Position numbers and translations under genes: made by a program. Source: Haliotis cracherodii (lineage: Eukaryota). From it: a stretch of DNA of 64,000 nt. This document shows positions 1-64,000 of the stretch, piece by piece (the stretch's first letter is position 1; each line of letters begins with the position of its first letter). Below the pieces are notes generated by a model, which saw nothing but the letters and a program-made list of their open reading frames with translations, had not been told where the DNA came from and made no database searches. The DNA is taken from the NCBI RefSeq assembly GCF_022045235.1, contig NW_027266343.1:18290001-18354000 (forward strand). The letters are read 5' to 3'.

Positions 1-185
1 CAGAAATTTTCCAAATCTTGTCATGTTTTTAATCCAGATGCTCACATTTTCATGAACTCCGCGTAGTAAGACCCATTTTGTGACAATATAGATCTTGATT
101 ATCGATCAGATCGTCTTCACTGGGAAACGCCATTTTATATGCAGCAAAAGCAAGTAATTTGAGAGGTGGCATCTGATTGGTCAAT
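1..185 (-). promoter_or_regulatory. Candidate CCAAT/TATA promoter and start of another first exon (MTRFGKFL...)
   Basis: On the - strand: CCAATCAG (180-173), ATATAAAA (140-133), a local CpG cluster, then AAAAACATG at 24 with the frame open to the window edge. Confidence 0.35.
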
Positions 186-2444
186 AGGAGGGACATAGAA
201 GGGACATAACTTGTATTAGCCACTGGTTGTGCTATGATCAAGCCAAGCAATTCCAGCCAAGTTTTAAACTTTTAAAATCAGTTAACTCCCTTGCCTCGAG
301 AAGATTATAAGTTCACAACTTGTTAAATTTGTTACATCTACAACCTATCAGCTAGGTACTTGTTACATTTTTTTTTCTAGACAAACACAAATAGTTGGCG
401 TTAAGACACAAACAGACTCCTTCTTTGTGTAATGATAAAAGTAAGGTTAAATAAATAGAGCTTAGGAAGAAAGATGGAAAATTCATAGTATACATTTTCA
501 TGAATTGGTTGGTTCAAACAAAGATGACCCCATGGTGCCTCATTAATTCACTGAATGTCTCAAAATGAATGTTTGTCTTGTCTTGTCCTCACATACTCCA
601 CCCTTGAAATCAGTCCACCATCAGACATTATTTCCATCAACACACCATAAGCACTATCATCCAATCAAGAAACACTTTTTCTTAATCTGAGCCCTTTTTA
701 CCCAAATCTCCCCAACATTGCAGCTCTGATTCATCTCCCCATCTCTTCATAACTGACATTCATTACTGTAAGAGAGGCTAAGGCAGAGATAAGCAGCAGG
801 AGGATCAGGGACATCCACATTGCCCACATCTCCCCCTGATAAGGCCAGCTGCACCCTAGTTAGAGGGCAATGGCACAAATCGCTCCTGTACCCAGTTCCA
901 ACATGTGTATCATCAAGTCACGGCTGCATTCTCAGCTTCAGACAGAAAACATATGATGTGAACCCAAACAAGTCAATGACCCCAGCCCATGACCCCTGCC
1001 CAAGACCCCACCCCATGAACCCAACCCAAGACCCCAGCCCAAAACACCAGGCCAAGCCCCCAGCCCCCACCCCACCCCAGGTTTTACAGCGTGCCATTTC
1101 AACAGTGTCCCCTGGCAGAAGAGATCCATTCAACTCTCTCAATATTTCAGCAGTTTCTTGAAAGAGTGAAGCGATTCATTGATAAATATCAGTGCATAGT
1201 TTAAGGACCATACATTGCCATGACAAACTGTCAATTATTACTTGGTTTACAGATCCATGCATGGCGCCATGAACTCAAAACTTCAAAAATGTGGAATGTC
1301 TTATTTTCTTGATGCCAGACAATTCTTCACAGCTTACACACAACATGTTTTTACAATCTTAATTATGTTCTTATCTTAACCACTGACACTATTCAGAACA
1401 AACTACATGGTTAACCATGTGATTAAGAAACAGAAGCCCAAGCCTCTTATCAACAAACCTGTGCTCCTTCGGCAAAACTGGGGAAGAAGAGACAGTTGGA
1501 GCTGTTTCACAAGATCTGTCCATTAAGTGCTCTTCAGGCAAAACTCAGGAAGGAGAGACAGTTGGATCTTTTTCACAAGATCTGTCCATTAATTGGTCAG
1601 CCCCGTTCTATATGTCACTAGACAAGCAGCTAGCCCCAGGGAGAGTGAGTGAGTCAGCAAATATTACTATAATGCTGCATCGTCATTTTTCTGGTATTTG
1701 TGGCCCCCACGGAAGTAAATCAAGGCTATGCTCAATGAAAACAATGACCTCTTATTACAAAGCACCAGGAAATATTTGGTGATACATTGAGTCATACACC
1801 GAAAGTCATTGACCTGCTGGAGGGGGCCAGGAGGGGGACCAGGGACAATCAAGGAAGCAGCCTTTGGAGTCTACTAGCCCAAACCAGGCTTCTGACATCA
1901 TTTTCAGTAGAGTTTAGTGTTAATCAATGGACTTTTATTAACAAAGCTTTCTAGACCAAAAGAAATTTGACTAGACTCAGGCTACTGAGTGGCTGAAGAA
2001 ACAGACAAGGCAATAGAAGAAACCCAGCAAATGGCATTCTGTACTCAACCACAGGCACTGGAAAGACTTGGTTTTTAGCGAAATCATTTTTCAGTTTTTT
2101 AATATAACCGTATTCATCAGCATGAAAGTCTAGGGGTCCATTACCCTAATGTTTAAAAGTAAAGACTGAAGGGGACCCTGGGTCCAAATAACACCGCAGC
2201 AAACCCCACTGATATCATATTTTGAGCCTGGAGCCTGATCAGCTAAGCATTCTCAGCTTATTTTTCAACATCTGAATGAAAGAAATACTGGCAGCACAGA
2301 ATCATTCTGTTCTCAGTAAGTCTAGAGTTGGATATCTTTGAAAACCTAGGTGAGGGGAAATGGGGTTTAATGTCACATTAAGAATTATTTCATTATATGT
2401 TCACACAAACATAACTTGCTGGTCAATAAGAAAACTCTCTCTCT

Positions 2445-2575
2445 NNNNNNNNNNNNNNNNNNNNNNNNNNNNNNNNNNNNNNNNNNNNNNNNNNNNNNNN
2501 NNNNNNNNNNNNNNNNNNNNNNNNNNNNNNNNNNNNNNNNNNNNNNNNNNNNNNNNNNNNNNNNNNNNNNNNNNN
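2445..2575. other. Assembly gap (N run) after a CT repeat
   Basis: N characters. Confidence 0.99.
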
Positions 2576-3640
2576 GATTTGTTTGGTGTCACACTAATGG
2601 TATAAAGACTAACACCTACTTCAGGATAGGATCCCACTTTCCATCTTTGACAAAGAAAACCAATAAATACTACACAGCTCTGATTCAAAGACATCTGTGC
2701 CAAGTCCCATAGCTCTACTTTTTAAGCCAATTGATATTTCCCTATAAAGTAAATGTAGTTATCACACTGATCAATGGAAGCCTGATACATCATGACACAC
2801 GTGAGTCAACTGTTTGGAGTGAGTCATGGCTATTTATAAAACACATCAGCTGACATAGATTTGTCCTGATGACCCAGGAAGGAGACCGGGATATCTAGGA
2901 AGTAGAGGAAACCCAGCCCATGCCATTCTGTACTCAACCACAGGCAGCGGGAAAGAATGGGTTCTAGAAAAAACACTTTTTCAAATTTTTTTACATTTAC
3001 ATATATATATAGCATTCGAAATCAGGCACGAAAGTCTTTGGGTCCATGTCGTAACTGTAATGCTAGAAGTTGCAGCTTCAAGGAGTCTTGGGTTAAAATA
3101 CACACACGGTATATGCTGAAGACCCAATGTTACCTCTTTGATTAAATCAAATGTCACATAACAATATTTTTCATTCTCTTTAAATTTTGTAACTTTGCAC
3201 TATTGCCCAAAACAGTGTGCTGAAACATTATTCTATGCTTTTTCAATGAAACTCTCATCAACATTTTGGAATGTCCTATTTTTAACAACGACTGAATACA
3301 TACTTTGTCCATCAAACACTATGGTGTACACAGATATATATCTCAACCTAGACTTGCACAAAACTCAAAGGCAATAATTATTAGTTTAAATCATAATTTC
3401 TAGATAATGTAAATAATAAGAACAAGTTGTCTCTATAAGAGACTGTCCACATATCTAGATTTGCCTATTAGGACGATAGAATTACTACATATTCCTGGAC
3501 TTTTCTCTCAGTACAGCCTTGGAGCAAGGCTAATCTCCACCTGGCAATGGACCTATTGTGTAGCTGTGGTGAACAATGGTGAAAGGGACATAACCTCTCC
3601 TGTCTTCTTCCGCAGATGACTCTATAACATATTTTGGAAA

Positions 3641-3643
3641 GTG

Positions 3644-3679
<36 letters not shown>

Positions 3680-3684
3680 TGTGC
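3641..3684. repeat. (GTGC)n microsatellite
   Basis: Direct inspection. Confidence 0.9.
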
Positions 3685-3880
3685 ATGTATGTGAGTGCAA
3701 GCATGCGTGTTGTTACTGCTGCAGCTATATTTCAGTGATGTCACAGCACCCTGTACACAAACGATTCTTTATCAGTCAAACCAGTGACTGAAAGCATGAA
3801 CATACCAAGACTTCAGGGCACAATGACATGCAATCAGACAAGTCACAGGTCTTGACCAAGTGAGTTCATAAATATGTATA

Positions 3881-4053
3881 CAGTAAACATGGTAAACAAC
3901 GTTTATAACAAACATGCTTATAGTGAATTGGCGGATATAATGAACTGTGCTTTTGGTCCCGGCCATCTGCTGTATATATGCTTATAACGAACTATGGTTA
4001 TAACAAACTAAAATTTGTGGTCCCTTTGAGTTCGTTATAACCATAGTTTGTTG
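3881..4053. mobile_element. Tigger/pogo-like MITE
   Basis: Same family as 37853-38027. A family A SINE sits immediately at its right end. Confidence 0.75.
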
Positions 4054-4055
4054 TA

Positions 4056-4227
4056 TGAGTGAGTGAGTGAGTGGGTATGGTTTTACGCCACTTTTAGCAA
4101 TATTCCACCAATATCACGGCGGGGGACACATGAAATGGGCTTCACACATTGTACCCATGTCGGGAATGGAACCCGGGTCTTCGGCATGACGAGCGAACGC
4201 TTTAACCACTAGGCTACCCGACCGCCC
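4056..4227 (-). mobile_element. tRNA(Asp-like)-derived SINE, family A
   Basis: Head GGGTAGCCTAGTGGTTAAAGCGTTCGCTCGTCA..GAAGACCCGGGTTC with A/B boxes and a GTC anticodon-like loop, plus a (TCAC)n tail. Several copies in the window. Confidence 0.9.
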
Positions 4228-5552
4228 TGTTTTCTGTATGAACATAATTATACTCAGAGTAGGGCAAATGAACACAAATCATTGATGCTTCTCAAGGATA
4301 AGGCTAAGCATGTAAAACCATGGTCTTCAGGCAATGACTGCAAAACATTGCTGTGGTTACAGTTCTTTTTAAAACAGTGGTATCAAAGGGTACAAGTATA
4401 TTTTAAGTCTCATTTATATAAATAAAATGCTTTTGGCAAAAGTATTATAAATATGTTTGTTTTACAGGGACAATTCGATTCAGCCGAACAACCCAGGATG
4501 AAAACATTTTTTTTTCATGTTACAATAAAAAACATGAAAAATTACCAACATCAGTTATCCCTGATTCTATAAAAGTCTAAATGAAGGTGTGTATCAGACC
4601 GTTACAGAGTTGTTACTGTACATCACTCTTCCCATCAAATTATAGCTACATTAAACTGATGGGAATTGCTTCACCATCCCTAGACTCCTGCAAATGTAAA
4701 CATGATAAAATTATGCCTGTCCAAATCGCTATGTGAAACAGACCATCCTATGAGCCTTCTGGTGGGTGTGGACTGTAACTCTCAGGACCTGAACCAACTT
4801 CTCATATTATCATGTTACATTTATTGAATTCATTCAAAATCTTTTCTAATATTCCCAGAACACACCCATTTGAAATAATTTTGTAAGAGCTTGTAAATTA
4901 TTCCTCTTTGGGAGGGACTGTCAACGCTCAATAGATACATTAAGAGAAATGAAATAAATACCTGCTCACTTTAAAAAGTTATCTAAAAACAACATTGCTT
5001 ATAACTGACAAGAACATTTTCAAATTCTTAAATTTCACTAATACACTTTTAATAAACCCTCATGCATAGTTTCCTACATTTAGATTCAAAGGCGCTGTTG
5101 TTTACAGTTAAACGTTCTTTAATCAACAAGCCCCATGCTCATATATCAAAGGCTTAGCTTTGGTTCCCTGATTCTACGTAAGATTTTGGAAATGATAATA
5201 AACAGTTATGCACCTAGTGACATCATAGGCTCTGGATATTACCGCTGAGTTCACAGATTACAGAGAAAAGATGTGCAATGCTTTAACATGTGTTTGTACT
5301 TACAGTACCATCAGGTTAAATAGGAAAGAAATCTATGTTACGAAGTTGTAGCTAAAGCCATGACATCTGTGTAAATGGCTGACCTTATTTCAAAATTCAC
5401 AGCAAAATGCTCCAAATCATATTTCAAGCTATGTGTGAGCAAAAACAAATGGAATATTCTGTCTTGCCCCTGGAGTATTGTAAAGCTAGTAAGTAACAAA
5501 TCAGACTTGTTGACCTTCTTGGACAACTGGTGTGCAGTTACAGATGTTGATT

Positions 5553-5719
5553 GGTGTTGATTGTTGTTAAACACCACAATATTCCAGCTATATGATGGTG
5601 CTCTGAAAATAATCAAGTCTGGACCAAATAATCCAGTGATTGACATTATGAGCATCAATCTACGCAATTGGGCAAACATGGGTTGCTGAAGACATATTCT
5701 AGCCCGCAGCTTCACGGGT
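5553..5719 (-). mobile_element. SINE-like family B, internally deleted (other relics 25820-25990, 29065-29138, 34288-34490, 43010-43130, 52390-52560, 60575-60670)
   Basis: Both ends match the family B consensus. Confidence 0.8.
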
Positions 5720-6109
5720 TGGTGTGTAGTTACAGTAACAATCAAGGGGTAGAAACTATGTGAGGGAATTTTGGTTTGCACTGCTAGGAACAGTATTCCA
5801 GTACTCCCCCATCCTCCTCAGATAATAATTCTCAAAGTTCCCTGCCAACCTCATAACCCAACTCTCAAGACCTTTCCAGTTCCAGCCTCCATGAAACATC
5901 TTTCCTCCAGCTCTCAACCCTCAGTCCACCACATGCCACTTCTAATTTTCTTCGTGGTTCTCCCAGATCTCTACTCCAGATCCTAGCCTCCTGGCCTACT
6001 TTTGCCCAACCTTCACAGAACTCTCTTCCCTCTGCCCCAATTTCTCCAAGACTCACACTCACAACTTTCTTTCCAGCTCTCCTCCCTGACTCTTCAGTCA
6101 TTGTCACTT

Positions 6110-6440
6110 ACCCACCAGCTCCTGCTAGCCTCACCCCTATCTCTGCTAGCCTCACCCCCTCTCCTGCTCACCACACCCCCACCCCTGCTCGCCTAACCCC
6201 CACCCCTGCTAGCCTCAACCCACCAGCTCCTGCTAGCTTCACCCCCACCCCTGCTAGCCTCACCCCCACCCCTGCTAGCATCATCCCCACCCCTGCTAGC
6301 CTCACCCCACCCCTGCTAGCATCACCCCCACCCCTGTGAGCCTCACCCCACCCCTCCTAGCCTCACCCCACCCCTGTTCCTGTTAGACTTACCCCCACCC
6401 CTGCTAGCCTCACCCCCTTCCTAACCCCTGCTAGTTTCAC
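6110..6440. repeat. C-rich ~20-21 bp degenerate minisatellite
   Basis: Repeated CCCCTGCTAGCCTCACCCC(C)A. The complementary strand is G-rich and G4-prone. Confidence 0.85.
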
Positions 6441-6744
6441 CCAGCAACCCCCCTCCTTTGCCACTTTCCCTCCCTCAAGTGTTCCCCCTCCCAGCTCCTC
6501 CTGTCCCACTTTCCCCTGTCAAGATGCCACATGCTCCATGTATCCGGTTCTGCTGCCATGTAACACGATTTGACGTCATTTGGCTTATAATGCCACATGT
6601 TTCCCAGCTTACATGAAATAACAATTGGTGACTAACATACTTCGGTCATACAACAACAACATGCATGCAATCATACCCTGTAGCACAGCATCCTTCTACT
6701 TCATCTGGGCAATGCCTCACAACACTGTACGCGATGAACCTCAC

Positions 6745-7398
6745 GACCACGCTACATGCTCAGTGCTGTAGTAGGAGATAAGATACAGGGTGTCTTACGT
6801 GATGACCACGCTACATGCTCAGTGCTGTAGTAGGAGATAAGATACAGGGTGTCTTACGTGATGACCACGCTACATGCTCAGTGCTGTAGTAGGAGATAAG
6901 ATACAGGGTGTCTTACGTGATGACCACACTACAGGCTCAGTGCTGTAGTAGGAGATAAGATACAGGGTGTCTTACGTGATGACCACACTACAGGCTCAGT
7001 TCTGTAGTAGGAGATAAGATACAGGGTGTCTTACGTGATGACCACACTACAGGCTCAGTGCTGTAGTAGGAGATAAGATACAGGGTGTCTTACGTGATGA
7101 CCATGCTACATGCTCAGTGCTGTAGTAGGAGATAAGATACAAGGTGTCTTACGTGATGACCACACTACAGGCTCAGTGCTGTAGTAGGAGATAAGATACA
7201 GGGTGTCTTACGTGATGACCACACTACAGGCTCAGTGCTGTAGTAGGAGATAAGATACAGGGTGTCTTACGTGATGACCACACTACAGGCTCAGTGCTGT
7301 AGTAGGAGATAAGATACAGGGTGTCTTACGTGATGACCACACTACATGCCCAGTGCTGTAGTAGGAGATAAGATACAGGGTGTCTTACGTGATGACCA
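6745..7398. repeat. 59-bp minisatellite, ~11 near-identical copies
   Basis: Unit GACCAC(G/A)CTACA(T/G)GCTCAGTGCTGTAGTAGGAGATAAGATACAGGGTGTCTTACGTGAT. Confidence 0.96.
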
Positions 7399-7922
7399 TC
7401 AGGCTCTGTACTCCGATGATCATAAACATGATAAAGGCCAGATCTTTTATATCCACAGTTCTAGTTTTCATAGAGTTTATGCATCATATCAAAATTATTA
7501 AAGAATGGTATGAAGCATATATGTTATGGAATACTTGAAAAATCAGAGACTATTAGTTACATTTTTGGCAGAATTCCACCGCAAGTGGATAATTTGGCAT
7601 ATCTACAAATGTGCCACTGCTGGAGTAATCTCCAGATAGGAAACCACATTTTTTTGTCATTTGGTTTTTATTGACGTCAAGTCATGCCACATACACGGCT
7701 GTATTCAACAAAAATAATGATACAAAAACTTGGCCAATGCTTATATGGTTAGCACTTTACCAATGACAACATTTGTATCGTATTTATTAACATGATAATG
7801 AGTAATTAAATCATCACACCAATAATCTTAGAACCTGGACCCAACTCTGTGCCCCGTTTCACATAACGATCTTCGTATAACATAGACATATGATAGATGT
7901 AGTGCTAAATATCTGTTTATGG

Positions 7923-8040
7923 AGTGAGTGAGTGAGTATGGTTTTATGCTGCTTTTAGCAATATTCCAGCAATATCATGTCGGGAATCGAACCTGGGTCT
8001 TCGGCGTGACGAGCGAACGCTTTAACCACTAGGCTACCCC
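7923..8040 (-). mobile_element. SINE family A, internally deleted
   Basis: Same head and tail, flanked by TSD CTGTTTATGG(A). Confidence 0.88.
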
Positions 8041-8329
8041 CTGTTTATGGAACAACCACCAGTTATTAAGTGACCAATTACACACATTGTCAATTATGAA
8101 TACCTACATCCAACAATACAATGCAATTCAAGTACACTCTTATATAATACAGGATGCTAACACTTAAAAGCCCACCATGTTCAACTTTCGAACATCTGTA
8201 GCTAGCTGATGTTATCCATTTTATGATGAGGAAGGGGGTCTTTTGTTTATATGTATCAATTAACCCTGTCAACTCCAGGAACCTTGCTCCTTGATATACA
8301 GTTTTATTGTCTGTTAAATACGCTCTTAA

Positions 8330-8505
8330 TAGTCTGTCTTACAGACCCTGATACATTTATATCAACTACAGCCCATGCACGTCTATAATGTTTGGCAAGT
8401 CTAGATTACTGCAGTATCCGGAAAATGAAGAGAATCACTGGGCTCCCTTTTTATTAGATTTTTACTTTCTGTATATGTTCATTTCAGAGACTATATGTTA
8501 GTCTA
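8330..8505. mobile_element. Dispersed ~180-bp element with TAG...CTA ends (copies 14960-15153 inverted, 17343-17515, 23471-23628)
   Basis: Shared core TACAGCCCATGCAAGTCTA..GCAAGTCTAGATTACTGCAGTATC in the copies. Confidence 0.75.
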
Positions 8506-9077
8506 ACGCTCTTAAGAATGCCATATTTTACGTTTCCAAGTTGCACTTCATTAACATATTCATGTTCATCAAAGATTCTTTTTGATGGTAGCATAATGAC
8601 TATAAGGGACCGACCATATGATTTGATATTCTTGGGGGGGGTGGGGGGGAGCCTAGAATTTTGCATTGAGACTAGGTATTTGTAAGAAAAACACCTTGTT
8701 ACTATGTGATTTTCTAACAGTGGATTTCTTTTTTTTCAACAGTCTGAAGCATAATTATTTTTTAAAGACTTTTTATGGACACAGGACAATGTCGGGTTTA
8801 TTTTATAAAAAAAAAGGTAGGCCCCAAATGGACAACACACCAGTCTATCACTTTGACTCTAATGAAACCAAATAAGTACTTCTCTGCATATTGGTTATAT
8901 CTGTGTGTCGTGTTCTGTAAGGCCTGTTTAGGAAGGTGTCCTTATTTGATGATTATCTTAATCTCAATCACACCCCTTGGATCCTACCACAAGCCATGGG
9001 ACTCCGTGTTGTGGGGGCCATCTGAGGAGAGATGACTGATTTGGTCAGTCCATTGGGGTAACCAAGGTATTTGCATT

Positions 9078-9158
9078 GGGGGAAGGGGGGAGGGGGGATG
9101 GGGGGGGGGGGGGGGGGGGGGGGGGGGATGGGGGGGGGGGGATTGGGGGGGGGGGGGG
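9078..9158. repeat. Poly-G tract
   Basis: Direct inspection. Confidence 0.9.
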
Positions 9159-9404
9159 TGTAAGGCTATATAAATGGTACATGACTGGATCTTTGTTTAC
9201 ACATGGACAGGGACACAAGGAAGTAACTCATTATGGAATTATCATCTTTCTAGCGCTCTGATTTGATACTCAGTTCAGAATTTCGACATTAAGCAATTAT
9301 AAGTTTAGTCCTAAGGGCCACTGACATGTCACCCTCGTGTAAACAAACAACAATCTGTATATCTAAAAGCAAGTCAAAGGTGAATGTTATTTTACGCAAC
9401 ACTC

Positions 9405-9636
9405 AGTTTGTTTGTTGGTTGTTTAACGTCACACTCAACAATGTATGATGATGGTCTATAAATAATCAAGTCTGCACCAGACAGTGCAGTGATTGACATC
9501 ATGAGCATTGATCCACGCAATTGGGATACGCTGACATGCATCAACCAGGCCAGCAAGCCTGACCACCTGAATCCATTACTCGCCTCTTACAACAAGCAAA
9601 GTTGCCTTTTGACGGCACGCATGTGTTGCTGAAGAC
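9405..9636 (-). mobile_element. SINE-like family B
   Basis: Same consensus, slightly 5'-truncated. Confidence 0.82.
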
Positions 9637-12600
9637 GCCACACTTAGAAAGAATCAAGATATACCATGGCAGCCTGAAGGTAACAGTCTAGTCAGGCAAA
9701 CTAGTGGCTGACAGCATGAGCAATGACCATTGCCGGATTACCTGAGCAAAAACTTATGACAGCAAATATAGTGGTATGTATTGAATACAGGAATCAGTTT
9801 CTCTATACACAGCACCATATAAACAAATACAATACAAATCTCTTATACATAGCACAGTATTCTTTAACTCAAATACAGTTGACACAAACCAATTAAGTTC
9901 TTGAAACTCTTGGTCATGTTGTCAGGGTTTATTTGAGTTTTGAGGGCATTAGTCCTCAAATTAAATATCTTTAACAAAAGGGAAAAAACATGTTTTCAAA
10001 CTCATTTGAAACACAAGAAATGTATTTGCCCAAGGCTTTTCATAATATACATGATATACACACAGTAATGTCTCTTTTCTATGCTTCTATTCAACAAGAA
10101 GCAGGTAAGACAAGGCTGAATTCCTAAATGTCTCCATGAAGACAATGAATCGACATGTTAGATACAGAGATATTCCAGTAGAACTTTCGTCAACACTAAT
10201 CATAAATCACAATGAAAAACAGTTATCTCTCAAAATATCAATCTTTGTGTAATTAGTCAGTATTGATTAGTGTCTCTGAACTATTTATACTAATTGGCAA
10301 ATCAAGCTGTCATTAATCAGAATTAATTACCATCACACGCAACTTAGTCCTCCTGCCAAGCTGACCAACATTCCACAAAACTATGCCATCTCAAAACAGT
10401 TTCCATGGAAACAAAACTTAACCATCAGTATAATTTTTCACATAATTGTCATAAAAGTGATTAATCACGCTTAACAAGAATATTTTCATGCACTTGTCAG
10501 CAGTAATTATAGGCTATGTCTCAGTTGTGGGTCTTAATTTAAGGACACATCAAAGACTCCCCAACAGGCTAGGCATCATATCACACTGTAGGGAGCCAGG
10601 GCCATATCAGGGTTCTCCCTTGGAGCACCGGATTACAAGGGGTGTGCAATAATTGCCATAATACTATAGGTGGGACACATTCATTTTGAATTAAATGATT
10701 TTAATGCATCAGTTGGGTATTTATAGTATCACATCTTATTCAAATCAAAATAGTCACCTGGGTTCTTGACGTCTGCCGCTACAGTATTTCAATCTAGGGA
10801 CCCCCAACCTGGCCTAAATCTCTGATTTTTCACATAACATTTGTGACAAGGACCCATTGAGCTTCGAGGTTAATTTTGAACGCTGTCAAAGCTAAATTGA
10901 AACATCATTATGATCAAGTCGATCATCAATGTCATGGTAATTATGACTTTGATAATTAATAAATAGTTATTCTAATATTATAGTAATCAAAATGAAATAA
11001 TAGGAAATGTGTACGATGTATCAAGACATATCTGAGTCACCATTACAATGCTTTATCTGTCAGACAGCTACCATAATAGCTGGTATGGCAAATAAGCGAG
11101 TGATTTTAGTTTTACACCATTTAAGGCGATATGCCAGCTATATAATGACAGTTCACACTGAAAATTTGGCCTCACACACTGTATCCTTTTGGGAAATCGA
11201 AACCAGCCAATCTGACAGACAACACGTAAACAACCAGGCGACACAACTGTTCTTCACATTATCACAAAGAAACTGTGATCCATTGAATAATAGTGACAAA
11301 AGACTTTCCAAACCTTTAAATTGACAATTGACAGTCTATGTTACTGAATTATATTAGACAGCTGTTTCAGTTACAACTGGTCAATGAAATGTAATAAAAA
11401 TTAAACAATACTTAAAGTGCTTTACATGAAACACTTATTTGCATGATAATTATCATGATAAGGTCCCCCAAAAAACCTAACTAATCCAATAAAGTAAACA
11501 AATACCAAATCTTTTCAAGACTTAGGATCAAGTTCTTTCAAATTGATTCTGTGTGAGCGTTGTCAAGCCATCCGAGTTAGCAAACAAAGAAACCGGAATC
11601 GGATGGAATTAAATGGCCAATTATTGTCTTCAACCAGATCAATAGCAATCCTGTATTTAGGCACGGCAGGTCGGACCCTCACTTGAAATTATATCAGTTT
11701 GGGTGGGAGAATGGTGAGTGGGGAGAGGGTTGGGGCAGACAAATGTGTGGAGTCTCTGTCTCCTGCTGCACTCGGATGCCCACTTGTCATTGAACCATGT
11801 CCATCACTGCACTGTACAAAGTCCAGGCTGTAAACCTTGGAGCGTGCCAGACTCTGTCCTCCCTTGTGTTGACAGCTGCTAACATGGCTAAGGAGAGGTT
11901 CTGTGTTCTAGCCTATAGTAATTGATCCGTAGTGCTATTGTACTGCAGGGTTTAATTAAGACAGACTATAGTGTTTTTCTACATTTCATCTATTGTACTT
12001 GTAAGGTTTGGAGGGGTTTTATGACAAGCATGTTTCAGCTGAATATCTCCTCAGACTTCAACAATTCGTAGAAATAACAAACATAGCTTCCCAATCTGTG
12101 GAATTCTGTAGATCTGCAGAAGTCATTCACGGTTAAAAAACAGCCTCCAGAGGCAATGCTACTGTCAACGTTATGTTAACAACGCAACATGCTGGTCTGA
12201 CGTTTGCAGCAGCAGGTTTGGCATGTAGGGTCCTCCTTGGCTTACCATGTCTGATTTTTCCCAAACAGAATATCCACTTTTCAAGTATGTATCTAAAATA
12301 CCATGTGATCTTAATGAGGGGAACCCTCTCAGAAAACAGTTATACTGGACTTGTTGTAAACAATCTTATAAGTCAGAGAGAACTAGACATGGTAAACAAA
12401 ATGAAACAAAACTAAAACTCCCTGAAATGTTCCATATCCTTATCATGTTCGTGTTCCGACTTCTAAATGCTAATCAAAGACTTTGTTAACTGTTTCTATT
12501 ATAACACCAAACAAAGCAAACACGACAGCAACTCTGGGATAACCAATTTCATGGTAGCTTAGTACAAGGCCAAGTGCACTGGAGACTAGTAAAAGGCTAA

Positions 12601-14122
12601 CCCCATGCCTTCAGGCACAACAAGCTCCAGAGCTGTTCCCTCTCCTCCCCTGGTGCATGTAGCCTGTGTGTAGACAAAGCAGATGAACAAAGCTCTTCCC
12701 TCCTCCTCCCAAGCCCCTCCCACTGACCTCACCCCCTTCTCTAGCTACTGTTCAGTAACAGGACACTGGTACACTTGGCCTCACTGCTAATATACTAGCT
12801 GTGACTATAACCATCATCACATCACAACTGAGGAAGTTGATCATGTCCACTTGTCCTTTATGTGTACATATTTGATGTGTTTGTGTAACATACACTGCAT
12901 CTTTCCTTTAATGGAATGTTTTGCAATAAATAGTATCTTATCTATCTTATGTTCACATTGAATCATATTGTATTTATGTTATAAAGTGTCAAAGAATGTA
13001 GTTCCTAGAAATTACAGCATCATTTATCTACAATGCCATAGATCCTGAATCCCTTGCAGCTGGACAACAGACTGTTAAATTCATTACAAGCTGTGACAGT
13101 CCTGGACCATGTCACATGGACAATAATATGCACTGAAAGTCAATTAAGTTTCAAAGAAACGAAATCCTTGTCTTGCTGCCAACTGTTCCACAAACTCTGA
13201 AATATTGATGGCCAGGATGCAGATTTCTCCCGTCAACTCCGGCTGTCACAACAGCACATACATATCCAACACATTTATATGGGAATACAGTGAAATGTCA
13301 ATGACGTCTCAGAAGACTACAGAATAAAGGAAACCCCTCCAGTGTGCTGTGAAGCAGCTGGGAGCTCCACATGGTACCATGTTTACATTATGGGCAAACA
13401 GTCTGGTTTGAAAATGGCCAATTGTAAACCTGTGCCAGTAGGGTAGGTTGGAACTGTGAAATGTTGCAGTGAGACAGGAACCATGTCTACAAAATAACGT
13501 TAAGTTAAATGCTGTTTTGTATTTGAAATGAACACATAATGACCTGTGAGAACAAAATAGTTAAAAAACATGAACTCATTCCATATGATATAGCAGATCT
13601 TTACTAGTGTACAGTAGCCACTGGCAGCTAAAAATGTCTAAACTGCCACTTCAGGCAGTCTTCACTGAGGTGATAAATCTTTAACATAACATGCCAATTT
13701 GTTGACAGAATATCTAGCTGGAGAAAACAATGCAACAAGCTGAAAATAACTTTAAAGTTTCCACTTTCCACATTCTGAATTCCATGTAATTTATCAACTT
13801 ATATAATTTACATGTCGAAACAAAAACATTCAATATGTTGTAAACATGGTATGCTTCCACAGATAAACAAGGAAGAGAGAATGGAAAAAAATGTTTTCCC
13901 CGTAAACATGAAAGAATATGACTGTGGTGTTATGATTATACTCGTGATAATCATAACTTTTGTCTCTAACATACTCAACTCAACAATAGCATGGCACTGA
14001 CAACGACAACATGTCCCACAATTCAAACCCAACTGGCACAGTTATATGACTAATCACCCATAGCTAAATGTCAAACAAGCAACAGCAGTACCCTGATTTA
14101 AAAACAAGTATGTCAAACTCAC

Positions 14123-14155
14123 CAAGGCGTACCATCCTTTAGTCACAGACATCAT
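14123..14155 (-). CDS. Candidate alternative first coding exon (MMSVTKGWYAL) of the - strand gene
   Basis: ACCATGATG Kozak context, 11 open codons, and donor TTG|GTGAGT in phase 0, the same phase as the 24547 donor. A purine-rich UTR-like leader lies upstream (to ~14330). Confidence 0.5.
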
Positions 14156-16339
14156 GGTAAACAATCCAAGAAGTGACACAATAAATGTTATCCGTTAGCA
14201 TCAGATAAGAAGTGACCAGTACACTTCACTTCTTCCACTGTGTACTTCTGTACTACGCTCTCTCGCTCTTTGTTCCTTCTGTCTATTCAGCCTCTGCATC
14301 AAGCATCACCGTGGCGACTGACTAGCGGGACAGGCTGAGAGCCAGGCTTGCTGGAGATTTCACCAATTTACTACACATATCCTATTGCAGCCAGCTGAGG
14401 CCATGCAAACTGTGTCACAGACCCTTAGGAACATGTGTGAGGGTTAATTCAAACTCCCATCTGTTTTAAAGCTCATACATTTTCGAATATTCTGGTAACT
14501 ATGACGATGCATGATTCAAGTGACAACTGACCTTTGTTTGACTGTGCTATGGTAATTATCCCTACATGATACGAGTGTTATTCCATAGCTGGTTTGAAAC
14601 AATTTTGTACTTTTATGTAACACTAGACTGGTTTAAATTGTTGACATGTGTTTTTGTAATCTCTTCACCTCCGAAAGCGCAATAGTTGCTCTAAATGTGA
14701 TAAGTTTCAGTCCGAATTACACAGGTTATCAGAAATAAAGATAGATTTAGGATTTATCAGGACAGATGGTTGATATCTTTGTCACATACTATTAACCTCA
14801 CTACAGTCCCAGCCTTATCTTTCTTTCTCAGCAAATGATACATTTTATTGGCCTTTTCCTAATTCATTAATCTAAAGTTACAAACAAATAAAACTCCACC
14901 TCACTCAATAAAAAAAAGGGTGTCATTTTAGATTGAAAGGTAGTTAAAGGGGTCCGGCAGACTAACATCTAATCTCTGAAATGAACATATCGTACAGAAA
15001 AAAAATAGCTGTTAAATTATCTTAATAAAAAATTAATCAAAAGGAGCCCAGAGACTCTCTTCCTGATACTGCAGAAATCTAGACTTGCCAAACATTATAG
15101 ACTTGCATGGGCTGCATTTGATATATTTGTATCAGGGTCTGTAAGACAGACTAGGGGTCCGGGTATTTTGGAGGTATGGAATCAAGGGACCCCTCAATTA
15201 AAACTTTTATTCAGTTATGACAAGGACCCCTTGTCTTTCATGCTAATTTATAACACTGTTTAATGAGATGTACTTGATATAAACCATAATAGATCAGAAA
15301 AATAGATCTAGAAATAATTACTTAGTTCTTAATTATTGCTTTAATATAGTGTTAGGACACAATATATTGGCAATTTTATTTTACAGGCACCAACATATAC
15401 AACACAAACAAACATAAACGATTCCCATAATCGAAGTTTCCATCAACATGATCAAATGTGATGAAGTTAAAATAAGTAATAAAATGTTAACATATTTCTC
15501 AGCAGCAGAAGGTTCAACAGTTGTGACAGCTTATGGCATAAAACTGTGTGGAATTGTCCTTTTGCAACACATAAAAATATTGTATGAACAATTACTCATT
15601 TGATAAAAAAAATGACACGCAACCTGTACAATCGATGCAAACATAAATACTTGGGTCACAATGACCCATCGATGTTAGCTGCTGGTAAAGATGAACTTCT
15701 TTATAGAATGTGACATAATTATGGACAAAATTAAGAGGTGAAATTCTGGAAACTAGGAAAATGTCTTACATCAAACTGACTCACTGTATTCGGAGAACAA
15801 AACACTCAATATGAAGACGCCATTTACAAATATGGATACCTCAAACAAGAACACATGGTGAAGATGTATTCTGATATTGTGATAATGACTTTTTTCATTG
15901 ACCATGTTGACCAGTCAAAGGTGTCCAATTTATTTTGTACATCTGGACATTTGAAAGAAACATGCTACAAAGAATTAAAAATAACAATTACACATTCCAG
16001 AAAGAAGAAAATGCCTGGTAAAAATAGATTTAACCTGCCCTGAAGGAAAGCAAATCTATCAAACACCACCCTATCATGTACATAGGTTTGAATCCTCCTT
16101 CCAATCCCCGCCCCCTGTGGCCCAGGCATACATGTATGTGAGCCAGTAGACAGTGGGGAGATCATGTCTAAACATTTGCACTGCCCACATTGTGGAGGAG
16201 CATCTGTATGAATAGTGATGTTCGCTTTTATACTGATCTCTTGGGTCAACAATGCCTGTGACACAAGAGCATTCTGCTCTTGTCAATAAGCAGTTTGGGG
16301 AACAGTGGGGGCTGTCCTGGAGACATTGAAGTGAGTACT

Positions 16340-16740
16340 CAGTGCTGAAGCATGACATACGCTTCAATCTGAGCAGAGATGCTGCAGCGTGTACTCAGGG
16401 GTGCTGAAGCATGGGATATGCATCAATCTGAGCATAGATGCTGAAGTGAGGGATACGCATCAATCTGAGCATAGATGCTGAAGTGAGGGATAAACATCAA
16501 TCTGAGCAGAGATGCTGAAGCATTGGATACGCATCAATCTGAGCAGAGATGCTGAAGTGAGGGATACACATAAATCTAAACAGAGATGCTGAAGCATTGG
16601 ATACGCATCAATCTAAACAGGGATGCTGAAGCATTGGATACGCATCAATCTAAACAGGGATGCTGAAGCATTAGATACGCATTAATCTGAGCAGAGATGC
16701 TGAAACGTGTACTCAGAGATGCTGAAGCATGAGATACTCA
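16340..16740. repeat. ~37-bp minisatellite, ~10 copies
   Basis: Unit similar to GCTGAAGCATTGGATACGCATCAATCTGAGCAGAGAT. Confidence 0.88.
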
Positions 16741-17524
16741 TTGATGAGTTATAATATGCTGTACACTAAGACCTTAGTGCATGATGTTTAATAGATAACA
16801 ACCATCCCTTAATACACTGTGACAGTATACATACAATACAAAATTCTTATAACCACAAACAAAGTGAATGACAAAGACAAGTGATTGTCTGACTGATGCA
16901 ATGTTTTGAAGACAGCAGAGTTTTGCCAGTTGGAAAGTATGGCATCCCAAACACACAGAAATTTAAATTGAACAAAAATAATACATACTGTGGAAACAGG
17001 ATGTAAATTACATCTGTTTGCGAAATTAAACTTGTTGAATTGCCGCATCCACATCATATACACACCAGGAACTGACATTTCTATTATTTTAATAAATACA
17101 ATCAAACTTCACACTATCCATTTCTGATTTTCTTCACTCAACATACTCAAGCACTGACTTGTGTTTCAGTTAGTGCAGGGCTTCAGAGAAGGTACAATTA
17201 TTAATGTGACATTATTAAAGTTGAGTGTGCCAGATGTCAACTGACTGTAGATGTCAAGTAGGTCACAGTAGTCACTGGGCCCTTCAAGAAGTATGCCTGA
17301 GAGTCCTCACAGAACTAACAACTAGATATACCCAGGTAACCCTAGTCTGTCTTATAGACCTGATACAAATATATCAAATACAGCCCATGCAAGTCTATTA
17401 TGTCTGGCAAGTCTAGATTACTGCAGTATCGGTATCTGAAAATGAAGAGTGTCTCTGGGCTCCATTTTATTATATTTTTACTAAGACAATTTAACAGAGA
17501 CTAGATGTTAGTCTAAGGTAACCC

Positions 17525-18135
17525 CTGTTACAGGGAAACTCGGCACCACAGGGTAAGTTGACATAACAAGGAAACATGGCACCACAAGGCAAGTTGACAT
17601 TACAGGGAAACTTGGCAACACAGGGCAAGTTGACATTACAAGGAATCTTGGTACCACAGGGCAAGTTGACATTACAGGGAAACTTGGCAACACAGGGCAA
17701 GTTGACATTACAAGGAATCTTGGTACCACAAGGCAAGTTGACATTACAGGGAAACTTGGCAACACAGGGCAAGTTGACATTACAAGGAATCTTGGTACCA
17801 CAGGGCAAGTTGACGTTAGAAGGAAACTTGGCACCACAGGGAAAAGTTGACATTACAAGGAAACTTGGTACGACAGGGCAAGATGACATCACAAGGAATC
17901 TTGGTACCACAGGGAAAGTTGGCATTACAAGGAAACTTGGCACCACAAGGCAAGTTGACATTACAAGAAATCTTGGTACCATAGAGCAAGTTGACATTAC
18001 AAGGAAACTTGCAATCACAGGACAAATTTTGAAAGGGAAACTTTGCACTATAGGGAATCTTTGCACTATAGGGAATCTTGGCACTATAGGGAATCGTGGC
18101 ACTATAGGGAATCTTGGTGCTACAGGGCTTTGGCA
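17525..18135. repeat. 36-bp minisatellite grading into 18-bp units
   Basis: Unit GGCAAGTTGACATTACAAGGAAACTTGGCACCACAG, then GGGAATCTTGGCACTATA. This explains the repetitive ORFs on both strands. Confidence 0.92.
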
Positions 18136-19487
18136 CTTCAGGGACACTTGACACAAAAGTAATTTGGGTTAGGACAAACAATTCCCAAGCATAGTTGGGA
18201 CATGTCACCCACCACAAGGCCATACAGTTTACCTATTCAAGCCAGGTCTTCCCCTTGTAGAAAACTCTCCTTCATAGATTTATTATCTAGGAAGACAAAG
18301 CAGACTAAATATTCCTCAATCTTAATTGTTTAAAAAAATGATTGAAAAAGAATTGTGATCAAGTACTGAACTGTTTCATGAAAAGTCCATATTATTTACA
18401 TGTATGTATACAACATTTAATATGTTTACTGTCAATCTGCTTCTACACTGGAAATCTTTTTATCACTGATCCTCCAAGAATATCAAACAGAAGGTTTTTT
18501 CTGTATTTTTCCCCCTCAGTGTACACCATGATAAATATTTCTTATCTTATATCTCTTTTCCAGTTTCCAGCCTGGCTAGGCCATGCTGCTTCTTCTATGT
18601 TCAAGGTTAGGCCGATTCCTGGCCACAGATATGAGATAATATATATAAGAAAAGGAGTACCGGTATGTACTGAAGAGAGGGGGGAACAGCTGAAGGGAAA
18701 GTCATCCCATTCCATCATTCCCCAAACTGCAAAACTTGGAATATAACGATGTCTATGAATGATTTGATTCACAAAAGAGTGATACCCTTGCAAATTGTTT
18801 TTGTTCCCTGTTAATATTTTTTTAAAAGTGGAATTGTGTTGGACAGTATTTTAGTCAAGTTGTCAACTTACTATGGAGGGGAAGTTTATTTAAAATGACA
18901 CAGGTCAAGGGTTCAAAAATCCCACTGTCCACAGCTTGGACAAGTGAATTTAAATTGAGGAAGGTAAGTGGATCATTTCAACTTGGAGGTCAACAAATCC
19001 GTAATGAAGTACACACTTTATCCCTACTGTTACGCTGGTTATAAAGAGTGTTCAGAGTATTGATCTGGCTTGACGTTTTCAATCCAATTCATTAATATTT
19101 TTGAAACTTTAATTTGGGTAAACTGCTTGTGGAACTTATCTGCAATGTATTTCACTTCATTTGATGATAAATTTGGGGCAACCTGACCGTTATTCAGTTA
19201 AGCAGAAACTGGACATTTATGATTACTTAGAGTGAATATCTTCCAAATGTCCCATTCAACATTATTTCTTTACACACAGCCCTCAGTGAGACTTTTTACT
19301 ATTTAGTGAGCCACAACTTGGATGTGCAAACCAGTTTTATGTCAACCTATGACATGAGATATCCTCACTTACTGACTAGTTATGACACTGATATCAGTAA
19401 AACCTTGTCACAGATTCTGAAGTAGGAGTACACCATACATCATGTATATTGCAATACAATTATATGTATTACCATACAGGCCTTGTT

Positions 19488-19680
19488 AGCCTTGCTCCAA
19501 GGCTGTACTGAATGAGTCCAAGGGTGTATTGTAATTCTTTCCTTATATTAGGCAAGTCTAGATGTACGAATAGTATTAAGATGTCAGTCTTTTATAGGGA
19601 CAACTTGCTCTTATTCATATAATCTCGAAATTATGATTTAAACTAATAATGATTTGCCTAAGAGACTTGTGCAAGTCTAA
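19488..19680. mobile_element. Dispersed ~190-bp element (inverted copy at ~3348-3531)
   Basis: TAGCCTTGCTCCAAGGCTGTACTGA...GTGCAAGTCTA matches 3348-3531 in reverse complement. Confidence 0.72.
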
Positions 19681-20845
19681 AGCCTTGTGTACCAGATTGT
19701 TTCCAATACACACAATATATAAAACAGTCACAGAAGAAACCATTTAATTTCTCCATCACTCATCAAAATGGAATTCAAATGAGAAACTATCATACCATCA
19801 CTGACCACAGTAAACAGATACTTACATCTCTGGTGATACAAAATGTGTGACATTGTTTGAATAACAGGGTGATTTCATAAACACAGAACATTTTATGAGT
19901 TGACCATGCGATAATAATTACATCACATATAAAAAAGGGTAATCACAGTTAATATATTAACATCATAGATATATATATTCTCAAGAGGCCAGCTGGTGAC
20001 TGATCATATAATTGAGATGGCCAAACAGTAGACTAACACTTAGTCAATGAAAACATGTCTTTAAAATAATAAAAATATTTTTTGGAAAGAACCTTTCCTC
20101 TTCTACTGTTTATATAGACTTAACTTTCAGTAAAATACAAATACCTAAAAAATATAAATTCCACAGTCATGGTGCAGGACGAGCCAAACAGTATTTTCAG
20201 TATTTTTTGTTCTCAACAAATTAGGATCTGTCGGACACACAGATTAAATTTTATCCCTTATACTCAAATAGGTCATGAAATGCTCTACCCAGTTAGGAAA
20301 TGCTATTTCCCGTTTGCTCTTTGCCTGTTGACTTAAGTTATTTTCACTCTTTAATAATGTAAATTTACATGACTCAACATGTCAACACTACTTGAAACAT
20401 ACATGGATAATTTAAAGGTAGGTGTATATGATATAGTAACCACACATGATTTGAGCATGATGTGCAGGTTTGTTGATACACAGCTTTATCCTCATGGTCA
20501 TGATTATAGGCTAAATAAGAGACAGTTTGATGAGACAACACTTATTCCGCTATCAGGTAAAATCAAGACACCATACACGCCATAGTGCATGTTATAAATA
20601 GCAATGAAAGACAAAAGGTCTTGTGTACAAACCAAAACTATCTCTGGTGGTAAAAGTATTTACCATGGTTACCGATCCATCATACAACATGTACAATGTA
20701 ACAATTTTATGTAAAATAATTGACTGACAAATCAATAGGTCTACATGCAGATTGCAACATTATCTAGAACATAATTTTAGCCTTGTTTGGTGGTTGTCAA
20801 CACAGTCATTTCATTAGAAGCTTTTCAAGTCCAAATTTGGACATA

Positions 20846-21193
20846 CCATATTCGACTGGGGCGCTCTTAAAATTAGAAACAATGGGCTCTTATTAGAGTA
20901 TAATTTTGGTGAGAGAGAAAAAAAAAAACGAGTTGAAAGTTTGTAAATTTCATGTTAATGCTGACAGCTTGAAATGATACAAAAGAAAAGTATGTGCGTA
21001 TCATACACGACAGATATATTTTCCAGAATTTAACTGCCTCTAATCAAGGGTGCATATAAAACACGAATGTGTATTATACACGAATAAATAAGTCTTGTGT
21101 ACATTGATCAATCAGAAGGGGTGCTAAATGGGATTGTTCACTAGCCAAAATACTAGCAAATATCGTTGTGGGCGCTTATTACGTTGAATATGG
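20846..21193. mobile_element. Tc1/mariner-type MITE (same family as 36804-37136)
   Basis: Collinear similarity and TA flanks. Confidence 0.8.
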
Positions 21194-22844
21194 TAATACA
21201 CAAATCCATGGGAACACAGAACTAGCGACTGTGTTCAACCATTTGGTATGGTATACTGATAACTCCAATATCAGTATTTAATAAGTGAGTGAGTGAGGTG
21301 AGTTTGGTTTAACTCTGCTTTGAACAGTACATCAGTTATATGACAGCACGTCAGCTTGATGTTGGAAGAAAGCCAGAATGATGCAGGCCTCCGGCATTTT
21401 CTGGTCACTGACCAGTTATCACCATTTTTTTCAAGTTATTTCTGAAATATTCGGTGTACAAAGTTAACTGTGCAAACAACTTTGATTTGTGTGAAACTAA
21501 AAGCAAATGCGCATATTTCTGTCCATAAAAAAAAAATCAGTAAATTTCTGTTATAAAATGACAACAGGGAATCAAGACAGTGGAAATAGAAATTTCTCGC
21601 CAACCAACTGTACCAGTTTTTGCCATCATCTAAACAGCATGTGCCACATGATCATGTGCACCGCTTCAGTTCTACAAATTACATTTTCTAGTTTCTCTGT
21701 TATCACCACTCTATTTTTATATTTATTACAATTAATAGAAAATGCTTTTATCAATTTGTTGTCCGCAAACTGATGTACACCAATATTCCCCAAATCTGAT
21801 TTACACAGGCTTATCCTCAACGCTATGAACTATGACTTTTGTGATATATACAGGGTTATGCATTTTTGGAAAAATAGCTCAATTAGGTTTTAGAATCATA
21901 ATTTGGCGAAGAAATGTCAGACAGATAGTAAGCTATAAGTATAACAGAACTAACTGTGCATCATCTTGTTGTTGGATTTTTGTTTAAGCAAGAAATAGTC
22001 ACGTGACACCTCCCATGTGTCACTTCTAAAGTTGTATTTGAGCAAGGTGATTATAAGGTTTGTTTTTTAATATTTCTTCACAAGAGTCGGTTTTGTTCAT
22101 CATTTTTGGATAAACATTTCTCTCTTCTAATGAAACCGAGCAAAAGTAAAACGAAAAGCAATCACTTGCGTGCTATAACTGGGAGCTGGTGATAATTGGT
22201 CGACAGCGATAACTGGTTGCTAGCCAGTACCACTTTGGGTATGGTGTTGAAAAACCAGAAACGTAATCAGGATGAATCTGGGATTCAAACCCATGATCAA
22301 AAGATTGTGGATGACATAACATGCACAACTGAAGCAACTCTGCAAACCAAATTGCAGTGCCTTAGAGGTTCTACCACTCTAAATCAGAATCAGTAGTTCC
22401 CCCAGTCCCTTTCGTAGAGAACTTTCACTGCAGATTGAGACAACTGGCAGTTATGACTGGAAGATATTGTGTAAGATTTTTTTGTATTTTAAACCATTCA
22501 GAAATGAAAAGTGGCATATATCTTTTCTATATTTAGTGCTGTCTTTTTCAACATGATCATGATGATGACTTATGCTGAATGTGACCTCAGATATTTACAA
22601 GCTACATTTGGTGCGGAACAAGAGGTGGTGCGTTTAGCTTCCTACTCGGAAAAGGAACAGCTAAGCTAGCCATTTATTTTGTTTTTATTGCTGCTTTGAG
22701 CATGTTGAGGCCAGACTGTGCAGGCATGTGAATGTAATAGCTGGTGAATGAAACATTTGGTTTTGTGTAACCTAGATGGATGAACCACCCCTGCCCCTAG
22801 TGCATGAGTGAGTCGGGTGAGATTTAATGATGCTTTGATTTTGG

Positions 22845-23104
22845 TTTGGTTTGTTGTTTAACGTCTCACTCAGCAATATTCCAACTATATGACAGTGGTC
22901 TGTAAATAATCGAGTCCGGACCAGACAATCCAGTGATTGATATCATGAGCATCGATCCATGCAATTGGAATTGATGACATGCATCAACCAAGACAGCAAG
23001 CCTGACCACTTGATCCTGTTAGTCGACTCTTACGACAAGCATAGTCGCCTGTTGCGGCAAGCATGGGTTGCTGAAGACCTATTCTATCCTGGATCTTCAC
23101 AGGT
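22845..23104 (-). mobile_element. SINE-like family B, full length, no tRNA head
   Basis: Sense strand starts ACCTGTGAAGATCCAGGATAGAATAGGTCTTCAGCAACCCATGCTTG, and ends ATATTGCTGAGTG..CGTTAAACAAC(AAAC)n. Confidence 0.88.
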
Positions 23105-24546
23105 CTAATGATGCTATGAACAGGTCAACGTGGGAGGCAAGTTCAAAGTGATAGAAGCTGAAGATGTTTTCCACATGGCAGCAATGGGATGATGCTGACA
23201 GACAAAGGATCAACAATACCATGAAATGTGTCGTAGGTCAGATTAGTGTCAGACACCCTGGTTGCTTTTGTTGTTCATGCTTATGGAAACAACATTATTT
23301 ATACAACATAGCATCAACTCTCTTGTTAACAGGACACACTGATCCTGTTATTGAACAAGGGCTACACAATGGGTACACTGTGTGCAGACTAACATTTCTT
23401 AGTAATCATATGGTAAACGTACAGGTCATGTAATAAAACCATGTATTATGTTGAGCCTGCTGTACCATGTTAGCCTGTCATACAGACCCTGAAACAAATA
23501 TATCCAATACAGCCAATGCAAGTCTAGTTTACTGCAGTTTCAGGCTGGAGAGTCTTTTTATTATATTTTATTTAACAACTTTTTTTTCTGTAAAAACTAT
23601 TCATTACAGAGAGGAGATGTTTGTCTAGTACCATGTGTGTGTTCCGTCAGAAGGAGGGTCTGTGTCATTATGTAAGGTCAAACTCCCTGATCATCACAAG
23701 CAGGACAAGAACTTGAGTCAGGATACTTTCCATCCACCATTAAATAGTTCAGTGTCTCCTGTGAATGTCATAAATCTCTAGTGCTGTGCCTGCTAAAACA
23801 TACCCAAAGGAATTTCCCTGTAGTGTAGTCATCATGCTCATCAGGGATAGAAACTTCAAATTCACACTTACTGGTAACTGACAGGTTCTAGGTTCTAGCA
23901 GGGAGTACATATAAATATGGTATATTTTCCCCCGGTTCAGCATGTTCAGTTAGTTAAGTATATCTACTTAACAAACATTATATTTGGCATGTTTGGGATT
24001 ACACTTTCTAAGTCGAGTATAAATTCCAGTACTTTTGGGGGTTTGGGTCGAATCTGGGATTTGAACCCACACTCTGAGAGTGGGACACCTAATCCCCATA
24101 CACAAATCAGCAATCTATATGTCTATATATCTTTTTAAATCATCTCATAGCTGTCAATGGTCATAATAACCCAGCTGCTGTTATCTAATTTGTATTGGCA
24201 GCAGTGTGATTATATCCATATGTCTAACTGTTAAAATCCATGTCCGCCAATGACATGTTCCTGTCCTACTAGCCAGCTAGCCTGAATGAGATTGTTGTTG
24301 TGTCTGGTAAACATTTCAGGTTAATTTTACCACTGTTTATCCTGTTCATTATGATATTCACTACAATTGCACACTGTTTTTACCTTGACTGTATTTGTTC
24401 TGCTGGACACACCCACTGATGCTGATGTGTTATAATATACCCTACCCCCACCTTTTGCTTTTGTTGTAAGCATATAGTTTATCAACAACAAACAAACAAC
24501 CAGTAATCGGAAGTGTTTCATTAGTTAAGCATTATTTAACACTTAC

Positions 24547-24698
24547 CCTCTTAGCCTTAACTACAGTCTTGGTGATGTTCTTCTGGTTCTTTCCGATGGA
24601 GCGAAGGACGTTGAAGTTGTTCCTGTCTATGGAGTAGTCTTGTCTGTTCTTTAATCTGTGTTTTACCAGGTTAGTTGACATACGGCGCTTGAAAGTGC
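24547..24698 (-). CDS. Divergent gene exon 3
   Basis: Acceptor TTCTACTTGACAG|GC, phase 1. Encodes GTFKRRMSTNLVKHRLKNRQDYSIDRNNFNVLRSIGKNQKNITKTVVKAKR. Donor AGG|GTAAGT, phase 0. Confidence 0.75.
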
Positions 24699-24961
24699 CT
24701 GTCAAGTAGAACATATGTACATTCAAAGTTCTTGGACTTATCTAAATTTCTACATGATCAAACCGAGCACATATCTTATTTGGAAAGTTTTCAGTAAACT
24801 TGTGTGCATCGTTTATATCTCTTGGGCTCCCGCTAACCCCTGGATCCATTCCATGGTTCTCGTGATCTCAAATATTTGATTTAATATTGATTTTCATTAG
24901 CCACTTTGATTTTCTCCGCTACTCATTCTAACCGACCAATCACGCAAACCAGCCTAAAGTA

Positions 24962-25130
24962 AGTGAGTGAGTGAGTATTGTTTTACGCCGCTTTTAGCAA
25001 TATTCCAGCAATATCACAGCGGGGGACACCAGAAATGGGCTTCACACAATGTACCCATGTCGGGAATCAATCCCGGGTCTTCGGCGTAACCAGCGAACGC
25101 TTTTACCACTAGGCTACCCGACCGCCCCCC
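24962..25130 (-). mobile_element. SINE family A, full length
   Basis: 13-bp TSD CCAGCCTAAAGTA. Confidence 0.93.
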
Positions 25131-26360
25131 CCAGCCTAAAGTAGGGTTGGGGATACAATGAACATGGTGGCCATGTGCCAGTCCCCCAGGGGTTAGTGTA
25201 GGATCACCGAAATGTGACCCTGTAGATATAGAGGGTGATGTGTGTGACAACCATGAAGCCTGCAAACCAGTGATTGTCAACATAAGCAATCACCAATAAT
25301 GTCCAGGCATGATGAAACACAATCACAAATATTCTATAAAAAAAAAAATGCTGAGAGGCTTGTTTGACTAGCATGGAGTACTGGGTACCTGTTCTCTCCT
25401 GAAATACCCATGCAGGAAACTTTTATAACATATATTAACATGTCTATTATAAGTCAACCCTTGGGTTAAAAAAAAGAGTTTCTAAAACAATTGAAAATAC
25501 AGAACATTTCACAAGCTTGATGTGCTCTTTATTTATATTCATGCCCATCAGCATGTACATTGAAAAAGTTACACTTTTGTTAAAAGGTTTTGAAGATGAT
25601 AGTGGGAAATGATTTCCAGACAAAAATTGGCAGACAAAGGAGTAGAATGTCTTGCATGTCTAGATTGATAATTGGAATTATCGTCGATGTGAAGAAATAT
25701 TAACGAAATGAAAATTGTGTCATCAATAATATCTTACATAAACTACTGTGTTGAAATTAAGTTTAAATTTTCTGAAACAGACTAGTCACTTGTTATTGTC
25801 AATCATGTGACAAAATTGTGAACCGATGGTGATTTCAGGTTAGAATTGGTCCCTAGCAACTTATGCTGGATGTAAGAGTCGACTTTATGGAACAGGTGGT
25901 TAGGCTTGGTGACTGGGTTGATGAGTTGATTGTCTACAACCTGCCATCATATTAAACTAGCTAGAATATTGCTGAATGCAGCGTTAACATGGTTAAAACA
26001 TTTTGTTTGTCATTGTTAATTATTGCCACAACATTATCACGCAAAACTAACAGATTACCTGTTCAAATAAACAAATAGACGATAATACATAAAGTAGGGC
26101 TTAGACACCACTTGTAGTACACAACAATTCTGTTTGCTTTCAAGCTATCATTTATAATCACACTCACTTCAAAAACACCTATGGCCCCTTTTTAGATAAG
26201 ATAAGGGATCAAGATGTCTCCAAAATTTGGAAGGAAAGGGAAACACAAAATAACAAACAGTCACTACTAATTTAAGTTCAAATATAGTAACATAACTAAA
26301 TAAATACAGGTTTCTTCAAATATGAGCACATACACAAGCAACCTTTAACAGATGTTTGTT

Positions 26361-26530
26361 TAAGAATTGACCTTCACTTTGTGTGAGTTCATTGGAGTAT
26401 GAACCTTCATAGAGTGAGGGCCAAACTGTATGAACGTCGGAGCTTGCGACGATGTTCATACAATGTTTGGCCCTCACTCTATGAAGGTTCATACTCCAAT
26501 GAACTCACACAAAGTGAAAGTCAATTCTTA
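26361..26530. repeat. Long near-perfect palindrome (~66-bp arms plus inner stem)
   Basis: TAAGAATTGACCTTCACTTTGTGTGAGTTCATTGGAGTATGAACCTTCATAGAGTGAGGGCCAAAC and its reverse complement, with one mismatch. Confidence 0.95.
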
Positions 26531-26995
26531 TAATTTTTTATCACAATTTCTTACCTCAAAGGATGTAGGCCAAGATCTAAACACAATTTTATTTAGTACG
26601 TGTGACTTCATGTTTACACTGACAGCCATACAACAACCAGCTATATCGCGGAGTAAAATAGTTCCTCAAAAAGAGAGGTGACAACGAGGATATTTGTGAA
26701 CAATCATGCAGTCACGCTCTCTGACATTTCTCAATGTATACTGAAACGCCAAGAATAAAGGTTCTAAATGATCAGAAAGAACGCTTATGTATGTTTTCGT
26801 GCTAGGGAACTCCCAGGGATTTCCCCAGGACTGTGTAAGTAGTCCGTCAGTGTTTACGTCATTTCAAGAACACGATCTCGTGAAAAACGTATGAACGTCA
26901 AATTGTATCGTTCATACACTTATGAACGTCAATTTGGCGGTCATATGACCGACCTCTCGTCCAATGGAAAAGCTGTATATCGTGTAAACAAATTA

Positions 26996-27259
26996 TTTGT
27001 TGTTTAACACCGCCCTAAGCAATATTCCAGCTTTATGAAGGAGGTCTATAAATAAGTCTGCACCAGACAATCCAGTGACTGACATCATGAGCATTGATCT
27101 ACGCAAATGGGATAAGATGACATACATCAACCAAGTAAGCGAGCCTGACCACCCGATCCCATTAGCATAATTAGTTGCCTCTTACGACAAACCAGCACTT
27201 CACTTCATACGGCAAGCATGTGTTGCTGAAGACCTATTCTAACCCAGATCTTCACAGGT
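26996..27259 (-). mobile_element. SINE-like family B
   Basis: Matches 22845-23104 along its length. Confidence 0.88.
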
Positions 27260-27528
27260 TCATTCACAGATGTCGATATCATGTTTCTAAAATTATGTCT
27301 AATACACCATGATCATGATGATACACTAACATGATATGTAAAACAGAATAACTGGTATTTTTTACATCTTTATCAAAGAATTTTTCACAACAAACAGGTT
27401 GTTTTTATTTTTAAATGTATGCGGTTAATGACCTGCAAATAATCATCTGTGCCTTTTTTTATTCATAGAATCACAGACCAACACATATAACACCATATAG
27501 ATATATATGTTTATACTGCCTTTGGTAC

Positions 27529-27637
27529 CTTTAAGTGTATCTTTGTCTTCCTTCAACATGGTATTGTTCTTGGAAGGACCTGATGGAGGTCGACTGGTGT
27601 TTAATGTATTCAATTTCGAACGATCGTTGTCCTTCGT
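27529..27637 (-). CDS. Divergent gene exon 2
   Basis: Acceptor TTTATTTTGCAG|ACG, phase 0. Encodes TKDNDRSKLNTLNTSRPPSGPSKNNTMLKEDKDTLK. Donor AAG|GTACCA, phase 1. Confidence 0.72.
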
Positions 27638-27855
27638 CTGCAAAATAAACAAAAGACAGAAAATTAACCACTCGTGACTGATGGTGATTATTATAACCCA
27701 TGCATTTATTCGAAAAAAACTTTAGAACTAAAACATCATTGGATCTTTCACGAAACACCGTGGGGTGGAACCACTTACACAGATTATTAAGCTTCCTTTC
27801 AGTGTTTTAAAGCTAGCAACATGTTTATTCGTTTGAATTTTCAAGCACTACTCAC

Positions 27856-28005
27856 CTGTTGTAGACGTTTGATCGCAGTCCCATGTATGGTTCTGCGTCG
27901 TCTTTTCGAGATCAGACCACACCCCTGGACAGTAAAACTTAGTTCCAGATCGTCAGCAGACTGAAATTGGTCATCCCGCTTACGTTTCGTCGAAAATGTA
28001 TCCAT
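27856..28005 (-). CDS. Divergent gene exon 1 (basic N-terminus; possibly rhotekin family)
   Basis: AAAATGG start in a CpG-rich region. Encodes MDTFSTKRKRDDQ...ISKRRRRTIHGTAIKRLQQ. Donor CAG|GTGAGT, phase 0. Confidence 0.78.
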
Positions 28006-30151
28006 TTTGCCTAGCAACACTAAGAATTTAAAAACCAAATTCCCCGCTTCCGATTATCATCAACCACTCGCATCCCTGTTGACCCCTGGCGGAACAGGTG
28101 CGCGTTACCAAAGGGAGACAACTTTTTATCACGCGTGAAGAGCCAACGACCAGGCTCTGGACCAGATGCAATATTTGCATTAAAGCTTTCTCAAGCAAAT
28201 TGATGCCATATATTATTTTTTTCGTCAACAGTAACAATAACCGGTTTGGTGTTTTTAATCACATTAAATTATGTCATGGAATTATCACCGACAAAAAAAA
28301 GAGAATTTATTTTCTGTTTGTACAAGTGGTTACCAAGATTCCTTTCTAAATGAGAGAATGTTATGTCTGTATATATAACAATTCTCAATAATTACACGTG
28401 GTAAAATGATTGTGCATCGTGTGGCAAAATCATAATTATTTATTGTAAAAAGTAAAGTAATTAAAGTTGTATATATTACACTGACTTATTACACAATATA
28501 TCAGACCCGTCAACCTATAACTGCTTTGGCGGATGCGACTTATCGTAGATGGTGGTCGGTTGTTAGAATAGTTAATTAACAGAGTTTTAGGCATAAAATG
28601 TTGGACATTTTGAAGAATTATTACGCACCATTTTTCTGTGCAGGTTAAACCTTATAGCAAGAAGACATATATTCAATCACGTTTTTACTTCGAGTGCAAA
28701 AGTTTCGTTCTTCAAATACTATTTCTGTATTAACTACTGCAGCTAGGGTTCAACACATATAAAATAATTTTATTTTAATCTTTCATAAACGGATCCTCGC
28801 ATCAACATAACTCAAAATAGGTTTAGAAAAATGTGTTTTTATCTGCTTACATTTATTTAGGCACGGGTATTAAATTGGGAATGCTTGCAGCCGAGCAAAC
28901 GACAACCCTCAGTGGCCGATCAAGGGGAGGGGATTTCTAGTAAATGTAACCACCTCCCCTAAAAATATATGAAAAAAATGTTATCTACCATGATTACATG
29001 TTTGGTGTTAAAGTTTATTAATAATGATTTACATATTGTGTTTGTGATTTTTGGGGTGTACTCCCCGCGCCTCTTACGACAAGCAAAGACGCCTTTTACG
29101 ATAAGGATGGGTTGCTGAAGACCTATTCTAACCTGGATACAGCATGTAGAGACGTACGTTACTGCCGTTCAGACATATCATTTGTCATTTGATCCTTTGC
29201 CACGCCAGTCAACTATTGCAGTATCGACAATTAGAAATGGATTCGACAAAAATACCTCGTTATAGATCCAAGAGCTATGAAAATGTATTACCGTGTGAAA
29301 AAATTAGATCTGTAACAGACAACAACCACTTGATCATAACTAAATGTGATTATCCAAATGAAGAGGTGTATAGGAATATATGGACTTGGTTGGTTTGAAC
29401 GGCGACAAAGGAAACAGTAACAATGACATGTCTGATATTGATGACACAGAATTTATCTCGTTCCATCTTTACTGGAACAACTTAGGGAACATGGGCACAT
29501 GGAGTCGTATTCAAGAAAGTGCCTTTCAATTAATCTCACAACAAATAACAGATGCTATCCGAGCAAGGATGTCACCCACGTCTATAATAGCACACCATAT
29601 TTATACGCCCATGTGGCATGTGGTCGATGTCAACATGGGTTATTGGATTTGTGATAATCAGGCATGAAACTGAGACAAAAGTTATACCTTGTAGATTAAT
29701 CACACTGTGTACATGTATAACATTGATAACATGCTATGCATACACTGCGCGTATGTTGAGGGCTCCTCAAACGCAGCGGAGCGGCCAGAGAAAAAGCAAT
29801 ATTCACCATGTGTCTGCAGAAAGTACTTTTCCGCGTACAGTGTTATTTTACACACCCAAACGTAAACATGCAGAGGCTATCTAACCGAATACACAACAAT
29901 TCCATATGCATACAGCCAGTGTGTTGATTTTCCGTGATTACACAACAGTTCTATGGATTTACGAGCACTTCGAGCATGCAGGTGTCCGTCAGTTTTAGAT
30001 GTGTCGGTGATAGAGAAGAAAAACATGGTTTATGAATGTGTCACATACTGTGCACATCAAAACAGAATCACATGCCAAATTTAAATATATACACTGACTA
30101 AATGACGTATTATAAAACTGTGGAAATACTAGCAAATAATTTCACTGCAAA

Positions 30152-30515
30152 TAGGGCTGGGACGAGTGCAAATTTACTACCCCCCTATTACCCGACCCTT
30201 CCGGGTATCCGCTGTAGGTCTCTAGAGATGGGTACATATGTCTGATTGGATATAGTTTGACCATTGCCCTGGCAAAATATATTCAGATACTCGTATAAAA
30301 CGATCTGGTCATTCATACACTGAAGTTAACTGAACTTTTATCTCTATTAAAACATATAAAGTCAGAAGGAATGCGTGCAAAGTCAGAAGATACGCTAACA
30401 TAGTCACTTGTAGTGTAACCGTGGAAGTTCTAGATACGTTTTGCCATTGAACAATATATCACGTGACTAACCACGGCTCCGGGTAGTACTGTGGGAACCA
30501 CCCGACCCGAGTTGA
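30152..30515. mobile_element. Second copy of the hAT MITE, inverted, lacking the nested insert
   Basis: Starts TAGGGCTGGGACGAGT. Reverse-complement similarity to both halves of 32713-34198. Confidence 0.8.
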
Positions 30516-30519
30516 TCAG

Positions 30520-31018
30520 TATGTGACGCATCGATCATGTCAAATTAAAATAGACAAACGTCGATAACCGTGAGGTGCGTCTGTAAAATATTTCAAGTGA
30601 ACTTTAATGAAAGAAGCGGCTATAAAATCCACCAACCCTCGCGTTCAAATGTGAATGACGGTACAAGGGAGCAAACCCACAGAGATATATTCGGATGAGT
30701 TCAATGCACTGCAGCGTAATTCAAACAACGTTCTGATGACAATGTATTATCAAACATATTAAACATTTTGATATCTAGTATGCTCCTACAAACAGCATTG
30801 ACTGTATTTATTTGATACGATTGAAAAGTTGAGACGAGCGTACGAACCGTTAACCCCCTCTGAATAGACTCTTCCAACAACATGCAACAGTTGTGGGTGC
30901 CAAAGTGGGTCATTCCACAGCAGAATAGTGCTGTTGGTGCCTGGCAAATGGAATTTTGACCAGACGTCCGGCGTTCGACATGAAGGCGGTGTTTTGGAGA
31001 GGATATCTACCCAAACAG
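30520..31018 (+). promoter_or_regulatory. Probable FBXO41 promoter and non-coding first exon
   Basis: Local CpG enrichment, CRE-like half sites (TGACG), and donor CAG|GTACCA at 31018/31019. The upstream acceptor at 38814 implies an earlier exon. TSS not resolvable. Confidence 0.45.
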
Positions 31019-31296
31019 GTACCAATTTTGATTTAAAGTCAGACACTCATATATCAGCATCAGTACCATCTGAGTTAGATAACACAGATTTGAGGGCAAA
31101 GTTTTAGGATAGGCAACCGGAACTGCCCTAGGATTTGACAGTACAGGCGGTGAATGAATAGTGTCCCGGATTTACAACCGATGACGTTTTATTACTCTGT
31201 GGCTATTTATTTGAAATACTTATTTGATTAACAGTTTGAATTTACTTCCACATCACAAATCCAATGGTCCTATTTTCCAGCCAGTTCTTATGAGTG

Positions 31297-31326
31297 AATA
31301 ATAATAATAATAATAATAATATTGAA

Positions 31327-31377
<51 letters not shown>
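31297..31377. repeat. (AAT)n microsatellite
   Basis: Direct inspection. Confidence 0.9.
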
Positions 31378-31378
<1 letters not shown>

Positions 31379-31741
31379 TACAGCATAGTAATAAATGTTG
31401 GAATGAATAAAGTATTCACCTTAATAGTGTATAGGAAAATTACTAATACTGATTAACACTAATTTACAATCTCTGGGGTTCTTTGATCAGTGACTTCAAA
31501 TGACCTTTGAAAGTAAATATTTGTTTGAATGAAAAATAACCATGATTGAAAAATGAGTGCACATATTGAACAAAACAGTGACTGAAATTTACACAGTGGC
31601 AGTCAGTTAAGGGAGATAATTCTGTAGTTACCCTACAATTTACAACTGACTACTACAATAACAAACTGAGGAAAGTGGGTGACTTAAAGTCTAAAACTTA
31701 TATTAAATATATATTGGTATGTGGTCTCATGTCATTCCTAG

Positions 31742-31861
31742 GTAGACACAGTTTATGGATAACAACTTCTTTATTCAATGTAAAAGGCAACATTCTGGTT
31801 TAGATCTGTTCAACATCGCCTTAAGTAAATAGAGAAGTTGTTATCCATAAATTGTGTTTAC
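31742..31861. mobile_element. Small hairpin MITE
   Basis: ~29-bp inverted ends GTAGACACAGTTTATGGATAACAACTTCT / AGAAGTTGTTATCCATAAATTGTGTTTAC. Confidence 0.7.
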
Positions 31862-32712
31862 TTTGTCATCTGTCAACTTCTAAGTAATGTCTATCAAACA
31901 AGGTCATGCAAAGACATGCGTTTTTAATGCTTAGTCAGCTAGCATCATAGCTATGCTCATGAGTTGTGTTAATTTCATTTGCGATCCCCTCAATTTTTCT
32001 CTGTGTCATTTTTTATTACCCCCACGCCCACCCCCAATCTCACCACACCCCACTCCCCTATAGTAAATGATCAGGCCCTGACCAAGTGTTTAAGTCTATG
32101 ACTTGCATCCCTTGGGCTTTCCTCCAACATCAAGCTTAGATATACTGTATATATAATGCAGCACAGTGCAGGGCTCACTGTTGATGGGAATTTCAGTTTG
32201 TCATGGTAAGTAAGGCATAGTTAAAGTAATATTTCAACAAAGACATCCGAAACAAGAAGTGATAAATAATCAATAGATTTCGTTTTAAGATTCTGGATTA
32301 AGTAATTCCAGCTCTATACAAAAGCCACCACACCCTGACATTAATGACGCTGGTGGGACCATTTAAAGACATTTGTCATTTAATGATGTAAATTACAGCT
32401 TGGGAATTTCTTTTAGCAATAGTGTAAGCATCATAAACCATTAACATGATAATGTGATGTCTGGTGATTATAGGAGCTAAACCTATAGTTTTGAGGTTTT
32501 GAATGAAGATTTTGAAACCTTAACATTCAACACATAGCAGGAAAATATATCTACTTTCTACCATGGCATTATACATGTCTGGTGATATCTAATGTACTGT
32601 GGCATCGGTTCTGTCAAATATTTACAGTATGTGCTAGTTCAGTCATCAATACCATTGTTATTCCAAGGAATACTGTAAAGAAATGAGTCTTAACCAGACA
32701 CGTGGTTGATAG

Positions 32713-34198
32713 TAGAGCTGGGACGGGCAACTCGGGTACCCGGGTCGGGTGGGTACTGAGTGAGACCCGGGTACCCACATGACTACCCGGACCCGTGGTT
32801 AGTCACGTGATATATTGTTTCATGACAAAAATATCACTGTATAACTACATGGTTATACGACAATTTTAAGTCTCTAATGTTAGCATTTCTTCACTATTAA
32901 CACGTTCCTTCTGACTTATGTGTGTTTGAACAAAGCTAAAACTTCAGTAAACTTCAGTGTACCGTATTTTCTTGAGTATAATGCGCACTTTTTTTTCCAA
33001 AAAACACAGCTGTGTAGAAGGGGGTGCGCATTATACACGAATTATGAGTTTGGATGTTTTTTCCTCCCATGGAAAGACATTACCGTGAGCACGAAACACC
33101 GGAAATACCATGTCAACAAATCCATACTGAAGTACGCAAAATAATTATGTAATTACACTGTCTGTCTATAAAAAGTGTTCTTTGTATTTCTGGACTTATG
33201 TTTGTAACTTACTTCATTAATTTTATTCAAAATTCCTTATAATATTGTTTTTATTAATTTCGGCGAAATCGTGTGTGAAGCGATCGGAAGATCGCACAAC
33301 TCACCGTTATTTACAGCAACCACGGTCAGAATACCGCTATTGACGCCTTGAAACGAACTTTAGTTGACAGAGAATGGATACATATATCATAAATGACATA
33401 CTTTGACCGCTCACGTGCTCACGTGCGCGTGAGCCTTGACGGTGACTGGTCAGACATGTTCCATGTAAAAATAATACCCGGGAATAGCGATCAGCTGCTT
33501 CGCTTAGGGTTATTATTATTTTAAATATGTTTAGTAAAGGCTGCATATAAATAAGAAAATAATGGAATATATTATTCCTGATAAATAAAATAGTTTCAGA
33601 TACAATTGTTGCCGATCTTTGCATTAAAAATCCTATGAAGTTATATCATTGGGTGTGTCTTGACCGAATCACCGGTCGATTCCAAGAAAACGTGTGTACA
33701 GCTGATTGCTGTTTCCGGCTTAGTTTACGAGAAAATACACAAGGTAATCTTAATCCCTAGATATAAAACAATGCCTAGCAGAACAATAAATACTTTTTAA
33801 ACGGTAAATAAACATGTCTGGTGATTTTTTATCTCAAATTTCGAATTTGTACTGACGAAGTTTCTCAGCACCCGTTCGTTTGCCGGACTTCGCTGAAAGG
33901 GTACGGTGTAAATTTTTTCTGCGCATAATATTCAAATTTCTTTTTTTCCAAAATATTGAACGCGCTAGAGGGGGGTGCGCATTATACATGGGTGCGCACT
34001 ATACTCAAGAAAATACGGTATGCATGACCACATTGTTTTTTTCATGTATCTACATACATTCTGTCAGGGCTACTGTCAAAATATTCCCAATTGGACATTT
34101 TGTACCTATCTCTTGCCACCAACAGCGGGTACCCGGGTAGGGTCGGGTAATAGGGGTGTGGATACCCGGGTAGTAAATTTGGACTCGTCTCAGCCCTA
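32713..34198. mobile_element. Non-autonomous hAT element (host of nested MITE)
   Basis: TIRs TAGAGCTGGGACG / CGTCTCAGCCCTA, perfect 8-bp TSD GTTGATAG, and subterminal ACCCG repeats. Confidence 0.9.
32962..34018. mobile_element. Tc1/mariner-type non-autonomous element nested in hAT
   Basis: TIR CCGTATTTTCTTGAGTATA(A/G)TGCGCAC at both ends, with TA TSD. Confidence 0.92.
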
Positions 34199-34834
34199 GT
34201 TGATAGCTTTAGTTAGAATTCATCGTGTCAAGGTACACAGTGTCACAGAACCATCTAGGTCCAACATTGTGATTCCCATGATGTTTTGGTTGTGTGTTTG
34301 TTGTTTAGCAGCACACTCACCAATATTCCAGCTATGTGGCAGCTGCCTGTAAATAACTGAGCCTGGACCAGAGAATTCAGTGATGGATATTATGAGCATT
34401 GATCCACTCAGTTGGGGTACAAGGACATGCTATCAACCAAGTTACCAAACTTGATTACATGGTCCATTAAGTCATCCCAACAAGCATAGGTTCCCTAACT
34501 ATTGAACTATTCTGAATCTGTCACAGTAAACTATTACTTCTGTCATTCAACATATGGTAATACTTTTCATTGTCAAATTCTGAAAAACATGATACTTAAT
34601 TAAATTAATTAATATTGTATCCATTTTTATATCTTTGATGGAGCACATTTTCTAACTTATGTTATGTTTGCATCCTGCACAGACCCAAGTGGTTTAGTTG
34701 TCATGGAAGCACATGAATCATCCATTGTTAAATGATATGACTGCATCACAGCTGCCATCACTGTGTCTCACTGCTGCTGAGAACATGTTGGAAGCGAGTG
34801 CTGTGGAAGCCTAGAGATGACTTTCGTATTTACA

Positions 34835-35215
34835 GACCACTTCCATGGTCTAGTGGTAGAGCATCCACCTGGAGAGCGGAAGGTCACGGGTTCAGTCCCC
34901 GGCCCGTCATACCAAAAGACATTAAAAGAAGGTACTTGTTGTGACCCTGCCTGGCGCTCGGCATTAAGGGGCTAAGACAAGGACTGGTCGGCTCGGGAGT
35001 GTATACTTTGCCTGTAACACTATAAAATTGGCATCAGTCNNNNNNNNNNNNNNNNNNNNNNNNNNNNNNNNNNNNNNNNNNNNNNNNNNNNNNNNNNNNN
35101 NNNNNNNNNNNNNNNNNNNNNNNNNNNNNNNNNNNNNNNNNNNNNNNNNNNNNNNNNNNNNNNNNNNNNNNNNNCAATCTTGAAGTTAAATTAAACCCCA
35201 TTTCACCTCACTTCA
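34835..35215 (+). mobile_element. tRNA-derived V-type SINE (interrupted by assembly gap)
   Basis: A box GGTCTAGTGG and B-box-like GGTTCAGTCC, then CGTCATACCAAAAGACATTAAAAGAAGGTAC...CCTGCCTGGCGCTCGGCATTAAGGG, resembling the V-SINE central domain. Confidence 0.72.
35040..35174. other. Assembly gap (N run)
   Basis: N characters. Confidence 0.99.
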
Positions 35216-35297
35216 CTCATATTTTGTATTTACAACTTCTATGCACATTATGTGTATTCCATTAACCACAGTCAGTGTAGCCTGTATACAGTTAAAA

Positions 35298-35405
35298 GGC
35301 CCCATTCCACAAAGTGATCTTCGCACTGTGACTGTCATAAGCCTATGTTAAAGTATGGGAGTTACAGTAATCCTAGAGCTAAGATCCCTTTGAGAAGCAG
35401 GGCCC
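35298..35405. mobile_element. Small MITE with GGCCC termini
   Basis: Imperfect inverted ends. A related fragment is near 7850. Confidence 0.5.
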
Positions 35406-36803
35406 TAGAGTACCATTTGGTAAGTTTAGCCAAGTTTTCAGTTCTTGAAACACACAACCAGCATAAAACCAGATTTTTTCCCAACTCAAGTATTGCTGGT
35501 CTGAGATTCAAATGGTAGACTATATCATATTTTATGACTTCAATCAGAGTTATAGGAAATCAACTTTGAACAGATGGTATCATTGAATGCCCGACGTGAT
35601 CAATATTTCATCTGTAATCAGCATGTGTTGTGACTAGCTCTGCATCTCGCCTGTCCTGCATTATTTATCAGCCTCTGTACCTGTTGAAGTTCGTTAAGGA
35701 TGCTGTCAGATTGCCAGACGAAGGTGACTGAATGGCATCAGTAACTAGGTGACTTTGGGATGGTTTAGAAATCAGGATGTTGTCAAGAAATTTGACGGTT
35801 TTCATTTACAGGTGAGATATGGATATGCATTTCCTTGTATTCTTCCACACATATGTTTGAATCAGGCCAACATGTTCTCTTGAATAATGGATCAGCTACT
35901 GCAGAATGGGAGCTGAGAGTAACCAGGCTCTGCGTTGCTGACCACTGACCAGTTATACTGACCAAAGGGGCCAGGTCCTGCAGTGTAATGTCTGATTCAA
36001 GGTGTATTGGTTAGATAGTGTGCAACATTAAACTGATTGCTAGTGTATATGGTAATTTGGGTCTGTCTATGATCGTTGAATATGTGACTGAATAAGTTCC
36101 TGTTATAGTTGCTCCAGTTTATCTGACAATAATTATTATATATTGTCCCAAAACAAAGGATAATGGTTTTCTTGATGTTGATCGGAGAAAGCTGATTGGT
36201 CTCTGATCAAGTGATTGGGTCTTTCATGGCATTAACTGCCATTTTTATAAAACATGACAATATGCTTTTTCCCTGTTCATTTATATCTAATTAGTTCATC
36301 CTTCAAGTACAGGGTCCAATGATCCACATACTACATGTTTGATGTTGTCAGTCATACTCACTGACAGTTACTGTGAGATGTAGAAAACCCATTCAATGAT
36401 TTTAAGGCGTTGCTAGCTTCATGTGTGATTCATCATGGTATCAAATTACAGAAGCTGGGATGTCTATTGATGTATATGTGTTATTTTAGTGTGTAGATGA
36501 TTATGTTTATTCAATTTATTGATAAAAATACAGAGAGGCATCCCGAATATTCTGTAAAAGGAATATGATGTATTCCTGAATATACTCATGCTTTGTATTC
36601 CTTGAACTAAGCACCTGCTCCTATTAACCCCAGCATATTTGTGAAACAAAAAGTTAACATGTTTCAATGTCATTGCCAATCTTTATTTTTGTATTTTTGT
36701 ATATCTTAATGAATTATTCAGAAGCTTTGCCAAGTTAGGGTGAAGCGGAAAGGTGCTCTTATTAAGCATCCACTCTTGGATACTTTGTGTCAAATATGGT
36801 GTA

Positions 36804-37136
36804 CCGTATTCAATGTAATAAGCGCCCAGGGCGCTCTCAAAATTAGAAATAGGGGGCGCTTATTAGAATATTATTTTGAGTTGAAAGATCGTAAATTTCA
36901 TGGTTTATGCTGACAACCTGAAATGTTTACATACGACAGATATATTTTTCAAGAATTTAATTGCCCATAATTAAGGGTGATATAACACACGAGTGCGTAT
37001 TATACACAAATAAATAAGTTTTGTGTACATTGATCGATTGGAAGGGGTGCTGATTGGGATTGTTCACTAGACAATATATTAGCAAATATCGCCGTGGACG
37101 CTTATTAGACCAGGATGCTTATAACGTCGAATACGG
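36804..37136. mobile_element. Tc1/mariner-type MITE
   Basis: TIR CCGTATTC(A/G)A(T/C)GT. A second copy is at 20846-21193. Confidence 0.82.
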
Positions 37137-37458
37137 TGTGTTGTTTCTGCACGATGATTGTGTTTTTGTGTCACATGGTGTGGTCCAGTGGTATTTGTTT
37201 GATTCTGGCGGGGCCATTGTCAGCATTGTTCTGTTGGGTGAACTGTACTGATACAGAGATACATTTGTACAACATTAGGTATACTAAACAATAGTTTGAT
37301 CACTGTTGTCTAGACAGTGGCCAATGTGTGTCTTCAGGGTCAATTAATTCCAGACGTAGTATTATACTGCCAGTTTTCACAGAGTGATGTGTATGCTGTC
37401 CTGCTTTTATATGCATATTGTAGGTCTTCAGCATGTTTATGATATTGTAAACTCTGTA

Positions 37459-37681
37459 TGTTTGTTTAACGCCGCACTCAGCAATATTCCAGCCGTATGA
37501 CGGTGGTCTGTAAACAATCGAGTCTTGACCAGTCAATCCAGTGATTGATAGCATGAGCATTGATCCATTGGGATATGATGACATACATCAACCAAGTCGG
37601 CGAGCCTGACCACCCAATCCTGATACGACAACCATATTTACCTTTCACAGCAAACCTATTCTAACCTGGATCTTCAAAGGT
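37459..37681 (-). mobile_element. SINE-like family B
   Basis: Same consensus with internal deletions. Confidence 0.85.
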
Positions 37682-37852
37682 GTAAACTATTTGAAATGTC
37701 AAAGGCGTAAGAATATCAACTCTATTTGAAATATAAGAAGTGTATGCTAAAGGATACAGACTTTATATTTCCTATTGTATCGGGGGCATACTATCATGGT
37801 GTTTAGTTAAATATTTGTGTCACAAAATGTAACATGATATTATTGTTATATA

Positions 37853-38027
37853 CAGTAAACTATGGTTATAACAAAGTCAAAGGGACTACTATTTTTAGTT
37901 CGTTATAACCGTAATTCGTTACAAGCCTATATACAGCATAACTACAGCAAATAGTCGGGACTAAAAAGTTAGTTCGTTATATCTGTCAGTTCGTTATAAG
38001 CGTGTTCGTTATAACCGTAGTTTACTG
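37853..38027. mobile_element. Tigger/pogo-like MITE
   Basis: TIR CAGTAAACTA(T/C)GGTTATAAC, TA TSD, and internal TTCGTTATA repeats. An inverted sibling is at 3881-4053. Confidence 0.85.
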
Positions 38028-39131
38028 TATAGTGAATTTGCTTGTGACTAGTGTCAATATTTTTTGATTTGGCATTCTTCTATACCGTTATGAAATTTGA
38101 AAAATGTCCTAGAAATGAGATGATCTGAAACCTTGTTATATATTTCATTTTCATAGCAGCCACACAGAATGTAAATAAATAAATTATCCAAGAAAACTTT
38201 AAAAAAAAATTAAAAAAATATTCTTCAGACTGTTGAAAAAAAATGAAATTGTCTGCAACAAAAATAACATTGTTGCAAGGTGTTTAAAGGTAAAAGATAT
38301 TCAGGCTCTAGTTTTGATGAAAAAATAATATGGTTTTGCAGGTGAAAAAATATCTAATCTCCAGACAAAATCCTAGCCCCTCCTCCCCTCCCCGAATATC
38401 ATTTGGTTGGTCCTAAGAATTATATTTTTGCCCATGCAAATTGTGTATTGAATTAATTGTCAGTGTATTAAATGTGAACTCTTTTGTAAAAAGAAGGCTA
38501 TTCAACAGAATTTTCGAGAGAGAGAGTGCCAGCTGTTGAGGTGTTTGACTGCAAGCGAAAGGCTTATTCATTTTTCAGTGTACAAAATATGGTGTAAACT
38601 TTGAATCGCATCAAACTATGATGACAAAAAACAAAAAATGCACATGGCAAGTGCCTGTGAACAAATGTCTTACAGTTGTTAGCAAGGGAATAATTTATTT
38701 TCCATGCAGTGAATATCATTTATTTTCATAATTGATGTAATATTGACAGTTATCAAATCTAAGTCTTTATTCCTTGATATTTTCGCGCACTAATTTGACT
38801 GATATTTCTTGCAGATGCCAGATGGTCAACTACTGAGGAAAGCTCTGTTGTCGTTAACAATGGAAGGGTCATGAGAGAATAGCTGAGAACACATGCATTA
38901 TACATAAACACATTCCTTCTCTCACCATGTGATACAAGCTATAATATCAGCAATAGTTGATGCCGTTATTGTGATAAACAACGGCAACGCGAACTGGTAT
39001 ATAAATGATACAGATGGACTGACGAAATGATGATGACAAATACCCTTGATAAAACTGTTTGAAACAAGTTAAAACATGATGTGATACTCAAAAGTGTTGC
39101 TAAAAATATATAGCATTTGGAAGTTTACAAA

Positions 39132-40765
39132 ATGGATGTGCCCTACAGGTGCCCGAAGTGTGGAGACGGGAAGGTGTTTCCTGTACTGCATGATTTAAAG
39201 AAGCATTTGTCACAGGAACATTCTTACGTGCCAAGTCCGAGAAAAAGGATACAAGTTTTCAATGGAAACACAGACAAATCTGGGCGTTTTTCGCCATTGC
39301 TTCAGTCATTCTTTGATGAGGGAAAGCGTCTTGAAAATGAACTTCTAAAAGCCAAAGATCTTGAAATGAACAATAAACGGAAGAGATATGGAGGAAAGGG
39401 TCCAGGTAGCTTTAGCAATAGCGATATGATGTCAGTGAGTTCTGAATTTGTGAAACCTTCAATTGTAGCATTCCAAGATGATCATTTGAAGAATACATTA
39501 AATAGTATGACTCAAGAAGTGACTCTCAGTCGACAGAAGCAGTGGAAGACTGCTGATGCTTTGATTAAAGCTGAGGAAGTGTTGGTGGGTGTTGGACAGG
39601 CTGCCGAGATGCGGTGCACGGAACAGAAGAATGTGATTCAGAAGCTGAGTGCAGACCTGAAGGCAAAGGAGAAGGATCTGAAGAAGTCGCAGGAAGAACT
39701 GGATAGGCTCAAGAAGGAGCAGAACCAGCTGATTGAAAGTTCTGAGATCCTGTCCAGGAAGACTAATGATGAAAGTCAGAGGCTGAGTGAAGAACTAGAA
39801 GCAAAGGAATCTCAGTTGAGCAGGATTAATGTCCAGCTGTCACGACTCCAAGACAATGGTCTTGAGGACTGGGCAGCCAAGCAGAGTCATGGTCCTTCAT
39901 GGAAGTCTCACAAGGATGCTAAAAATATGATGATGGAGAGGAGCATGATGAGGAGGCGAGCTGAGATGAATGTGCATGGATTGAGGGACAACATTGATCA
40001 GTTCGAGACTAGGAAGCCAAGGACTGAGGCACGAAGATTTCAAACTCAAGAATATGATACAATGAGCCATCGGGATTCCTCGTTTGAGAAGGCTGAGGAG
40101 GAGATTGGTGAACTCGACATCTTGAGTCAGGAACTGAGGAAGATGCAGAGGGATGCTGTGTTAAAGATGCAGGAAAAAGATAAGGAATTGATTCGTGCAA
40201 GGAAAAGATCTGAAAAGTTGGAGAAAGACCGATTGGTTCTTCTTCATGAAATGGATGACTTGTTATCCAAAGCAAATATTGATAACGAGAGTCTGAAATC
40301 AGAACTCCGCCGCAAAAATGAAGAATTGCATGAATTTAATTCCGATCTTGAAGAAGCTAAAAAGGAACAGACTAAACTTGTTGGAGAAACATTTGAGTTG
40401 TATCGTGAAGCAGATAAAAATATTGCCAAGTTAAAAGAAATGCTGGCCTTGAAAGATTTTCAGCTGAAAGCTGCAAACGAGAAGCTCAATCAATTTCAGG
40501 TGGCTAACGAGCATCTGTTGGCTGAGAGTGAGAGCATTGTACAACACGCCGATGAGAAAGGGAGTATTATGGAGTCGATGTTGAAGACAACGGAGAAGAG
40601 TTTACAAATGATGGAGAAGGAGTTAGATGACACAAAACGGGAGAAGGATAAACTTCTTGAAGAAGCTGAAACTCTGAAGCAAGAGGTTGTGGACAGGACG
40701 AAGTCAGTGGCTGAGTTGCAGCAGGAGGTTGTGATGAAGGAAGAGGAACTTCAGAAAACCAACAA
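39132..40765 (+). CDS. FBXO41: FBXO41-like gene, coding exon 1 (C2H2 zinc finger + long coiled coil)
   Basis: ATG at 39132 gives MDVPYRCPKCGDGKVFPVLHDLKKHLSQEHSY, matching the FBXO41/ZNF365 N-terminal finger (LPYRCPRCGEHKRFRSLSSLRAHLEYSH). About 400 aa of heptad-rich E/K/L sequence follow. Donor AA|GTAAGA, phase 2. The exon probably starts at the acceptor TTTCTTGCAG|38815 as 5' UTR. Confidence 0.93.
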
Positions 40766-42803
40766 GTAAGACCTTAACATAGTTTTACTAAGATGATAAT
40801 GTATGGTTATTGTGTACTATTGAAGAAGAAAATATTAACCAGCAAAGTGAGTCCAAAGTAAATTAGGAGATACACTTATTGTACTCAATCTGAGGTCACA
40901 CATTGTTTATTTTTTGTTTTGTTTCAGCCCCTACTGAAAAGCGACCGGTAAAATAAATAGATAAATTTATTCTTATCTTTATTTCAACTGACCTTGTGTG
41001 GAAGAGCTGGAATAAATCTGTGGAACATTAACTTAGAAAAATGTGGCCTAAATTGCCTGGAGATTAAACTCGATAAATTGAATTTGAAACTGAACTCATG
41101 GCATATCATGTGATCATATTATTTTGTAATGCCTATTGACTAATGGAGAGAGAAGTACTTTTCTATTAATATAAACTTCCATCAAATCAGCTGTGTCCAT
41201 GAGAGGTGGGTATTCACATTTGAAACATCTGATTAAGTATTTTCCAAAAAAAAAGAATAAGCTTCAGGTGTCCACAGACAACCTTTACATTTTGTACTAA
41301 ATGCAGCTATTTTGCAAGCAGTGGATTATTCATTATTCAAGGGTTGGGGGTGGGGACTGGGGGTTGGGGAGTAGGGAGTAGGGAGTAGGGGAAGCAACAG
41401 AGGTTATTAATGTCACTAATGTCAAAATGAAAATCATGGGATGTGAAAGACAGATTTTGTTATTAAAACATTATTTATATTACAATGTAATTAAACTGGA
41501 CTTTTCGGTTGAATGATTTTACCAACCAGAGCCAAAAGCCAGAATCAGAAAATACAATAACTGCACCAGTATACAACTACAAAAAAGGATACAAAATATT
41601 AGTAATGATCAAACAATCTCTGGCTACTGCACACAGCCTCTCGTCTAACAAAGCCAAGCCTTCTACCAATACAACACTCCCTGCAGTTAAAACAGGAGTA
41701 GCATTTAGTCACCCCAAGCGACTTCATGCCAACTAAGGTAAAAGAGTTAATGAGCGACATAATTGTTTTGATTATTTTTGTATTGTCTGACTCCAACTGA
41801 GTAGTGGTGGAGCTAATTAGTTAATTGCTTGATGTGGACATTCAAAATGATTATCAATTGCCAATATATCGAAGCAACAAAGCAGTTCTGTGAAAGAATG
41901 CAGTATACCGGACACTTTCTACCATTTTGGTAAGGGATGTGCATGTGCTCATTCCTTAGTAATGTTTTTCAGACGCCATTTTTGTCATCTCGCTAAACAA
42001 CTAGGGGTTTAGGGTGCTTGCCCCCCACTCAATGGCTTGAATTATATGCTTTTTTTAAATAAATGAAATGTTTAATTACCAAAGTAGATACAAAATACTT
42101 TATTAGCATCAAACAAAAATGGCGGATTGGTGTCCATTATGATGTCTATGTACTGCAGTTCTGTATGTGACATTTATTGTGTAGCAGGTTTTCAGCCTGC
42201 CCAACAACTTGCACAAACAGTCTGTCTATCAAGCACCATAACAGTTATCATCAATAATACATCTCATTAGTATGTTATTCTTTTTCATTGTATGTTACCA
42301 ACTGTTGCAGCTATCGTTGGATCATAGGTTTTCAGACATCATACGTTTTTGGACGGCCATGTTTATCACGACTACTTGTGCAATAACGGGGGGTGTAGCA
42401 TCACACTGACATTGTTAATACTCAGATCATGGCTTGTTTTTAAGAGAAAGTTCACTTTTTTTAGTGAATGAGATGTTTTACAGCTGTTCATATGATTAGA
42501 GAGAAAATTATGAATGTTTCTTAAGCATAACGCAAGGATAATTTTCACATAATAGAAATATTAAATACTCTATCATCATGAAATGATAACATGGTCAACT
42601 GAACGGGTCCTGACTTTAGGGGCATTTAGAGTCAAATATCGCAGCGAGGCATATAGCCCTTATTGTAATTTGAATAATTGCCAATTTGAGAGTTCTGATT
42701 GTCCATTTGAAAAATTCATGTAGATAACTACTGCTACCAATTGGATAGCAAAAATCTAAAAAAAACAAACATAAAATAAACCATGAGTGGTGTTCTGTTC
42801 CAG

Positions 42804-42972
42804 TGATCTACAAACCCTCCAGACATTCCTGCAGACAACTGCAGCCAAAGAGACAGTGGCACGTCAGGAACTGGAAAAATTCATCATGGAGTTGATTGAG
42901 AGAGCAGGCAAGGCAGAGAAAGAGTTGCGGGCCCTGAAGCGAAGAGTCCGGGCAGCGAGTGAAGAGTCTCAG
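42804..42972 (+). CDS. FBXO41: FBXO41-like exon 2 (conserved end of coiled coil)
   Basis: Acceptor TTCTGTTCCAG|T matches phase 2. DLQTLQTFLQTTAAKETVARQELEKFIMELIERAGKAEKEL resembles FBXO41 FLKETAAREASAKLRLQQFIEELLERADRAERQL. Donor CAG|GTATGG, phase 0. Confidence 0.92.
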
Positions 42973-43789
42973 GTATGGAGTGTCATGAAAGGAGGGACTT
43001 GTATGCACAGCTAGCTGTATTTTAGATGTATACTGTGGCGTCCAGTAAACAACCCGAGTCAGGTAGACCGGTGGTTGATAGCATGAGCACCGATCCATGC
43101 GACCAGGTCATGATGACATGCTTTCAACCCTGCTGTCACATTACCTTACCAAATTTCCCTTGCTTTTCATGTGAATTGGGTGGTCACAACCTGTGACAGG
43201 GCAAACTGCGTGTAATTGTATCTTGATTTGAATGGATTACCGTTCATGGTGTATGCTGACCTACATAATATTGTTTTTTTACCTACAAAAACAGTCGTAA
43301 ACTAAAACATAGAACAAGTACTCCTCCATTTACTCCCAGCAATGTACAAGCTTGGAAATGGCTGACATGTTAGGTGCTGACGTTTTGCAGAGATGCCAAT
43401 GTTGGCGAAGCCCTTATGATGTTTCTAATGATGATTTTGAAAAATGACCAAGTTTAGACACTAGTTATCCCAGACATTCCTTTTGGCATCCCGAATACTG
43501 CAAGAAAATCTGCAGTTTTCATTGCACTGTATCAATACTATTGGCCAGTGGAAATACAATATTTCGCAAGTAATTATATAACAATAGTTATAATGCCCAA
43601 GCTAATTCTGCTACTGATATGTCACTGTGACATATCAACAGAACATGTCTTATACAGAAAATCAATAATCACAATACTAAATGACCAGTTTGACCAGACC
43701 TTTTTGAAGGGACAATGGAAGCCCAGTAGTCTAAGGCACTGCGATTTGCCTTGCACAGTTGAATCCCTTAGGTATGACAGGATCTTTTA

Positions 43790-43960
43790 GGGGCGGTCGA
43801 GTAGCCTAGTGATTAAAGCGTTCGCTTGTGACACCAAAGACCCGGGTTTGATTCCCGATATGGGTACAATGTGTGAAGCCCATTTCTAGTGACCCCCGCC
43901 ATGATATTGCTGGAATATTGCTCAAAGTGGCGTAAAACCATACTCACTCACTCATTCACT
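43790..43960 (+). mobile_element. SINE family A
   Basis: Full-length + strand copy with (CACT)n tail. Confidence 0.9.
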
Positions 43961-44557
43961 TTAGGCTTTTCTACTACAATAAGCAGATATTCTGTGATAC
44001 ATTTCAAACAGCATTAAACCCAACTTCATAACTTACGCGTAAAGCCATGGGCCCTCTTGCACAGAGCAGCTTTAGCACTAAGAATGTGATTGCTCCAATA
44101 CTTTAGCATAGGCCTACAGTAGTGGTAGTGTTGTATTTTGATGTGCTGACCCTGATGTGTTAAATTAACAATTGTTGGACCGGGAGGTTGGAAACAGCAA
44201 TCATACATGATATATTTTGACATGTTTGCATCGATTGAGACAGTTAATCAATTGCTAAACCTTTTCCATTGTTCTGCAACCTGTTACCCAAATCGTGCAG
44301 TGAATTTCAAAGTCAGGCTTTACACATTGTGTTCACCAACTGACTGCATGTACACAGGGACGGCTGATGCAGGATGGGATTAGGACTGTAAGCCAATTAC
44401 TAGAAAAACTATGCGAGAAAACAGAACCAAAATAAGTACAAAAAGGTCAATCATAAAGCCACACTTTTTTATATTGTTTACATATTATTTTCTTAAAAAC
44501 TAGCATAATATGATAAAACTAAACATGTGAAGCGCATGTTAAGTATGCAAATCTTTT

Positions 44558-44736
44558 TGGTTTGATTTTATGCCGCTTTTTGCAATATTCCAGTACTATC
44601 CAGGGGTTGGGGGGTGGGGGTGGGGTTTGGGGACACCAGAAATGGGCTTCACACATTGTACGCATGTCAGGGAATCGAACCCGGGTCTTCGGCGTTAAGA
44701 GCGAACACTTTAACCACTAAGCTACCTGACCGCCCC
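44558..44736 (-). mobile_element. SINE family A with internal G-rich expansion
   Basis: Same consensus, with GGGGT repeats in the body. Confidence 0.85.
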
Positions 44737-45476
44737 TGTTGTGTCACTAGTTCCCCTAGTAATTTCCTCCAGCATTGATTATCAAGCATATACACTCCTG
44801 GTAATATAATAGTATATCCTGCCGATGGCACCTGTATCGTCCATGCAGATGTGTCACACTGTATATATATGTGTGTTGTATTGCACACATGGCGAGGGGA
44901 GGCCGATCTGTTGACAACAGCTGTGTGGCTACAGTATGTGACATTCACCAGGAATGTCAGGCTATTTTCCTGTCAGTGTTGAGTTACCTCACATTGATTT
45001 TAATGAGGTGATGTTATTTTTCCTGCATATCTGTAAGGTCGTATTACAAGACAGATGTGTTCGATCAACTTACGCCCATTTAAGATGACCTCAGGCTTAA
45101 GTTCAGTTCGTGTGGAATAACATCTAGTATTCTGTGTATTTTCAGGAAAATGTAACAACAAAGCCTTCTAATCAACAGGCATTTACTTTTTATCCCCCGC
45201 CCCAACAAAGTTGGACTTCTATAAGGGTGGTGTTCGTTTCCGGAGCATAACTAAAAAAACGTTAAATACTTTCTTACAAAACTTTGCATGTCTTCCAGGC
45301 ACATACTGAACAGGTGTCTTTTGCTATTTAGGAATTTTATAAATTTTTATTTTTTATGTTTCCATGGCAACAAGACAGAACGTGTTAAAATGGGCGAGGG
45401 ATATAGACTATACGTTATATGAGTATACGCTTGCTGAAATGAAATCCTTATTTATCCTGATTTGATAGAATGAAGA

Positions 45477-45634
45477 GTGAGTATGGTTTTACTCCGCTTT
45501 TAGCAATATTCCAGCAATATCATGGCGGAGAACACCAGAAATGGGCTTCACACATTGTACCCATGTCGGGAATCGAACCCAGGTCTTCGGCATGACAAGC
45601 GAACGCTTTAACCACTAGGCTACCCGACTGCCCC
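45477..45634 (-). mobile_element. SINE family A
   Basis: 13-bp TSD GATAGAATGAAGA. Confidence 0.93.
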
Positions 45635-46202
45635 GATAGAATGAAGAAAAGTTGTGAGAAATAGCGTGTGAGTCCTATGACCTTCTGAAATGGAATATTT
45701 TGCCAGAGTTTGCACTCTTTTTTCAATATATATTTTGATGAACCAATAAAAAAATTATAAAAGCCAAACATTAAATGAATAATTTTTGGGAATGATAAGG
45801 AAAAAAAATAATGTTAGCATTAACTTTTTGTGTATGATCATATGACTTGTTTTTGTGGATATAAAGGGTTTTGTCCTTTGGAATTCCCGCAAAGGAATCA
45901 TCCTTTTAATATTTTTGGGGCCTGGGATTTTTTGTTTGCCACAGAAAATGTTTTCAGTCCTACATTTTTTCTTTGAAAGGAAACAATATTTTTACTAAAT
46001 ACATGTTCTTCACATCTTCCAACAAACCCAGTGGACAAGTATGTGTGTGTAAAACCAGAGGATAAAAGACTTTTTAACCTGATTTTCATAAAGTTTTAAA
46101 AAAATGCCAGAGTTATTCTCCTGATGATCCTGTGAGATTTGCCTAAACAAGATGAGTCTAATCACTGGGTTCCAGCTCACTGACATGCATTTATTGTTGC
46201 AG

Positions 46203-46282
46203 AGCCTGGGATCGACACATATACCTAAGGCACTACACAACACACTCACAGAGCCGGTCCTCTACACGGACAATCCACAGGG
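46203..46282 (+). CDS. FBXO41: FBXO41-like exon 3 (80 nt, not in ORF track)
   Basis: Branch-like CACTGAC, acceptor TTATTGTTGCAG|, open frame SLGSTHIPKALHNTLTEPVLYTDNPQG, donor GG|GTAAGA. It supplies exactly the phase 0 to 2 shift needed between exons 2 and 4. Confidence 0.8.
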
Positions 46283-46863
46283 GTAAGACAAGGTCATTGT
46301 GATGCTTAGTATACGTTCCCGGCTCCCATAAGTAAATGTTAGCTTGTAATGTGTTTTCTTGAGCTCACCTGACTGTAAGTGAAGTGTTCTTGTGTTCTGA
46401 CCTGTTTGCTGGTTGTGCAACATGTGTGATACACATCTTCTTCTCATTAGCTACAGGTGGGTTCCAAGGAACAATGAAGCTTGTTCCCACCAATGATGAC
46501 ACCCCGCTTTGTTCAAGAGGTTCAAACCTGGTTATTAATACAATCAACATTGTATGCCTTATCATAGAAATATCAGATAAATCTAAAATACGTTTTTCTG
46601 TTCAATTGGTTTCAATCATTCCAACGTCCACACTCTTTTGAGTCCATTTTGCATCCATTCTTACTTTTTATGTGGTTAATCCAGACTGAGGCATTAGGCA
46701 GTGCATTAATTGAGGTGGATTCTGCATGCACTCCTGGAGTTTTTTTAATGTAGTGTTGACATCAAGGTACGCCAAAATGTTTAACAGATATTATCTTAAC
46801 TTTGAACACAGGTAGGTAGGAAAATATTTGAAATGTGATTTTAATGATGTGATTTCTTGTCAG

Positions 46864-49072
46864 CATCCCAAAGGAAGTACGAGGGCCACCAACAGCAGCA
46901 CCTAGAGGCAAGACCAAGGATAGGACCAAGCCTCATGCAGACAACCAAGCAGACATATCAGGACCAACTGAAGACAGTCATTTACACACTGGATCAGCTG
47001 AAAGAACATCTCATAGACCAAGTAACCCTGACTTCACTTCCAGAGAGCACCGGGGCATGAGATCTGGGAGGGTTCCATTGCTAAATGCCAAGGATAATGT
47101 ATCAGATGGGACTCACCAACCTCAGAAGCAATCAGTTCACAGAAGTGCAATAGGTGGTCAGACTGCAGTGATTAGACCAGGGTCAGTTGTCATGGATGGT
47201 TCTGAAGGTGCCCTAGGGAGACCTGCTATGTCAGAGATTGCTGTCCAGACATTGTCCGAAATGGCTACTCAGACAGATGAGTTTCCAGGTGACCAGGACA
47301 CCAGTAAGATGAAAAATGAGGAGAAATATGCAGAAAGACTGGGTGAAAAGCCAAAAGAAATTGTAGGCAATGGTTCAAACAAACATCAAACACATTTGGA
47401 TGAGAAATTATGTCGTGGTTACAAGATAGCTGTAAATGAAAATAATCATTTAGTTTTGCAGTTAGATAAAGACAAAGAACTGAGCATTCAAAGAAAAGCA
47501 GCAATTACAACAAATGCAGAAAGAATACAAAAAGAAGTTAAATGTTCTGAATGTTCCAAATTAGAAAGTGTATCTGAACAAGAAAGGGTTTCTACACTTC
47601 AAGGGAGCCCAGTTCCAATCCATTCCAGCACACCAAAGAAGCCAGTTAGAACAAAGAAGCCAAGGGCTGTATGTAGACACTGTCTTCATCTAACATCCAG
47701 CACTGACACAGATTCCGGGGACTCAGACATGGAACCAAAGCCAAGACATTCCAGTAGTAATCCTGGTTCAGCTCGAGCTGCAGTCCTGGCAAGAATTATG
47801 TCAGGTCAAGGCCAAGGAGAGGAAAAGCTATGGCAAGGCCTGGAAACAGATGCCACACAGAGGAATGCAATACCATCTTGGAGACAAGATGTGATCGCAA
47901 ACAGGCAAAGAGACAGTGTTGCTGTGCGACCAAAAACATTTGGTTTTGATCGTATTCGTAACCCAAGAACAAATTTTGGTTGTACAGATCCCATTCCACA
48001 TTCTCGGTCTACTGGAAGAGAAACAAGGCCCTCACAAAGGACATATGACAGTCCTGAAAGGTTGAGAACAGGTGCTTTGTCTCAAAGAACTGGAACAACA
48101 CATGAGGCAGATAGGTTTGCTTCTGCCACTAGGCCATCACTGGAAGACAGAAGGAAAGAAAGTCGGGGTGAATCTATTTTCCAGGTTAGAAAGGAAAAAG
48201 GTGACAATTCTCGGGACAAGTTGCTTTCCGACAGAATTGACAGATTGGAAGACATGATAACAGAGGCTAGGTCAAAATCTGACGAGAAGCTTGGGAAGGT
48301 GCTACATGAAGTGACATCAGATCTTGATCAGACCAAAAGTTCCTCAAGAGAAAATATACAGAGATTGAGAGATTCTATAAAGCCAAGACTGAAGCTGGAG
48401 AAGCCTAAGGTCAAGAACCCAGCAGGCAGATCAGAAGGTGCAGGAGCTGCTCAACAGAGAGATTCCAGACATCTTGACAGTGCTACTGACCTGAATCCAC
48501 ATTCTCCAGACAGTTATGTCGGTCTTCCTGCAAGTACACACAGAGACACTGTCAGGGAACAAGTGTCAAAGTCAGACTCAACATACAGATCATCAGAACC
48601 TGGGATGGTAATCAGGAACAAGTTCTATGACCAGAACCAGACTGACCCCCCGAACTTTGGGTCTCTGCCAATATCAGGATCAGCATCAAAGTTTGATTCT
48701 TATCCATCCGAGTCAGCATCATACCAATATTCATCAAACCCTCTGGCTGGCCTCCATAGGCCACAGATTTATCCCAGGACAGATCTTCAGCCTAACATGG
48801 TTTCTAGTGGAGTTGGAGAAAGAGTGTCTCCTCATGTGACTCCATTGTTAAGTAATAGACAGAATTATGAACACTTTCCTCGTATGCCATACAGTCAGTA
48901 TGCTGGGGGTTATGCTGGGGTGTCTGGTTTCGAGTATTCAGATCCCAGTTTACAACACTACTATCAACCAGACAGACTGTTTCAAGGTGAAGCAGAGTAC
49001 CACCACAACCAGTATGGTCGTAGGACGGAAGATGAGTTGCATCTGCCTCCCTCACACAAGCTTCACAGACAG
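46864..49072 (+). CDS. FBXO41: FBXO41-like exon 4 (2.2-kb disordered linker exon)
   Basis: Acceptor TTTCTTGTCAG|C. The frame is open from 46865 (IPKEVRGPP...) into the 47057 ORF. Donor CAG|GTACAG, phase 0. Confidence 0.82.
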
Positions 49073-49968
49073 GTACAGTGGATTCATACAGTTCAGAATA
49101 AAATTTATAATTACTCGTGAAACAATCCAGCTATCTGATTTGCTAGTCACCGTCTTGTTAAAGATCCCTGCATGTAAGCTGGATGTTTGTATGGAGATCA
49201 TGAATGTTTAATGTGACATCCCTTACTTAACTTGTCATTATGAACCTTTCCACTTTAAGTTATCATAATAAGTCAATGGCTGTAATAAGATATATCTAAA
49301 GTTAAGATTAAATAATTTCATGAATAAATAATCTAAATAACCTGTGAATTTGTAATGAATCAAGCTGGAGGTAACAGATTTTACTGGCTGAAAGACGATT
49401 CCGATTGTAAAATCCCTTACACCACAGAATGGTTTGTGACACATGTAATGTCAACTTTCAAATCATTCATTGTGTTCGTCACTGATATTCCTTATCTGGT
49501 GCAAATCTCTTCTGATGTAGAAACCTCACTTTCTGGAAGACACAACAGTTAATGTCTGTGTATAACCTGCACTGGTATGACAAATTCAGTGGAACATTGT
49601 AGTCCACAGTCCTGGGAACCATTGGAAATGTATTGAGTTATGTGTAATATCTGCTATCTTCAAGTATAAGTAATATCTTTTCAAGCACCTGAACCACAAT
49701 TTCACATTGAAAGAATAAGGAAGTTGAAATACAGTTCTCTATTGTTTTGAGTTCTGATATTGATGTTAGTGCATGTAGGGTTTCTTCCAGGACCATGAAA
49801 CAGTTGTCTAAAACAACATGTAGAGTTTTCTCTTGGAATGGATGAAAGTCATCTGACTTATTTTATATGCTGCCTCATTGAATCCTCAACAAATTAGGTA
49901 CCAAGTATTCAAGATCTGTATATGCCTGCTGATACAAATTCTTGGCATAAAGTGAATTCTGTTCACAG

Positions 49969-50032
49969 ATGCAGCCACAAGGTCAAGAAACATTGATGAA
50001 GGGTATCAGTCAACCAAGAAGGAGCAATAAAG
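49969..50032 (+). CDS. FBXO41: FBXO41-like exon 5 (short; donor position uncertain)
   Basis: Acceptor TTCTGTTCACAG|ATG, phase 0. Phase-1 donors AAAG|GTCTTG (50032) or AGG|GTATCA (50002) both fit the next acceptor. Confidence 0.6.
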
Positions 50033-50149
50033 GTCTTGTAAATTTTCATGTTGGCATGTGTATAAGATCATCTGAAATAATGTTGTTAGAATTAAATCTT
50101 CTTTATTTTTTACAGTATAGTTTAATTTTTTTCAACTTTTTCACTTCAG

Positions 50150-52006
50150 AATTGTCAAAAAAGATGGCAGCATTTGCTGAAAGTTCTGGAAATACATCAA
50201 TAGATAGTGAGCTATCAGGTGGTTTGGAGCTCTCCATTGATGAAAATGGAATCATGTGGGATGATGATCAAGCAGACACGACATATGCCTCAGAAGACCT
50301 GGACTCCTTCCGTCTGAGTCCGTCTGGCAGTGAGACTGCAGGTGATGTGGACTCGTCCTTGCTTCTGTCAGGATCTGGGTCCCAGCCTGCTCCTGCAAAA
50401 GGAGGAGAAGGTCACAGGCAGATGCTGGAGGAGATTGCCGAGACAGATGAGGAGTCATCTTATCAGGGATTACCAGCAGCTCCTTCTAAAGGTCAAAATG
50501 GTGTCAGAATTGGTAAAGGTCATATCGGTGGTAGAGGAACAACTAGTTCAGAGCTGAGGAGAGATAAAGGAGGAATGGTGAGCGATATCATGTCAGTGAG
50601 GGACAAGATGATGAAGTACCTGGAGGAAGATAAGGGAACAAAACCGAAATTCCCAGCCAGTGCCAGAAGCAGAATACAGGAAAAACAGCCAGAAAGAAAA
50701 ACTACTCCGAGCAGGACAAATGAATTGAACAACGGTCAGGGAAAACCATCTTTGCCTGTGTACGAAAAGGACAGGGCACTAGCAGAGAATGGTAATAATA
50801 AAATTCACAATGAATTTAATTCTGAAGCTAACTTCAAGTCTTCGTATGCTTTTGACTCTTCTGATGATCTGTCCTCCAGTAGCTGGTCGCCAGTAAAACC
50901 TACATCAAAGTTTGAAAGGGCAGATTCTATTGATACTGACCATGATGTGATTATCATGGCTCAGGAACCATCAAAAGAAGATTCAAATAAGGCTACAGCA
51001 AGAAAAGTTCCAAAACACAAAGTCATCGTCAGAGATGAAAATGAGGTGGTTGAAGAGATGATCCTACCTAGGTCTAGATCACGCCCTAAAATGTCTCTAG
51101 ACGGTATGTCAAGGAGGCTAGATTTGCTGAGTTCATCCTCTGAATCTCTGAACCTGTCTCCAAGGAGGAAGCCTTTTGTCAAGAAGCGAGAGATAAAAGA
51201 AGTGACTAATCAGGACAAACGGGTCACTCCAGTTCCACAAGATCAGCTGATTTGTGAGCAGCCTAACACAGAACACATTTCTGAAGAGAGACATTGTGAC
51301 AATCCTAAAGATGTGCCAGCTGAGGACCAATACTTGCAGTCATCATTTGCTGATTCAGGAGTCTGTCCTGACACGAAACCTTCTAGACTGTTGGATGATG
51401 TTCAAGTTCCTCCACAGTCAGATGCTATAGACAGTTCTGATGCAATCAAGCCAGATGAAGTGCAGTCCGATGCTATGGACAGCTCTGATGCAATCAAGCA
51501 AGATGAAGTGCAGTCTGATGCTTCGGACAGCCCTGATGCAATCAACCATGATGTAGTGCAAGTTCGGCCTCAGTCAGATGCTATGGACACCCCTGATGCA
51601 GTCAATGTCGATATAGCTGCAGATGATCGTAAGGACAACCTGGGAAGGAAAGGTCAAAGTGTGACTTCCTCACTCAGTTTTGACTCAACGGATGATCTGG
51701 CCAAATATGACAACGTTCCTCTGAAACAGGCCCAGCCTCTTCGAGCCACATTTGCTGATGATGTCACAACTGATGATGAGTTGTCAAGGGATGACATTCT
51801 GGACAAGCCTGGAGGTTCAGCTCCTCCCTACAGAGAGGAGAGCACAGACTTTGATTTTGAATCTGATCTGGAGCGATTCAGTACACCTTTCAAGCTAACC
51901 AGGGGCCATAAGATCTCCAAGAAGAACAAGGTCCTCACCCACAAAAAGGCCCAGCCAAGGGGCGGAAGTGCTAGTCGCAAAAGTGTCCCAAAATTTCATG
52001 TTGATG
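50150..52006 (+). CDS. FBXO41: FBXO41-like exon 6 (1.86-kb acidic/Ser-rich linker exon)
   Basis: Strong acceptor TTTTTCACTTCAG|AA, phase 1. Long open frame. Donor GATG|GTGAGA, phase 1, fits the F-box exon. Confidence 0.85.
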
Positions 52007-52613
52007 GTGAGACATTTTATAAGCCTAGAATTTCATCTTTTGCATCCGTTCCCCTCTTAGGTCACAGCAGTGTGGTGATTTCAGAGCAGTAAAGGTCCTC
52101 TTGCTTGTCATAAGAGATGACTAATGAGGATTGGGTGGTCATAGTTGGTGAGCATGCTGATTGTGTGTCATCTTGCCCTGATTGTATGGATCTTCGATCA
52201 TCAAGCAGTGGTTTGTCTGACATTCTCTTACTCCCTCATTAGACACATCTGCAGATTTGTAGTGGATAATTTTGATTATCAAAACATTTGTCAAGATAAA
52301 GTATATGGCCTCCTTTAGTGAGTACTTTCCCTGTATACTGATAGGAATATTAATTTTCTTCACTTTGTCATTTCTGGATGAGAATAGGTGCCCAGAAAAT
52401 ACCTATGCTGGTCATAAGAGACGATTTAATGGATCGCATGGCGGGGCTCATTGACTTGCATTGATTGTGTGTAGTTTTGTATGTCAGATTTGATTACTTA
52501 CAGGCCACTGTCATAAGGCTGGAATATTGCTCAGTGAGGTAACCAAAAAACAAACATACAAGCAGACAAACAACAACTTTTCATCACTATTTGTCTAAAC
52601 ATTGTTTCCCCAG

Positions 52614-52831
52614 CGGACAGCAGTGAAGCAGCTTCTGATACCAGCAGACTTGGTGGACATCGGCATGAGGCTGCTAAACGGCGCCGTGTAGCACTGTACT
52701 GCGTATTCCGCTATCTGGATACAAAGACACTTGGCCAGATGGCGCTGGTGTGTCGGGAATGGAAGCATGTTTGTCGACATCCTGAATTGTGGAAGCGTGT
52801 AGTGTTGAAGAATGAGAGAATCTCATCCTCA
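52614..52831 (+). CDS. FBXO41: FBXO41-like exon 7 (F-box)
   Basis: RVALYCVFRYLDTKTLGQMALVCREWKHVCRHPELWKRVVLKNERISS aligns with FBXO41 RAALFCIFTYLDTRTLLHAAEVCRDWRFVARHPAVWTRVLLENARVCS. Acceptor CCCCAG|, donor |GTATGT. Confidence 0.95.
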
Positions 52832-53751
52832 GTATGTAATATTTTACTCAGAGAATCATTGGATTCATTTGGTTCATATTGTGATGCTGTATGCGTTAAC
52901 GATGCATCTTTTGTTGCACAATCATGCACTTAATGTTTCAGAATTTTTATGTTCTGATTAATAGATTTGAAGTGTTCACTTTTTGTTATTCACACTGGCA
53001 TGTTCAGCATTCTCTGTGTGCATGGGGACAAGAGTTGAAGCACTGTATGTCATCCCGATCACCAGATTTCCCCACATGGGCACATTCTTTGTGTCCCCCT
53101 TATGGCTGGAACAATGCTGAAAACTGTGTCAATCCATACACACTGAATCACTTTGTGCATGACACTTGCATCATTGTATTCAGAGTTTTGTTATTACACA
53201 ATATGATGTTATTGATCATGTGGACCATACATCCAACATTTCATTTCATTTGGATTTTTTCCCTTTGGGCCTTTCAAATTTGCAAGTTTTATTTCTTGTT
53301 GAATGTACAATTGTTGTTAGAAAACCATTCTTGGGTTCTTGTCATTACATCCTCGTTTATCCAGGGTATTAATGCTCCTTTTTTTTAATAAATACCCTGG
53401 ACCCATTTTCCACCATAGCTTTGTTTCTGAAATGACGTCATCACCTCAATTGTTCATATCTCTAACTTAACCTAAGTTCTGTTGTTTGTGAGTGTAATTT
53501 GATTAAATTTTAGTATCATTTGAATGATAGTGGAAGGGTCTGGGGTATTTGTAATGATATTTGATGATGGGGGTGGGTTACTTGTAATTATGAGAATTAG
53601 CCCACTCCCCAACTTTTAATAAATGAATTGGATAGGCCTCGTGAACCTACACCCAAGACACTACGTAATAAAATGGAGATTAATACAGTGGATAATCGAG
53701 GATGATGTCATCACTGCATGTGTGAATGTGTGTTTCTACCACCACTTGCAG

Positions 53752-53806
53752 TTCCTGGTTACCATATCCCAATGGTGTCAACGCCTCCAACATCTCACCC
53801 TAGAAG
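53752..53806 (+). CDS. FBXO41: FBXO41-like exon 8
   Basis: FLVTISQWCQRLQHLTLEG vs FBXO41 FLAMLAQWCTQAHSLTLQN. Acceptor TTGCAG|, donor G|GTCAGT. Confidence 0.92.
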
Positions 53807-53908
53807 GTCAGTAGGATCATCCTCACCAGTCAAGGGTTGTTTCCTTTTATACCTTGGTACAGTGACAACCTGTAGCAATAGAGGGATGTTGAAATACCAT
53901 AGCCATTA

Positions 53909-54693
53909 CCGTATATCGCTGTGTATAAGGCGAGTTTTTCGTACCTAAAATGAGGGGGTTAAGAAGGGGGGTCGTCTTATACACGGGAGTCGAAGATCTC
54001 ACATTTTTTTCCACTGGCGATGTCAACCGGCGTCCGATAGCCAGCCCAGCATTTGACAAAAAAACTTCGCATTTCGTCCTAAATAACTGTTCCAATAACT
54101 ATTTCCATACATAAACATGATTTGTATCTCTTTTCCTTGAAAAAAGTTTAATAATTTCTGCAAATAAAGTTGAAATGACCCTCGCCTCGATGCAGAGTAG
54201 AGAGCCGGAAGTACCGGTAAGCATTTGCATATTGCACATGTGACCTAACACATCCCGCTGTTTTTACAGTTGTATTAACAAGTGTTGGAGACGATGTGTA
54301 CATGTGATTGTGGATTAAACACGCTGAATGTGAAGCAAACAAGCCTAGTTAGTTACAACATAGTTAATTGGCGATTAAATTACTCACCATTGTCTCTTAT
54401 ATGTTATGACTTCATAAATGAATTTTATTTTACGGGCACCAATTTGGTGTCGTATTGTGTAAACACAAAATGGCGACGTGTGCTGGAGTTACACACGCGA
54501 CCTATCATTGTAGAAAAAAACAACACAAGATAAACATATTTTTATTGCATATATAAGGTTTGCGTGCGCACTTGTGATGTGCTTCATTCCAGGTCGCCTT
54601 ATACACGGAGTATAGGATTTTGGGTTCATTTTGAAGGCGTGTACAGGGGGGTCGTCTTATACGTGGGGTCACCTTAAACACAGCGATATACGG
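53909..54693. mobile_element. Tc1/mariner-type MITE
   Basis: TIR CCGTATATCGCTGTGT(A/T)TAAGG, with TA TSD. Confidence 0.9.
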
Positions 54694-55568
54694 TAATTGA
54701 ACATATTTTCTTAATTCATGCAGTAAATTTTACATTTCTTTTTGGAGTTTATTATATAGGATTTGTTATTTCATGATTGTCAAATGATGCACTGCATGAA
54801 ATGTTTGAATGTATTGTAGATAGAATACTGATGTCTCGATTAAAGAAGTTGAGATACAGGATATACATTTACAGGAAACAAGAAAACTCATCAATGACAT
54901 CAAAGTCTTGGACATAGTTGAGAGAAATCAGATACACTTTGACGAAAAAACAAACCGGAAATATAAGTTTTCCAGCTGATAGGGAGTTACTGATTTTTAT
55001 AGAAGGAGATACAGTTGTTGTGACAGAACAGTATGACCTCATGAAGACGAGGTTGATGGGATGGGAAGGAAATGTGGAGCTGTTGACCGATGCAGCAATA
55101 AATATCATTGGGCGTCCTTATTGTATTACTGGGTTTGGAATTTGGGATGAAAATAAAGGTGTTTTTCATTTCTGCTAAGCCTGATAATTTTACTGACAAA
55201 AATCATACATTTCTCTCTGCCTGATCCAGAAATGTTTCTCAAATACCAGTCAAAGCGTTACTGGTACTTCCATCAGCGTGGGGCATGTAAGAGCTGTAAT
55301 ATGTTTACTATTCCTGTCACAGTTCTCAGAAAAATGCTAAATAGAACATTTGTTTCCTTATCCAATCAGCCCTATTAATATCTTTTTGTAATTTGAGGGT
55401 ATTATTTTATGTGTTTTGTCATTTTGATCTCTGTTAAGGTATTGAAAAAGTTTATAAACAATCTAATAAAACAAGAAGGGCTTACCTTGAAACATAAGAT
55501 GTAGACACGAGAAAGACATTATTTATACCAGTGAAGGGCTGTAATCATACTTTTGCAGTGATAACATA

Positions 55569-56156
55569 CAGTAGAACATGGATATAATGAATACGGATAG
55601 AGCGAACAAACGGATATAACGAACTGTTAAAAAATCCCTGATTTATCTCCTATATATTATCATATAAAATTTACGTACATAACAAACTCTTTACAGCAAA
55701 CTAACGGATATAGCAAACTGATATCTAATTACCGAGAAGGCCCATCTACCACTAATTAGTGACGTGTATAGCGAACTGAGAAATCTCACTCAGTGTAAAG
55801 TGTTACTGATGATTGGCTATACGCAATCAGCGGCGAATCAACACAATCACTGGTGACGATTCGACCTTGTTAAACTTGCATTATGTTAATCTTACCTGTC
55901 CATGTAATTTGGACCATTCTTGTCTGTAAAACAAACATTGATCCTACAACTGGATCAAAATGTTTTGAAGTTGTATCATTTGGGGCTTTTCAACTGAATC
56001 ACCGGTAGATGCTGGAGGAAACGTGTGTAAACGTATATGTGTATTGTGTTTTGCTTTAGCCAAGATGTTGAAGAGCGAAAACGTATATAACGAACAACGT
56101 ATATAACAAACTGATTTCTCCAGTCATGTGTAGTTAGTTTTATTCCTGTTCTACTG
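55569..56156. mobile_element. Tigger/pogo-like MITE followed by a ~58-bp tandem duplication of its right end
   Basis: TIR CAGTAGAACA / TGTTCTACTG, TA flanks, and internal ATATAACGAAC repeats. Confidence 0.8.
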
Positions 56157-58913
56157 TACCTGTGTCAGTAGTAAGATAGTGATACGATATACGGCTCCAT
56201 ATTCCTGATCTACTGTACCTGTGTCAGTAGTAAGATAGTGATACGATATATGGCTCCATAGTAAGAAACTACAGTGATACAGAAGGGAGATATGATACAA
56301 GAACACTCCACTGACATATTCCATTGTCACATATTGGTAGATTTGAAATAATATACAAGACCTCTTTTACCTCATGAAAATGTTTTTTAGGATAAGTTTT
56401 CATACAGTTTTAAATATTCCCCACATATATGTCATTTTGTATTTATGCATGAACTACTGACTTGATACTTGTATTGTGGCACAGAGTATCTGACAGACAC
56501 AGTTTATTCAGTAGAAAGGCCATAGGCCCATAATACAGACAATAGTTGATTGCATGAACAACTCATACCAAGGAAGTAATCGATTTAAGTTTCTCTTAGC
56601 CGTTGGACTTGTGTTATATACAACATCAAAGTTTTCTGATGAATTAATTTCAGTTAAAGATGTTACAGTTTGAAACTTGATATACTGTTTAAGTTACACA
56701 GAGTATCAACATGCACAGAACTTTTGGCGAATCGTTCCATGCCTATTGAGTGTTTAGATGTATGGCCTTGACCTGCTGTACAAGTAGTGTGTTCTGTTGT
56801 AGGAAGCTGACCAGCATGGTGAGATGTGTGTGAAGTGATCTTGTGTGTTTGCTGACACGTATCTTCAGTCCATGGTCGAGCTTATCAATATCCGAGATGG
56901 TCTTGCACATCAAGGTCAAGACATGATTATGTTTGGCTGAAGTTGTAGGAACTGTTTCAACTTTTGGACGATTCATTTTAATTTTTTGGGGGGTGGAGGA
57001 TTGGGAGGAGGCAAGAAAAACTGCCTTGAATTCAGAGCGAAAGGCCCCTATTCACCCAGTCTCATTGAAATCAGATCTTTTACTGTGATATTATACCTCT
57101 AAGCATGAAGATCTTCAGGACTGTCCAGAGGGGGTTGCATCCACTGAAATTTCTGATCAGCCAATAAGTGTCGAGGCTTCTCTTTTAGTAGGCGAAGTAT
57201 TAAGACAAGCATGTCTAATTTCAGTATCTAGAAAACGATTGTAGTCAGCTATTATAGTGTTGTGGATTTATAAGTCATGTCATTTCAGAGTGCCATGTCA
57301 TCAACACAGAAAAGGGTGTCCGATGGAGGGTACTTTTGAGCTCTGTGGCGCTCCCTTGGCTAAGATAGAAATTTTGAAATTGAGTCGGTAAAGAAATTAG
57401 ATGACGGTAGACTGTCTTTTTGTCTCACGAACCCACAAATCCTTTAAAGTTCAGTCTGTGTCTACCAAATGCAACCTTCAATGAAGGTGTCTTCAAATCT
57501 TCACATTTTGAGGTATCTTATAGGAGTAAAAGATCTGATTTTAATGAGATTTTCTATACATAAGTTTTTAACTTTGACACATCACCCACAAAAAGAGAAA
57601 TTGTTCGGTAATAGTTTCTTTATAGATCACCCCTACAACCTGCCCACACTTGCTACTGCTTCTGTGGTATTGGACATGATTCAACAGAACTGCAATTTTT
57701 TCCCCAATATTTTCCTTGTGCCTATTCATCAAATAATTAGGTGCAATGACCATCCTGGAGTACTGGAATTTCATGTGAAGTGATTTTAGTTGTCAGGAAT
57801 AATAGGACTACAGAACCAGACATGGACTGAAGATAGTTTTGCCTAAACACTGCTGAACATTAACCTTTAGAACAATGTGTGAATATGTGTACTAATGAAT
57901 TCATTATATGCTCCCTAGTGGGGATTCAGACAGTACTGGTGGCACAGGTGCGGAAATTCTCTGTGCAGAGTTGCTTCCCTTGGGCATGCCGGAAATCTCT
58001 GATCGTGGGTTCAAATCCCAGTTCACCCTGATTTCTATGATTGTCGACACCATACCTGTGGTTATGGATTTCACCTAAGTTGTTAAAGCCTTGAGACCTG
58101 CATCACTCCAAGCTTTCCAATGAAGCTAACGTGCCAAGATATGACTGGAATACTGTTCAAAGTGGCGTTAAGCCCAACACACTCACTCACTCTGACAGTA
58201 CTATGTTTGTCTCCCCTTGGAGATTCAACTAAGTATAGAATGTTTGGACCTAGCTGATTGTGTGCCAACATGCTTGAAGGCCTAGATCATTGCTCATGCT
58301 CTACGCATGGGTACAATATGTGAAGACCATTCCAGGTGTTCCTGATTAGAGATATTGCTGGAATAAAACCCCTCACTAACTCAGCCTCAGGTGTGCCCTG
58401 TCTGGGTTATTTACAGACTGCTGTGATGAAGCTTTTATATTGCTTACTGCGGCCTAAAACAACATTCACTCACTAATGCTATGCTTGTTGATATGTGTAC
58501 TAACTTCAGTCTATAACACGTCTTGACTGTGTGGCTTCGTGTGTGTATAATGCTTTAGACTTAGTTGTACTACTAACTGCAGTGTGTGCATTTTGTTGTA
58601 TCAGGGTAAATTAAAGTCAATGTCAGTCTCTTGGGATTCGAGGACAGAATTTGTCTCAGCATCCACTGCTTGAGTAAGAGCAGACTACACCCGAATAGCC
58701 GAAAATGCTGGCTGCAAATCAAAGTCAAAACAAAATGGCCCCATTGGTCATGAAATTGGTCTGAAATGATTGTGGTCATTGACTTGTTATTTGTGTTTCA
58801 TAAATTATATTGCATAAGATTATTTCAAAACAATATGTTGGCCAATTAATTCATGGAGGGTTTTTCTTTATTGAAAATTTATCATGCTTTGGCCATACTT
58901 GGTAGGTGGTCTG

Positions 58914-59340
58914 TAGGTGTGTCATGATACAGGTACCTCACGATACGATACGTATCTCGATTTCTAGGTGAAGATACGATACGTATCTCGATACAGCAAT
59001 TGTGCGTAAATTTAGAAGCAAACTTTTTAAGTACATATCACATTCACAATTATGTGTTCTAATCGCTATCAGTAGATTATTTTGTAAAATAATAATACTT
59101 AGAAAAGGTTTATTTTGTTTATTCAAACAAGTGTCAGACACTAACAAGTTTTTGTGTGTGTCAAATTCAGAAAATATGATGACATTTCAATTCGAATAAA
59201 AAAAATCAATCAATGCACGAACAAATGGATACCGATATCAATAACATTTTGTATCGATACAAATTTACATGTATCTTGTATGGTATTGTGAGAATTATCT
59301 ACCGATGCATCGGTACAATCGGTGAATCATGACATCCCTA
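58914..59340. mobile_element. Non-autonomous hAT MITE
   Basis: TIR TAGG(T/G)(G/A)TGTCATGAT, perfect 8-bp TSD GTGGTCTG, and CGATAC subterminal repeats. Confidence 0.9.
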
Positions 59341-59590
59341 GTGGTCTGTGTGTATGATTCTTGGATCTCTAGAGTGTTTGGCAATAGAAGCATGCCTCTA
59401 GAGGCAGCTGCATGATCTGTGTCCTTGCACTGCCAGACATTTGTCCCACGTGATATGAATGTCAAACTATCATGATCATTGTGAAATATTTTCATGATAT
59501 AATGAAAAAAAAAAAAAAAAAGCATCCTTCATCTCATATTCATTATTAATTTCAAGAGATAGGATTTCAAGTGTTACCTTTTTTCTCCAG

Positions 59591-59651
59591 GATTGCAGTG
59601 CCGACAACGACACAATGAAGAAAGCCTAGAAGAATATCACCGAGCTACCAG
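59591..59651 (+). CDS. FBXO41: FBXO41-like exon 9
   Basis: LQCRQRHNEESLEEYHRATR vs FBXO41 LKPRQRGKKESKEEYARSTR. Acceptor TTTTCTCCAG|, donor AG|GTACAC. Phases consistent. Confidence 0.92.
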
Positions 59652-60137
59652 GTACACTAACAGTGGTTACGGCATAAGAAGTGATTAATGTCACAAGGGA
59701 CAGAATGTGTCATTTCAAGCAGTGGTTACTACCGGTACTCAGGGACCAGTCATAATTACAAATTGGGGTGGGGTGTAGTAAGTCATATGAAATTTCCACA
59801 AGAATAGTTTGCTAAGAAAATAACTGTCCATATTTTTTGTAAAATCTAATTTCTTCAGGCCCAAACACATTCATGATAATTGGCCATTCCATAAAGTATG
59901 TTTTTAGGGGAGACAGTGGGTAAGTGATAACTTGTCATGCGGAAAACATGTTTAATTCTCACAGGAAAGGGTAAAGTCTTAAACTAAAATCCCTTGGCAA
60001 ACTTTGTTAAGACAGCCTTATATGCTAAAATAGGTTTGTGCAAGTGGAACCAGTTGTTAGATTGCTTCTTTGTCTTCTTTTATGAATTTGAAAGAAAAGA
60101 TTATTGAAGTTTTAGATGGATTATGTTTCTTTTTCAG

Positions 60138-60236
60138 GGCATACCTTGAACCTGGTCTTGAAGAACTGTTGAAAAGTTGTCAAGATAGTCTCATTTCTCT
60201 CAAAATAATTGCCTGTGGGAATCATATCACTGACAA
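60138..60236 (+). CDS. FBXO41: FBXO41-like exon 10
   Basis: AYLEPGLEELLKSCQDSLISLKIIACGNHITDK vs FBXO41 GCLEAGLESLLKAAGGNLLILRISHCPNILTDR. Acceptor TTTTTCAG|, donor |GTAAGT. Confidence 0.93.
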
Positions 60237-60314
60237 GTAAGTTCTTATCAAGTTACTTAGTGAGGAAACTATTTCATATCTGATTTTACAGATGGGAAAT
60301 GCTTATTGATAGAT

Positions 60315-60410
60315 AGGGGTGTGGGGAAGCCTAGTGGTCATGCTGAAGACCTGGGTTCCCAGCATGGGTACAATGTGTGAAGCCCATTTATGGTGGCCCT
60401 TGCAGTGATA
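60315..60410 (+). mobile_element. Degenerate SINE family A fragment (further relics near 53030-53150 and 58270-58380)
   Basis: GCCTAGTGG...CATGGGTACAATGTGTGAAGCCCATTT. Confidence 0.7.
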
Positions 60411-60752
60411 GTGCTCACCTTGAAACTATCTTGATCTCATATCTGCATATGTTATCAACAAAAGAATCAATATTTACAAATCATATAAAAGGTAGACATA
60501 GTAATGAATTTATTGCTTCTCAGTGTTTCTGTAAATATTTCCCGGTCACCTGTACCCCAACGGTGTGGATCGTTACCCTCAATATCAATCACTGGATTGT
60601 CTGGTCCAGATTTGATTATTTACAAGCCACCAACATATAGCTATGTTAAACCTCAAACACTCACACAAACTGTAAGTTGGGAACTATGAAGTGTGTGATT
60701 AGTGGTTTACAATGTGACGAAGATGCGCATCACTGTTCTGATGCTGATGCAG

Positions 60753-60902
60753 GTGTCTCTGGCTGGCCAGCTGCTATGGCCGACTCCTGGAGAAGCTTCA
60801 CTACGTCAGCAGCACCGACCCTGTCTCACCAGAGGTGCTCTGGGCCATTGGGGGAGGGTGCCCAGGGGTCACGACATTGGTGGTGCCACCGCTGTTCCCA
60901 TG
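60753..60902 (+). CDS. FBXO41: FBXO41-like exon 11 (LRR-like region)
   Basis: CLWLASCYGRLLEKLHYVSSTDPVSPEVLWAIGGGCPGVTTLVVPPLFPC vs FBXO41 SLWLASCYCRALQAVTYRSATDPVGHEVIWALGAGCREIVSLQVAPLHPC. Confidence 0.94.
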
Positions 60903-61754
60903 GTAATTTCTCCATCCTTCATGTTATACGCAGACCTGTAGAGATGGATGGAGAGTGTGATGAAAAATACTGTAATCTTCCTGAAATGTTCCCACTTGTT
61001 TTTGTATGGAGACTCAGAGAAGAGAGGGAGAGAAAAGAGAGAGAGAGAGAGAGAGAGGGAGAGTATATATTTGAAAGTAATCCTGTATTATTGAGTTAAC
61101 TGTGTACATTGAAATTGTTTTTGTGTATCTTATTAAATGCCGAAAAGGCAAATATATACATGTGCATAAATGTATACGTAGGAAAAGTCATAGGGTTATA
61201 ACCTGTCATCTGGGCCAAGATTGTTCAAGCTGTTCATTCGTATATCTTATCCTTATTTAGTACTCCATCTTCTAAATGCCTCTCAAAGAAGTAATTTATC
61301 AAGTTCTGAAAAAAATAGTCTGAAAATCTTGGTTTATAGAATTTCTGAATGTGTAAGTATTGCTTTTGTGCTGGATCAGAAATATTACAGTCATTAGCAT
61401 CAAGAAATGACTAAAACTTATTATGAGAAGCAGTAGATGTGTGGATCTGTTGGTCACAAAGGTTTCTTTCTCTGGATCCATAATCTTGCCCTTGTAACCT
61501 GATCACTGATCTGTCCACCACTTGTTGTGGTTGGTAATATGGCTGAAATAGTAACGAAAGTGACATAAACCCCATTTTGTTTGATGACAAATGCTGCAGT
61601 GTATATATCCATTAAACGTAAGACTTAACCAAAGTAACTGTGTCTGCTCCTGTACTTTGATTACATAAAAACGCCAGTGTTCATTCACATATGTAGTTTC
61701 TCTATCATTGAATGTTTTCACTGTCTGTTTCTCCTATTTATATTTCTTTTTTAG

Positions 61755-61873
61755 TTTGAAACCAAAGTCTTTCAGCAACAAGTGTTTGTTGCTCATTGCC
61801 AAGTTCTACCCTGATCTTCAGGAGCTTGGAATTGGTGGTCGGGAAATCAGTATCGGAGGACTACTTCCTCTTG
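61755..61873 (+). CDS. FBXO41: FBXO41-like exon 12
   Basis: LKPKSFSNKCLLLIAKFYPDLQELGIGGREISIGGLLPL vs FBXO41 QPTRFSNRCLQMIGRCWPHLRALGVGGAGCGVQGLASL. Donor G|GTGAGT, phase 1. Confidence 0.94.
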
Positions 61874-62419
61874 GTGAGTTCACTGTGTGACACTATGTAC
61901 ATACAGACTGGGAGGGAGACAGTAGTTCAGTAGCAGACCTCTCACTGTAACCAATTACATCTACTCTGCAAACCTGTGGCTGGTCATATTGTACAACAGA
62001 ATGAAGAATGCCCATACTGTATTCACAGGACCTGATGTTATTTAGGTATGGCCACCATGGCTGCCATTTTGTATGTGGCACCTTATTCTCATAGCTCAGG
62101 CATTCCTTTGTGTATCTTGAGGAAAAAGTGACATGCAGGAAATATGTGGTCAGTAATGAGTGATCATCAGGAAGGTTTTTTTCTGAATAAAAGGGTCGGG
62201 ACTAACAAGGATAATATATATCAGTTTTATTAGTACACAGTTTAAAAAAATGCTAAGAAAATTGAAATGGAATACCTTGAAAACACTATTTTTTATTGTA
62301 CAAATGGAAATGTTTTGTGTTTACCACAAAGCAGTTGTGCATACAATAGTTTAGACCAGTATTTTTCAAAAAGTCTGGAATCCAGGAAATGAAAAACAAT
62401 TCCTGAGCAATGTTGAGTA

Positions 62420-63925
62420 TAAAGTACAACAAGTGTATCTATATTTTAGTTAAAGGTTGTCAAGGTTAAGTACAAGTGTATCTATATTTTAGTTCAGGGT
62501 TCTCAAGGTAAAGTACAAATGTATATATATTTTAGTTCAAGGTTGTCAGGGTAAAGTACAAATGTATATATATTTTAGTTCAAGGTTGTCAGGGTAAAGT
62601 ACAAGTGTATCTATATTTTAGTTAAAGGTTGTCAAGGTTAAGTACAAGTGTATCTATATTTTAGTTCAGGGTTGTCAGGGTAAAGTACAAGTGTATCTAT
62701 GTTTTAGTTCAGGGTTCTCAAGGTAAAGTACAAATGTATCTATATTTTAGTTCAGGGTTCTCAAGGTAAAGTACAGGTGTATCTATATTTTAGTTCAAGG
62801 TTGTCAAGGTAAAGTACAAGTGTATCTATATTTTAGTTCAAGGTTGTCAAGGTAAAGTACAAGTGTATCTATATTTTAGTTCAAGGTTGTCAGGGTAAAG
62901 TACAAGTGTATCTATATTTTAGTTCAAGGTTGTCAAGGTAAAGTACAAGTGTATCTATATTTTAGTTCAGGGTTATCAAGGTAAAGTACAGGTGTATCTA
63001 TATTTTAGTTCAAGGTTGTCAAGGTAAAGTACAAGTGTATCTATATTTTAGTTCAAGGTTGTCAAGGTAAAGTACAAGTGTATCTATATTTTAGTTCAAG
63101 GTTGTCAGGGTAAAGTACAAGTGTATCTATATTTTAGTTCAAGGTTGTCAGGGTAAAGTACAAGTGTATCTATATTTTAGTTCAAGGTTGTCAAGGTAAA
63201 GTACAAGTGTATCTATATTTTAGTTCAAGGTTGTCAAGGTAAAGTACAAGTGTATCTATATTTTAGTTCAAGGTTGTCAAGGTTAAGTACAAGTGTATCT
63301 ATATTTTAGTTCAAGGTTGTCAAGGTAAAGTACAAGTGTATCTATATTTTAGTTCAAGGTTGTCAAGGTAAAGTACAAGTGTATCTATATTTTAGTTCAA
63401 GGTTGTCAGGGTAAAGTACAAGTGTATCTATATTTTAGTTCAAGGTTGTCAAGGTTAAGTACAAGTGTATCTATATTTTAGTTCAGGGTTGTCAGGGTAA
63501 AGTACAAGTGTATCTATATTTTAGTTCAAGGTTGTCAGGGTAAAGTACAAGTGTATCTATATTTTAGTTCAAGGTTGTCAAGGTAAAGTACAAGTGTATC
63601 TATATTTTAGTTCAAGGTTGTCAAGGTAAAGTACAAGTGTATCTATATTTTAGTTCAAGGTTGTCAAGGTAAAGTACAAGTGTATCTATATTTTAGTTCA
63701 AGGTTGTCCAGGTAAAGTACAAGTGTATCTATATTTTAGTTCAGGGTTGTCCAGGTAAAGTACAAGTGTATCTATATTTTAGTTCAAGGTTGTCCAGGTA
63801 AAGTACAAGTGTATCTATATTTTAGTTCAGGGTTGTCCAGGTAAAGTACAAGTGTATCTATATTTTAGTTCAAGGTTGTCAAGGTAAAGTACAAGTGTAT
63901 CTATGTTTTAGTTCAAGGTTGTCAG
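62420..63925 (+). repeat. 43-bp minisatellite, ~35 copies, derived from the FBXO41 intron12/exon13 boundary
   Basis: Unit GTAAAGTACAAGTGTATCTATATTTTAG-TTCAAGGTTGTCAAG. The last copy supplies the real acceptor and first codons of exon 13. Confidence 0.97.
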
Positions 63926-64000
63926 CGCCTGCAGTACCTGGAGCTGGATCACATGTTGGAACTGACAACTGATGACGTCACGGGATTGTGTCGGGCGGGG
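63912..64000 (+). CDS. FBXO41: FBXO41-like exon 13 (runs off window)
   Basis: Acceptor CTATGTTTTAG|TT, phase 1, gives VQGCQRLQYLELDHMLELTTDDVTGLCRAG vs FBXO41 ARNCMRLQVLELDHVSEITQEVAAEVCREG. Confidence 0.92.

What the first reader, a model, noticed from the sequence alone, without database searches (positions are those of the whole stretch)
62420..63925. Tandem array of ~35 duplicated splice acceptors forming a potential in-frame microexon cassette in FBXO41
Seen: each 43-bp unit is 28 nt of GTAAAG...TATTTTAG followed by 15 nt of TTCAAGGTTGTCAAG. Those 15 nt are a near-copy of the start of exon 13, and the repeat junction creates a new donor AG|GTAAAG (variants GG|GTAAAG, AG|GTTAAG). Every unit therefore looks like a phase-1-symmetric 15-nt microexon. 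All variants I read are stop-free (VQGCQ, VKGCQ, VQGSQ, VQGYQ, VQGCP). Read-through from an internal acceptor shifts frame and meets a stop, typically TAA in the next unit. Only the last acceptor, or microexon splicing, gives protein. Established: tandem duplication across an AG|GT site is a proposed mechanism of intron gain. Inference: the cell must either select the most distal of ~35 near-identical acceptors, remove the array stepwise, or include variable numbers of 5-aa modules in the LRR region. The 28-nt spacers are too short to splice on their own, but skipping units gives 71- or 114-nt introns.
Basis: partly seen in the sequence, partly recalled or inferred. Interest (0 to 1): 0.85.

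Follow-up and report, generated by a model that had tools for sequence, protein, structure and literature searches.

The report
Splice-acceptor "mirage" minisatellite in abalone intron
The last 1.5 kb of one intron of a black-abalone FBXO41-like gene consists of 34 extra head-to-tail copies of that intron's own end plus the first 14 bases of the next exon; this repeat type ("mirage" minisatellite) is already known, and nothing shows that the copies are used as coding mini-exons.

Summary
Window 62420-63925 holds a 43-bp x 34.8 tandem array (96% identity, no indels). It has 35 TTTTAG acceptors spaced exactly 43 nt apart. The last one (exon start 63912) is the annotated acceptor of coding exon 13.

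The genome is Haliotis cracherodii. Its own 2350-aa protein model maps at 100% and joins 61873 directly to 63912, giving a single VQGCQ. Models from three other abalones and five other gastropod genera show the same single junction. No annotated isoform carries extra 5-aa modules.

Two H. rufescens RefSeq isoforms (X2, X3) end inside the orthologous array. Their tails are what read-through from an internal acceptor predicts. So the array exists in the sister species, and internal acceptors may be used unproductively.

The stop-free "microexons" carry no signal of constraint. Only 3 of 45 single substitutions would create a stop, and the exon-like part is more variable than the intron part.

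This is a "mirage" minisatellite, as in amphioxus Adh3, globin and PGBD5 genes, and the mirror image of the human F7 intron-7 VNTR. The scan has already noted this repeat type at 17 other places in this genome. No RNA reads could be obtained. It is a new member of a known kind, of modest interest.

The parts
61755..61873 (+). Coding exon 12 of the FBXO41-like gene (…GREISIGGLLPL, ends in phase 1); real donor TTG|GTGAGT
   Evidence: Exact mapping of the own protein P0069 residues 2200-2238, and a unique GT/AG solution
61874..63911 (+). Intron 12, 2038 nt; unique sequence to 62419, then the array
   Evidence: no degenerate units upstream of 62420
62420..63925 (+). 43-bp x 34.8 'mirage' minisatellite; each unit is 28 nt of intron end (with TTTTAG acceptor) plus a 15-nt copy of the exon start, and the junction forms AG|GTAAAG
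   Evidence: TRF; unit table with 15 distinct unit types, the 5' units most diverged; unique in the genome
62450..63883 (+). 34 internal pseudo-acceptor / 15-nt pseudo-exon / pseudo-donor modules (first at 62450-62464, last at 63869-63883)
   Evidence: all are stop-free in phase 1, and all read through to a stop within 6-34 codons
63912..64000 (+). Start of coding exon 13 (VQGCQRLQYLELDHM…); the exon runs to 64070, beyond the window (L010:112-270); the genuine acceptor is the 35th and last TTTTAG
   Evidence: P0069 residues 2239-2291 map here; downstream DNA

Best explanation
This is an intronic minisatellite of the 'mirage' type. A 43-bp segment spanning the 3' end of intron 12 and the first 14 nt of exon 13 of a black-abalone FBXO41-like gene was duplicated in tandem. 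It then expanded by slippage or unequal exchange to about 35 copies (inferred). The array is a by-product of repeat dynamics and is not a coding device. Productive mRNA comes from splicing exon 12 to the last acceptor, the only copy followed by a normal 159-nt exon with its own strong donor. I infer that exon definition makes this choice. Each internal acceptor is followed after only 15 nt by a donor-like site. That is too close for a normal exon-definition complex, and it leaves 28-nt spacers that are too short to be introns. The 34 internal copies act as decoys. When one is used, the transcript reads into the next unit, meets a stop within 6-34 codons, and is probably degraded or yields a protein lacking the last ~110 residues of the LRR domain.
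For: The array and its register are shown. The own-species protein P0069 sits on a contig of 60,096,789 nt, the same length as the window's contig. It maps at 100% and joins 61873|63912. The same single LLPL-VQGCQ/VSGCQ/VQSCQ junction is seen in H. rufescens X1, H. rubra, H. asinina, Patella, Littorina, Nucella, Babylonia and Batillaria. H. rufescens isoforms X2 and X3 are identical to X1 up to residue 2232/2233. They then end in 20-residue tails (…VQGCHGKVQVYLYFSSRLSR, …VQGCQGKVQVYIYFSSKLSR). These match the commonest read-through tail predicted from the window's array, which 10 units give. The exon-like part shows no constraint. The pseudo-donors match the consensus at 5-7 of 9 positions, like the gene's real donors at 4-8 of 9, and the shortest real intron is 117 nt. 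No RNA structure hides the copies (z = +2.1). Minisatellites are frequent in this window. The class is published: amphioxus mirages do not disturb normal splicing (PMC3087553, PMC3902484), and in the human F7 VNTR only the site next to the exon is used (PMC1557585). Microexons are hard for the splicing machinery (PMC8378409, PMC12871342).
Against: All transcript evidence is therefore annotation-level. The X2/X3 models could be artefacts. A spliced read with 14 nt or less past the junction fits all 35 acceptors equally, and pre-mRNA reads cover the array. Annotation pipelines rarely-nt exons inside repeats, so the absence of microexon isoforms is weak evidence. The exon-definition explanation for choosing the last copy is inferred and was not tested.
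Confidence: 0.8

Rival explanations
1. Microexon cassette. Some transcripts include one or more 15-nt units, using 71- or 114-nt introns that skip units. This would insert a variable number of VQGCQ-like modules before the LRR encoded by exon 13.
For: All 34 units are phase-1 symmetric and stop-free, with plausible acceptor and donor motifs. 71-nt introns are physically possible. Annotation would easily miss such exons.
Against: No isoform with extra modules is annotated in four Haliotis species. Freedom from stops is expected by chance, and the exon-like part varies more than the intron part, with Gln to Pro, Cys to Ser/Tyr and Gln to Lys changes. The unit has no UGC motif (consensus). Every gastropod orthologue has exactly one module.
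Confidence: 0.05
2. Functional decoy array. Copy number tunes the output of the gene by diverting part of the pre-mRNA to internal acceptors and nonsense-mediated decay, or to a truncated protein that keeps the F-box but has a shortened LRR.
For: H. rufescens X2/X3 models end inside the array. The array is shared by two species.
Against: The scan's earlier, unchecked notes report many such arrays in unrelated genes of this genome, which points to a mutational process and away from gene-specific regulation. There is no sign of sequence constraint. X2/X3 may be alignment artefacts.
Confidence: 0.07
3. Stepwise (recursive) removal. The AG that ends each 15-nt piece is directly followed by GTAAAG. 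Splicing of exon 12 to that AG would regenerate a donor (TTG|GTAAAG), so the array could be removed in steps without leaving a trace in the mRNA.
For: AG|GT juxtaposition occurs in every unit. The end product would be the same as the annotated mRNA.
Against: The intron is only 2 kb, whereas known recursive sites lie in very long introns (my own knowledge). The AG in question sits 15 nt behind a better-placed TTTTAG and after a purine-rich stretch. No lariat or intermediate data exist.
Confidence: 0.06
4. Assembly artefact: the array, or its copy number, is produced by misassembly.
For: Repeats are error-prone in assemblies, and reads could not be inspected.
Against: The 15 distinct unit types lie in a non-periodic order with no indels. 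Independent evidence for homologous units comes from the H. rufescens assembly, through the X2/X3 tails, which have their own variants.
Confidence: 0.02

Closest known systems
[quoted passage not shown] 2002 NAR 30:2871, cited there, not held in the library)
   Same: It is a tandem array whose unit spans an exon-intron boundary and so copies the splice site plus the exon edge. It lies in the adjoining intron. The edge units are the most diverged. The genuine copy next to the exon gives the normal mRNA. BflGb6 is likewise a 3'-splice-site case.
   Different: It is in a mollusc, not a cephalochordate. It has 35 copies against 3-6 in BflGb6. The 43-bp unit happens to give phase-symmetric 15-nt pseudo-exons with a donor-like junction. 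In the sister species two annotated isoforms end inside the array, whereas the lancelet mirages are reported not to give aberrant mRNAs.
Human F7 intron 7 37-bp VNTR, whose first unit spans the exon 7/intron 7 boundary (PMC1557585)
   Same: A natural minisatellite supplies several identical splice sites, and only the one adjoining the real exon is used. The pseudo-sites are functional in principle.
   Different: F7 duplicates the donor (5-9 copies), while here the acceptor is duplicated (35 copies). For F7 the choice was tested with 50 constructs, whereas here nothing has been tested experimentally.
Intron gain by tandem duplication of an exonic AGGT segment (Rogers model; Hellsten et al. 2011, PMC3265369; potato RdRp, PMC4974935)
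   Same: A tandem duplication creates extra splice signals, and mRNA integrity is kept if the outer sites are used.
   Different: No intron is gained here. The intron pre-exists, and the duplication spans an existing 3' splice site and lengthens the intron.
Regulated neural microexons (3-27 nt; PMC8378409, PMC12871342)
   Same: The size (15 nt), the preserved frame and a probably neuronal host gene family all fit.
   Different: There is no evidence of inclusion, no conservation and no UGC motif. The spacers are 28 nt, and the pieces evolve without constraint.

Membership tests
Mirage minisatellite (splice-junction minisatellite) | Head-to-tail array with a minisatellite-sized unit | tested here: met
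   43 bp x 34.8 copies, 96% identity, no indels
Mirage minisatellite (splice-junction minisatellite) | The unit spans a real exon-intron boundary and so copies the splice site plus the exon edge | tested here: met
   The last unit runs into the real exon. The boundary 63911|63912 is fixed by exact mapping of the own protein P0069. 14 nt of exon and 27-29 nt of intron are copied.
Mirage minisatellite (splice-junction minisatellite) | The array lies in the adjoining intron, with the genuine site at the end next to the exon | tested here: met
Mirage minisatellite (splice-junction minisatellite) | Normal mRNA is still made from the genuine copy | tested here: inconclusive
   The own-species and orthologue protein models use the last acceptor, but no reads were available. 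H. rufescens X2/X3 models end inside the array.
Mirage minisatellite (splice-junction minisatellite) | Length instability or polymorphism | not testable with these tools
   Only one assembly was accessible. H. rufescens units carry variants not seen here, which fits turnover.
Regulated microexon cassette | Inclusion in transcripts | tested here: not met
   No annotated isoform with extra VQGCQ modules in H. cracherodii, H. rufescens, H. rubra or H. asinina. This is annotation-level evidence only.
Regulated microexon cassette | Purifying selection or conservation of the exon | tested here: not met
   5 of 15 exon-like positions vary against 5 of 28 intron positions. There are 4 non-synonymous and 2 synonymous variant types. 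Orthologues have one module.
Regulated microexon cassette | Flanking introns long enough to splice, and a UGC motif upstream | tested here: not met
   28-nt spacers against a shortest real intron of 117 nt. There is no TGC in the unit consensus.
Intron gain by tandem duplication across AG|GT | A new intron arises between duplicated exonic copies and is absent in relatives | tested here: not met
   Genomic ORF fragments of other gastropods lose homology exactly before VQSCQ/QNCQ (P0003-P0005, P0008), so the intron position is shared. The duplication covers an existing acceptor.
Recursive splice site | A 3' splice site directly abutting a regenerated 5' splice site, used as an intermediate in a long intron | not testable with these tools
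   The AG|GTAAAG motif is present in every unit, but the intron is only 2 kb and no intermediate or lariat data exist.
FBXO41-like F-box protein | FBX41-type C2H2 zinc finger, coiled coil, F-box and C-terminal LRR | tested here: met
   PF23165 scores 32.1 bits against a cut-off of 24. PF00646/PF12937 are precomputed on the orthologues. The protein is 2350 aa and RefSeq names it only 'uncharacterized protein'.

The most novel reading that the evidence does not exclude
The array is a copy-number-dependent splicing rheostat. Internal acceptors capture a share of the pre-mRNA, as the two H. rufescens isoforms that end inside the array suggest. Array length, which can change quickly, would then set how much full-length FBXO41-like ligase is made. 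Alternatively, a few in-frame 5-aa modules are occasionally included. Either case would make a minisatellite a heritable, fast-mutating control on splicing outcome in a mollusc neuron gene.
Probability: 0.08. Interest if true: 0.6.

Novelty: new member of a known kind. Interest (0 to 1): 0.3.

Why it matters
The locus is a natural experiment in 3' splice-site choice. It offers 35 acceptors with nearly identical polypyrimidine tract, AG and first 14 exon bases, of which one must be chosen, so the discriminating signal must lie more than 14 nt downstream. It is the acceptor-side counterpart of the well-studied human F7 donor VNTR, with many more copies, and it suits minigene work on exon definition. 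It also warns annotators that spliced reads with short overhangs fit every copy, so models such as H. rufescens X2/X3 need checking. As biology it adds one more case to a repeat class already described in lancelets, and, according to the scan's earlier unchecked notes, already seen many times in this abalone genome.

Tried and rejected

The age of the array beyond the H. cracherodii/H. rufescens pair is unknown.

(3) I searched with the stop-free stretch around exon 12 for short transcript-derived protein fragments that would show what follows LLPL. Nothing was found. This says nothing about longer fragments.

(4) I looked for an RNA structure that could mask the internal acceptors. The last five units plus the exon fold worse than shuffles (z = +2.1), so I rejected this idea.

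(5) I looked for older, decayed units upstream of 62420. None scored above shuffled controls.

(6) I checked whether the repeat is a dispersed family. It matches only itself in the 1.18-Gb genome.

(7) I rejected intron gain by AGGT duplication, because the intron position is shared with other gastropods.

Exons were searched by reference, and full-length comparisons used proteins returned by the databases. Exon ends were joined only in a local script, over about 30 nt on each side, to fix the splice borders against P0069.

(9) The N runs at 2445-2575 and 35040-35174 were left alone.

Full report
**Observation**

The sequence from 62420 to 63925 is a clean tandem array. Tandem Repeats Finder gives period 43, 34.8 copies, 96% matches, no indels and score 2712.

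- I anchored on TTTTAG and found 35 such sites exactly 43 nt apart.
- Each unit has 28 nt that begin GTAAAG (GTTAAG in five units) and end TTTTAG.
- These are followed by 15 nt, TTCAAGGTTGTCAAG or a variant.
- The last unit continues into the real exon (TTCAAGGTTGTCAG|CGCC…), so 14 nt of exon are part of the repeat.
- In phase 1 the 15-nt pieces read VQGCQ, VKGCQ, VQGSQ, VQGYQ or VQGCP, with no stop.
- Reading through from any of the 34 internal acceptors ends at a stop after 6-34 codons. The commonest tail is VQGCQGKVQVYLYFSSRLSR, given by 10 units.
- The array matches nothing else in the 1.18-Gb genome.
- No decayed units lie upstream of 62420.

**Gene and species**

The window is G000:C80:18290001-18354000, on a contig of 60,096,789 nt.

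A search with the translation of exon 13 found a 2320-aa Haliotis asinina protein at 94% identity. A second search found H. rubra, H. rufescens and other gastropod orthologues. The 90% cluster of the H. rufescens protein holds two proteins that lie on a contig of exactly 60,096,789 nt. One of them is named Haliotis cracherodii isoform X2.

The other, P0069 (2350 aa), maps at 100% identity onto the window plus 10 kb downstream, in 15 coding blocks. So the window is from black abalone and P0069 is its own gene model.

Unique GT/AG solutions place intron 12 at 61874-63911 (2038 nt) and exon 13 at 63912-64070.

The protein has the Pfam FBX41-type zinc finger above its cut-off, an F-box and a C-terminal LRR. 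'FBXO41-like' is a fair name, although RefSeq calls it uncharacterized.

**What the transcript models say**

P0069 joins …GGLLPL directly to VQGCQRLQYLELDHM…, so it uses the last acceptor. The same single junction appears in H. rufescens X1 (P0067), H. rubra, H. asinina, Patella, Littorina, Nucella, Babylonia and Batillaria. No model anywhere has a second VQGCQ-like module.

Two H. rufescens RefSeq isoforms behave differently. X2 (XP_048249488.1) and X3 (XP_048249489.1) are identical to X1 up to residue 2232/2233. They then end …VQGCHGKVQVYLYFSSRLSR and …VQGCQGKVQVYIYFSSKLSR. These are the read-through tails predicted from array units, each with variants of its own.

Two things follow:

- H. 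rufescens has a homologous array. This is independent support that the array is real and predates the split of the two species, whose proteins are 96.7% identical.
- The annotation pipeline had some reason to model splicing to two different internal acceptors.

I could not see the evidence behind these models. A spliced read with 14 nt or less beyond the junction fits all 35 acceptors, and pre-mRNA reads cover the array. The models may therefore be alignment artefacts. I treat them as a hint of unproductive use of internal acceptors, not as proof.

**Is the pseudo-exon under constraint?**

There is no sign of constraint.

| Part of unit | Variable positions |
|---|---|
| Intron part | 5 of 28 |
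| Exon-like part | 5 of 15 |

The six variant types in the exon-like part are four non-synonymous (Gln to Lys, Cys to Ser, Cys to Tyr, Gln to Pro) and two synonymous.

Only 3 of the 45 possible single substitutions in the 15 nt create a stop. With six variant types the chance of seeing no stop is about two in three. Freedom from stops is therefore not a signal.

The 5' units are the most diverged, and the middle and 3' units are homogenised. This is the usual minisatellite pattern.

**Splice-signal context**

- The pseudo-donors match CAG|GTAAGT at 5-7 of 9 positions. The gene's 14 real donors match at 4-8 of 9.
- The acceptor is of the TAG type, like only one other of the gene's 14 real acceptors (the remaining 12 use CAG), with middling pyrimidine content.
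- The shortest real intron of the gene is 117 nt, so the 28-nt spacers cannot be introns.
- The unit has no TGC (consensus). From my own knowledge, UGC is the motif of regulated neural microexons.
- The last five units plus the exon fold worse than shuffled sequence (z = +2.1), so no structure hides the copies.

The real acceptor and the internal copies share the polypyrimidine tract, the AG and the next 14 nt. What distinguishes them must lie further downstream. The real one has a 159-nt exon body and the donor ACA|GTAAGT. The copies have a donor-like site after 15 nt.

I infer that exon definition picks the last copy and that donor proximity suppresses the others. Published work states that microexons are hard for the splicing machinery (PMC8378409, PMC12871342).

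**Comparison with known systems**

The literature search turned up the class.

[quoted passage not shown] They were later found in amphioxus globin, troponin C and PGBD5 genes.
- BflGb6 is a 3'-splice-site case with 3-6 units. Normal splicing is reported to be undisturbed, although the copies could serve as cryptic sites (PMC3087553; PMC3902484).
- The human F7 intron-7 37-bp VNTR is the donor-side counterpart. It offers five to nine identical donors, and only the one next to the exon is used (PMC1557585).
- Intron gain by duplication of an AGGT segment (PMC3265369) is a different process. Here the intron already exists. Genomic ORF fragments of other gastropods lose homology exactly before VQSCQ/QNCQ.

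After I had reached this reading, the scan's notebook showed 17 earlier notes on 'mirage' arrays elsewhere in this same genome. The scan has therefore found this kind before on other DNA. Those notes are unchecked by me. They agree with my reading and suggest a genome-wide mutational tendency.

The window itself is rich in minisatellites, though no other array in it touches an exon border of this gene.

**Verdict**

The array is real and is correctly described. It is a new member of a known kind.

- The microexon-cassette reading is unsupported (about 5%).
- A regulatory decoy role (about 7%) and stepwise removal (about 6%) cannot be excluded without RNA data.
- This locus adds two things: an unusually high number of acceptor copies in perfect register, and the annotated sister-species isoforms that end inside the array.

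**Limits**

- A search for short transcript-derived fragments found nothing.

Noticed in passing
window 59591-59651 (coding exon 9) and 53752-53806 (exon 8): The species' annotated isoform X2 (P0068, XP_071089603.1, 2089 aa) ends …NERISSSDCSADNDTMKKA. That tail is exon 9 read in another frame. It fits skipping of the 55-nt exon 8, which would give a protein that stops just after the F-box.
   Followed up: partly
window 51415-51560: A 48-bp x 3 tandem repeat lies inside the large coding exon 6. It encodes repeated QSDAMDSSDAIKQDEV-like peptides in the disordered middle of the protein.
   Followed up: no
window 6745-7398, 16402-16704, 17528-18025, 6110-6417: Further minisatellites lie upstream of the gene: 59 bp x 11 at 97% identity, 37 bp x 8, 36 bp x 14 and 21 bp x 14. 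The window carries about nine minisatellite loci in 64 kb.
   Followed up: no
L010:560-800 and L010:1290-1460 (about 360-600 and 1090-1260 nt beyond the window end): Two copies of a SINE-like element with a tRNA-like core and a CACTCACTCACTCA tail lie downstream of exon 13, in introns 13 and 14.
   Followed up: no
window 62420-63925 compared with H. rufescens P0062/P0070: The H. rufescens array carries unit variants absent from this array (His in place of Gln at the fifth codon; an Ile/Lys variant pair). This points to rapid turnover since the two species split.
   Followed up: partly
window 2445-2575 and 35040-35174: Two runs of N (131 and 135 nt).
   Followed up: no
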